A program made the position numbers and the translations under genes. DNA of 63,393 nucleotides, counting the filler, from Octopus bimaculoides (taxonomy: Eukaryota): assembly GCF_001194135.2 (NCBI RefSeq). It is 6 parts of 6 records of this genome, joined end to end, with 100 filler letters (N's around TTAATTAATTAA, not from the genome) between each part and the next. Parts side by side here need not be neighbours in the genome. Positions count along the whole stretch, not along the records: positions 28,637 to 40,065 come from NC_068982.1; 5 more parts are not named here. One strand, written 5' to 3'. The notes under the pieces are model-generated. The model ran no database searches and was not told the origin of the DNA. It worked only from the letters and a program-made list of their open reading frames with translations. Numbering within the stretch: position 1 is the stretch's first letter; each line of letters begins with the position of its first letter. Shown here piece after piece: positions 1 through 63,393 of the stretch.

Positions 1-489
1 GAGAGCTGGTCCCTCTATTGGGTCGACATACGGCAGGCTCTCTTTCTCCCATTCATTCTCTTTATTAAGCAATCTATTGTAGTGGCATCTCCAGACCTCT
101 TTCTTTTCATCCTCATTTAATGCAAGCGTACCATCATCCATGCGAACACATTTCTCTCCTACAACATCACTATTCTCTCTCCTACACTGTCTTGCAACAC
201 GAAATACCTCGAGTCTTTGGTCCTCACGGCGCAGAACATTGGCAAATCTTTCCTTATTTGCTTCCCCTCTGGCTAAATAAATCTGTCGCCTAGCCTCCCT
301 TCTGGCACATGAGTAACAATAAAATTTTAATAGAGAAGAAATGCTCAAATTATTGGATTATCTATCAGTTGAACTTAATGCACAAAAGACAGGTGTACCA
401 TAAAGGTAAAACAGAACAACATACTGGAGTTTGTCTTTGAAGACAACTAGGGTATGAAATACATGCCATCATCCAAATGAAATAAATTC

Positions 490-2935
490 ACATCATCATC
501 ATTTAACATCCATTGTACATGCTGGCATGGGTTGGATGGTTTGACCAGGGCCGGCAAGCTGAGGGGCTGCACCAAACTTCTGTCTGATTTGGCATGGTTT
601 CTATGGCTGAATGCCCTTCGCTAATGCCAACCATTCCAAGAGTGTAATAGGCACTTTTACATGCCACTAGCATAGGTGCCAATTGTATGACATCAGTATC
701 TGCCACAACGATGATTTCACTTGGCTTGATGGGTTTTCTACTCAAGCACGGCATAGTGCTGAAGGTCTTGGTCATTTGTCATTGCCTCAGTGAGGCCCAA
801 TACTCAAAAGGTGCTTTTTATGCATCACTAGCACAGGGGCTAGTTCTGTGATACTGGCAATGGCCACATTGCCTCCACGAGGCCCAAAGCTTGAAAGGTA
901 CTTTTTATGTGCCACCAGCATGGGTGCCAGTTATGTGACACTGGCATCGGTCACGACTATGATTTCACTTGGCTTGACAGTTCTTCTGAAGCATAGCATA
1001 TCGCCAAGGTCTTGGTCACTAGTCATTGCCTCTGTGAGGCCCAATGTTCAAAGATCATACTTCATCACCTCATCCCATGTCTTCCTGGGTCTACTTCTTC
1101 CACAGATTCCCTCTACAGTTAGAGTTTGGCACTTCATTACACACACCTGTCTTCGTCCATATGCATCACATGATCTTACCAGTGCAGTCGTCACTCTGGC
1201 ACACCACATCTGATGCTTCTTATGCCCAACTTTTCTCTCAAGATAATAATAATAACAGAAGCTATCAACTACCTCTAGCTTATCCCACTGGCATTTCATG
1301 GAGTCTATTTTCTGTACATTTTTAGAGATTATTATACCTGTGCACTTTCCACACACACAAACTATTTTTCCAGTTAACTTTCCTGATATTCCTGCACCTC
1401 TTATGTGTCCATAGCTAGCACCGGGTACATCCGCCTTAAATTCCTCTGTTATTGCCTGGAGAACTATGATGAACAAGAGGAGCCTGAGCACTGATCCTTG
1501 GTGAACCCCTACTTGTATCCTGAATTCATTGCCATACTTGTTGCCAACCCTCTCCATACTGACTGCATCCCTATAGTTTGTACAGTTCTCAACAACCACT
1601 TGTCTATCCCTAGTTTCTGTATTGAGCACCAGATAAGGGAGCAGGGGACTTTGTCAAAGGCTTTCTCCATGTCAACAAGCGCCAAGTACAGAGGTTTATC
1701 ATTGGCTAGGTGTTTCTCCTGCAGTTGTCTTACCAGAAATATAGCATCTGTGGTGCTTCTCCCTGACACAAAACCAAACTGCATCTCATCAAGGTTAACT
1801 CTCTCCCTAATTATTTGGGCTATGACCCTCTCTGTAACTTTCATCAGCTGATCCAACAATTTGATACCGCTGTAATTATTTCTAAGGCATCACCTTTACC
1901 TTTGTTGTAGCTGACTATGGTGCTGCTGCACCAGTCATTGGGTATGACTCCTTTGTGTACTACCTGATTAACTATACAGGTGACTAGACCATAACCTACA
2001 CCACCAGATATTCTAAGCATCTCAGCAGTTATTCCAGATGGGTCAGGGGATTTCCCTGTCTTCATATCCTTCATGGCTTTGTCTACAACACTAGTCTATT
2101 CGGATTGCTGGTCCCTCTGTTAGATCAACATAACATTAGGCAGACTTTTCTTCTCCCATGAGTTCTCTACATTTAGTAGCTTTCCATAGTGGCACTTCCA
2201 AGTCTCTTTCTTTGCTGAGTCACTAACTGCAAGTGAACCATCATCATTCTCTCCCACAACATCACAATTTTCTTTGGCACACTGTCTTGCAAACCAAAAT
2301 ACTTCAAGCTGCTGGTCCTCACACTGCAGAACATTGGCAAATTTCCTTTCTGCTTCGCCCCTAGCTAAGTATACCTGCTTCCTAGGTTTCCTTCTAGTTG
2401 CCTTATATAGCACCTTGCTACCATCACCTTCCAGTACTTCTAAGCCTGTTTCTTTACTCTAATGGCTCTGTCATCTTAGGTCTGGTTGGGACTTTGCACC
2501 ACTGACAAATTTGGTCTGTGGCTCTCAGTAAGTTGTCTTGTAAGAACTTTCAGTTATCCCCCATATCGCTGGTCTGTAACTCCTCCTCCTGCTCATCAAA
2601 TGCTTTTCCAATGTAGCTTGCTTTTTGGGTTACTTTGTGTCTGCAGCTTGAAGTCACCAATGAGTAATCTACACTAAGGAGTACATTCTTCCCCAGGTAA
2701 GGCCTTTGCATTTAAGAGCAACCATGAATCCCTTTTTCTGGTGAGAATGTAGTCAATGTGGCCAGTATGGTCACTGGATTTATAGGTTATCAGGTGACTG
2801 GCTGGCCTTCTAATGTTGGTGTTGCATAACTGAACTCCAGCAACTCTGTTCCCTCCTTGTTTCAGGAACCAATTCCATGGTCCCCATGCACCCTATGAAA
2901 GACACCTGGGTGCTGCCCAGGTGAATCATCAATGT
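490..2935 (-). mobile_element. Decayed RTE-clade LINE (APE endonuclease C-terminus + RT + 3' UTR with (GAT)n tail)
   Basis: Minus-strand fragments: HIDYIL (APE, ~2740), KSPDPSGITAEML, QFGFVSGRSTTDAIF, LVDMEKAFDKVP, GVHQGSVL..LLFIIVLQ, GRSRPRKTWDEV. (CAT)n at ~490 is the 3' tail. Many frameshifts. Confidence 0.9.
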
Positions 2936-4235
2936 GCAAGGCCTTTCAGGAGCACTTCACACAGCTTTTCGGGGGAGTGGTGGACAAGATGGTAGGAGGG
3001 ACCTTGTAGACTTCCTCGCCAGGCTGCCATGCCTCTCAGGGCAGGATGCAGAGTCTTGTGAAGGGCCGATCACACCTGGGGAGGTAATTGAGGCTATGGC
3101 AGACTGTGGCATGGGTAAGTCACTGGGACTGGATGGTCTGCCCCATGAGCTGTAGAAGTGTATGCCTGACTTGTTCAGGCCCCTGCTGGCCAGCGTGTAC
3201 GTGAACTGGCAACAGAATGGATTCATCCCCAGATCTATGTGCTGGGGAGTGGTGACGCTGGTCAGAAAGGACCCAGAAATAAGAAACGTTAGCATGCCAA
3301 AAAAATAGCCCCTTGTGGGCAACAAAGAAATAAGAAAGGACCCAGACAAGGGGGATATTATAGATAATTTCAGGCCCATCATGGTGTTGAATGCAGAAGT
3401 GAAGATTTTGGCCAAGGTGTTAGCAAAAAGGTTGGCACATGTCATGGATGGTCTGGATAATCTCCACCTTTTCTGCTACGTGGGGCATTGGTACATTTAG
3501 ACTAATCAAAAGCTTTCGATAGTGTTGACCATCATTATCTGGTGAATGTTTCAGCGCAGTTTGGCCTGGGTCTTGGCTTTCTCAGGTGGATAATCGAATT
3601 GTATGATAACATTGACTCAATCGTTCGGGTGAATGGTTTTTTTATCAAGACCGTTCTGTATCAAACGCTCGGTTCGCCAAGGGTGCCTGCTCTCACCACT
3701 TTTGTACATGATGGCTATCAAGCTGTTGCTGCAAAGGCTGAGTGGCATCCTGAGAGAGCCAAGATGTGGAGAGTTTGTTTCAGCTTATGTGGATGACATT
3801 ACCATCAGCGTGACCAAAATAGAACACCTACAGGAGGTAGGCAAGGCTATTGAGGTTTACGAGACGGTGACAGAAGCAAAGATTAACAGGGAAAAATCGG
3901 TCAGCTTGCAACTCGGCACCTGGAAGAGCAAGTCGATGCCTTCAGACAGCGTCATAGGATGTTGGACGGAGGGACCAGCTAAGTTGCTAAGAGGTCTGGG
4001 TCTCCAGGTAGAGAAGAATTGGGCTGAGATTTCGAGCAGGGTGGCTTGCTTAGTCAAGACCTGGTCTTGGCGGTGGCTATCCCTGAAAGGGAGGGCAGAG
4101 GTGGCCAATGTGTTCATCACATTGGTCATTACCTACCGCCTAACTGTCATTCCTTGCCCAGATTCGTGGTTGACCAAGTTGGAAAGACAGCTCTTTCACT
4201 TTTTGTGGAGGGGCAGTGGTGAGTGTCAGTCAAAA
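2936..4235 (+). mobile_element. Decayed L1/Tx1-clade LINE reverse transcriptase fragment
   Basis: GLDGLP, NFRPIMVLNAEVKILAKVLAKRL, RSVRQGCLLSPLLY, SAYVDDIT, KINREKS, LSLKGRAEV; interrupted by stops and frameshifts. Confidence 0.85.
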
Positions 4236-4239
4236 TAGT

Positions 4240-4680
4240 GGTGTTGGAAAGGTAGGGGCAGGTGTGACAGCATGGGTGTGCAGGGGAAGGAACCAGGTTG
4301 GAAGGCACGAATAGGGAAGAAACTGTGAACCAGAAGGTTATGGGCGCATTTAAAGGAGGGAAGAGGTGGGTTAGGGAAGATGTGTAAGGTAGAGGAGTTG
4401 GACTGGAATTGATGGAAGCCTTGGAGAATGGTGTGTTGGAGGAGTAGGGTGGAGGGGTGGTAGATGAGGGGAAAAGGAGAGCGGGTAAGAGTGGGTGCAG
4501 AGAGAGAGCAGAGGTATGGTGAATGGATCATGCCTGGGCAAAGGCAGTGTGGATAATGGTGAAGGGATGTCCATGTAGGGTGAAATGACAAGCCAGGAGT
4601 TGAGATCGTGTCTCAATGTCATGGTCATCACTGTAGAGCTGGTGTAGATGGAGGAATTGAGAGTAGGGCCTATGATATAG
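4240..4680 (-). mobile_element. Penelope-like element RT thumb/linker remnant
   Basis: Reverse complement of 4560-4670 (ccctactctcaattcctccatctacacc...gaccatgacattgagacacgatctcaactc) aligns with the Penelope fragment at 61210-61320. Confidence 0.7.
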
Positions 4681-4884
4681 TAGAAGACTATATAGATATA
4701 AATACATGTATACATAAACATATATGCATACACATACATATATGCATACATATATATACAGAGTGCAATGAATAAATTGTTGTCTAAATTACACAAAAAT
4801 GAAAATAACACTGACATCTCATTTTAACAGATACATTTACCAAAATTACATAAAAATATCTTGAAATACTAAACAGTAAATTTA

Positions 4885-5900
4885 TACAATAAAATCTCCA
4901 TTGGCTTCAACAACAGCCTCCAGACAACTTTGGAATCTCCTGCAACTCTTCTGGACAGTCTCCTTGTTTAAATTGGTGAATGCTACCATAATCCTTGCCT
5001 TCAGTTCATCTTTGGTGTTACAAGGAGTTTTGTTGGTCTCATGCTCAACTGTGCCCCATACATAATAATCAAGGAGGTTGCAGTCTGGTGAGTTAGGTGA
5101 CCAGAAGTTAGGGGTGATGTGGTTGCAGAAATTGTTTGACAGTCGTGACTGGGTTCTCCTGCTTGTGTGGCATAGTGCAGAGGCCTGTTGCCAGACATAG
5201 GGTCTTCCAGCAGCCACCCCTTGACCAGGGCAGCACTACCTCCTCCAGGCATTTGGTGTAGGCCTCTGTGTTGCATCTGAGGCTGTGTGGGAAGATGAAT
5301 GGTGGCATAACATTGTTATCACTAATGATTACTTCAAACACCATGATGTTGACTGGATGTTTGACTTTTATCACTATTGGTACATGTTTTGGGGACACGG
5401 CAAGCCAACGGTTGTTTTATATGCTCACCATCTGATCCTGGCAAAAATTTCCTCATCTGAGAAAAACCAAAGCATGTTTGGTTGAAGGTGATACTTGAGT
5501 TTGTTCAAAAACTTCATAGCACAGTCTTTCCTCTTGTCCTTGATGTCTTGGGATAAAAATTGGCCCTTTTTCATATTGTATGAGGAATACTGAATGTCTT
5601 CATACACTACCTGCCTATAAGAAACTCAGACGCTCACATGTCCCTGGTGATGGAGGGATTGTTGTCAATCATGGCCTAGACCTCACCAACAAATTCAGGA
5701 GTTCTTTTCTTATCAGAACAATCAGAGTGAGTTTTCTAAACTGCCATACCATCGTAATCACCATTAGACTCATCCAACTCTTTTCAAATCCTCTGCACTG
5801 TCCTCAGATTGAAGCTCAAACACTCTGAAATGTTTGTATTGGAGCTTCTAGCACAAATGCCGAGCAGCACAGCATGTCATTTCCAAATTCCTGGCAGAGT
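4885..5900 (-). mobile_element. Decayed Tc1/mariner (maT-like) transposase
   Basis: WFFSDE, YVWQQASALCHTS (QQD.APCH), FWSPNSPDCNLLDYYVWG, RFQSCLEAVVEANGDFI across shifted frames. Confidence 0.85.
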
Positions 5901-6039
5901 GAATTACATCATAGTGCTGTTTTTCTCACAGATGGTGCCCAACTGACCCTACAATACTGTGTACTCAACAAAATCAAAAACAAACAATGCACATGCATGA
6001 AATTATAAATATAAAATGACAACAATTTACCCATCGCAA

Positions 6040-6072
<33 letters not shown>

Positions 6073-6076
<4 letters not shown>

Positions 6077-6258
6077 GTAAAAGCACCCACTACACTCTCT
6101 GAGTGGTTGGCGTTAGGAAGGGCATCCAGCTGTAGAAACTCTGCCAAATTAGACTGGAGCCTGGTGTTGCCATCCGGTTTCACCAGTCCTCAGTCAAATC
6201 GTCCAACCCATGCTAGCATGGAAAGCGGACGTTAAACGATGATGATGATGATGATGAT
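6073..6258 (+). mobile_element. RTE 3'-tail-related short interspersed repeat
   Basis: Homologous to 490-700 and ~57060-57170; ends in a (GAT)n tail. Confidence 0.7.
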
Positions 6259-6429
6259 ATATATATATATATTATTATACGTATTTATTTTCTCTTAGTT
6301 AATAATTAACTCTGACAAAATAAATTTGTTAATAGATACCAGGGTAGCAAAGATTACAAAATGACTGTGGTGTAACTCCTGTTTATGAGGTAGAAACTCC
6401 CTGTTATTTTGGGTAATTGAGTAAATATA

Positions 6430-7512
6430 AAAATTTAATAAATGGAGTAATACACATATGTTAAATGAATTCTTTTATTTCCAACATATGTTTCGAAGAT
6501 TACAAATGGTTCCTTCCAAAGGAATAAGTGATGTTGATAAAGATGTAATCTTTTCTTCAGGGAAATACATAGGAACCAGCTTAACCGTAAGACATTTTAA
6601 CCGAATGTGATAACTGTAGGTAGAGAAGATTGCTACGCAATTTATTTGAAAAAAACGTTGGAGGTTGCAACGCTATGAGACAAGGAGGGAAGGAAAAGAA
6701 GGAATTTAGAATTTAGAATGGGAAGTCAATAAGATGATTTAAACCCGATAAAAATGGGAGAAGAATGTTTTATGTATAATGGGACCGCAAATGGGAATTA
6801 ATCTTGTATTTATACATGCAGTGTTGACATAAATGCCTATAAGTATATATATATATATCTATATACACAAGTTCATATATATATATACATATATATGCGT
6901 ACACATATATATATACATACACACACATGCACACATATATACACACACATACACATACATAGACACAAACATGCATATACATACATTTGTACGCATATAC
7001 ACACGGTAGTCGTGTGGTGATGAATATTAAAGCAGTGCTATATGTATAGGAAAATGATGCTTATATTAACTAGTAAGATATTAAGTGATTGACAATATAT
7101 AAAGGTGATGGGTGGTCTATTAATCTAAAGAGATAGATTGTGTTGTTAAGTTAGATGGAAATTAGAAGGGGCAAAAAAGAGGGGGGGGGTTAAAGGAGTA
7201 ATAATAAGTTAATATTATTACCAAAGTTTACTTCGAAAATCACGTTCTATATTTGTTGGTGCAAGGGTTTTCCAATAGATAAAATAAATTTTATGTGGTG
7301 CAGTATTTTATACATCATAAAGCAGAGAAAAGAAAATATTTATATGTTTTGAATTCATCTTACGATGAACGTAAACAAATGAACTAAGATTGCTTTCATC
7401 TTTATCAACATCACTTATTCCTTTGGAAGGAACCATTTGTAATCTTCAAAACATATGTTGGAAATAAAAGAATTCATTTAACATATGCGTATTACTCCAT
7501 TTATTAAATTTA
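6430..7512. mobile_element. Element A: non-coding element bounded by ~115-bp inverted repeats (probably Penelope-derived)
   Basis: 6430-6545 is the reverse complement of 7397-7512 with few mismatches. The left arm overlaps a hammerhead motif. The interior 7005-7397 recurs at 28725-29140. Confidence 0.75.
6478..6565 (-). ncRNA. Minimal type I hammerhead ribozyme motif
   Basis: Minus strand: UUUCC-CUGAAGA-a-AAGAUUACA..(long loop)..UGUAAUCUU-c-GAAAC-AUAU-GUU-GGAAA. Stem I 5 bp, stem II 9 bp, palindromic helix III ACAUAUGU. Confidence 0.75.
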
Positions 7513-8281
7513 TATATATATATATGCACATATATACTCCACCACAAAGTATATATACATATATATTTATATATACCAATATNNNNNNNNNNNNNNNNNN
7601 NNNNNNNNNNNNNNNNNNNNNNNNNNNNNNNNNNNNNNNNNNNNNNNNNNNNNNNNNNNNNNNNNNNNNNNNNNNNNNNNNNNNNNNNNNNNNNNNNNNN
7701 NNNNNNNNNNNNNNNNNNNNNNNNNNNNNNNNNNNNNNNNNNNNNNNNNNNNNNNNNNNNNNNNNNNNNNNNNNNNNNNNNNNNNNNNNNNNNNNNNNNN
7801 NNNNNNNNNNNNNNNNNNNNNNNNNNNNNNNNNNNNNNNNNNNNNNNNNNNNNNNNNNNNNNNNNNNNNNNNNNNNNNNNNNNNNNNNNNNNNNNNNNNN
7901 NNNNNNNNNNNNNNNNNNNNNNNNNNNNNNNNNNNNNNNNNNNNNNNNNNNNNNNNNNNNNNNNNNNNNNNNNNNNNNNNNNNNNNNNNNNNNNNNNNNN
8001 NNNNNNNNNNNNNNNNNNNNNNNNNNNNNNNNNNNNNNNNNNNNNNNNNNNNNNNNNNNNNNNNNNNNNNNNNNNNNNNNNNNNNNNNNNNNNNNNNNNN
8101 NNNNNNNNNNNNNNNNNNNNNNNNNNNNNNNNNNNNNNNNNNNNNNNNNNNNNNNNNNNNNNNNNNNNNNNNNNNNNNNNNNNNNNNNNNNNNNNNNNNN
8201 NNNNNNNNNNNNNNNNNNNNNNNNNNNNNNNNNNNNNNNNNNNACATATATACATACATACATATATACATACATACATAT

Positions 8282-8351
<70 letters not shown>

Positions 8352-8567
8352 AGTATGGGGATTTAGTACACAGGTGATCTAAATGATTAGGTATGCTAGG
8401 TAAGTGCTGTAACAGATTACAGCCAAGATTATAGCTGAGATGGCAGTTATGGAGCCATTGCAGATTTCCAATGCAGCTGATATATAATTGTTAAACAGGA
8501 CAGTAAACATTAAGGCGAGGCAAACATTTCGAGTCATATACAGTATTATTTTAGGAAGAAATTCAAA

Positions 8568-8623
8568 ATCTTACAGCTGTTTCTGGGATATCCCTGAGTA
8601 TGGGATATTCCATCATCAGAGAC
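8568..8623 (-). ncRNA. Minimal type I hammerhead ribozyme motif
   Basis: Minus strand: GUCU-CUGAUGA-UGGAAUAUCC..GGAUAUCCCA-GAAAC-AGCU-GUA-AGAU; intact core and palindromic helix III ACAGCUGU. Confidence 0.8.
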
Positions 8624-9452
8624 AAAGAGGGAAAGTGATCATTATGATCATTAACACATACCCCTTCTATATCTCTATAACTCTTATTTCTACCTTATGT
8701 CTTACCTCATCACACTATGAGATAAATATTCTTTAATTTATTTTTAAACCTTAACCCAATAAATCCCCTAATATAAACCCCCTAACTCTAACTCCCACTA
8801 ACATTCAACTAGCTCTTCCTTTCTCGGTTACCTACATACCCGCAACCTCATTGCTAAAAATAACTCTACAGCCTCTGACCTTAGCCAGAATGGACACAAG
8901 CAATTACTACTAAATTTCCTCCCCCAACAACTTTAGACTTTGAGACTACCAGACATCTACTACTCTTTTTACATTCCTTTCATTTTGCTCTATTTTTTTA
9001 CCCTATCTTCCTCTACCTCCTCATCCTCGGCTACACCATACACCTATGTACCTTACTTTATCCTATAGCCAATCCTGAAAATCTCCACACCTCACTCTAT
9101 CTACCTCCTTTTCTATTTTTTTTCTTTTATTTACTTTTACCACTTAATAGCCACCTCCCCTGCCATTCTGTTATTGAATGTTGATATGTTTGTGTCTTTT
9201 TTCTTGGAATGTCTACTATATCTGGATTTTAACCCAGATAGTTATATGCAGGATTACACTTAAGGAATTATGTTCATAGATCTATGCAGGATTGCACTTA
9301 AGGACTCATGCTCTGGTTTCTATAACTTTGGAAGGTTGAACTATGAACTTTTATGCTTCTTTTTTCTTCTTTTTTTTCATCTCCTTATTCTTTTTCTCCC
9401 TTCCTCTATGTCATAATCTTATTAATATCTACCATTCTCATTTTCCCTATTT

Positions 9453-9508
9453 GTCTCTGATGATGGAATATCCCATACTCGGGGATATCCCAGAAACAGC
9501 TGTAAGAT
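9453..9508 (+). ncRNA. Minimal type I hammerhead ribozyme motif
   Basis: CTGATGA 9457-9463, stem II tggaatatcc/ggatatccca, GAAAC 9493-9497, AGCT, GTA 9502-9504 (predicted cut after 9504), stem I gtct/agat. Confidence 0.8.
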
Positions 9509-9945
9509 TTTGAATTTCTTCCTATAATAATATTGTATATGACTTGAAATGTTTACCATGCCTTTATGTTTGCTGTCCTGTTTAACAACTATATGTATAT
9601 ATACACATTATGTGAACAATAATATTTTGAAAACAAAAGTGTTTAATATTTAATTTCATATATATAATTGTGTGTAGGTGTGTGTGTGTGTGTATGAGTG
9701 AGAGGGAGAGAGAAACTGATAAAGTAAATACAACTCATGATAAAAATTTTGAGTTTATTTTGATTACAATATAGTCTTTGGAGCAAAGCCTTTAAATGCT
9801 GTTGCCTGCTTTAGCATCTGTCATTGTCAACTCACTCTCGTTGTTTGTTGTTTTACTCTTCCTTTCCTGCAAGTGTGACAGACAAGATACACACTGCATT
9901 TTTTATTTGTAAGATATAATATTGAGTTGTGTCTGGGGACAGTCA

Positions 9946-10555
9946 TTCTCTTTTAGTGCCTTATTATTTAACACACTCACCAGTAAAGTTTCCATTCATT
10001 TACTTATTTATTTTTCCTAAAATTTATGTTGCGTCTTGCAACCTTTTCAATAGTTGTTGACACGGTCCATTATCCGAGCTGAGTTCTTTTTGTTTGTTTG
10101 TGCGCATGTGTGTGTGTGTGTGTGTGCATACACATATATGTATGCATGCAAGTGTGTGTATGCATGTGTGTGTGCGTATGTATGTATGTATGTATGTGTC
10201 TACATTTGTATGTATGTTTGCATGTGTGTGTGTGTGTACCTCTGTCTCCTTGTGTGTGCATGCCTGAGTGTGTCTGTGTGTGTATGGGTTTTGTGAGTAT
10301 GTACTGTGTCTGTATGTCTATCTGTTTACATTCAGATCCATTTGCCTACATACATGTGCGTATACATACACACACACACGTCTACATAACAACCTTCTCT
10401 TTTAGTGCCTTATTATTTAACACTCACCGGTAAAGTTTTCCACTCATTTATTTATTTTTCCTAAAATTTTTGTTGAGTCTTGCAACCTTTTCAATAGCTA
10501 GTGAGTGTTTTAAATAATAAGGCATAAAAGAGAATGACTTTCCCTAGACACAACA
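9946..10555. repeat. Duplicated ~105-bp repeat end plus an inverted partial copy, flanking a microsatellite
   Basis: 9946-10052 matches 10395-10498 (direct). About 10499-10540 is an inverted copy of the repeat start (ttaaataataaggcataaaagagaatgact). Confidence 0.6.
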
Positions 10556-11134
10556 AAATATGCTTCAACATACGAACTCACATAAAAAAATCTTGCAAAC
10601 CAAATCCCAAAACAAAATATTATATTGAGTTTTGAATGTAGGATTTCAGAAAGTGCACAAGGAAAATAATTGTAGAATAACACTTTTTAATAAGGTTGAA
10701 ATGCAAAAGCATTTCCAAAAATACATTTTTGAATACTTTAAAACAAATGAAGTATTCTGATTTTTTTTTTTTTTCGTGCATAGTTAATTTTACTAATTAT
10801 TTTTTTGTGAAGTTAAAGAATAAATAAAAGCTTATTAATAATTCTTGGTTTCTTTTTCCCCTTTCTGTGTGCCAAAGATAAAAAACATAATTAGAGTTAA
10901 TTAAATATTGAATAACCTTATGACTTACCAATTCCAATTTTGAAATTTGTCCCAGAGATTCTAACATTTTTGTAAATTATGAACAAATTATTTTTTCAGC
11001 TAGATTCACAAAATTAGTCAATTTCATACTGTAGTTTATATAGCTGTAAGCCCATATTCTGTACTCAGGATTTGATATGCTAAGGTAATAGACTTCATTC
11101 ATATAAAGTACATAATAAAAGAAAAAAAACAAAC

Positions 11135-11225
11135 CTGTCCACAAAATTCTTTTACTGTTCTGTGACCTTCAACAAAATTACTAAAAAAATCTTCATGTCT
11201 CTGTAAGTAACCAGATGCTAACAAC
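11135..11225 (-). CDS. OTUB1: Otubain (OTUB1-like) deubiquitinase, internal exon
   Basis: ctgtAG acceptor and GTTTGT donor; 91 nt, phase 2->0; (R)LLASGYLQRHEDFFSNFVEGHRTVKEFCGQ resembles human RLLTSGYLQRESKFFEHFIEGGRTVKEFCQQ (from memory). Confidence 0.92.
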
Positions 11226-11538
11226 CTACAGAGAAATAGAGAAAATTAAACAACGATAGTAAATTGAAACAGCTGCATGCATCTGTGTGTGTATAGATAT
11301 GCACAACACATTTTAGTAGAGTACATATTAACTTTTACAAGGAAAAGGTTGATAGTGACTTAAATTTTAGCTTAGTTGCTTTCAAAACTTCAAAGTCACT
11401 GTCAACCTTTTCAGTGCGAAAGTTAATATGTACTCATTAGAGAGTATTGAGTAATCCTTCAGTTTAATGATAAATTGTTTTTTCATCTAACTTAACATAA
11501 AAGCAAACATCATCATCATTTTTATATTTTTACACACG

Positions 11539-11589
<51 letters not shown>

Positions 11590-12720
11590 ATATAATATAA
11601 TATAACTGTTTTAATTCATGGGTGCATAGGACATATCAATCTCATCAGATATTTAAAGAGAATGGAGATTTTGAAAGACATTCAAAACAGCCTCTAGGTG
11701 TTTAAGCCTCTATTGGTTAGCTGCAGTCACATGATTGTAATGCCATCAATTATTTTCTTTACTTTTAGGTCCATGTGTTGCATGGACCTAAAATGTTGGC
11801 AGGATGCTAGTATCACCTTGGTAGTAAACTGGAAATAGTGTCTTGTAAAGCCATCAGATGGTTTAAGGGTGGCTCTATAAACTACAACCTTCAAGAAACA
11901 GGAATCTTCCAGTGGACAGTTGGTAGGATTTCAAAAGTTACAGGAAGGGATGTGGGATGGGGGCTGTAGTGTGTGATGTTTGAAGCAATATTATCTAAAC
12001 ATGAGTATCTAACCTTGACTTCAGACGAACATGCTATATTGATGAGAGCTAATAAGACTAAAACATATTACCTTGCCAACTAACAAAGATTTTTACCCCT
12101 AGGTTTTAGTTTCTTTTTCAAAACTAAAAGGTAAATTTCAATTCATTAAGAATTTTTTTGCATAAGTCTCTCAGTATATCAGCACTTAAATTAATGCCAT
12201 TGTCTTACTTTGGTTTATTTTCTTCAGTTCATCTTTTTAAGTATATCTTTTTATTATTATTACTAGCTAGACTCATGGAAATTTCCATTTTTACAGTCAA
12301 TATATAAATCTATATATTTTGCTAATGAGGTTTCATTATATTAAAGATTTTCATAACAATAATGGACAAGAGGTTTATCATTGAAATATTAGGATTTAGA
12401 TAACTTATAGTGTTAGTAAATACATAGATGCAAAGTCCCAAATTTCAGGAAAGGGAACAGTTGATTATATTGACCCTAGAACTGGAAAGCTGAAAAGCAA
12501 AATTAACTTCAGCAAGATTTGAATTCAGAGTTGAAACAAATATTGCAAGGCATTTTGTCTAACGTATTAATAATTCTGTCAATCCATTGCCTACCAATAT
12601 CATAAATATACTCATCATTATATTTTCGCCTCACAGTAACATTTGTTAGCTCTTACACCACCATTGCTATCTGATTACAACAGATAAGAACTAAAAGATA
12701 ATAGTTTGAATGAAACAAGT

Positions 12721-13330
12721 ATTTGCATAGTTATTCTTAATACATTCCAGCAGATTCAATCATAAATATGCTAGTCGATGTTGTGTACATCATAACAACT
12801 CCTTTTATGACAACATGTGCATGACACATCCAACTCATTAATGCAAAGGATTCTGAGACACCAGTGTTTTGACATATTGTGTCTTGTTAGCTGATATCTG
12901 CCGGCTAATAAAAAAAATTGTCATTGTAAAAGAGAGGATTTTTTTCCTGTGATATACCCAACATCAACTGGATATTCAAGTTCAAATCTGCTGGAATGTA
13001 TTAAGAACAAAATATGCAAACCACCACATCAATTCTCACTGTACAAACTGCATATAATGATTTTTTAACAGTTGGCAGATACCAGCATCAGCAAACAGTT
13101 TCTTTTCTGAAATTATAAACAAAGCTAGTGACTTGTTCAGGCTCAAAGGTCTGGTACTTCTAGTTGATGGGACACAACATGTCAAAATGTCAGCGTTCCA
13201 GAATCCTGTGCATCAATGAGCCGTGCTATCATAAAAAGAGAGAAGTCATTCTCTTGTGACGTACACACAACAGCAATTAGCATATTTGTGTTTGAATCTG
13301 CCAGAACACATTAAGAATAAATATGCAAAT
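12721..13330. mobile_element. Foldback/MITE-like element with ~160-bp inverted arms
   Basis: 12721-12883 approximates the reverse complement of 13171-13330. A partial third terminal copy lies at 12984-13020. Confidence 0.6.
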
Positions 13331-13522
13331 CATTTCAAATCTCACTGTACACAGTGCAAATAATAATTTTTTTTTAGTTTAAATGGAGTTATTCTCTTTT
13401 AGTATAACAGACAAACACATGTTGTGACAAAAATATTATACAAAATGGTTAATGAGTGAAGAACCAATAATTAAAGAAGCAAAAAAAAAAAACGCATTAA
13501 AGGAAAATAAGTAATCATTTAC

Positions 13523-13626
13523 CTCCAATATACAACAAGGTAGTCGGACACTCCTTGATCATTAAAAATATCAAAAAGTTCTTTATGTGTGCAGAAACTT
13601 TCCACTCGAGATATCACATTCACAAA
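13523..13626 (-). CDS. OTUB1: Otubain (OTUB1-like) deubiquitinase, internal exon
   Basis: gtccAG acceptor and GTAAAT donor; 104 nt, phase 0->2; FVNVISRVESFCTHKELFDIFNDQGVSDYLVVYW(R) resembles human ...FNDQSTSDYLVVYLR. Splices in frame to 11135-11225. Confidence 0.92.
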
Positions 13627-14719
13627 CTGGACAAGTACAGAAACAATAATTAGCTTTTCTTCTTTAAAAATACATTATGAATAAGATGGGATTTCAAATT
13701 AATGAAAACTAAAAAAATTAATATGAAATATTAGCAAAGGTAACTATTTGTTGAAAATAATTATTTGTTAGGAAGTCAAACTAAATTTGAGAAGAAATAA
13801 ATAATCACCACTAAAAAAGTGGTGTGACTACATTAATACATAAATTTCTCTGAAAATTAGCAAACTATACAGCAGTCAGTAATTTAAGTGCTTTTGTATT
13901 ACAATAAGTACTGTGACAGGTTCCATCTCCAAATTTCAAATAATACACTCAGTAGATTCAAATCTGAAAGATAAGTAATCAATATGCATTCAATGCCCTT
14001 CAACATTACAATAGCTCAAAGATAAATTATAAGATAAACTTTTTAGCAGTTTGCCATTTTGAGGATCAATGCCTCAATCAACTGGTAGATGAATACTAGT
14101 AGACGATGTCTACTAGTATATGTCTACAAATATTGAACTAGCTTCAAAATTTCAAGCATTTTAGTGAAAACAGAACATAACCACTGACAGAGATATTACA
14201 GCATAGGTCAAAATAGCATATGGTATTTGTTCCAGCTCTTTGTGCTTTGAGTTCAAATTTCACTAAGGTCAGCTTTGCTTTTCATTCTCTTATGGGATCA
14301 ATAAAATAAGAAGTCCAGAGCAGTCACTTGGCAGAAATTTTAGAGCATTGGAGTGGATCCCTTGTGATATTTGTTCTGGTTCATGGTGTTATGAGTTCAA
14401 ATCCTACCATGGCCTATTTAAAAGCTAGATTTAACCTGTTATCCAATTTAACACTAGTCCCTGACACCTTGAGTGCAAGCATTCAGGAGATAACTTCCTC
14501 CCACAAATCTGGAAGGCTCTGAAAAAAATAATGGGTCATGGGTACACCCATTCCCTTCCTAAGTGATAAAAAAAATATGCTTACACATCAATGCTCATAC
14601 ACGTACAAATACCTGAATAGGAGATAATTTCATCAGGCATTAATATCACTAACTATTTCCATTCTCAATTTACACTGATATAAACTTTGTTACCATCATT
14701 TATGCTCATGCTTTGTTGT

Positions 14720-15130
14720 AATCATTGTGAAACTGCCTAAGAAGGGAGGCCTATCCAACTGAAATATCTGGCAGGGCATCACACTGCAGTCAGTGTCTTG
14801 TAAAGTTTTCTGCAAAGTGTTTCTAAACAGGCTGAAAATGTGCTGTACTCTGAGAGGAGCAAAATGTATTGTATAACAACCGATCTTGCACTGAGTAAAT
14901 CTTTATATTCAGAAATATTATTGAACAGTGTATTGAACATCAAAAACTACTAAATTTTATTGACCTTAAAAATACATTTGATAGTGTCCACAGAGTCTTT
15001 GTGTGGAATTCTTCACATTATGGATCTCTCAACACTTTGTTAGTATCTTTAAGTTTACTCAAATTCACAATGCTGTATTCAAATAGAAATAGGGAAAACA
15101 GATTCAATTGTCACTAACTGTGACTGACAG
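14720..15130 (+). mobile_element. Highly decayed RTE-type LINE RT fragment
   Basis: IVKLPKKGGLSN*NIWQGITLQSVSCKVF and FIDLKNTFDSVHR. Confidence 0.7.
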
Positions 15131-15789
15131 TGCAGGGTAGCACCTACATTGCAAGAAATAAGAGTTAAAAACCCTTAGAACAGCAAAGAAGCCCTACTGT
15201 GAGATCACCATACTAGTCTAGCTTTGCTTAAAATTAAAGCTTATCAATGGTGACTATTACATTGCTGGATGGTTTGGCTAAATCCTGACTGTCAGTATAT
15301 AGTATTTACCATATGAATCAATGGTAATGTGAAAATTATGAAATAATGAAGGTAGTTACATGCAATATAAAACCAAAAAAGAAAAATTCAGTTGTCACTA
15401 ACTGTGACTGGTGCCCTCAAGATATGGGGTCAGAATATAAATGGTAGGGTATTGCAAAGGTGCATGAGTAGGGAATAGAGACTTCACATGAATGCAAGGA
15501 GGGAGGGGGGAGGTAGCAGTGACTGGTAAAACCTGGGTAAACAGAGGGGGTGGGGGACAACAAGTTAGCAATGATACAGTGAACAGGACAGTGAGGGCAG
15601 GATTGGGAAGCAAGAGATAAGCACATGCATAGTGCATGAAAAGAGGGAAAATGAGAAAGAGGAAAGATGTAGTTTGGTTTGTAGGGGTAGAGTGTGGAAA
15701 AAGTTTGATTGTTGTTACATGGGGATGGAACCCACAGTGGTTCTAGAACTCAGTTTCGGTGAAGTGGGCAGGTCTGCTCAAGAACATCA

Positions 15790-17060
15790 TATCGCCAGAC
15801 ATCTTGGTCTATTGTCATCTCTGTGAGGCCCAACATCCTGAAATTGGTTCTCATCACTTTATTCCATGTCTTCCTGGGTCTCCCTCTTCCATAGGTGCTA
15901 CCCACTCTCAGTGATCAGCACTTCTTTACACAACTGTTTCCATTCATACACATCAAATGTCTAAACCAATGTAGTCTTCTTTCTTACATGCGGCATCTGA
16001 TTGCTCTTATGCCCAACTTTTCTCTCAACACATTTGCACTCTGTTGTACATGCACACTGATGTGGCACATCTAACAGACCATATTACCTTCATTCTTCAC
16101 TAGTCTATGCCTGTCTTCTGCATTCAGAGGCCAGGTCTCAATACCTTTCACTCTGAGAGATAAAGAATCCTTTTGTTGTCAAAAGAGGTAAAAGTTCTCT
16201 GAACTTTTCCATCCTATTCTTATTCTAGAAACTATACTTTCAGAACATACTCCACCAGTGCTAATTTGGTCACCTAGGTAACAACAACTATCCACAATCT
16301 CAAGAAAGTCTCCTGGGCATTTGAGAGAGTCTGATTTCCATGTGTCCTTAGTGCATATTGTTCCTGTACATCTTCCACATATGTTAATCTACCTGTGATT
16401 CCACCACACCTCTTATGTGTCCATAGCTTACACTGGGTGCAGCGAATGGAATTAATTCCAACTCCTTTTCTACATACTGAGCAGAGCCATTTCCCTAATG
16501 GCAAGAGAGTATTATCTGCTTTCTTGCTAAGAACAACTTTTGTTTTTGCTAGGTTAACTGAAAGGCCCTTTGATTCCAGGTTTTGCTTCCATACCTGGAA
16601 TTTCTTCTCCAATTCTGCAATGAGAGCAAGGTCATCAGCATATGGTAGTTTCATGGGTATCTTATTTTGAATTCCTGTCATGGGCTGGGGGACTATGATA
16701 AATAATAGTGGACTGAGAACTGAGCCCTGGTGGAACCCTACTTGTATATTAAATTCATCACTGTATTCATGGCTCTCACCCTACTGACAGCATGTACCAC
16801 TCTAACAAGCCACTCACCTACTCCTAACTTCCTTAGAGACCACCAGATAACAAAGTGAGGGACTCAGTCAAAAATATTTCTCCAGGTTGACAAAAACCAA
16901 ATACAATGGCTTGCTTTTGGTCAAATACTTTTCCTGCAGCTGTCTCATTAGGATGAGGTCATCTGTAGTATGCTTCTCAGGTACAAAACCAAATTGCATC
17001 ACATCCAGTTTAATTCTATTCTGAATCAACTGAGCTATAACTCTCTCAGTAACTTTCATG
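15790..17060 (-). mobile_element. Decayed RTE LINE RT fragment (same family as 490-2935)
   Basis: MKVTERVIAQLI..QFGFVP..TTD, NLEKYF, GFHQGSVLSPLLF, LPYADDLAL, KGLSVNLAKTK, CSVCRKGVG. Confidence 0.85.
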
Positions 17061-17544
17061 ACCTGGTACACACGAGTATGTATATACATTATCTTCATTG
17101 TTTAGCATCCGTCTTCCATGCTAGCGTGGGTGACACACACATATACATACTTACACATACATACATATATATATATTACATCATGGCTGGTTGCCAGCAA
17201 ATTTTTCTGCTTTTAAAAGGATTTTATCCTTTATATATACTGTTCAGTATTTAAGTGTTGAAGAAATATATCTTTCTACTAGTTCTACAGTGTGTGTGTG
17301 TGTGAGCGCGCGTGTGCGTGCGTGTGTGTGGTAGTGTCACTCTTCCAAAAAGGTGGTTCCTTCTCAGAAAACCCAATAAGGATAAGTAAAACACTGAATG
17401 AACAAATCGAAAGTCTTTTCACCCTACCCTACCCAAGTCAACAAACCTGAAGAATTCCTTTATTACTACAGATGCAAAGAGGGAGGCAGAAACCATCACT
17501 ACAGATGTAAAAAGAGAGGCAGAAACAATTTATTACATCAACAT

Positions 17545-18470
17545 AAATAAAAGATGTAATATTAGCTACAGATGATGTAATACTAGCACATTCAGCTGCT
17601 GGTCCTGATGGATTCCCAGCAATCTTTTTCAAATCATGTAAGTGAGCCCTTGCAAAACCACTGCAGCTTCTTTTTCAGTGCTTCTTTGCAAGTGGTAAGC
17701 TCCCAAGCAAATTGAAGGAGGGAATAATATGCCCTATTCATAAAGGAAGCAGAGATGTTAAAAATTATAGACCTATCTATCTGACCTCACATGTCAGCAA
17801 AGTCATGGAATGGACAGTCCAAAGGAAGCTAACTGCATTCCTTGAAGGCAATAACTTGCTGACTGACACAGCTCTTGCAGCAATATAGTTGGGTGTTACA
17901 GCAGCTGCTCAACAACTCAAATGTAGATGTAATATATTTGAACTTTGTAAAAGCCTTTGATCAAGTCAACCATGGTATGAAATATCACAAGCTGTATAAT
18001 CTTGGCAGAGCTAGAAAACTTGGAGAGTGGTTACATGACTTTCTAAAAGACAGATATCAGGTACCTGCTGCCAAGAAAACACAAATAATGAGTTGTGTCC
18101 CACTGTCTTGGGGGCCACTGCTATTCATAGTGGCCCTCTCAGAAATACCCTCAGTTGCTCAGATAACCACCCTTGTTAGCTATGCAAATGATACAAAAGT
18201 CTCTCAGATGATACAGAACCCAAGAGATGTTGTGCACCTGCAACAGAAGTTGCACGCAATAGACAGGTGAGCTAAGGATAACATGCAGTGTGATGGGACT
18301 GCAATTCATGAATCAAAATCAGTGCACGACCTGGGCACTGACTTGAGTAATGACGTATCTTTCCAGATGCATATTACTACATTGGCAATACAATGCAGAT
18401 GGCTGGCCAGATGGATACTTAGAACTTTCAGAACAAGGAACAGGAAACCATGATGGTCGTTCCACACATC
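17545..18470 (+). mobile_element. Decayed CR1-group LINE RT fragment
   Basis: SAAGPDGFPAIF, NYRPIYLTSHVSKVME, DVIYLNFVKAFDQVNHG, GPLLFIV, YANDTK. Confidence 0.8.
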
Positions 18471-18483
18471 ACTGGCTATTTGA

Positions 18484-18525
<42 letters not shown>

Positions 18526-18759
18526 CGTGCATGCGTGCGTGTGTGTGTGTGTGTGAAATTCAAATTACGACAAGCATCTGTATGTATATATAACTGTATG
18601 TGTATGTACATATATATATATATCTGTATGTGTAAAAATTCAGATTCAAATGAATATGGTACTTAAGTTGTGGCACCAGAATTTAGTACGGTATTATCCA
18701 TACTATTTCAAAATAAGGTGATTAAAATCAAAATAAGCAACGAGGATATGTAGAGGTAA

Positions 18760-18845
18760 TGCAGTACAATCGTTTCAAGCAACTCCATTTAATTGAACAA
18801 TGCAATCATTACATCAATTTAAATGCAGAGCAATCCTCAGCTGCA
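18760..18845 (-). ncRNA. Minimal type I hammerhead ribozyme motif
   Basis: Minus strand: UGCAG-CUGAGGA-(extended stem II including CAUUUAA/UUAAAUG)-GAAAC-GAUU-GUA-CUGCA. Confidence 0.7.
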
Positions 18846-20485
18846 GACAGACATAGAATTTAATTAAATTAAAACAGATGGACACATTAGTATAATTTTA
18901 CCTAAAATCTCCAAGAGGGTAAGGAAATAGAGAACATGCTGTCTTCACTTCAGCTTAGAAGCTACTAAGGTATCAGGAAGAAAGACTTGTTACAGATTTT
19001 GCTTGTCACTGTTTTATGGAGTTAGTTTTAATTTATAGACTAGTTTAACAAATCTTTGTATATCTAACGCCAAAAGAGCAAGGAGCAATACCTGTTAAGA
19101 AGTGGGCTGAGGAAGTTGACAGAAATCATAGTGAGTATAGTCATAAAAACTATCAAGATTTATTTGAAGCAATATCATGAGATTTGGTAAAGGAAATCTT
19201 AAATCAAGATGTTAGCTGACAATTAAAGGGGCAGGCCACTAGTAGACCACTGATAATGAAACAGGGGAAATCTTATCATGTAGTACTATAGTTAAATATT
19301 TAAAGCAATACTGCTATAGTGTATAAAGTTAAAATTTAGGATTATTCAGAAGATTATTAAGAAGAATATTATAACAAAAGGATAAAAAGTTTTTTGAATA
19401 CTTTTGAGCATATACCAAACTTTTACCACAAGGAGGACAAGAAATTATCTAGAAACAGTTTAATATTTATACATATCATATACTTAAATACTAACTTATC
19501 AGATGGTATCTATGAAGATTGATCAATTGGTATATACTGGTATTTGATAAAGGTGTACTAAGGTAAAAGAACATGCTAACTGTATATTAATTAAATTATA
19601 ATCTAAGCAGTTTATTTTAAGTAGTGAATATACCAGTATTGTTTTATATATGAATTTATAGAGGTACAAAATTAGATTGATTTTATTAATAAATAAAGAC
19701 TATTATAAAATAATAAATAATAAAATAATGAGGTAGGGCAGAACACCATAGAAAAGGAATAAAATAGCTTAATCACTAAAAACATGATAAAGTATATATA
19801 CCTTATAAACATCAATAGAGAAGATTTATAGAAAATGTATAATAATTTAAGTACACTAAACTAAAAATTATATCTTTACTTATTTAGCTAGTATCAATAA
19901 AGACTGATACCTGGTATCAGCTAAAGGAATATTGATGTTATAGGACATTCTAATTTTAAAACTAAGAAGTATATTATAGTTACTCCATACATGATATTTA
20001 GTTTCTTAGGGGTACTTAATTAGAAGGGCTACTTATATAAAGGCCCTTATAAATACTAAGATAAGGAGGGTAGAGCACTTTAAGAAAGGGATAAATCAAG
20101 TAATTTCTAAAGACCATTTCAAACAATATTGCCATATTGTATAAAGTTAAAATTTAGGATTGTCAAGAAGATTATCAAGAATGATATTATAACAAAAGGA
20201 TAAAATTTCTTCAAATACTTTTGAGTATATACCAAATTTTACAATAGAGGGAGGAAAAGAAAGTACATAGAAATAGCTTAATATTTATACAAAATATTTA
20301 TCTAAATATTAACTTATTAGATGGTATCTATGGAGATTGATCAATTGGATTTTACTGATATTTAATAAAGGAGTACTGAGGTTAAAGAACATGTTAACTA
20401 TATACTAATTTAATTAAAGTTATTTTAAGTTGTTGAGATACGGGATTGTTTTATATAAGCTAAGTATGAATTTATAGGAGTTTTT

Positions 20486-20562
20486 ATGCAGCTGAGGATT
20501 AAATTGATGTAATGATTGCATTGTTCAATTAAAGGGAGTTGCTTGAAATAATCGTACTGCAT
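20486..20562 (+). ncRNA. Minimal type I hammerhead ribozyme motif (C->U at the GAAAC position)
   Basis: ATGCAG-CTGAGGA(20492-20498)..GAAAT(20545)-AATC-GTA(20554-20556)-CTGCAT; 6-bp stem I, partly deleted stem II. Confidence 0.55.
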
Positions 20563-20605
20563 TACCTCTGGATGTCTTTTTTGCTTATTTTGATATCTGT
20601 ATGTG

Positions 20606-20636
<31 letters not shown>

Positions 20637-20657
20637 CTGTATGTGTTTGCGTATATA

Positions 20658-20757
20658 NNNNNNNNNNNNNNNNNNNNNNNNNNNNNNNNNNNNNNNNNNN
20701 NTTAATTAATTAANNNNNNNNNNNNNNNNNNNNNNNNNNNNNNNNNNNNNNNNNNNN
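20658..20757. other. Artificial scaffold join linker
   Basis: 44 N + TTAATTAATTAA + 44 N = exactly 100 bp. Confidence 0.9.
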
Positions 20758-21199
20758 TGTTATAGTTTCTTCACTGAGAATATTGACCAAGGTTACCGTG
20801 GTCTTTTCCGTGGGTTTTTCCTTCCACGGCTAAACCTAAACTGTCCTCCCCTCTTTTTACACGAGAACATTACTGTGTGATTCACGATCCCTATTGATCG
20901 GCCTTTCCTTTTCTATTTTTTTCGATCCCTTTTGATCGAACTGCCCGTTTTTCCCTTCCTACGATCCCTTTTGATCGACACCACCATTTTTTTTTTCCTT
21001 CCTTCCCCCTCCCAAAAAGAAAAGCTCTACATTGTATTTGTCCCATCTTCGTTGAGCCCTGTGTGGCTAATAAAAGAAATGTATCTATGTGTGTATGTAT
21101 GTATACATGTAGGAATGAATGTAAGCATACGTTTCGATGCTAATTTATGTGTATTTGGGTACATTCGTGTGTAGGCGTGTGTGTTTCTTTGCGTATTGC

Positions 21200-23400
21200 A
21201 ATGTGTGAGAGCTTAGCGGCATTTCGTCCGTCTATCCGTCTTTTATGTTTTGAGTACAAATTCGGCCGAGGTTGACATTGTCTTTCTTGCGGTGTCGATA
21301 AAATAAATACCAGTCGAGCACTGGCGTTGCTGTCATCGATTATCTCTCTTCTCCAAAATGTTAGGCCTTGTACTTTATGTAAAAATAATTAACATTATTG
21401 TTATTCAAGTCAGTATTATTTGATTAGGTGAGGCAGTAATATTACACACATGGACTGAGGCAGCGAGCTGCCGAGAATCGTAATCTGGACCGGTAAAATG
21501 CTTGGCTGCATCTTTGCGTATGCATATGTATATACATATATATATCTTTATCTTTTCCCAAAACTTGTAACTATTATTATACATAGGGCTTAAACCATCC
21601 AATTATTATCACAATCTGCCTCCAAGGCTTCTAATCGAGGTCGAACTTGTGATTTATCTTCTGTGTACCAACAACGCACAGCTTGAGTTGTGAATGGTTG
21701 CTGATTAAAACACTGAAACCTGCCGTTTAAAACTACCATATAAAGTAATACCTTATTTATACAGTGAATTTTCATCATTTAAAATACTGTTCCATCTTTA
21801 ATATTATTATGTCTGATCAAAGTCGATTCAACTTTTATATTCTATGACATTTAGCTTAAAGATTGGTGTCAAATTTAGATGTTGTTTTCAACAGCTTGGC
21901 TGGTTCCATTTATTCTTTTTAAGTGTACAAACACTCTCTCTAACTTCAGTAATATGTAAAAGCGATATACACAACTTATATGCATTTCCCTATGGCTATA
22001 TAAATGTATTGGGTTGGTTTCATCAGGGAATTGAGTCGCTTCGCTTTAGCGGTGGAACTAGAGCTTATCACACATTCTCTGCGATATTTTCCAGTTTATT
22101 CAATTAGATGGAAATGTTTCTACGTTCTGCATGAAGAGAAAACTGAAAATTGTTTCATCAGTCATTCCCGAAGGTTATCAACTGATGTAAATAAAATGAT
22201 GTTTTTCATCCATGAAGTGAAAATGCTTCACAATTTCAGCTTAGAAGTAACTTTGCTCTTACTTATCGATGGTTACTTTCATTATTATAAGAGCTGTAAA
22301 GGCAGCGAGCTGGCAGAACTGTTGGAATGTCAAATATGATACAAAAAAAAATAATAAAACAAATTAAAAAAAAAAACAAACGGAAAGTGTTCAGCGACTT
22401 TTCTTCCGGCTCTTTAAGTTCTAAGTTCAAATTCCGCCGAGGTGGACTTTACCTTTCATCATTTCCGGGTCGATAACATAAGTAGCAGTCAAATACTGGT
22501 TGCAATGTAATCGACTAACATGGCTCCGAGAAAATTTCAGGCCTTCTATCTATTGTAGAATGGCTTATTATAAGAGCTGTAAGGACCGCGACCTGGGAGA
22601 AAGAGAAAGCAAAAACAAAGTGGCCGGCGTCATTTCTCCAGCTCTTTACATTCTCAGAATCCCATCATGCAGTTTATACTTTGAAAGTCGATAAAAGCAG
22701 AGAGCTGGCAGAAAACGCGTCGAGCTGGCAGAAACTTTAGCACGCCGGTATTTCGTCTACCGTTACGTTCTGAGTTCAAATTACACCGAGGTCGACTTTG
22801 CCTTTCATCCTTTCGGGGTATATAAATTAAGTAGCAGTTACACACTGGGGTCGATGTAATCGACGTAATCCCTTTGTTTGTCCTTGTTTGTCTCCTCTAT
22901 GTTTAGCCCCTTGAAAAGTTAGCAATCTGGGCAAAATACTTAGCAGTATTTCGTCTGTTTTTTACGTTCTGAGTTCAAATTCCGCCGAGGTTCACTTTAC
23001 TTTTCATCTTTTCGAGGTCGATAAATTAAGTACCAGTTGCATACGGAGGTCGATCTACCCCAAAATTTCGGGCCTTGTGACTAGAATAGGAAAGTGTATT
23101 TACAAAGTCGATAAAATAGTAATCAAGCTTCGTGGTCGATGTATTAGCTTGCATCTCCCCTCATAATTGCTGACCTTGTGTCAAAAATAGCATTAGTTAT
23201 CATAAGAAATTTGGGATGGTGCATTGGGGGAAAATATCAGCTTTAATGTTCTGAGTTCAAATGTCACCGACGTTAGTTTTACATTTTATCATTTCGACGT
23301 CAATAGGACAAGAACTAAATATGAATAAATTGATTAATTAAACAGTCAAGTACTGGGTCAATGCCATCACCTTACTTCTCCATTCAAACGTGATTGTTTG
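21200..23400 (+). repeat. Cluster of about 6-7 decayed tRNA-type SINE copies
   Basis: Recurrent gcgagctggcagaa...ttctgagttcaaattccgccgaggtcgactttgcctttcatc...ggtcgataaattaagtaccagt. Confidence 0.75.
21596..21719 (-). CDS. Candidate orphan exon of an unidentified gene
   Basis: cggcAG...GTTTAA boundaries; 124 nt open in one frame: FQCFNQQPFTTQAVRCWYTEDKSQVRPRLEALEADCDNNWM. No family recognised; weak donor. Confidence 0.3.
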
Positions 23401-23500
23401 GTGCTTACATCAGAAGACATTATTTGAATAAATTCAGGTAAAATTCGATCCTTGAATCTGAAACCTTTTGCATAACTTCGCAACATTTATTTGTAGTAGC

Positions 23501-23535
<35 letters not shown>

Positions 23536-25131
23536 AGTAAACAAAGATTCTCTCGTAAAAATATTCAAATCATGTGATTTGAAGAGGGCGCTCGTATCCT
23601 TTATTTGACGTGATTAAATCGAAAATAAACAACGTGTTTTGCACAAACAGCTGTTTATATCATGTACGTAGCTATTTGGATTTAATACAAAAAGCTTACT
23701 TACAGAAATTTCCATTAGAATCAAATCGAAAAAGAATATTATTTTTTGCTATGTTGATTCATTTCTATATGGAATTAACTGTAAATACTAAATTCTGTTG
23801 ATAACATCAATGTCAGTGTTTGATTTACATCATGCTTCGGCAATATTTAGTTCCCCGGTAGGAATTTATAATATAAAGCTTCTTTTACTAAATACATAAT
23901 ATACAATAACAACTAACCTCTGAATATTTGTTAAAGATTTATTTCAACATTATGTCATACATATCAAACTATATCCTGCGAAATCTATTCACGGAGAAAA
24001 TAAGGAAGATTTAGCTAAAGATAAGTATGTATTATTTAAGTGACTTAATGTTTGACAAAGGAAAGCCTAGGTCAAAACGCAAATAAATTTAACCGACATA
24101 AAATATTATACTGAATATTCTACGATTTCAGAAAATCATAGCCAAGGAAATATCAAAATAAATTCAGATTAAATTACGCTCTGTGTAGCATTAATAAAAT
24201 AATTTATAGTTTTGGCTGTTTGTAAATGCAAACACTTTAGAATGGTTGGAACTAAATACCTTTTCTTATTAAATAATATCAACCGATATTCTAAATTCAA
24301 ATCATACCATATCCGTCCCCTACGATCCGCTCAAGATACCTATACTTATATATATNNNNNNNNNNNNNNNNNNNNNNNNNNNNNNNNNNNNNNNNNNNNN
24401 NNNNNNNNNNNNNNNNNNNNNNNNNNNNNNNNNNNNNNNNNNNNNNNNNNNNNNNNNNNNNNNNNNNNNNNNNNNNNNNNNNNNNNNNNNNNNNNNNNNN
24501 NNNNNNNNNNNNNNNNNNNNNNNNNNNNNNNTATATATATATATATATGTAGGTATGTATGTATGTTAATTAACTTAAGTCTACCAACGTAAGGAAATAC
24601 CTAAATATTAGGGCATTTTCGCGGCAAGTGTGATGACATATTACACCAATGTACCCCCACATAGTTTGTACAACAAATTTAAGAAATATAACATCATAGT
24701 AGTAAATATGTTACCGTGTAATGTGCGAATATTGCGTGAATTATGAAACAGCGATTTAAATTTTTATATAATTAAACTTTATATATATATATATATGTAC
24801 ACATAAACAACGTATGTATGTGCTTTGCTAGTTCAGCAGTCGGTATTAATTTGACGCTCTACAGATGAACCTCTGAAACCGTCAGATGCTGACTATGATT
24901 TTCAGTTATTTGAAACAGCAGACACATGAAGAGGGTCATCTCTAGTGTATCAAATCGCAGCCGACAGAATAACTAGCAAAGGACATATATTCGATGCACC
25001 AGAATGGCTAAATACTAAGAGCTGAAACATATAATGGTATAAAACGATATATATGTGTGTGTGTATGTGTGTGTATGTATATGTATGTGTGTGTGTGTGT
25101 GTTTGTGTGTGTTCGTGTGTGCGTGTGTGTG

Positions 25132-25172
<41 letters not shown>

Positions 25173-26199
25173 NNNNNNNNNNNNNNNNNNNNNNNNNNNN
25201 NNNNNNNNNNNNNNNNNNNNNNNNNNNNNNNNNNNNNNNNNNNNNNNNNNNNNNNNNNNNNNNNNNNNNNNNNNNNNNNNNNNNNNNNNNNNNNNNNNNN
25301 NNNNNNNNNNNNNNNNNNNNNNNNNNNNNNNNNNNNNNNNNNNNNNNNNNNNNNNNNNNNNNNNNNNNNNNNNNNNNNNNNNNNNNNNNNNNNNNNNNNN
25401 NNNNNNNNNNNNNNNNNNNNNNNNNNNNNNNNNNNNNNNNNNNNNNNNNNNNNNNNNNNNNNNNNNNNNNNNNNNNNNNNNNNNNNNNNNNNNNNNNNNN
25501 NNNNNNNNNNNNNNNNNNNNNNNNNNNNNNNNNNNNNNNNNNNNNNNNNNNNNNNNNNNNNNNNNNNNNNNNNNNNNNNNNNNNNNNNNNNNNNNNNNNN
25601 NNNNNNNNNNNNNNNNNNNNNNNNNNNNNNNNNNNNNNNNNNNNNNNNNNNNNNNNNNNNNNNNNNNNNNNNNNNNNNNNNNNNNNNNNNNNNNNNNNNN
25701 NNNNNNNNNNNNNNNNNNNNNNNNNNNNNNNNNNNNNNNNNNNNNNNNNNNNNNNNNNNNNNNNNNNNNNNNNNNNNNNNNNNNNNNNNNNNNNNNNNNN
25801 NNNNNNNNNNNNNNNNNNNNNNNNNNNNNNNNNNNNNNNNNNNNNNNNNNNNNNNNNNNNNNNNNNNNNNNNNNNNNNNNNNNNNNNNNNNNNNNNNNNN
25901 NNNNNNNNNNNNNNNNNNNNNNNNNNNNNNNNNNNNNNNNNNNNNNNNNNNNNNNNNNNNNNNNNNNNNNNNNNNNNNNNNNNNNNNNNNNNNNNNNNNN
26001 NNNNNNNNNNNNNNNNNNNNNNNNNNNNNNNNNNNNNNNNNNNNNNNNNNNNNNNNNNNNNNNNNNNNNNNNNNNNNNNNNNNNNNNNNNNNNNNNNNNN
26101 NNNNNNNNNNNNNNNNNNNNNNNNNNNNNNNNNNNNNNNNNNNNNNATATATATATATATAAATACATATTTGTGCGCGTGTGTGTGTATTCAAAGAGC

Positions 26200-26340
26200 T
26201 TCTCTCAGTTTCTGTCTTCCAAATCTACTCACAAGGGGTTAGTCGGCCCGAGACTATAGTAAAAGACATTTACCGGAGTTGGACCGCAGTGGGATTGAAC
26301 AAGGAACCATGTGCTTGGAACGCAAACATCTTACCACACA
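26200..26340 (-). mobile_element. tRNA-type SINE
   Basis: Reverse complement of the family at 46450-46625 and 59045-59200 (ggttcagtcccactgcg..., gggccgaccaaagccttgtgagtggatttgg). Confidence 0.7.
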
Positions 26341-27529
26341 CACACACAGAGGCATACACATATCCCTCTGCACAGACTCATGTGCGTCTTCATATATATA
26401 TGGTGAATATCTCATTGCTTGCATCAATGAATATGTATATGTGCGCTCACATGAATAGAACTAAATATTTTATATTATCGTCAATATCCTCGCAAATTCG
26501 TTTTTCCTTGAAATGATGGAAGTCCAGAGCTAAGTAACTGCCATCTATCGACAATTATCGTCTATTCAATGGAACCTTACATGAATCTGAAACAATCCAT
26601 TCTTCAAATTTATCCTTCAAAATTCTGCTAGCTATATAATAGAGCGTAATTTCAGGTTATAAATGCGCTTACGTGCATATGTTGGTGTATGTGCATATGA
26701 ACACTCGCGTATACTTCAACTCACATACACACAAAGACACACACACACATACACATGTATATATACATGTATATATATATATATACATATATNNNNNNNN
26801 NNNNNNNNNNNNNNNNNNNNNNNNNNNNNNNNNNNNNNNNNNNNNNNNNNNNNNNNNNNNNNNNNNNNNNNNNNNNNNNNNNNNNNNNNNNNNNNNNNNN
26901 NNNNNNNNNNNNNNNNNNNNNNNNNNNNNNNNNNNNNNNNNNNNNNNNNNNNNNNNNNNNNNNNNNNNNNNNNNNNNNNNNNNNNNNNNNNNNNNNNNNN
27001 NNNNNNNNNNNNNNNNNNNNNNNNNNNNNNNNNNNNNNNNNNNNNNNNNNNNNNNNNNNNNNNNNNNNNNNNNNNNNNNNNNNNNNNNNNNNNNNNNNNN
27101 NNNNNNNNNNNNNNNNNNNNNNNNNNNNNNNNNNNNNNNNNNNNNNNNNNNNNNNNNNNNNNNNNNNNNNNNNNNNNNNNNNNNNNNNNNNNNNNNNNNN
27201 NNNNNNNNNNNNNNNNNNNNNNNNNNNNNNNNNNNNNNNNNNNNNNNNNNNNNNNNNNNNNNNNNNNNNNNNNNNNNNNNNNNNNNNNNNNNNNNNNNNN
27301 NNNNNNNNNNNNNNNNNNNNNNNNNNNNNNNNNNNNNNNNNNNNNNNNNNNNNNNNNNNNNNNNNNNNNNNNNNNNNNNNNNNNNNNNNNNNNNNNNNNN
27401 NNNNNNNNNNNNNNNNNNNNNNNGCATTTAAAAATTTCATCATACGAAAATCCAATTCAACAAGCGATTATTGCTAACAATATAAATTGATGATGTCGAT
27501 GGTGATTATGAAGATGATTATGAACTTGA

Positions 27530-27604
<75 letters not shown>

Positions 27605-28254
27605 CAACAGTAACATCAATAATAGTAGGAATAATAATTGTTTCAACTTTTAATATATTATGAAGTGAAAACATTTAAAAAATATGTTTCTAAAATATGT
27701 ATGACTGCATAGAAAATTGAAAATGAACTTATGCATTTTCTCTAACAACATAGGTTTATAGAAACACTTGGAAACACGCAGATAACTACGTACATGCACA
27801 CGTACGAGCATACAACACACACATATCTATGTACTCATATATTGTCATTTATACGTGAGTACTTACATAAGATTACTTAAACTTAAATGTGAATTAGATT
27901 TCATATATTTTCTTGAAAGGTTGCTATTAAGCTAGTGAACAAAAGAAACAACATATATGTGTATATGAAATATGTGAAATATATTGAGAAAATCCTTTTA
28001 TTTATTTAGTGCTTAACATGGAAAATAAACTTACTGAGATCGACGTTTGACATCAATTTGTCGTACGTGATATATGAATATCAGTGTCTTGGCGTGAATT
28101 CCAGCAGTTATTCCATGAATTATGATGGACTCTCCATCGAACTTGCTTTATATTTATTTCTTAAATAGGTTTCTTGTAATGCCTATAATGCGTCTGCAGA
28201 ATACTTAATAACTTCATTTCTATTATTTGGGCTAATTTAAACAAAGGGGCAGGC

Positions 28255-28408
28255 GTGGCTGCGTGATAAGAAGCTTGTTCCCCAATCACACGGTTTCAGG
28301 TTCAGTCCCTCTGCATGGCACATTGGGCAAGTGTCTTCTACCAAAGCCTCGGGCCGACCAAAGCCTTGTCAATGCATTTAATTGACGGAAACTGACAGAA
28401 TCCTGTTG

Positions 28409-28410
<2 letters not shown>
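28255..28410 (+). mobile_element. tRNA-type SINE
   Basis: ggcgtggctg..taagaagctt (A-box-like), ggttcagtccc (B-box-like), followed by an (AC)n tail. Confidence 0.75.
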
Positions 28411-28450
<40 letters not shown>

Positions 28451-28536
28451 CACACACACACACACTCACACACACATATATATATATATAAGGATATTTT
28501 ACCAAAAAACAACAGACGAAGACGGGTGGTGTAGAA

Positions 28537-28636
28537 NNNNNNNNNNNNNNNNNNNNNNNNNNNNNNNNNNNNNNNNNNNNTTAATTAATTAANNNNNNNN
28601 NNNNNNNNNNNNNNNNNNNNNNNNNNNNNNNNNNNN
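28537..28636. other. Artificial scaffold join linker
   Basis: N44-TTAATTAATTAA-N44. Confidence 0.9.
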
Positions 28637-28675
<39 letters not shown>

Positions 28676-28724
28676 CATATACACATATACATCCATACAT
28701 ATACATATATGTACGTACACACAC

Positions 28725-29140
28725 GATAGACGTGTGGTAATAAAGGTAATGGCAATGTTATATATATAGGAAAATGATGCTTTTATGAACTAATAAGATA
28801 TTAAGTGTATGACAATATATAAAGGTGATGAATGGTCTATTGATCTAAAGAGAGAGATTGTGGTGTTAAGTGAAATGTAAATTAGAGGGGGAAAAATAAG
28901 GGATTAATGGAGTAAAAATTACTTGTTTAAACTAAGTTAATATTATTACCAAAGTTTACTTCGATATTCACGCTCTATATTTGTTGATACAAATATTTAC
29001 CAATAAATAAAATAAAGTGAAGAGATCTATTTTGTGTGGAGCAGTATTTTATATGTAATAAAGTAGGGGGAAGAAAATATATATATGTTTTGAATTCATC
29101 TTACGATAAACGTAAACAAACAAACAAAGATTGCTTTCAG
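28725..29140 (+). repeat. Second copy of the interior of element A
   Basis: Colinear similarity to 7005-7397 (ataggaaaatgatgct..., ttattaccaaagtttacttcga, gattgctttca). Confidence 0.8.
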
Positions 29141-29169
29141 AAGCTTTGATATGTCTTAGACAGTTAAAG

Positions 29170-29620
29170 AAGCTTACCAGGCCGGTCTGTCATGCCAAGC
29201 TTTCAAGAAGAATTTGAAGACGTAGAGTTTTGTTTTCAGAAAGATAAGACACCTCCACTCAACTATAATAATGTAAAAGCTTACAATGGACAAAGAGGTT
29301 CGGTAGAATACCTTTCGCGTCTACAGGACCTCACACCACTAAACTTTTGGTTTGGGGAGAAACTTAAAAGATAAAGCTTAAGGTACAAAACCGGCAACTC
29401 TCGACGAATTCAGGATAGCCATTGAACGAGAATGTGCAAAAATACCGAACGAAATGTTTTTTGATGTTTGCGATTCCATTGCTTCGGGTTATCAGTGATG
29501 CCCAGATTAGAACAGTCATCAGTTTGAAAATAGTCCTTCATTAAAAAATTCTATTCTGTCTATAGTTTCTCTTAAATTTTGAAAATGAAATGTATTTTAA
29601 TAAACACAGACTAGTTAATC
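29170..29620 (+). mobile_element. Tc1/mariner 3' remnant
   Basis: SRLQDLTPLNFWFG resembles the SPDLTPLDF.LWG motif; decayed. Confidence 0.55.
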
Positions 29621-30787
29621 ATTCAATATGTCACAACCTCTACACTTGGAAAACTTTGACTTTGTGTCAGAATGAAACATTTATCTTGGGTGTTTCAATC
29701 ATAACCGATCTTTATTCTGTATCCTGCTGAGGCTCAATTCGCTTTGATTAGTTTTAAAACTGAAAATGAAACTTGAAGAGCAAAATATTTGCTGCTTTGA
29801 TTTCACATTAGCGAAACCACGCGAATGCGTGACTGAAAAGTTTACAATACGAAAAATTTCTGAAGAGAAAAATGAAATTTGTAATGTATTAAATTTTTAA
29901 CATATAATATGCTGTTTAATATGTTAAATGATATTGCATAACAAATAGTATCAGCAAATAACTAACATATCAGAACCAACCAACAAGCAATCCATTTATA
30001 TATTTTTAATTTACGCACATTTTCATTTTGAGCTGATTTGCAACTCACCTCGCTGCTTTCTGAAAAATATGCAGTTGTTTTCAGTTTTCTTTCCTTTTTT
30101 TAAAAAAATTACGTAATTGATCTAGGAAATTTCTCATATTAGTCTTTGGTCTCTTCATAAGTACAGAAGTATACATTATGGATACCACTGCAAATATGTT
30201 AATGAAACAAGATTCATGTAATATGTCTTAAAAAGTTATCTTTATCAAATATTTATTCTTTTTTCTCTCTCATCTTTTACTTTTACATACGCAGTTTTAT
30301 GTCCCTCTACATACCCGTATTTGAAGAAAAGTGGAATTAATCAGCTCCTGTAATGTATCTCCATCCTGGAGTTCAAAATCATCAGTTAGCCAGTCTGCCT
30401 CGGTGTAATGTTGCCTTGCATTTCTTCAGTCCAAACAATCTTAATCTCTTTGCTGAAATTGCTCGGTTATACTCATAAGACTCTTAAGTAAGGGATTATT
30501 TGCAGTCTTCAGTCTTAGGTCATCTATGTAGATGAGATTTTTGGTGGGCCTAGTCCTTCCATTAGATAAGATGATAGTATTTTCCCTAAGGTACTGTCTC
30601 TCTTCCAACGAACATTATCTCAGGTACTACGTAGAGTTTTAGATTGTCCGTGAAAAAGAGATGGTAGATATGCCCAGTTTTTCTTCCCTTTATGTAGTAC
30701 GCCAAATATTATATAAGTTCTAATTATCTCTGAAGATTTGGTACTTTTTTCTCTGTGTAGTATCTCAGATACCATATACAATTTTAA

Positions 30788-31051
30788 ATGCCACAGTATT
30801 GCTCGTTGAAACTTGTTGATGCCTGTCTAATTTGAAGCCTTTATAAGCATGGAATCTGTTTACAGATTATCATTCAATTGTCGAGAGTGGTGGTAGAAGT
30901 GCCTCAACTCTCCTACTTATTAGTAAGGTAAGGGATAAAATTATTGGAATGTACATATGAAAATAATTATATATATTGTATATTGCATTGCATTATCTAT
31001 AAAGATTTTGTAGTGAATATTTATTTATTTATTATATATTTACCTGTTAAC

Positions 31052-31087
<36 letters not shown>

Positions 31088-32724
31088 CACACAATTTCAT
31101 AAATATAACTTTTTTGTCCTACAGATGTCTAAAAGGCGCATCAAATCACTAACTGTGGAAGAGATTTTGACCACACTGGAAGAAGTTATGGAAGAGGAAG
31201 AGGTAAAATCGGCAGATGCTGTTTATCATCCCACCAGAAGCTGATGCATATTTTCTGATCCACCAATCATGCTTATCGACACCTCCCATATATGCGCTGT
31301 AATTTTTGAACACATGGGGTTGAGAAACTGAACACTTTGCTTTGCATTCCTTCAGCCAACGTTGCACTTTTTGAAGAGGTTCCACTGTATCATAATTAGT
31401 TCCAATAGTGATGCATGTATTATCAAGCCATTTTACGAAAATAATTTCTTCATTGGTGTCAAATCTAAAGCTGTATGTTCCTCTGTTTTGCTTTTTCAGT
31501 TCTTTTGCTTCCATCAAAGTACATTTCTTTAGCCTGTTCTCGCGCACAGTTCCAGTTGCTTGAAAACCGAGTTCGCGAAGATGAACCAGTAACTCATATC
31601 CGGTAAATAAGTTATCAAAGAAGACACTATATGATTGTGGTTCTTCTACGACATCTAGCATGTTCAATATAACTTTTGATCCAAGCAGTAAGTCTACGCG
31701 ATTGTCATCAGATGAGCTCTTGCCACAATAAAGATCAAAATTGTAGCAATAACCAGAGACACCGCATATTGCCCAAAACTTGTAGCCAAACCTAATTGGC
31801 TTACTCCTAATGAATTGTTTCAGAGTGTGATGGCCATAACATTTGACTATCATTTCATCAACGGCAAGGTGTTCTTCAAAAATACCAAATTTCATGAATG
31901 ATTTTTGTGCAGCAGCAATCAGTTTTCTTACTTTGAATCCTCTATCATTTTTATTATTTTCGGCTTCATTAATGTCGCAGAAATGTAGAATGCTTTTCAT
32001 TTCTTGGAATCTTGATCTAGACATTGCATTTTTCACGATTTGTAGGTCCAGATCTTCATCGTTTGACCAGTATTGTGTTTCTGCGGGGAATTTATGATAA
32101 CCGGATATTAGTAACACTCCAATGAATAGTTTTATGTCGTCTGAGCTAATTATAGTTGTGGGCCTGTTCTTACATTCTGTAGCATATCTAACACTTTCTC
32201 TGACCATGAGCTGTACTATTTCTTCAGAAAAAAATTTCTTCAAATACCTCAACTGGAGTTGAGCCCTTCAACTGTTCTTTCCTGTTCATCAAGTTACTTT
32301 CATAAGCCTTACTGCGATCATGAACTTTTGTATATTCCGGTGCCTTACACCGCCATGTTGGTACTGAATTGCATAGTTTTTTTTTTTGGTAAATGCATTG
32401 TTTCAACGCCAATTTCCGGATAGTTAGCAACATATTCTCCTGTTGTATTCTCAATTACTTCTTCACTGACGATCTGTGCAGCAACATGTAATTCGAATGA
32501 TCCGGCTACGTCCTCAATGTCAGCATTTCCAGTACAGTCATCGTCAATGTCTTCATTGTCAGTTTGTGCATCAGCTTCTGGTGGGATGATAACAGCATCT
32601 GCCGATTCTACATCTTCCTCTTCCATAACTTCTTCCAGTGTGGTCAAAATCTCTTCCATAGTTAATGATTTGATGCGCCTTTTAGACATCTGTAGGACAA
32701 AAAAGTTATATTTATGAAATTGTG

Positions 32725-32766
<42 letters not shown>

Positions 32767-32783
32767 AAGGGGGGAGAGAAGGG

Positions 32784-32824
<41 letters not shown>

Positions 32825-32895
32825 AAGAGAGAGAGACAGACAGAGAATGAATGAATAAAAGTTATCTGGCGTCATAACATCAGGGTCATCGAACC

Positions 32896-32985
<90 letters not shown>

Positions 32986-32986
32986 A

Positions 32987-33024
<38 letters not shown>

Positions 33025-33289
33025 TTAACAGGTAAATTTACAATAAATAAATAAAAATTCACTACAAAATATTTATTGATAATGCAATGCAATATACAAT
33101 ATATATATAATTATTTTCATATGTACATTCCAATAATTTTATACCTTACCTTACTCATAAGTAGGAGAGTTGAGGCACTTCTACCACCACTCTCGACAAT
33201 TGAATGATAATCTGTAAGCAGATTCCATGCTTATAAAGGCTTCAAATTAGACAAGCATCAACAAGTTTCAACGAGCAATACTGTGGCAT
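30788..33289 (-). mobile_element. Symmetric PGBD2/3-like piggyBac flanked by TTAA on both sides
   Basis: TTAA at 30784-30787 and 33290-33293. 30788-31248 is an inverted copy of 32567-33289, apart from an insertion in the (GA)n intron of the right arm. Confidence 0.85.
31149..32689 (-). pseudogene. piggyBac transposase (PGBD3-like), two homopolymer frameshifts, C-terminally truncated
   Basis: ATG at 32689 directly after a tcctacAG acceptor. AVDEM (D 31857-59), KQFIRSKPIRFGYKFW, FFDNLFT (D 31614-16), YMGGVDKHD (D 31275-77). Frameshifts at A-runs near 32380 and 32230. No C-terminal Cys-rich domain. Confidence 0.9.
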
Positions 33290-33663
33290 TTAATTAGAAC
33301 TCATTCCCCGCCTTCTTGTAGATTGTATGTCACCTTTTCTCACGTTACAATCATGTGACGTTATCGTCACCCCCCCCCCCTCACACACACATCGCTTGTA
33401 TGACGCATCCCTGACTGCATGTAGTCACGAAGTTAACAAAGGCGATGCCGGACTTAGTCATGCACTGCTAGGCCCAGGACATATTCTTCGATATGCACAG
33501 TCACTATACGTAACATGTTTCTCTTCCTATCATAAGTAGAATGGCTGAAGATAAAAGTAGCTATAAAAAAATTGATCAAAGTGTGCAGTCACGATATGTG
33601 TAAACTGTTTCTCTTCATATTGTTATAATTACATAGGACAAATATTTTTAGCATTAATTCATA

Positions 33664-34436
33664 CTAGAAGAGATACTCGACGTTTCCCGTGTTACGTGCA
33701 ATTTAAGAATGAGACTTTTCTGTTATATATTCTGTAAGGAACTGGAATACCTATGATTCGAATTTCATCAAAATTGCACATGGGGGTTCTTTCCCTTCTT
33801 TACACACTGTAAAAAAATTCTAATCATGACACATGTATCCCATACTATTGATCTTTATGCCCATATTCCATAATTCCAGTCTTCTGGATCCCGTAAAAAG
33901 GATTTTGCTCCTGAAAAATGGAGCTCATGGAGCTGTAAAATGTGGGAATGGAGGCCCCTATTGGGGGTGGGTGTGTTAATGTCAACCTGAGACGTTGAAT
34001 TGTTGGGAATGTTTTTAACTTGGGTCTTATAGTATGCCTGTATATATGTGAGAGTATAGTTTCACTTTAATAGTTTCAGTATGAAATTGAAAGTATTAAA
34101 GTGAAAGTATCTGGCATTATAGTAGCGACATGTTATTGTTTCACTTTTGACATGTAATACCGAAGTAGTAGAATAGTTTCAGTATTAAAGTGAAAGTATC
34201 TGACATTACAGTAGAGTGATGTTATTGTTTCACTTTTGACACGTAATACTGAAATAGTGGAGGAGATATGATATTGGTGTGGGCTCGAACTATGCAAGAA
34301 GTTAAAAAAAGTTTTTGGCCTAAGACACTACATGGACCCTAATTAAGCCATGTATAAATTTGGAATGAAATTGGTTGTGTAGTTCTCGAGTTTTAGGGAT
34401 TCACACAGACACACATTCTCATCTTTATATATATAG

Positions 34437-34437
<1 letters not shown>
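33664..34437 (-). mobile_element. Non-autonomous Helitron (~775 bp)
   Basis: Minus strand: A|TCTATATATATAAAGATGAGAATGTGTG... 5' end at 34437; degenerate subterminal hairpin and CTAG|T 3' end at 33664 (AT target). Internal ~90-bp tandem duplication at ~34085-34260. Confidence 0.7.
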
Positions 34438-34474
<37 letters not shown>

Positions 34475-34570
34475 AAACACACACATATATATATTTATAT
34501 CAATATAAATACATGAAAGTCAATGAAGTTTGGTAAAAAAGGTGATCATGTACAAACTTTCTTGTTGTCA

Positions 34571-37500
34571 TTATAACACCTCGTTGTAAACAATATTCCT
34601 TGTTTTTCCTTGTGGAGCATATGCAAATAGGTTTGTTTTGCTTCCCACTCTTGAGCAGCCAACATACAGTTGTCCATGTGAGAAGCATGGCTCTTCCAAG
34701 AGAAGACCAGCTACAGAGAGGGTTTGACCCTGAGATTTGTTAATGGACATGGCGAAAGTGACACGAAGAGGGAATTATAGTCTTCTGAATGTAAAAGGAA
34801 TGTCTGCTCCTGATGGAGTAAGAGGAATTCTTGGAATAAAGACGTCATCACCTTTTCCACATCCAGAAAGAATGGTAGCCTCGATAACGTGTGACATCAT
34901 CTTCTTTATCACGAGTCGTGTTCCATTGCAAAGTCTTGGTGGTTCCAGATTGCGGAGTAGCATAACAGGCGCTCCAACTTTAAGTGATAATATGTGGGAA
35001 GGTAGTCCAGGATGCTCCAACGAATTGAGAAATTCAAGAGGATAGTTCGCCACTTCATTTGTATCTGGAACTGTATCAACAGACTTGTAAGTTTGAAGAT
35101 TGCCGGGAAGAGAATGCATCAGCTGTTGGTTAATTTTTGTAACAGCTAAGTTTTTTGGCGCTAATATTGCTCTTTCACATAGCCAATTGTGATTTAGGTA
35201 GTTTTCTTTGAAGTTGGGAAAGACTTTGTATTTGAGGTCATCTACAGAATTAACAACAGAGCAAAATGGTCATACTTCCATTTCTCCTGCAGCGTCGAGA
35301 GGCACCTTGCCATCACCAATTGTCAAAATGTCCTGTGCAAACTTTTTGGACATTTGGTCGCCGTGTAGCTGAGCTCTCATGTTAGTATTAAGACTGAGGA
35401 TGGTAACATGATGCCACAGGGTAGAGGTCTGTAGGCATGCTTGGACCTCATCTGCTCTAGTGCCTTTCGGAATAACAGGAAGAGTTTGCCCGAAATCACC
35501 TAACAACAGAAGCGTAACACCTCTCATTGGAGCGTGACAGTCGCGGATGTCTTTCAGGGCTCTATCTAATGTTTCCAAAGCTCTCTTGTGAGCCATGGTG
35601 CATTCATCCCAGACAATTAGATGACACATTTGAAGTACCTGCCCCTGATCAGAGCTTTTGGTGATGTTGCATGAAGGCATATCGGATGCTACTAAATTGA
35701 GAGGGAATTTGAAAGTCGAGTGCGCTGTCCTGCCACTGGGTAACAAAGTAGCTGCAATCCCAGAGGAAGCCACAGCTACTGCAATGTCCTGATGCTGCCT
35801 AACTTGTGCAAATAGAAGCTTTGTTATAAATGTTTTTCCTGTCCCTCCAAGAGCATCAAGGAAGAAGATTCGTCCCTCACGTTGGCGTACTCTGTTAATA
35901 ATAGTTGTCTAAGCCTGCAGCTGGTCCGGAAGTAATTTATGCTCGTTTTCAGCAATGTACTCTGAAAGCGCTTGAATGTCGTAAGATGTTTCACGAATGA
36001 CAGCAGTGGGAAGGCTATTTGACCCTGACCTGAATGTTTGTGGCAGGCCATATGTGGACAATTCATTACCACCCAGTGTGGCAATTCTGTCTTCAATGTC
36101 AATGAGAGTTTTGTTGTAGACTTCATTGCTGATACTCTCCATGTCAGGATAGAGCCGTTGAGCTTGCCGGTGAAAGTCTTCAGCCAGGTTGTCCCTGTAC
36201 TTGAGCCATAAAGTTGCAGGATCACACAGTTCGCATGTCTGCAGTTATACTGCAAATAGTGCCCTGAGATTTTTAGGTGATTGTGATAAAGCAGCCCCTC
36301 CGAAAGTTGCATCCCATTGTGCACCATCTTCTAACAGTCTTTATCGATAGCAGGCTTCTCTGTATGTTGTGCAGACATGTCCATGAACGGTTTTTAGGGC
36401 CTGAAAACATGTGGGGCCTCTGACCTCATGCAGTAGTAGGTGGAGGTAGAAGCACTCTCGTCGAGTGGGATGTACTGTGTATACTCGGCCAAGGTAAGTG
36501 TCAAAGTTAATGCCAGGGTATCCATGAACATTTTGACCTACTTTCCTTGGGGTCCATTGTTTTCCATTCCAAGTATAGTACGATGGAATCTGTGGATACA
36601 GTAAGGTTTGAGTGAATGGATCAACTTGACAGAGCTTGAAGAATGCAGTGAGTGTGCTATCCCTTGGTTGCTCTGCCAACAGAGAAGCATTAGCATCGGT
36701 GAAGTACTCTTTGACCGTTTTCCAGGTGCACTGCAAGCTGTTGAACGGCGGTGTGTCATTGGTGAAGTGGAAAGCCAAAGATGCGCCAGAAAGCCTCGTT
36801 TCTACTTATGTAGCGTCCCACCTGATAGTGCGTCACCTCATCGTGGCAGTATTGTTGTTGAAGTGCAAACATTGCAGCGTCAGAACCCTTGTTCACATAC
36901 TTGCAAACATACTTGATGGACTTAACGGAGTTGCAAAATTCAACGTTAATCTGGTCATTGAAAATCTTTGACAGGAGTGGGCAGTAGAGAACAATCCATC
37001 TATTATCAACCGCGTGCTGTCCGATAGTTGCTGTGACACTGCCGTCTTGTGGTTTTCTCCGTCTGTATGATGGATACCCACCAGCACCTGTTTGAGCTTG
37101 TTGTAGGAACTTCCTTGGAAACTTTTTTGAACATACGCTGCCTTTCAAACATGGTGAGGTAATATTGAATCCACACCCACATGGACCATGCACCATGTTT
37201 GCTTTTACTATGTCGTATAGTACTTTGTCTAAAGCTGGATCAGGAAGTTCTGCAGAGATTATGTTGTCGATGTCAGTTGATTTGATCTTCGTTGAGAGCC
37301 AAAGCAGGACATGAGCATGTGGAAGGCTCATGCCATTCGATTGTGTACATGTCACATTGTATGGGTCCGAAGATTTGCCCTTTTTTTAGGAGGTCCATGA
37401 GAGTAATTAATTTCAGATGGAAAACTCGGGCGAGCAGGTCATGTCTGTCTTTAGGCTTTTGACGGAAGAAGAGTTCGGCCTGAATCTCCTTCCACTTGGG

Positions 37501-39276
37501 ATTGCAAGTGAAAGTGATGAATAAGTCAGGCCTGCCGTAATAGCGAACAAAGGTCATTGCATCCTGTCTTCTTTCATGCATATATCGGGGACTTCCAGTG
37601 AATGTGGAAGGTAAGATGCAAAGTCTTCCTATGCTTGTTGGAGAAGCATCATTGTTGATAGCATCTCGGAGACGGATGTAGCTGTCAGAGCGCAATTTTT
37701 GTTGATGTGATCTGATGAAACACAATCTCTCTGATTCCATTTTTGCGCACATATCAACTTCAAATTGATGAAACAGATCTCGAAACTGGTGGAGGTGATT
37801 ACAGGAGTTGTTTCGTGTCATAAATCGGTATGAGTAGAAGTCCATGCAGGATACTGGCTTGTTGAGATATTCATTACGATTTTGTGGATGTTGCTATGCT
37901 ATACCGATGTGGTAGCCATCCTCACCGTAAACAAACAGAAGTGGATACTGAAGTGTGTCGTATGATCTGTGTGTTTCTGTAATTCGTTGGAGGGTGGTGT
38001 CACGTCGCCTAAGGNNNNNNNNNNGTCGTATGATCTGTGTGTTTCTGTAATTCGTTGGAGGGTGGTGTCACGTCGCCTAAGGACAATGTCTCTGGGATTG
38101 TGCTGTTCACCGTGAAGGAGTACAGCTATTTCATTGCATGCGGGTGAATTGTAACGGCCTACATGTTCTGTAGATGGTCTTTTCTGAGCATCTATGATAA
38201 CATTGAAATTAGAAGAAGCTTCTGTTTCCAAGGCATACTTGAAGCTGCGTACGTAGCTGTTTGTCTGGTGCAGAAGATCTTGTAGTTGCATTATCAATTG
38301 AAATTTAGTGCCATTGGAAATGGAGTTTCGTCGGGTGGCTTGTTCATGTAAATTACCTACAAAGTACAGTTGAAGGAATTGAGGATCTTGATTTTCAGCA
38401 AGTTTGAGCGAGCCTATCCTATGGTAAACCTGTCCCTGAACTTCGAAATTTGGCATAAACCCACCTTCTTGAACAACATTAGCGCCGAAAGATGTCATTT
38501 GGAATGCACAGTTGTACTTGCGGATGTTATTTAGGAAATGTTTCTACTCTCTATTTGTGCCAACGTAGAGTGACTTTAACAGCTGTGGTGGATCCTGCAG
38601 CGGAGTGGGGTTAACTTTTCCATTAGCGCAAAACATAGCAGGAGTTTCTCTGGACCACTTATTATCATTGCAGAAAGAGCAAGTGATGGACATATCTCCA
38701 ATGTTTATATCTGAGTGGCCATCATAATGAAGGTTAGGGTTGTAGCTGAAAGCCTTTAATAACCATCGTGAGCTGCATGGCGTTGAAAATACTCGTCTAT
38801 GAGCTCTTTGTTGAATGGTACTCTGCAGCATAGAATGTCTCTGTTGTAATGTGTGGAAAGCTCGCACAGCAGCCATGTTGGCAGCATTCCTGAGCAGGCA
38901 TGTAGCGCGTTCGTTTTTTCTTCTCTGCAGCACGTGCAGCAGCAGTTGAGGCACAATCAGCACTTCGCCGAACTTTACGCTGGTATTGAGTCTCTGCAGC
39001 TTGTGCAGCAACAGTTGAGGCAACATCAGCACTTCGTCGTACTTGACGCTGGTGTTAAGTCTCTGCGGCTCGTGCATCAGCAGTTGAGGCAGCATCAGCA
39101 CTTCGTCGAAGTGTACGCTGGTGATCTGTTTGGAGTGTTCTTGAAGTGGTTGTACGTTCAGCATTTTGTGATCGTCTAATGTCAGTTTCCAACGACGATT
39201 CATTTGCCCTTCTTGCTGATGATGTTGCAGCTTTCGCAGTTTCGTGTCCAATTGAAGAAGTCTTTCTTCGGGGCAT
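34571..39276 (-). pseudogene. Decayed autonomous Helitron RepHel (HUH Rep + Pif1 helicase)
   Basis: Start MPRRKTSSIG. Rep motifs RPDLFITFTCNP, LPHAHVLLWL, KYVCKYVNKG. Helicase FLDALGGTGKT, ASSGIAATLL, WDEC, GDFGQTLPV, LCNGTRL, SINKSQGQT, FSHGQLYV; stop at 34571. Many frameshifts and stops. Confidence 0.95.
38925..39125 (-). repeat. Three ~69-bp (23-codon) tandem repeats in the Helitron N-terminus
   Basis: cagttgaggca..catcagcacttcg..acgctggt..agtctctgc x3, encoding QR.VRRSAD.AST.AARAAET-like units. Confidence 0.8.
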
Positions 39277-40065
39277 GATCTAAAATAAGCATGATGAAAT
39301 GCAGTGAGATACACTGTGAAGTATGAAATATTAATTGAATGGCTATTATGTAAGTGTAGATAATTTGCAAACTTGCAACTGCTGCGGTAATAATGAAGTG
39401 GTATTAGAACGGTAAATGTGTCCACTAACATGATGTTAGTGTTATGACATGAAAATGGCAATAGTTGTGAAAGGCACGGCGAGAGAAATGGTAATAGGAA
39501 AGGAGAAAGTCGTAATGAAATGTGTTGGGAAAGTTATCGTCTGTGTGGACATGAATTTTGGGTGTTGTTTGTCAATGCATGTCTGGTCTGCCGTATAGGG
39601 AAAGGGTTGTAGTAACGCAGCTGTCACTCTCCATCTTTCGGACTTATGCTTATAGGAAAGTTGGTTATACATCATTAGATGTATACCTGACTTTCCTATA
39701 TAAAATTAGAAATATAACGGAACGCTGAACTCCGACTATCAACTTAAACAACATTTATTCAGGTGGTAAATATATACATCTTTAGCTCTTGTTTGTTGTT
39801 ACAGCTTCTGTGTGTGTGAGCATTGTTGTTTGGACGTTTGGTATGTAGATGTAAGCGAGCTGTCGAGCGTAAGTTCGAAAGATGAAGAGAGACAGCTAAA
39901 CACGTAAAGAGACTGTCTCCAGAGTTGGAATGTTGGAGACACTGCTTGACACGTCCATGCTCATGGCCGGCTGACCGAGAAAGAGAGAGAATAGAAGCGG
40001 GAACGCTTGGTTGTTTAATTCCACGCATGCGTGAGACTACGCATGCGCACGGCGTTACTACACGC

Positions 40066-40165
40066 NNNNNNNNNNNNNNNNNNNNNNNNNNNNNNNNNNN
40101 NNNNNNNNNTTAATTAATTAANNNNNNNNNNNNNNNNNNNNNNNNNNNNNNNNNNNNNNNNNNNN
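40066..40165. other. Artificial scaffold join linker
   Basis: N44-TTAATTAATTAA-N44. Confidence 0.9.
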
Positions 40166-40224
<59 letters not shown>

Positions 40225-40734
40225 GGGTGGCGTGGTTTGTGGCCTAAATTTCTTCTCAACTGGTGGTATTGTCGTGCTATATATACACACAAACTAACTC
40301 TGCAGCTATAGGACAATATATATAAATAAACGATAAGAGAAACTACTCAATTCACACAAACATGGTACGGCATATATATAAATACCTTTATATATGTACT
40401 TGTTTAAACATATACATACACACACTCACAAATACACTCACGCATACATATATATACATGTATATACATGTATATGAATATATGTAAGTATATATGTGTA
40501 TATATAGGTAGACATATATAGATAATACACAAGGATACGTATTCTTATACACGTAGATACATGCATACATCCTTATGTATGTGTTTATGTATTGTATGTG
40601 TGTGTGTGTATATGTGTGTATGTATGCGCGAGACATAGCTAGAGAGAAAGATAGATAGATAATGTACTCTGTGTACACACACACATACACATATGTGTAT
40701 ATATATATATATATTGAGAGAGATATATACACAA

Positions 40735-40788
<54 letters not shown>

Positions 40789-41744
40789 ATATATATTTAT
40801 ATATACATATATGATATATTATATAACACATATATATACATATATATGTATATATATATATATATANNNNNNNNNNNNNNNNNNNNNNNNNNNNNNNNNN
40901 NNNNNNNNNNNNNNNNNNNNNNNNNNNNNNNNNNNNNNNNNNNNNNNNNNNNNNNNNNNNNNNNNNNNNNNNNNNNNNNNNNNNNNNNNNNNNNNNNNNN
41001 NNNNNNNNNNNNNNNNNNNNNNNNNNNNNNNNNNNNNNNNNNNNNNNNNNNNNNNNNNNNNNNNNNNNNNNNNNNNNNNNNNNNNNNNNNNNNNNNNNNN
41101 NNNNNNNNNNNNNNNNNNNNNNNNNNNNNNNNNNNNNNNNNNNNNNNNNNNNNNNNNNNNNNNNNNNNNNNNNNNNNNNNNNNNNNNNNNNNNNNNNNNN
41201 NNNNNNNNNNNNNNNNNNNNNNNNNNNNNNNNNNNNNNNNNNNNNNNNNNNNNNNNNNNNNNNNNNNNNNNNNNNNNNNNNNNNNNNNNNNNNNNNNNNN
41301 NNNNNNNNNNNNNNNNNNNNNNNNNNNNNNNNNNNNNNNNNNNNNNNNNNNNNNNNNNNNNNNNNNNNNNNNNNNNNNNNNNNNNNNNNNNNNNNNNNNN
41401 NNNNNNNNNNNNNNNNNNNNNNNNNNNNNNNNNNNNNNNNNNNNNNNNNNNNNNNNNNNNNNNNNNNNNNNNNNNNNNNNNNNNNNNNNNNNNNNNNNNN
41501 NNNNNNNNNNNNNNNNNNNNNNNNNNNNNNNNNNNNNNNNNNNNNNNNNNNNNNNNNNNNNNNNNNNNNNNNNNNNNNNNNNNNNNNNNNNNNNNNNNNN
41601 NNNNNNNNNNNNNNNNNNNNNNNNNNNNNNNNNNNNNNNNNNNNNNNNNNNNNNNNNNNNNNNNNNNNNNNNNNNNNNNNNNNNNNNNNNNNNNNNNNNN
41701 NNNNNNNNNNNNNNNNNNNNNNNNNNNNNNNNNNNNNNNNNNNN

Positions 41745-41794
<50 letters not shown>

Positions 41795-41954
41795 CACATA
41801 CACACATTATATATATCTATCTATCAAACACACTCACACACATACACACATTATATATATATATATATATAAAATATACACACCGAAGTTGGCACATAAA
41901 TGTGAAACAAGGTGGAAGAAAAGAGTACTCAAATACCAGAGGTAGAGCAATATG

Positions 41955-42020
41955 CTTTATTTAAAAACAGCAGAAATATAACAAAAGCTTTTGTTATATT
42001 TCTGCTACTTTTAAATAAAG
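41955..42020. repeat. Loopless near-perfect palindrome at the edge of a dispersed repeat
   Basis: agcagaaatataacaaaag|cttttgttatatttctgct (19+19 perfect), extended by ctttatttaaaa/ttttaaataaag. Confidence 0.85.
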
Positions 42021-43116
42021 TATATATATGTACATACCTGCATATATATGTATATATACATGCATATATGGCTACAGGACATCAAAGAACGTAGACAAAA
42101 GGAGAAACGAGAACATACAAAACAAAAACATAGAAAACGAACTTTCTTTCGAACAACGAAAAAAAACAGAGAAACGAGACATGCAACATAAAGAACATTT
42201 CCTTTATCAGTTGTCCCCTGATTTATCTACTCCGCGTTTCGAAGGTAAGGACAAGACGCGACTTTGTTAAAACAGTCCTTCCCGCAAAGCAAATTAAATA
42301 AAATTTAGGATTTTTTGCGGAGGGTGAAAGTGGTTACAAAAATAGGACAGTGAGAACAAAACAGTAAAAACAAACGGTGAGGGATGTTAAGCCAAGACAA
42401 TGTGAAGTTGTGAACGCTGGCAAAACGAGCTTTGAGAAGAGACAGATAAAAGTGGAAGAAAGAAGGATGGATGGCCGTTGGTCACGTGTGAGCAACGAGA
42501 GAGTCAAGGGGGAAGATATATAGGCAAACAAAAACAAAAACTATGTAAAGGGCACGGATACAGACAATATAGCAAGCAAACCCATATAAACACACAAACA
42601 CACATACAGTAACTTCACGAGCGGCTGCTACAACAACACAAACAGCAACAGCATCACAACCAATAACAAGAAGAGCAACAACAACCACAATGGCAGCGGC
42701 GGGAACGAACACACAGACACAGAGGGATACGAGAACAAGATCGAGAGTAAGGCTCAAGCACACATGCCAAACACATAGACACTCATATGCACACACACGC
42801 TCGCAGTCGAAGGATCGCGGTTTCGATTCCTAGACCGGGCTTTGTGAGTGTTTATTGAGCGACAACATATAAAACTCCACGAGGTTCCTGCAGCCAANNN
42901 NNNNNNNTGCTACGGTGGATTATTTAAGACTTGGCTCTTATTTCTAGCAGGTAGATGCTCATTAAGCATCATTACGATATTTCATAGCTCCTTAAAGCTA
43001 TCATAACTGCGTTCCACCAATGCTACTACTGGTGATATCATCAAATTTTGGATTTATCCACAGATGATATGAACAGTAGTGACATCTAACTTCAAATCTC
43101 AGTGTTTGAATATTTC

Positions 43117-43167
<51 letters not shown>

Positions 43168-44029
43168 TATAGATATAGATATATACATACATGCATGCAT
43201 GCATACATACATACATACATAGATACAGGCTGGCGCACGAAAATGTAGCCCGGGTTCCGTAGCATAGGATTAATAGAGACACACGCAACACCACCCAGCC
43301 CATTGTGTTACAAGTGTCATCGTGTTATTTCGACCACTTGTAACTTCTATTCAGAAGCCGTGTGCAAAAATTTATACTCGTTTGCTCTTGTCATCCACTT
43401 TTAATTGCTGTACACATGTGAAATGATATGGCTTCAACTCTAGACTTTTCAACATCCGGTGGCGTGACCTTCTGCTTATGTGTGACTGTTGTGCAAATTT
43501 ATGTTGTTGACTTCTTTGAACTTTGAGTAATCCTTTGGCGAAAGCCCTCAATAACTTCTGGCGTTCGAACTGTAGGATTTCTTTGTTTCGGAATCGATAA
43601 ATTAAGTAAGACTGAAACACAGGGAGTCAATAAAATGGACTAGCTCCCTCTCACAAAATTTCAGGCCTTGTATGCCTTTGGTGGAAAGGATTATTTATTC
43701 CCCATTACATATGTTTCATTTGTCGATAGGACTTACAAGATTGTACATGAAGTAGAAAACATATAAGATATCTCCAATTAGAAATTCTTCTGACAGCGAA
43801 TCAAATATTATTTTGTATTAACTGATTCTCTGTCTGAAGAGGTTCTAATAGCGGATAGCTTACATGTTTCTCCTACATGTACGATTTTGCAACTCTTATT
43901 AGTAAATGAAACACGTGTAGTGTTGAATAAATAATACCAACATTTTTGTTACCAGTTTCCTATTTTGCAATTATTGCTCGACAGAAAATATTTCCCAGAA
44001 TTTTCAACTTTGATGCAGACCTCACATAC

Positions 44030-44285
44030 TGGAGGCGCGTGGCTTAGTGGTAGGAGTGTCAGCACCATGATCGTATGATTGTAGTTTCGATTCCTGGACC
44101 GGGCGACGCGTTGTGTTCTTGAGCAAAACACTTCATTTCACGTTGCTCCAGTCCACTCAGCTGGCAAAAATGAGTAACGCTGCCATGGACTGGCGTCCCG
44201 TCCAGCTGGGGGGAACACATACGCCATTGAAACCGGGAAACCGGGCCCATGAGCCTGGCTAGGCTTTAAAAGGGCGCATTAAAAA
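44030..44285 (+). mobile_element. tRNA-type SINE (second family)
   Basis: gtggcttagtggtagg (A box), gtttcgattcct (B box), gagcaaaacacttcatttcacgttgctccagtccactcagctgg; relatives at ~53160-53400, 53690-53990 and 58080-58400. Confidence 0.75.
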
Positions 44286-44534
44286 ATTATTCACATACTG
44301 GAATAAGCAGATGTTCTTTAAGAGGACNNNNNNNNNNNNNNNNNNNNNNNNNNNNNNNNNNNNNNNNNNNNNNNNNNNNNNNNNNNNNNNNNNNNNNNNN
44401 NNNNNNNNNNNNNNNNNNNNNNNNNNNNNNNNNNNNNNNNNNNNNNNNNNNNNNNNNNNNNNNNNNNNNNNNNNNNNNNNNNNNNNNNNNNNNNNNNNNN
44501 NNNNNNNNNNNNNNNNNNNNNNNNNNNNNNNNNN

Positions 44535-44567
<33 letters not shown>

Positions 44568-45063
44568 TATATATTGCACTGTGTAACAAAATTTTAATTT
44601 GCTTTTGTCTTAGGACAGTAAGTGTTATTTCCTACTTGCTTCTATCTAGAAATCAAAGGAAATGACAGCTATTCCCGTCAAACTTTGCTTTTGTGACCTT
44701 GGGCGTTAATGCTTTCAAATTGACCTATTTTTCATTACATTTTAGACACATTCTGCGCTGTGTTGCTGAAGCGGAAATATCGTTATAGCTAATATTCTGC
44801 TCAGTACCACAGATTTTCTTGTCAGTTGCTTGACCTTAACCACTTGAGCCTGTTCCTTAGTGGCTAACAATATGTGCATCTCTGATCATGAGCAGGAGTA
44901 GTGGGGGAGCATCATAGTCATGTGTTGAGAGAGGTTCTTTGGGGTTCGAATAAATGTAACAAAAGTCGAAGAAAATATTAACCATTTATGGTACTTTCTA
45001 GGAGTAAGCATACAGGAAGCAACAGTTGCTACGCAAGGACAAGAATCGCGTCACACAATGTTT

Positions 45064-45103
<40 letters not shown>

Positions 45104-45304
45104 TGAACAGGTCACGGTTTCAAAGCGACGAAAATATTTTGATACAGATTAAATTTAAATGTTGAAGTGAATCTAACGGTTTTTGTGTGTTTTTAAATGG
45201 CTTACTAACATCTTCCACGCTGCAATTGTTTTTGTTTCAGCACACGATTTCAGATCAAGTCACTTACTATGCAAGTATATCTTCGTAATATATAAATATA
45301 TATA

Positions 45305-45890
45305 ATACATACATACATACATTCATGCATATATGCATGCGTACATACATACATACATACATACACACATACATACATACATACATACACACATACATAC
45401 ATACATACATACATACATACATACACACATACATACATACATACATACACATACATACATACATACACACATACATACATACATACATACATACATACAC
45501 ACATACATACATACATACACACATACATACACACATACACACATACATACATACATACACACATACATACATACTTACATACATACATACATACACACAT
45601 ACATACATACATACATACATACACACATACATACATACATACATACATACATACATACATACATACATACATACATACACACATACATACATACATACAT
45701 ACACATACATACATACATACACACATACACACATACACACATACACACATACATACATACACACATACACACATACATACATACATACATACATACACAC
45801 ATACATACACACACACATACATACATACATACACATACATACATACACACATACATACATACTTACATACATACATACATACATATAAAT
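45305..45890. repeat. ~590-bp (ATAC)n/(ACAT)n microsatellite with AC interruptions
   Basis: Directly visible; it is the source of the spurious YVCM/HTYI ORFs. Confidence 0.95.
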
Positions 45891-46186
45891 ACATATGATG
45901 TTGGGGATGATGACGGCTTCATTTCGACATACGATAGCCTCCTCGAACACGCTCTTCGTCGTAGCTATAATCTCTACGACGATCCTGTCTTCTGAGATGA
46001 TTCTTCGTTGCCGTTCTTCCAGTGCTACAAAAGTTTCACAGAGAGGCAAGATGAACCAGATGGAATCAGGACATCCGTAAGTCATTGGATTAAAGTGGCA
46101 GCACGTGTACAACACGTGCTCTACTCTCTAACCATCGGTAACAGGGGGTCGAACGACACACATTGCAAGCTGATTATCAGCTGCAC

Positions 46187-47276
46187 CAGGGGTTCTCAGC
46201 CATTTTTTAATTTAATCTCTGAACTCTTTGATTACTATTTTATTTTGGTGGACTCCCCAAGCCATTGGGTTTAAAAACTAGTTCTATAGATACTTCTTTC
46301 AAATTTCCTATTTCGTTTTGCACACATTCCCTTGTGTAGGTTGATGAACTACGTAAAATGTTAGAGAAAGAAACTCAGCTGTTTCTTGCAATACATACCA
46401 ATATATACATCAAAAGCAAAAGGTTTTTCAGGAGCCTTTAGAATACTATTATAGAGGCGCAGGCGTGGCTCTGTGGTAAGAATCTTTTTTCTCAACCACA
46501 TGGTTCCGGGTTCAGTCCCACTGCGTGGCACCTTGGGCTGGGTGTCTTCCACTGTAGCCTCGAGCCGACCAAAGCCTTGTGAGTGGATTTGGTAGAAGGA
46601 AACTGAAAGAAGCCTGTCGTATATATNNNNNNNNNNNNNNNNNNNNNNNNNNNNNNNNNNNNNNNNNNNNNNNNNNNNNNNNNNNNNNNNNNNNNNNNNN
46701 NNNNNNNNNNNNNNNNNNNNNNNNNNNNNNNNNNNNNNNNNNNNNNNNNNNNNNNNNNNNNNNNNNNNNNNNNNNNNNNNNNNNNNNNNNNNNNNNNNNN
46801 NNNNNNNNNNNNNNNNNNNNNNNNNNNNNNNNNNNNNNNNNNNNNNNNNNTTGAATGGCACAACGATGCACTATAATAACAATAATAATAATAATTGTTA
46901 TAATTTAATCATCCAAATTCTGTTATAATATTTCAGAATACAAAAATTCCTTCTTCAGATATCCCTAGGAAGCGTCTCTGCAGTGGTCTCACGAAGCTCC
47001 TTCCGGATTTCCTCAGGAGAAGTGCGTGAAGGTGGCCATGTCTCAAACTCGTGTGTGCTGGCACATCCGTAACGCTGCTTCTAAGTTATGTATTATACAT
47101 GCAGTTTCCTTTTTTTCTTCTTCTTTCTTTTACTTTATAAATAATACATGAGCATGTTTTCAAAAAATGAACCTGCAATTTACTATTTCGTTTCGTGGAC
47201 CTCCCACCCCATCCCTGACGCCCAAAATTTTATATGGGCTCTTAGGGGGCGTTTGGGCCCCGGTTGAGAACCACTG
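46187..47276 (+). mobile_element. hAT (Charlie-like) deletion derivative with a nested SINE
   Basis: Termini CAGGGGTTCTCA...TGAGAACCACTG; nested SINE at ~46450-46625. A weak hAT C-terminus-like frame (VKVAMSQTR) lies at ~47030. No clear 8-bp TSD. Confidence 0.5.
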
Positions 47277-47626
47277 AACTACGACAACTGCAGGTTTCAT
47301 TTCAGCTTGTGCTCTTTGAGACATTTTACACCAAAGAATACCTACGAGTCAGCAGGGATTTGAAAAGAAACACAACTACATACAACTGGATGACTGTTGA
47401 CTCTCATCAGTTCATCCGATCCTAAACGGACCTTGTTGTTTGTAGTTTTGTTTTTGTTTTGTATTTTATCCTCCAGGCGTATCCCCGAAGTCCTCCTGCT
47501 CACCAAGCCCGCTTGGTGGTAGGCTTGCCATTTTAGTCGCCGACGAACCGAGCAGGCAACAGGTTGTTCTGACATGTTTGCAGTAACACTTGAAGAATGA
47601 CCTGACATTAATGCGTGTGTGTGGGT

Positions 47627-47657
<31 letters not shown>

Positions 47658-47869
47658 ACGTACTTATTACATACACACGCGCGCGCACACATGTATATAT
47701 ATATATATATCATATCATATCATATAGATGTGTGAGTGCATTTTATGGTGTACGCACATATAAATCACTATACATATATGTCCGTATTNNNNNNNNNNNN
47801 NNNNNNNNNNNNNNNNNNNNNNNNAGGTTCGTTCCAACAGTTTTAAGGTAGATTATTGTAATCTTAGTA

Positions 47870-48790
47870 TATATATCTAATAAGCTGACCTGCCAAATTT
47901 GTTATTCCAGATCGAAGAAGACAGCTGTGACAACACTTTGAAGACACGCTCTACTAAACACTGTTTGTCACAGCTGACTAGTTTGTAGAATGCAATCGGA
48001 ACGCGAAAACAATTTGGAAGCTCGTTATGCAATAAAGTCTTGTGTTTCACAGGGCAAAAATGCCAGAGAAACTTATGAAACACTGCAGACTGGTCATGGA
48101 TTAACTTTTTCGCTGGCACAAGAGATTTAAGAACAGTTGAGAGTAAGTAAGAGGCGATGAGAAGTGTGGGAGGGAGAAGGATGTGAGACCGGTTTGTGTC
48201 TAGAAAGACAAAGATCCAGTTTGGAGTTGGTGTGGAAATCGTACACAAAATTATTCATGAGGAACTGAACACGCACGAAAATTTGTGCAAAGTTTGTTCC
48301 ATGGCTGTTCAGCAATGAGCGTCCTGGTGACCAACTACTTGACATAGATGGGCCTCAGGGGCGGATCCAGTTGGGGGGGGGGGGGGTAATGAGCACGGTC
48401 TTCCCTCAAGAAAAGAAATGCGCCCTTCTAAATAACGTTACTAAGCTCTTTTCTCCTGTAATTGTATTCCCTTCTGACCTTGTGTCCTCCCTAGGGCCTC
48501 AAAACTGTCCCTCATCGTCCTTACAGTCTAGATCCCGCTTCCTATGACTTTTGGTACCCCCCCCCCACAAGCTCAAGAACCTCAGGTACAGTCAATGAAA
48601 TTGGCTTTGACAAGGGGCCTAAACACCTTTACTTCGGAGGGCTTCCATGGGACCACCTCACAAAGTGAGCTCCACAACAAGTCAGAGAATCTTATTTCGA
48701 AGGAGATTAGAGTTTTACACTTCATTGAAATTAATAAATGTCTCCCACGAAAAAAAATCTGAAAACTTCTGGAATGTACCTTGTGTTTGC
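47870..48790 (+). mobile_element. Mariner deletion derivative interrupted by a small GC-rich MITE (~48357-48543)
   Basis: LEARYAIKSCVSQGKNARETYETL resembles a mariner N-terminal HTH; AKFVP resembles WVPR. The insert has ggggcggatccag/ctagatcccgcttcct inverted ends. Confidence 0.55.
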
Positions 48791-49317
48791 ATAGAGTATT
48801 CTAAATGTTGTTTATAAACTCCGTCTTTTCGTTGTAGCTGAGTTTTGTCACTTGTTTAAGAAAAAGAGCAATACAAAAAAAAGATATGTGAAATTGAGAC
48901 GAATTAGAAAGTAAAATATGAAAAAGAAAAGAGTAACAAAAAATAAAATAAGGAAAATAAGAAAAAGACGACGACGACGAAGTGTAAATAAGAGTCTTTT
49001 GAGGAAAGTATCCAGGGTGTGGTGTTCAATACACAAAATACTGAAGTATACGGGCGTCTCTCAAGTGCGGAGTGACTCACCTATGACGTCATTGTAAGCT
49101 GGCGTTATCGTTGGTCGACAGTATGGGAAGTTACGGCGATAACAATGTCAGAATTGTGTGTGTGTGTGTGTGTGCGTGCGTGTGTGTGTGTGTGTGTGTG
49201 TGTGCGTGTGTGTGTGTGTGTGTGTGTCTGTGTGCGTGCGTGTATGTGCGTGTGTGTGTGTGTTTATATATATATATATATAAACATACACACATACGCA
49301 CACACACACACACACAT

Positions 49318-49352
<35 letters not shown>

Positions 49353-49441
49353 ATACAAAAGAGAAAGAGAAGGAGACATAAGATAATATATATTTATAAA
49401 CAAGTATGGAAATGTATATATATATATATTTATACATACTC

Positions 49442-49487
<46 letters not shown>

Positions 49488-49936
49488 TACATATACTTAC
49501 GCATGTATATGTATGTGCGGATGTATGTAGGTATGTATGTGTCAATCCCGCACATACAGATGTATGACTACAAAGAGCAGTGTAGATATTCGGGAGGTTA
49601 TACACACAGGGAAAAAGCGGGAAAAAAAGGAAGAGTTAAGAAAACTTTGTAGCGTTGTGTTGATAGAGATGTAAAAATCTATTTTTACAGCTTAAACACA
49701 CACCCACCCACACACACACACACATAGTAATATACACACGTATGTATAAACACACACATACCTATGTTTTTGATATAAATATATGTATGTATGTATGTAT
49801 GTAAATATATACATGTGTGTGTAAGTGTGTATGTATGTGTGTATACAAATTCAACAATATTCGCGCATGGACATACAAATGCACATATACATACAAGCTT
49901 ACATACATATACATACACATACATATGTATACATAA

Positions 49937-49972
<36 letters not shown>

Positions 49973-50232
49973 ATATAAATGTATAATTTAGAGAAAAGAA
50001 CCAAAGTTCATGAACCCATCCATGAAAATCCAGTCACATAGAAAAAATTAATAAATACACTAAAAAGAAGTATAATAAACTGCAAAGTAAAAATCATAAA
50101 ATAATAATAATAAAACGACTACACGTGTTTCATAACCAAATTTTTCAAATAGAAAATAAAATATAATCAAATCGATTAAATCGATCGAAAATAAATTCTA
50201 TTCAAAAATATAGCTAATCTTCATACATACAT

Positions 50233-50266
<34 letters not shown>

Positions 50267-50659
50267 AACATATATATACACACACATATATATACACATA
50301 TATACACACACATATATATATATATAATAATATAAATAGTATATATATATATGCATATATACATACATATATGTACAAGCTTACATCTATACGTATATAT
50401 ACGTGGACACAGGACGTCACGAAACGTGTACAACAAAAATATACGAAGTACGAGTACATGGAATATGAACTGTTCTTTCGAACAACGAAAGACACAAATG
50501 GAAAACAAGACAAGCAACATAATGAATGACCCTTCATCAGTTGGCTGTTTTTCTAGTCTCGTATTTCGAGCATTTAACAACAATATACGCTTTCTATAAA
50601 ACAGTTGCTCCCGTAAAGAAATTAAATAAAATTTGGGATATATATATATCGTAAGATTG

Positions 50660-50897
50660 ACCGTTATGTCAACCTTCTCGAGGAATGTGAAGACGCAGGC
50701 TGGAAAGCGGAGCATTTTCCAGTTGAAGTCGGGCTTAGAGGATTTGTTGGTTACAGTGTGAGGCGACTGTTATTATCGTTAAGCCTAACTCATCGTAAAG
50801 TAAATAATACCATGACCGATTTCCAAACAACAGTGGAAAAGTCTAGCCACTGGATTTGGTTTAAAAGAGAGGATGAGCGATGTCTAGAAGAATATTG
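50660..50897 (+). mobile_element. Hero-clade (restriction-like endonuclease) LINE 3' end
   Basis: RYVNLLEECEDAGWKAEHFPVEVGLRGFVG...VEKSSHWIWFKRED*. Confidence 0.75.
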
Positions 50898-51829
50898 AAC
50901 TTCATTTAATAACCAGTTGATCTAGCAAGCGGGACCAAGGTTTCATGCAGTGGAACTGAACCCGGAACCCTGTGGTTGGGAAGCAAATGCATATATACAT
51001 ATATATATAATGTGTGTGTATGTGTATGTCTGGAACTTATTCTATCGGCCTCTTTTGCCGAACCGCTAAATTACGGGAACGTAACGATCCATTTGTTAGA
51101 CTACGGTGGGGGGGGGGGCAAATACAAAGACCTGCACTCGCACACGTCATAAGAAGAAGAAGAAGAAGTGTAGCAACACCGACAGCAGGATTCGAACGTT
51201 GCATTCGCTATAAAATAGCAATGGTCTTCAACACAGTTTCACCCAAACAAATTCACTTCCCAATTACCTAAGGTACTGCGTAGGGGAACTGAACTGGAAA
51301 CCGCGTTGTTGGCGAAACGAATTTTTTCACTACACGCTCATTAGTTTAAGAACGTTTGTGATTAGAGAGCGTCAAGGTGACCTAACTGAAAAAATTTTCT
51401 ATCAAAACTTCATGTCAATTCATGTTCCAGACGTCTGCTGAACAATGACAAAGTTATTTTACAAAATTCTTCATTATTTTCCTAAATTAATTGAAACAAA
51501 AGCGGAATATTTCAACAGAAATAAGCGAACAAAAACAGTTAAACAACCCAAGTATATTCGTATATAAAGCAAAAACTCTCCTTACTGGTGAGATTGTGTG
51601 AATTAAGGTTACAGGCGGAGGTCATCCAGTGAAAATCCGCCAGTTCCCACCCAGCTATTAACCTACCCTGTTGCAAAAGCGCTGACACTATTTGGCGCCA
51701 AGGCTATTGTGAAAATTTCTACATAATGTGCTCTGTCTACCGTGACTTAATATCGTAATGTGCATAGACACCAATCGTTTTGTTTCATGCTTGACCGAAC
51801 TTTATGTGAAAATTAACGCAGCAACAGCA

Positions 51830-51891
<62 letters not shown>

Positions 51892-51976
51892 AGACTCATG
51901 TTCATATATACACACTGATACAAACACGCTTGCAGATATCTCTCTCTCTCTGTGTCTCTGTCTCTCTTTCTTTCAA

Positions 51977-52009
<33 letters not shown>

Positions 52010-52343
52010 CAAGCGCGCGCGTGCATATATATCTTAATATATAAATCTGAAATTGTGTGTTTGTGTGAAGCCTTTTTGAAAGTTTATAGAAATCCACATT
52101 TTCCACTTTTTCGTAAAAATGTTTACATCAATGGAATTTTCTCGATCTGAACTTTCCAGTGCAGTAATTAGATTTTTAAAATTCCGTTTACTTTGTGTGA
52201 TTTAAGGGAGATTTGGCTGTCGTTTCTAGCAACATTTATATTCCTTCCCTTCTCCCTGTACCGGCGTTGTTATAGGGAGTAAGAGTAAAAGAGGGAGAGG
52301 GAGAGAGAGAAAGTGATACATACAAAGTCATAGATTAACTTGG

Positions 52344-52443
52344 NNNNNNNNNNNNNNNNNNNNNNNNNNNNNNNNNNNNNNNNNNNNTTAATTAATTAAN
52401 NNNNNNNNNNNNNNNNNNNNNNNNNNNNNNNNNNNNNNNNNNN
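52344..52443. other. Artificial scaffold join linker
   Basis: N44-TTAATTAATTAA-N44. Confidence 0.9.
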
Positions 52444-52916
52444 TAAAAACAAGGGTAAGAGTGAAAATATAAATGATAATGCATATATGTACACAGAAAA
52501 ATCAGTTAAAACACCTCTATTTTATACAAAACCCTAAATATGTATACACAGACATACACATATATATATATATATATATACACATTTTCTCTCACCGATA
52601 CACGTGTATATATAAAAACACCCATACCAGTATGTTCATACGTACATAAATTTAGTATGTTATGGTTGTTACAAGGGTTTATCAAGATTTAAAATATACT
52701 CTAATTAAGGTTAATAAATTACGAAAGTATAGATAAATAATTAGAATCGTAAATAATTTTAATCTTCTAACCTTTGAGGGAAAAACTAATATGTTTTATA
52801 TATATATTTAGGTCAGTTGAAGTGTGCATGTGTGTATTTATCTTAAACTCACATACACACATACATATATGTTTGAGTGAGTTTGTATGTGATGTACTAT
52901 AAACATTAGTAATTAC

Positions 52917-53024
52917 CTCGTCTTGATAATGTTCATGTGTTTTCCGAATATCTGCTTCCAATTCTGCTGAAGACTTCATCATATCAACTTTTTGATGTTC
53001 CAGAGACAACTGAAGCTGTTCCAC
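52917..53024 (-). CDS. CEP162: CEP162-like exon (5th of 5 seen)
   Basis: ttttAG/GTAATT; 108 nt, phase 0->0; VEQLQLSLEHQKVDMMKSSAELEADIRKTHEHYQDE. Confidence 0.8.
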
Positions 53025-53431
53025 CTAAAAAGAATAAATCTATAATACTTTAGAAAGCCATTAAGATGAAGATCTCTTGCAGTACGTTACTCTATCTTAC
53101 TCCTTTGCATTCTATGCATCATACAAGCAATAAAATAAATTACTGTAACATTATGAAGATGCATGGCCAATTGGATTAGGATGTTCTACTGACAATTGCA
53201 AGATCATTGTTTCAATTCCCAGAGTAGGATGTTCATGAGGTTCTTGAGCAAAACATTTCACTTTACATTGCTCCAGTTCACTCAGCTGTGAATGAGTAAC
53301 CCTGCGACAGACTGGTGTCCTGCTCAGGGGAAATGTTGTGTATCTCGGTCACTTATACACCATGCAAACTAGGTAATTGGCCCTATGAGCTCTGGGATGA
53401 GACAGTTATGCCCAGGGCTTGATGATGATGG

Positions 53432-53473
<42 letters not shown>

Positions 53474-54044
53474 GAAGGAGGAAGAGGAGGAGGAGGAGGA
53501 GGAGGTAACAGAATAAAGTTCATTCAATTATAATCTTCTCACATCAAAATTTTTCTCATACCTAACCAAAAGAAATACAAAATTTTTCACAAACTAGATG
53601 TGTGACTTGTATAAATTTCTGTGTGAATTTTTTGAGCAAACACAATATAGTTTGCTGCCCTCTTTTACTGTTAAGTACCCAACTATGAAAGCACATGGCT
53701 TAGTGGTTAGGGCAATCGACTCACAATCATAAGGTCGTGAATTTAATTCCTGGTGGTGTGTTGTGTCCTTGAGCAAGACACTTTATTTCACATTGCTCCA
53801 GTCTACTCAGCTGGCAAAATTGAGTTGTACCTGTAATTCGAGGTTGTACCTGTAATTCGAGGTTGTACCTGTAATTCAAGGCCAGCCTTGTCACATTCTG
53901 TGTCACACTGAATTTCCCTGAGAACTATGTTAAGGGTACATGTGCCTGTGGAGTGCTCAGCTCCTTGCACATTAATTTCATGAACAGGCTGCCATAGCCA
54001 ACGGAGTGCCAGTTGTATGTATGTGTATATATATATATATATAT

Positions 54045-54161
54045 ACATAATTAAGGGATCAGCAAACATTTGCTTCACCACATACCGAAGTTCAGAAATA
54101 GCTGTTATTTCTGAACTTCGGTATGTGGTGAAGCAAATGTTTGCTGATCCCTTAATTATGT
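54045..54161. repeat. Perfect 56-bp-arm hairpin with a 5-nt loop (intronic)
   Basis: 54045-54100 is the exact reverse complement of 54106-54161. The copy after the gap (~54265-54385) is an assembly overlap. Confidence 0.9.
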
Positions 54162-55518
54162 TTATAAATGTATAAGAACTTTTAAATAAGTTCTCCACTG
54201 ATANNNNNNNNNNGCCATAGCCAACGGAGTGCCAGTTGTATGTATGTGTATATATATATATATATATACATAATTAAGGGATCAGCAAACATTTGCTTCA
54301 CCACATACCGAAGTTCAGAAATAGCTGTTATTTCTGAACTTCGGTATGTGGTGAAGCAAATGTTTGCTGATCCCTTAATTATGTTTATAAATGTATAAGA
54401 ACTTTTAAATAAGTTCTCCACTGATAATGGTGTTTACATACCGAAGGGGTTGGTAAAAATTATTAATTGTTGATTTATTAATAAATTAATAAATTGATAA
54501 ACCTTTACCCTTTTAATTGTGTATATATATATATGTCATAGACTAGAGCCTCACATAGAGCCCAAGTATGAAATGAAAGCAACATTGCATTTTCAGGAAG
54601 AAAGGATAGAGCTGATGTATGATAATATATTTAGTATAGTAAGACAACAGGGCAATACTGTTAGTAGGAGAGGCTAAGAAGAAAAAAGAAGAGGAGGAAA
54701 TACTGTAACTGAATACATTTAGGGGAAATTAAAGGAAGTTAAAAGCAATTAAGAACGGGACAAGAGAAGGTGAAAGTTCTTTAGACAATTTCTTTAAATA
54801 ATTTTTTCTTTACAAAATTTCTTTTTTAAAGAAATTTCAAAAACTGCTTAAAGAAAAAGAAAAAGGGAAAAAAATACTTAAAGAAAAATTTCTTAAAAGC
54901 TTAATAAACTTCACAAACTTCAAAATATCCTCAAAAAAAATGTTTCTAGGACAATTCACAAAATCCCAAAATTTCTCAAAGAATCTCAAAAATTTCAAAA
55001 GTTTCAGCGTTATGAAGTGATGATATAATATAATATTTTTAACCAAAAGAGCCATGTGAAATTTTCAACAAGGTTTCAGCTCTTAACTGTACAGTTCAAC
55101 ATTATACCAGACAAGCTAAAGGGCACTGTATATAGTTGCCCACCCTGTAGAGATAAGAACTAAATCTCCTTCAATTCATATCTTACAAGCTAACTGTATC
55201 ATCTTAATTCAAAAACTACAAAGTAATAAACCAATAAGGAAGCCTCTTTGTGGTCACTCACACTGCTTGAAATAGCAGTCAAATATCCTTCAACCAGACC
55301 TTCCTGCTTAAAAATGGTAAGGAGGATGTATGTAAAAAACGGTTCTATGTACACTGACTAAATGAAAGATGGAATGGTTACAGCTGGAATTCCTTTCATT
55401 ATAGTTCTGCACAATCAGAACAGACTTGAAGCTAAACAACAACTATTGATCTATGGAAGAGTTGTGAACTTTAAAAATCAATTCAGTATCTTTAGCTATT
55501 TAACCAAAACTGCTTTAC

Positions 55519-55673
55519 CTTAATTTTTAACAATTCATTTTCTTTCAGTATACCTTCAGGAACTTCAATCATACTGATAATTTTTTCATCTTTGCCAGCC
55601 AAAATGCTTCCAACATCAACTGCATCTGATTTCTTAGACTTTTGAGGAAGTTTTGAGGCTTTCTTATTCAACT
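55519..55673 (-). CDS. CEP162: CEP162-like exon (4th of 5 seen)
   Basis: tttacAG/GTAAAG; 155 nt, phase 1->0; (E)LNKKASKLPQKSKKSDAVDVG...ILKENELLKIK. Confidence 0.75.
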
Positions 55674-56299
55674 CTGTAAATGAATATAGGATATAGAGGA
55701 AAACTCTGATTAATACTGACCCAAACAATGCAAGGTTCACTAAACTGCAGTTAACAAAATATTTTACAACAATCAATGAAATATAGAGGAGGGGGCTGGT
55801 TTCATATTTTATATTTTTTAGATTATTTAATCATGTGTGAATCATACAAGGAAAGAGCATTTTTAAAAACCAGTATTTTCATATTCCACCCATCTCTACA
55901 ATTGTTGAACTTCGGTAGGCTTTGCTGGCCACCACTATCATGCTGAACATCAGGCCATATCAGACGTTATATTTTGGAGACTTCCACACCCTAATAGAGA
56001 AAGAAAATCAATCAACCACAGTTATGGTGATGTATTGTAGGCACATTTTGCAGTTAGGAAGTAGCAAAGGATGATGAGATTTAGGGTAAACATTTGTTGT
56101 ACTGAGGGTGTTGATGCACTGCATCTTCGAATGCAGGAGTTAATATCTCATCAGGAGGCGAAGCAGCTCTGTAAGTATTTCAGCCCCTTAACACCAGAGC
56201 TGCCCACAGTCACCCACTGGTATAGGCAACATAACTCCCACACAACAGCATGAGCTTTGTTGAGTCAAATGTTGCAATTCTGGACCAGATGTTTCTACC

Positions 56300-56545
56300 A
56301 TCCTATATGCTTGTCCTTGCTGCACCACACTTCCTCTCTCTTCAACCAAGTATAATGGCTCACTTTTTCAGTGGCTTCTAGCAATTTTCTGGCAACATCT
56401 TTTGTCTCCTTCACAGTTAGTCTAAGACTCCAGAGAATTGAGTGAAGCCTGGTTCCAACAAATCCTCTAAAACTTATCTCTACAAGAAGGCATACTGCCT
56501 TCCATCCCCTGTTTTCAAAGAGTTCAATCAACTCACTATATTTTA
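56300..56545 (-). mobile_element. Hero-clade LINE 3' end
   Basis: KYSELIELFENRGWKAVCLLVEISFRGFVG...ATEKVSHYTWLKREEVW. Confidence 0.7.
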
Positions 56546-57692
56546 GATTATTTAACAATTAATTTATGATAACTTTCATACTTTATTTCATATTTAGTGT
56601 GTGTTAATTTTTACTTTGCATTTTGCTTTTAATAAAACTTTGTGGTTAATCTTGTTTGTTCATTTTTCTTCTTGGAATTCTGTGTAAGATAGTCATACTA
56701 TCAACAAATGTGTTTGTTTTTTTAATTTTATTTTGCATGGTGCATTATAATGTACAGCAATGGCTCCTTGTAAATAATATGGCACAAAATTGGATGTTAT
56801 ATATGATGAAATGTCGTATGAGATCAATAGAACAACAGGAACTAAATAAAAATTATTGTTTAAGTGGTTTGCTACAGCTCTTTCAGAAACTCCTTAACCC
56901 TTTTGCATTCAGATTACTTGGCCAAATTTATTCACATTGTTTTGAATTAATCATGCATTATCTTGTAGCTTTGAGATTTCAAGGACCAAGATATCACCCA
57001 CCTAAATGTTTATGCAATTACAACATACATAATTAATTCTATGCTATTTGATACACAACATCATCATCATCATCATCATTTTACTGCCTACTTTTCCATG
57101 CTTGCATGGTTCAGAGGGGATTTGTTGAGGTGGACTTTCTATAGCTGGATGCCCTTCCTGCTATGAGCTCTTATCTGTTTCTAAATAAGAAAACATTTCC
57201 CCACAACTAAATATGCTTTCCATGGAAAATAGGGAATGAAGGACACCACTTACATGGTAGAAACATTCATTTGCAACTATCACATGATGTCAATGTAAGG
57301 AAACAGCAACACACACACACATGTACATACAAACATGTACAGATGCACATACACAGACATGTGTGCGTGTGTGTATTTGTGTGTGTATGTATGTATGTAT
57401 GTATGTATGTCTATATATATATATGATGGGTTTTTCAGTTTCCATCTACAAATCCAGTAACAAGGCTTTGGTCAGCCTGGGGTTATAGCATAAGACACTT
57501 GCTCAAAGTGCCACACAGTGGAATTGAACCAAGAACTATGTAGTTGGGAAGCAAAATTCTTGCAACACAACCATACCTATACCAAAAATAACATTCAAAT
57601 ATTCAACAAAGTACAACATGAAATGAAAATGCAAACACAAACACACATACATACACACACAAGCATACACATATACACACACACATACAGAC

Positions 57693-57890
57693 CTTCATTT
57701 GTTGATGTTGGCTTTTTAATAAGCTGTTGTCTCAACAAAGTTTGTTTTTCATTTTGAAGTTTACTAAACATACAGCGCAGTGTTGCAACTTGATTATTAC
57801 TGGAATCTAACTGCTGCAGTAAAACTTGCACCTTGTTTTGCAACTGAGTCTCTTTGTTTTGGCTTTTCTGCAGCAAAGCATGCAAATTAT
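57693..57890 (-). CDS. CEP162: CEP162-like exon (3rd of 5 seen)
   Basis: tttccAG acceptor and GTCTGT donor; 198 nt, phase 1->1; (D)NLHALLQKSQNKETQLQNKVQVLL...KKPTSTNE. The donor was chosen because it keeps the frame open into the next exon. Confidence 0.7.
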
Positions 57891-59044
57891 CTGGAAAAAC
57901 AAAAGACAAAGAAAACAAGAAATATTACTAATTCTGAAGGTGTAAGGCCAAATTTTCTCTCTAAAAATATAATTCCTTCATAAGAATTGAACTCAAAATC
58001 TTTGTGCTGGTAACTAAATACCACATTCATTTATACATTTCTCTCCCCACCTACCTATGTAAAAACATACCAATAGAAGGCACATGGATCAGTGGTTAGA
58101 GCGTCGGGCTCACAATCATGAGGTAGTGAATCTGATTCCCAGACCAGGCTGTGTGTTGTATTCTTGAGCAAGACACTTTATTTCACATTGCTCCAGTTCA
58201 TTCAGCTGTAGAAATGAGTTGTGACATCATTGGTGCCAAGCTGTATCGGCCTTTGCTTTTTTTTTGGATAACATCGGTGGCGTGGAGAGGAGGAAGCTAG
58301 TATGCATTGGCAATTGCTGGTCTTCCATAAACAACATTGCCTGGACTTGTGCCTTGGAGGGAACTTTCTAGGTGCAATCCCATGGTCATTCATGACCAAA
58401 GGGGTCTTTACCTTTCTATCAGTCATGGGCAACCTGCGGTCCACAGAACTTTCTGAATGGAATGCCAAGAAAAAGTTAAGTTACATTTTCTTTTTTTTTT
58501 AGCAGAGTAACCAGCCTGATGATAAGCCATATCTCATGTGACCCACTTCTCAAAAAAGGTTGCCTGCCTGCTCTATATGTTCACTCAACCTACTAGAAAT
58601 AATAGCCCAAACTCTCTAAAATCAAAATTTAGCATCTTAACCCTTTAGCGTTTAAACCAGCCATGTCAAGCCCAAATATTCTTTCTGCTTAAGGTTCAAA
58701 CTGGCCAGATCTGGCCTCTTACGCTAATCTTACACTGTCATTCTAAAAAATAAACAATCACATCATTGAAACCTTGAAGCTATGAGATAATGTATGATTA
58801 ATCGAAATCAGTATGAATAACTAAGCATTACATTTAACAGAGTAATTTTGAATGCTAAAGGATTAAACAATGACAGGACGCATTAAATAATATAGTCCAG
58901 CATATGATTAATCAAAAGAGATGAGATCACAGCTTGAATGCCTGTCATCATAGACCTGTTCAATAAGAGTTGACTTAGTGCTAAACAACAAAACTTGTGC
59001 CCCCAACCACGAACCAAGTTATAAAAATAATTATAAACTGCCAT

Positions 59045-59420
59045 TTAGCTTGTGTGGTAAGTAGCTTGCTTACCAATGACATGGTTCCGGGTTCAGTCCC
59101 ACTGCGTGGCACCTTGGGCAAGTGTCTTCTACTATAGCCTCAGGCCGACCAAAGCCTTGTGAGTGAATTTGGTAGACAGAAACTGAAAGAAGCTTGTCGT
59201 ATATATGTATATATATATGTATGTGTGTGTATATGTTTGTCCACCCAACATCGCTTGACAACCGATGCTGGTGTGTTTACATCCCCATAACTTAGCGGTT
59301 CAGCAAAAGAGACCAATAGAATAAGTACTAGGCTTACAAAGAATAAATCCTGGGGTCGATTTGCTCGACTAAAGGTGGTGCTCCAACATGGCCACAGTCA
59401 AATGACTGAAACAAGTAAAA
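59045..59420 (+). mobile_element. Composite tRNA-type SINE
   Basis: gtgtggtaagtagcttgct...ggttcagtcccactgcgtggcacc, then ...agaataagtactaggcttacaaagaataaatcctggggtcgat; the inverted counterpart is at ~61780-61985. Confidence 0.75.
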
Positions 59421-60055
59421 GAGTAAATGAGAGAGTAAAGAGTATAAACTGCCATTTAGCAATTGATACATCCAGTTATAATAACAGGAGTGACAGCTGA
59501 GTCTATGAAGCTATAAATACTGTTAATCAGTTTTTTTCCAAATGAATTGATGTGCATTTTTCTTCACAATAAACGCAAGTGTGGCTGTGTAGTTAAGAAG
59601 CTTTTGCTTGTTTCAATCATTAGACTGTGACCATACTGAAGCACCACTTTGAAGAATTTTAGTCGGATGAATCAACCCTAGTACTTATATTTTTTTAAGC
59701 ATGGTATTTATTCCAATGGTCTCTTTTGCCAAACCACTGAGCTATGGGGCAGAAAACATAAACACACACACACACACACACATATATATATGATGGATTC
59801 TTTCAGTTTCCATCTCCAAATCCACTCACAAGGATTAGGTCAGCCCAGGTTCATAGTAGGAGACACTTACCCGAAGTGCTGCACAGTGGGATAGAACCCA
59901 GGACCATGTGGTTGAGAAACAAACTTCTTACTACACAGTCACACCTGTTTTTACAGAATTTTACAACATGCACTGTTCCATATTATCATGAGATAAATGC
60001 TCCTATAAATCTAGATAGTTGTTTAAATACACAAGACCAATATAAAATCTCTTAC

Positions 60056-60287
60056 CATCTTCTTCTTTATATTTTTGCACTTCAGACTGCAGTTGGTCAA
60101 CATTTTGCTGTAATTCTTTAATTGCAGTTTCTGAATTATCTTTCACTGCATTTTCACTTGTTTTTGGTTCTTCTGGCATCTCTTCAGATGATGGTTTCTT
60201 GCAAACAGTACAACGACCCAAAATAGCCTGATGCTGTAACTTCTTAACAGTTTCTTCCAATGTTTCAATCTGACTTTCATACTGCAG
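60056..60287 (-). CDS. CEP162: CEP162-like exon (2nd of 5 seen)
   Basis: ctaaAG/GTAAGA; 232 nt, phase 0->1; LQYESQIETLEETVKKLQ resembles human IQYEQRLEQQEQLL (from memory). Confidence 0.85.
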
Positions 60288-60515
60288 CTTTAGACAAACA
60301 AATAAAATAATAAAATTTTATGAAAATGATCAAAATCAATGCTGGTTATAATTTCTATAGAATATCTGTAGAAATAACCTTAACAAAATACTGACATCTA
60401 TATACATACATGTTCACATGGAATAATGTGAACATCCATAAGTGCTTCACAAAGAAACAGTCTGGCTTATAACCCCTTGTATTCACTATTTCATACAGTA
60501 ACTATAGGAACTAAC

Positions 60516-60746
60516 CTTCAGCTTGTTGTACTTTTGTTCCACAGTCCTCACTCTGAGGTCACCCTCTTCTTGAGCATTCTTCAGTTGATTCTCCAGTTTC
60601 TGAACCTTCTGCTCAAGCAGAAGATTTAGTGGGGATGGTGCCTGACGACAGTCACTGCTTGCTTCAACAGAACTGCCAGCTGCCATTAATAATGCAGGTA
60701 AAGAATTTGGGTTGCGCTTACAGTAGATTTTTTCCATTTCCTTTAT
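60516..60746 (-). CDS. CEP162: CEP162-like exon (1st of 5 seen)
   Basis: ttatcAG/GTTAGT; 231 nt; IKEMEKIYCKRNPNSLPALLMAAGS...VRTVEQKYNKLK resembles human KEMEKI..RRYPNSLPALILAAS...LRTMEQQFQKMK (from memory). Confidence 0.88.
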
Positions 60747-61070
60747 CTGATAATAAAAACAATTTTTGGAATGACAGATAAAATAATATTTTATAGGTTT
60801 AATAGAATTTTACATATAAACTCTTATTTTTTTGTCTCTTACTGTTTACTTGTTTCAGGCACTGCACTGAGCCCATGCTGGGCTACTGCATTGAGGAATT
60901 TAGTCAAACAAATCAATCCCAGTACTTTAATTTATTTTAAAATCTGGTACTTATTCTATTAATCTATTTTGCCAAACTGCTAAGTTACTGATACATAAAC
61001 AAATCAACATATATACTTTATAAATACATACATACATATATAATATATATATATATGTATATGTACTGTC

Positions 61071-61388
61071 TCTGACACCTCTGTCCCTTTTCTCGACATT
61101 TCGGTCAGCATCCTCCACTCCGCCCTTAGCACCTCTATCCACTACAAACACACAGACTCACACTCCTATCTCAACTTCTCCTCCTCCCACCCTAGACACA
61201 CAAAACTTTCCATCCCCTATTCCCAATTCCTCCGTCTACGCAGACTTTGTAGCGACAGCCATGACTTTGAGACTCAGTCTCAACTCATGGCTCACCACTT
61301 TAGCCTGCGTGGATATCCACCCACCACCATCCACACCGCCCTTGCCAGAGCACGTTCTGTGGACCGTGCATCTGCTCTCTCCCCCCGA
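61071..61388 (+). mobile_element. Penelope-like element RT fragment
   Basis: Open frame SVPFLDISV..STSIHYKHTDSHSYLNFSSSHPRHTKLSIPYSQFLRLRRLCSD...RGYP; cut by the linker. Confidence 0.85.
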
Positions 61389-61488
61389 NNNNNNNNNNNN
61401 NNNNNNNNNNNNNNNNNNNNNNNNNNNNNNNNTTAATTAATTAANNNNNNNNNNNNNNNNNNNNNNNNNNNNNNNNNNNNNNNNNNNN
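61389..61488. other. Artificial scaffold join linker
   Basis: N44-TTAATTAATTAA-N44. Confidence 0.9.
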
Positions 61489-61740
61489 TATATATATATA
61501 AAGATATGTGTATGTATATATGTATGTATGTATGTATGAATATGCGTGTAATTGTGTGTGTGTGTGTGCGTGAGTGTCTTCACCACTATTAACAAATGGT
61601 TTTGGTTTGTTTAGATCCCCGTAGCTTACGACTTCGATAAAATAGGTCAACTGAAGAATAAGTACTGGGGTCGATCTATTAAACTAAAAAACTTCAAAGC
61701 GGTGTCCCAGCATGATTACGGTTCAATGACTGCAATAGCT

Positions 61741-61772
<32 letters not shown>

Positions 61773-62830
61773 CTTTTACTCTTTTACTCTTTTACTTGTT
61801 TCAGTCAGTTGACTGCGGCCATGCTGGAGCACCGCCTTTGTAGTCGAGAAATTCGATCCCAGGACTTATTCTTTGTAAGCCTAGTACTTATTCTATCGGT
61901 CTCTTTTTGCCGAACCGCTAAGTTACGGGACGTAAACACACCAGCATCGGTTGTCAAGCAATGCTAGGTGGACAAAGACAGACACACANNNNNNNNNNNN
62001 NNNNNNNNNNNNNNNNNNNNNNNNNNNNNNNNNNNNNNNNNNNNNNNNNNNNNNNNNNNNNNNNNNNNNNNNNNNNNNNNNNNNNNNNNNNNNNNNNNNN
62101 NNNNNNNNNNNNNNNNNNNNNNNNNNNNNNNNNNNNNNNNNNNNNNNNNNNNNNNNNNNNNNNNNNNNNNNNNNNNNNNNNNNNNNNNNNNNNNNNNNNN
62201 NNNNNNNNNNNNNNNNNNNNNNNNNNNNNNNNNNNNNNNNNNNNNNNNNNNNNNNNNNNNNNNNNNNNNNNNNNNNNNNNNNNNNNNNNNNNNNNNNNNN
62301 NNNNNNNNNNNNNNNNNNNNNNNNNNNNNNNNNNNNNNNNNNNNNNNNNNNNNNNNNNNNNNNNNNNNNNNNNNNNNNNNNNNNNNNNNNNNNNNNNNNN
62401 NNNNNNNNNNNNNNNNNNNNNNNNNNNNNNNNNNNNNNNNNNNNNNNNNNNNNNNNNNNNNNNNNNNNNNNNNNNNNNNNNNNNNNNNNNNNNNNNNNNN
62501 NNNNNNNNNNNNNNNNNNNNNNNNNNNNNNNNNNNNNNNNNNNNNNNNNNNNNNNNNNNNNNNNNNNNNNNNNNNNNNNNNNNNNNNNNNNNNNNNNNNN
62601 NNNNNNNNNNNNNNNNNNNNNNNNNNNNNNNNNNNNNNNNNNNNNNNNNNNNNNNNNNNNNNNNNNNNNNNNNNNNNNNNNNNNNNNNNNNNNNNNNNNN
62701 NNNNNNNNNNNNNNNNNNNNNNNNNNNNNNNNNNNNNNNNNNNNNNNNNNNNNNNNNNNNNNNNNNNNNNNNNNNNNNNNNNNNNNNNNNNNNNNNNNNN
62801 NNNNNNNNNNNNNNNNNNNNNNNNNNNNNN

Positions 62831-63393
62831 ATGGGGATCTTGTTTCACGCGCGGTGTCGCTTGTTAACCGGGGCTATACCATTCCTTACGCGGCTTCATA
62901 TTGATGTACAGGCACCATTTTTCGTCGCCAGTAACGATTCGGTAAAGAAATCGTTGCTTGTGTCTATGAGTTGAGCGGTGACGAGCAAGCAAACCAGCGG
63001 AGATTGTGGCTCGTTGATTTTTGTTGTTGTCACTTAAAGCATGCAGAACCCATGCTCCATACTTCTGAACCTCTCCCATCGAGTGAAAATGCTTCTCTAT
63101 AGCAATGTGGGAGCATTCCATTTTCTCTGCCAGTTCCCTTGTCGTTTGACTAGAATTTTCGTGCAAAAGTTGGTTTAATCGCTCTTCATCGAACTCAACT
63201 GGACAGTCAGAACGAAGTGAATCTTTGAGGTCCAAATTTCCATCTTTGAACTTGGCATACTAATCATGAGCAGTTCTTTCAGCTATGGCACCCTCTCCAT
63301 ACACAGCACAAATATCGCGAGCAGATTTTGCGGCCTTAGAATTTTGATTAAAAGCAAAAAGAAGGAGGTGTCGAAAATGCTCCTTTTTCTTAA
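62831..63393 (-). mobile_element. Mariner (Mos1-like) transposase 5' part
   Basis: QTTRELAEKM (HTH), GAWVLHAL (WVPHEL-like), RIVTGDEKWCLYIN. Confidence 0.85.

What the first reader, a model, noticed from the sequence alone, without database searches (positions are those of the whole stretch)
30784..33293. Symmetric piggyBac whose 3' end is replaced by an inverted copy of its own 5' end
Seen: the transposase runs to just past the third catalytic Asp (GGVDKHDWWIRKYA) and joins, at a TGCA microhomology (31245-31248 / 32567-32570), an inverted copy of the element's 5' region. That copy includes the terminus, leader, intron and ~40 codons. Both outer ends read TTAA|ATGCCACAGTATTGCTCG. The result is 461/723-bp giant inverted arms, loss of the C-terminal Cys-rich domain and two convergent cassettes. 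Inference: this could be a two-left-end mobile unit, a source of sense/antisense dsRNA silencing the family in trans, or two head-to-head copies fused by deletion. The arms differ by a few percent, so either the event is not recent or the arms derive from two copies.
Basis: partly seen in the sequence, partly recalled or inferred. Interest (0 to 1): 0.7.

Follow-up and report, generated by a model that had tools for sequence, protein, structure and literature searches.

The report
Rearranged dead piggyBac lacking true ends
This is a broken piggyBac-type jumping gene, probably in an octopus genome, whose rear half was long ago replaced by a flipped copy of part of its own front; because it lacks the family's real end sequences it is most likely an immobile DNA-repair scar, not a new kind of mobile element.

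Summary
The sequence facts hold. Arms 30788-31248 (+) and 33289-32567 (-) are 97% identical over 464 aligned bases. Both abut TTAA, and the flanks are unrelated. The minus-strand body is a piggyBac DDE transposase that stops 10 codons after the third Asp, at a TGCA joint (31245-31248).

The arms are not transposon termini. Relatives (Octopus bimaculoides proteins at 90-92%, a Palaemon chromosome, Tara and Logan contigs) show the family's real ends:
- The ends read TTAA|CCCATTACCTMCCA ... GGG|TTAA, with 22-bp palindromes beside them.
- The window's arms begin about 0.45 kb inside the canonical 5' end.
- No terminal repeat or palindrome occurs anywhere in the piece.

- Two frameshifts, one of them shared with an octopus copy.
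- A 240-bp plus-strand fragment of the family's 3' coding end (33427-33666), 133 bp beyond the right arm.
- The fact that both arms stop at the same internal base.

Best reading: an old, immobile relic assembled by microhomology-mediated break repair, either template switching or filler copying from another copy. A two-left-end mobile unit is unlikely, and wild-type T. ni piggyBac does not move LE/LE substrates. A Mu-killer-like hairpin role is possible but untested. Read data were unavailable.

The parts
30784..30787 (.). Left border TTAA
   Evidence: Read directly. Arm homology ends here. TTAA occupies only 0.5% of positions in the piece.
30788..31248 (+). Left arm, 461 bp. It holds an internal part of the 5' leader (30788 to about 30927), a putative 5'-UTR intron (about 30928-31124, with (CT)n at 31051-31087), the ATG at 31125 and 41 codons. 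A private 1-bp insertion at 31222 leads to a stop at 31242-31244.
   Evidence: The leader is homologous to L017 181-330 from window 30800 onward.
31245..31248 (.). TGCA microhomology joint between the left arm and the inverted transposase body
   Evidence: Arm-to-arm homology runs to 31248. Homology of the body to the intact relative L001 runs to 31242-31245 (= L001 1831). The parental sequences are GCTGATGCA|CAA and TTGTTGCA|TATTT.
31245..32252 (-). piggyBac DDE domain, open frame, with D1 at 31857-59, D2 at 31614-16 and D3 at 31275-77. It ends 10 codons after D3. The ORF then reads 31 antisense-of-arm codons to a stop at 31149.
   Evidence: Pfam DDE_Tnp_1_7, E 2.9e-65. piggyBat transposase 9c0f, E 5.9e-15. 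94% nt identity to L001, 91% to L004, 86% to L002. 90% aa identity to O. bimaculoides P0130.
32230..32689 (-). N-terminal region of the transposase, starting at ATG 32689. It carries two frameshifts: one in the A-run at about 32373-32385 and one in the T-run at about 32234-32240.
   Evidence: tblastn places it in three frames. Alignment to seven relatives. The first frameshift is also read in O. bimaculoides P0130 ('KTMQFSTNMAV'), so it is old and real.
32567..33289 (-). Right arm, 723 bp. It is the same segment as the left arm and is contiguous with the body. The intron carries an expanded (GA)n block at 32727-33024 with about 60 bp of non-repeat insert.
33290..33293 (.). Right border TTAA
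33294..33426 (.). 133-bp spacer of unknown origin between the right border and the 3' fragment. It is not related to the family.
   Evidence: No homology to any relative or to the canonical 5' end.
33427..33666 (+). 240-bp fragment holding the family's last ~28 codons (end of the Cys-rich domain, frameshifted) plus the first part of the 3' UTR. It lies on the same strand as the left arm and stops short of the 3' palindrome and the terminus.
   Evidence: Matches L001 2104-2346 (88%), L004 1241-1476 (87%) and L002 25309-25539 (82.5%). tblastn to P0002 residues 375-402. The window lacks L001 1832-2103 and 2347-2599.

Best explanation
This is an old, immobile relic of a TTAA-specific piggyBac-like element. 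It was put together by DNA break repair and is not a transposon with two left ends.

Shown:
- A minus-strand copy runs from an internal point of its 5' leader, through the intron, the ATG and the DDE domain, to 10 codons past the third catalytic Asp.
- There a 4-bp microhomology (TGCA) joins it to an inverted second copy of the first 461 bp of the same segment.
- The family's terminal repeats, its palindromic subterminal motifs, about 0.45 kb of 5' end and the whole 3' end are absent.
- The reading frame is broken and lacks the C-terminal DNA-binding domain.

Inferred:
- The inverted joint was made by microhomology-primed synthesis (template switch or fold-back) or by end joining during repair of a break inside the element. 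The same mechanism has been proposed for other rearranged DNA-transposon derivatives.

The version I favour:
- The left arm and the plus-strand 3' fragment at 33427-33666 are the two remaining ends of one plus-strand copy.
- The 2.18 kb between them (31245-33426) is filler copied in inverted orientation from another copy, running out into that copy's own flank (TTAA plus the 133-bp spacer).

The TTAA at both borders is probably a leftover of transposase-made insertion joints after loss of the 5'-terminal module. That step is conjecture.

The locus cannot transpose on its own and is unlikely to do so in trans. Its only plausible activity is passive formation of hairpin RNA if it is transcribed from outside.
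For: Structure and joint:
-.

Canonical ends of the family, from relatives:
- L001 reads TTAA|CCCATTACCTACC at 648-665. This is where L001/L002 homology begins.
- The same 14-mer, inverted, is followed by TTAA at L014 2055-2072.
- Palindromes GATCTCATATGAGATC lie beside the ends and about 340 bp inside the 5' end in L001, L002, L013, L014 and L017.
- The 340-bp 5' module is conserved in three sources.

Position of the arms relative to those ends:
- L017 shows that the sequence homologous to the arms starts about 95 nt downstream of the inner palindrome.
- No terminal repeat or palindrome is present in 28637-40065, even with 3 mismatches allowed.
- The flanks show no homology to the canonical 5' end.

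The 3' fragment:
- It lies on the same strand and in the right order relative to the left arm.

Age:
- Both arms carry private derived changes, so the event is old.
- A frameshift is shared with an O. bimaculoides copy.

Precedents:
- Inverted microhomology joints and filler DNA appear in transposon derivatives (PMC3814204, which also cites Rubin and Levy 1997).
- Relatives L001 and L002 are themselves internal-deletion derivatives.
Against: - Both arms stop at the same base next to TTAA, and TTAA occupies only 0.5% of positions here. That looks like a transposase-made border. My account needs two copies, or one copy plus a capture step, that share this non-canonical border, and I cannot show that such copies are common.
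- The canonical leader is known from a single distant relative (L017, 62% aa identity in the N-terminus). The host's own sub-lineage could therefore differ at its 5' end.
- The origin of the 133-bp spacer is unknown.
- No reads were available, so the assembly of the joint is unverified.
Confidence: 0.5

Rival explanations
1. Two independent insertions of the family in convergent orientation, one at TTAA 30784 and one at TTAA 33290, were later fused. A deletion removed the 3' part of each copy and the DNA between them, with end joining at TGCA.
For: - Unrelated flanks and TTAA at both borders.
- The arms differ by 3% and each has private changes.
- A third fragment of the family lies 133 bp away, so this neighbourhood has received family DNA more than once.
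Against: - Both copies would have had to lose the same ~0.45 kb of 5' end down to the same nucleotide. That requires either a recurrent sequence-specific loss or an unproven alternative terminus.
- The start of the arm does not resemble the family's 3' subterminal sequence above chance.
- It needs more events: two insertions, two truncations and one deletion.
- Both arms share a derived GAT>GAG change relative to the octopus and Tara relatives. This is weak evidence, resting on one site.
Confidence: 0.2
2. A palindromic derivative was integrated here as a unit by a piggyBac-type transposase acting on two identical non-canonical ends (TTAA|ATGCC...). This would be a natural symmetric-end transposition.
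For: - TTAA sits exactly at both borders, with unrelated flanks.
- TTAA is rare enough (0.5% of positions) that chance is unlikely.
- Any cryptic end in an inverted duplication is automatically present as an inverted pair.
Against: - No terminal repeat or palindromic motif is present.
- The first base is A, whereas piggyBac-like terminal repeats share a conserved first C (PMC5381638).
- LE35/LE35 substrates are inactive for excision and integration with native T. ni transposase (PMC7351741; bioRxiv 10.1101/2022.09.26.509586).
- The chimeric ORF is on no other contig, and none of the 120 homologues carries the antisense tail.
Confidence: 0.08
3. Whatever its origin, the locus now acts as a hairpin-RNA source, in the manner of Mu killer or Ac killer. 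Its small RNAs would silence the family in trans. This is not exclusive of the explanations above.
For: - 461-bp arms at 97% identity, including 124 bp of coding sequence. The predicted stem pairs 447 of 461 left-arm bases, with MFE -773 versus about -264 kcal/mol for shuffled controls.
- Precedents exist in maize (PMC3440606; PMC13635294; bioRxiv 10.1101/2020.01.07.897926).
Against:
- The 5' 0.45 kb of the element is missing, so transcription would have to come from outside.
- Only 124 bp of the stem matches mature mRNA. The rest is leader and intron.
- The arms are decaying like neutral DNA: 3% divergence and a frameshift in the left arm.
Confidence: 0.1
4. The inverted joint is an assembly or read-chimera artefact.
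For: - No read-level check was possible.
- The region is repeat- and microsatellite-rich.
Against: - Fold-back chimeras give identical arms around a symmetric centre. Here the arms differ by 3% and by 261 bp and enclose 1.3 kb of unique body.
- An assembler misjoins inside shared repeats, not at a 4-bp overlap between non-homologous, oppositely oriented sequences.
Confidence: 0.04

Closest known systems
Mu killer (maize) and Ac killer 1
   Same: Both are natural partial inverted duplications of the 5' part of an autonomous DNA transposon, including the start of the transposase gene. Both are capable of forming a long hairpin RNA (PMC3440606; PMC13635294; bioRxiv 10.1101/2020.01.07.897926).
   Different: - Mu killer keeps two copies of the terminal repeat and is transcribed from a flanking gene, and its silencing activity is demonstrated.
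- Ack1 arose by alternative transposition.
- Here the terminal repeats are absent, the joint is a non-TTAA microhomology, the host is an animal, and no RNA evidence exists.
Goblin MITE derived from the Tc1/mariner element Ozma (Aedes aegypti)
   Same: A derivative carrying an inverted duplication of subterminal sequence. Its breakpoints lie at microhomologies in inverted orientation, explained by template switching during gap repair (PMC3814204).
   Different: Goblin keeps both terminal repeats and amplified as a family. This locus has no terminal repeats, is 2.5 kb long and is so far unique.
Engineered LE/LE (symmetric-end) piggyBac substrates
   Same: Two copies of the left side of a piggyBac element in inverted orientation, flanked by TTAA.
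   Different: - The engineered substrates carry the genuine 35-bp left end. They are inactive with wild-type transposase and move only with hyperactive, N-terminally truncated or double-CRD enzymes (PMC7351741; bioRxiv 10.1101/2022.09.26.509586).
- The window's arms start about 0.45 kb inside the left end.
Ordinary degenerate or internally deleted piggyBac-like copies (e.g. relatives L001 and L002 here)
   Same: Same family, carrying deletions and frameshifts typical of decaying copies (PMC5381638).
   Different: L001 and L002 retain the canonical terminal repeats and have simple internal deletions. The window copy has lost the termini and gained an inverted duplication.

Membership tests
piggyBac superfamily (piggyBac-like element) | Transposase with a DDE_Tnp_1_7 domain and the three catalytic Asp | tested here: met
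   Pfam E 2.9e-65. Aligns to piggyBat transposase 9c0f. Asp codons lie in the LAVDE, FFDN and GGVD motifs.
piggyBac superfamily (piggyBac-like element) | Terminal inverted repeats beginning with C, directly flanked by a TTAA duplication | tested here: not met
   Relatives have TTAA|CCCATTACCTMCCA...GGG|TTAA. The window has TTAA but no terminal repeat, and its arms begin with A at an internal position. The family is therefore a member, but this copy is a TIR-less relic.
piggyBac superfamily (piggyBac-like element) | C-terminal Cys-rich DNA-binding domain | tested here: not met
   The ORF ends 10 codons after D3. About 136 residues seen in P0002, P0129 and P0130 are missing. Only the last ~28 codons survive, on the other strand, at 33461-33542.
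Two-left-end (symmetric) transposon | Two genuine left termini in inverted orientation | tested here: not met
   The arms lack the terminal repeat, both palindromes and about 0.45 kb of 5' end.
Two-left-end (symmetric) transposon | Evidence of mobility: the same unit at other loci with different flanks | tested here: inconclusive
   The chimeric ORF is not on any other contig. None of 120 homologues has the antisense tail. The junction-peptide search returned nothing at all. The host genome itself could not be searched.
Transposon-derived hairpin silencer (Mu killer type) | Inverted duplication covering the 5' part of the transposase gene | tested here: met
   461-bp arms, including 124 bp of coding sequence, at 97% identity.
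Transposon-derived hairpin silencer (Mu killer type) | Transcription through the repeat, small RNAs, and trans-silencing | not testable with these tools
Abortive-gap-repair / template-switch transposon derivative | Rearrangement joint at a short microhomology between inverted sites | tested here: met
   TGCA is shared by both parental sequences.
Abortive-gap-repair / template-switch transposon derivative | Derivative sits at the donor site, between the original target-site duplications and with the terminal repeats retained | tested here: not met
   The terminal repeats are absent. Whether the two TTAAs are one original duplication could not be tested.

The most novel reading that the evidence does not exclude
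A palindromic, TIR-less piggyBac derivative was nevertheless cut or integrated by a piggyBac-type transposase at identical cryptic internal ends next to TTAA. That would be natural symmetric-end activity that the wild-type model enzyme lacks. Alternatively, the family routinely sheds its own 5'-terminal module, leaving TTAA|ATGCC borders.
Probability: 0.1. Interest if true: 0.6.

Novelty: new member of a known kind. Interest (0 to 1): 0.25.

Why it matters
As it stands this is one more decayed, rearranged DNA-transposon copy in a repeat-rich genome, so it matters little. Two points could raise its value.

- If TTAA|ATGCCACAG turns out to be a recurrent border in the host genome, it would reveal an internal cleavage site or self-truncation reaction in a piggyBac family. 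That bears on how these elements inactivate themselves and how end asymmetry is read.
- If the locus yields small RNAs, it would be an animal counterpart of Mu killer.

The comparative work also defines the architecture of a piggyBac family that is shared at 80-94% nucleotide identity between cephalopod, decapod and plankton samples. That makes it a candidate for horizontal transfer.

Tried and rejected
No read or RNA evidence could be laid.
- Other copies of the joint:
  - An exact look-up of the chimeric ORF found nothing.
  - A scan of 120 homologues for the antisense tail found nothing.
  - A protein search with the junction peptide returned no candidates at all. It did not return even the window's own protein, so it is uninformative.
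- DNA scans:
  - The 18-mer arm start in metagenome contigs gave 8 hits with no further homology, so they are chance matches.
  - The conserved 22-mer of the leader gave 0 hits in prokaryotic genome contigs and in viral contigs.
  - The transposase gave no hit in viral contigs.
- First guess at the termini: I first took TGAGATCAYTGGG as the family's terminus with a TA duplication (note 2). I rejected this once the true TTAA|CCC...GGG|TTAA ends were found further out.
- Arm start as inner inverted repeat: the idea that the arm start pairs with the sequence inside the 3' palindrome is not above chance.
- Spacer and flanks: homology of the 133-bp spacer, of either flank, or of 33667-34000 to the family was not found.
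- Empty-site test: joining the flanks gives no informative ORF across the join.
- RNA genes: Rfam and tRNA scans of the piece gave only sub-threshold matches.
- Host: the initial guess of a caridean shrimp was replaced by octopus after the cluster look-up.
Full report
**1. What is in the sequence**

The inverted repeat is real.
- Positions 30788-31248 (+) pair with 33289-32567 (-). There are 464 aligned positions, 14 substitutions (96.98% identity, 7 transitions and 7 transversions) and three indels of 2, 261 and 1 bp.
- The 261-bp difference is an expanded (GA)n block with about 60 bp of non-repeat DNA.
- Each arm is preceded by TTAA (30784-30787; 33290-33293) and begins ATGCCACAGTATTGCTCG. 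That 18-mer occurs exactly twice in the window, against none expected.
- Beyond the TTAAs the flanks are unrelated.

The 1.3 kb between the arms, read on the minus strand together with the right arm, is a piggyBac transposase.
- It matches Pfam DDE_Tnp_1_7 at E 2.9e-65, covering profile positions 4-328 of 349.
- It aligns to the solved piggyBat transposase 9c0f.
- The three Asp lie in the LAVDE, FFDN and GGVD motifs, at 31857-59, 31614-16 and 31275-77.

Comparison with an intact relative (L001) puts the end of transposase homology at 31242-31245. Arm homology ends at 31248. TGCA is therefore shared by both parents. The ORF then runs 31 codons through the antisense of the arm.

**2.

(a) The N-terminal region is in three frames.
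- There are two frameshifts, both in homopolymer runs, at about 32373-32385 and about 32234-32240.
- The first is also read in an Octopus bimaculoides protein model (P0130, 'KTMQFSTNMAV'). It is therefore an old, real mutation rather than a sequencing error.

(b) There is a plus-strand 3' fragment 133 bp to the right of the right TTAA.
- It spans 33427-33666 (240 bp) and holds the same family's last ~28 codons (end of the Cys-rich domain) plus the first part of the 3' UTR.
- It is 88% identical to L001 2104-2346, 87% to L004 and 82.5% to L002.
- The window lacks the 272 bp between D3+10 codons and this fragment, and everything after it.

**3. Host and family**

- The closest proteins belong to a 90% cluster that contains O. 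bimaculoides XP_014784749.1 and UniRef A0A0L8G2P6.
- The window's N-terminus is 92% identical to the latter, and its DDE part is 90% identical.
- The host is therefore probably an octopus or a close relative.
- The same family is found at 70-94% nucleotide identity in several other sources:
  - a Palaemon carinicauda chromosome (L002);
  - a contig of the Dibothriocephalus latus assembly (L017);
  - several Tara Oceans and Logan contigs.

**4. The family's real ends**

- In L001 the repeat begins TTAA|CCCATTACCTACC, followed immediately by the perfect palindrome AGTGATCTCATATGAGATCACT. This is exactly where L001 and the Palaemon copy L002 become homologous.
- The same 14-mer occurs inverted at the 3' end of L014 and is followed by TTAA.
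- The family is therefore a standard TTAA|CCC...GGG|TTAA piggyBac-like element with 14-bp terminal repeats. This fits the rule that such repeats start with C (PMC5381638).
- About 340 bp inside the 5' end lies a second copy of the palindrome followed by ATTGGGAGGAAGTGA. It is conserved in L001, L002 and L017.
- A third palindrome lies about 130 bp inside the 3' end.
- L017 is the only relative that retains the leader. In it, the sequence homologous to the window's arms begins about 95 nt downstream of the second palindrome: the alignment runs from window 30800 to L017 181, with a 22-nt identical block.
- The arms therefore start roughly 0.45 kb inside the canonical 5' end.
- Neither the terminal repeat nor the palindrome occurs anywhere in 28637-40065, even with three mismatches allowed.
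- Neither flank resembles the missing 5' sequence.

The statement that the arms 'include the terminus' is therefore not supported. They are two identically truncated internal segments.

**5.

*Two-left-end mobile unit.*
- The cis sequences are missing.
- Even genuine LE35/LE35 substrates are inactive for excision and integration with native T. ni transposase. They move only with hyperactive or re-engineered enzymes (PMC7351741; bioRxiv 10.1101/2022.09.26.509586).
- No other copy of the joint was found in the reachable data. This is weak evidence because the host genome could not be searched.

*Two copies fused by deletion.*
- Two independent insertions would have to be cut back to the same nucleotide.

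*dsRNA source.*
- A read-through transcript would fold into a stem pairing 447 of 461 left-arm bases, with MFE -773 versus about -264 kcal/mol for shuffled controls.
- This is the geometry of Mu killer and Ac killer 1 (PMC3440606; PMC13635294; bioRxiv 10.1101/2020.01.07.897926).
- There is no RNA evidence. The part of the element that might carry the promoter is absent. Both arms are decaying like neutral DNA, with private derived changes in each and a frameshifting insertion in the left one.

**6. How it most likely arose**

- The inverted TGCA joint is the signature of microhomology-primed synthesis or end joining. Inverted-microhomology joints with duplicated subterminal sequence have been described for the Goblin derivative of the mariner-type element Ozma. 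They were explained there by template switching during gap repair, with filler DNA from other loci as a known by-product (PMC3814204).
- Relatives L001 and L002 show that this family does produce repair-type deletion derivatives.
- I favour a model that also accounts for the 3' fragment.
  - The left arm and the fragment at 33427-33666 lie on the same strand and in the right order. I read them as the remains of one plus-strand copy.
  - Its middle was replaced by 2.18 kb copied in inverted orientation from another copy.
- Alternatives are:
  - fold-back priming within a single minus-strand copy, with capture of the second end at TTAA;
  - fusion of two insertions;
  - integration of the palindrome from cryptic ends.
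- One observation that none of these explains cleanly is that both arms stop next to TTAA, a tetramer present at only 0.5% of positions here. That suggests a transposase-made border, perhaps the original target duplication left behind after loss of the 5'-terminal module. I could not test this.
- A suspected inverted-repeat relationship between the arm start and the 3' subterminal sequence is not above chance.

**7. Limits**

- The canonical leader rests on one distant relative (L017).

**8. Verdict**

- The 'symmetric two-left-end piggyBac' interpretation is not supported.
- The object is best filed as a new example of a known kind: a rearranged, dead DNA-transposon relic with an inverted duplication.
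- Interest is low to moderate. It would be raised only if the TTAA|ATGCC border proves recurrent or if the locus makes small RNAs.

Noticed in passing
window 34775-39461 (- strand): A degraded Helitron. It matches Helitron_like_N (E 3.8e-50), PIF1 (E 4.6e-46) and Pif1_2B (E 1.1e-19), split over at least 8 ORFs by frameshifts. Ten N bases fall inside ORF 37899-38498. A 69-bp x3 tandem repeat lies at 38922-39123 in its N-terminal region. Its 3' end was not located, so I cannot say whether the piggyBac relic lies inside it.
   Followed up: partly
L001, L002, L003, L004, L013, L014, L017, L018; proteins P0129, P0130: The same piggyBac-like family is present in several distant sources:
- Octopus bimaculoides (at least 90% aa identity);
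- a Palaemon carinicauda chromosome (86% nt);
- a Dibothriocephalus latus assembly contig;
- Tara Oceans plankton metagenomes (70-91% nt).
This patchy, cross-phylum distribution suggests horizontal transfer, or contamination in the case of the tapeworm contig.
   Followed up: partly
L001 648-1045; L002 23386-23800; L014 1915-2072; L013 259-285; L017 70-110: Family architecture:
- 14-bp terminal repeats, CCCATTACCTMCCA.
- Three copies of a perfect palindrome (core GATCTCATATGAGATC, up to 22 bp): one at the 5' terminus, one about 340 bp inside it, and one about 130 bp inside the 3' end.
- By analogy with the palindromic internal repeat bound by the Cys-rich-domain dimer in T. ni piggyBac (PMC7351741), these may be transposase binding sites.
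- Each terminal module is itself bounded by CCC...GGG.
   Followed up: partly
L001 1017-1045 and L002 23775-23822: Two relatives from different sources are internal-deletion derivatives. They share the same left breakpoint (after ...GGAAGTGATTACAA) but rejoin the ORF at different points, equivalent to window 32030 and 32476.
   Followed up: no
window 29297-29530 (+ strand): By eye, a remnant resembling the C-terminal end of a mariner-type transposase (…DLTPLNFWFGEKLK… / …TKPATLDEFRIAIERECAKIPNEMFFDVCDSIASGYQ…), in two frames with stops. Pfam gave no match to the read-through peptide, so this remains unconfirmed.
   Followed up: partly
window 33498-33533 and 33571-33620: The 3' UTR repeats, about 90 bp downstream, a degenerate copy of the last ~50 nt of the ORF. 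The same duplication is present in L001, L004 and L014, so it is a family feature and not local.
   Followed up: no
window 34092-34258 and 34439-34485: An 89-bp x2 tandem repeat and an (AC)23 microsatellite lie between the piggyBac fragment and the Helitron.
   Followed up: no
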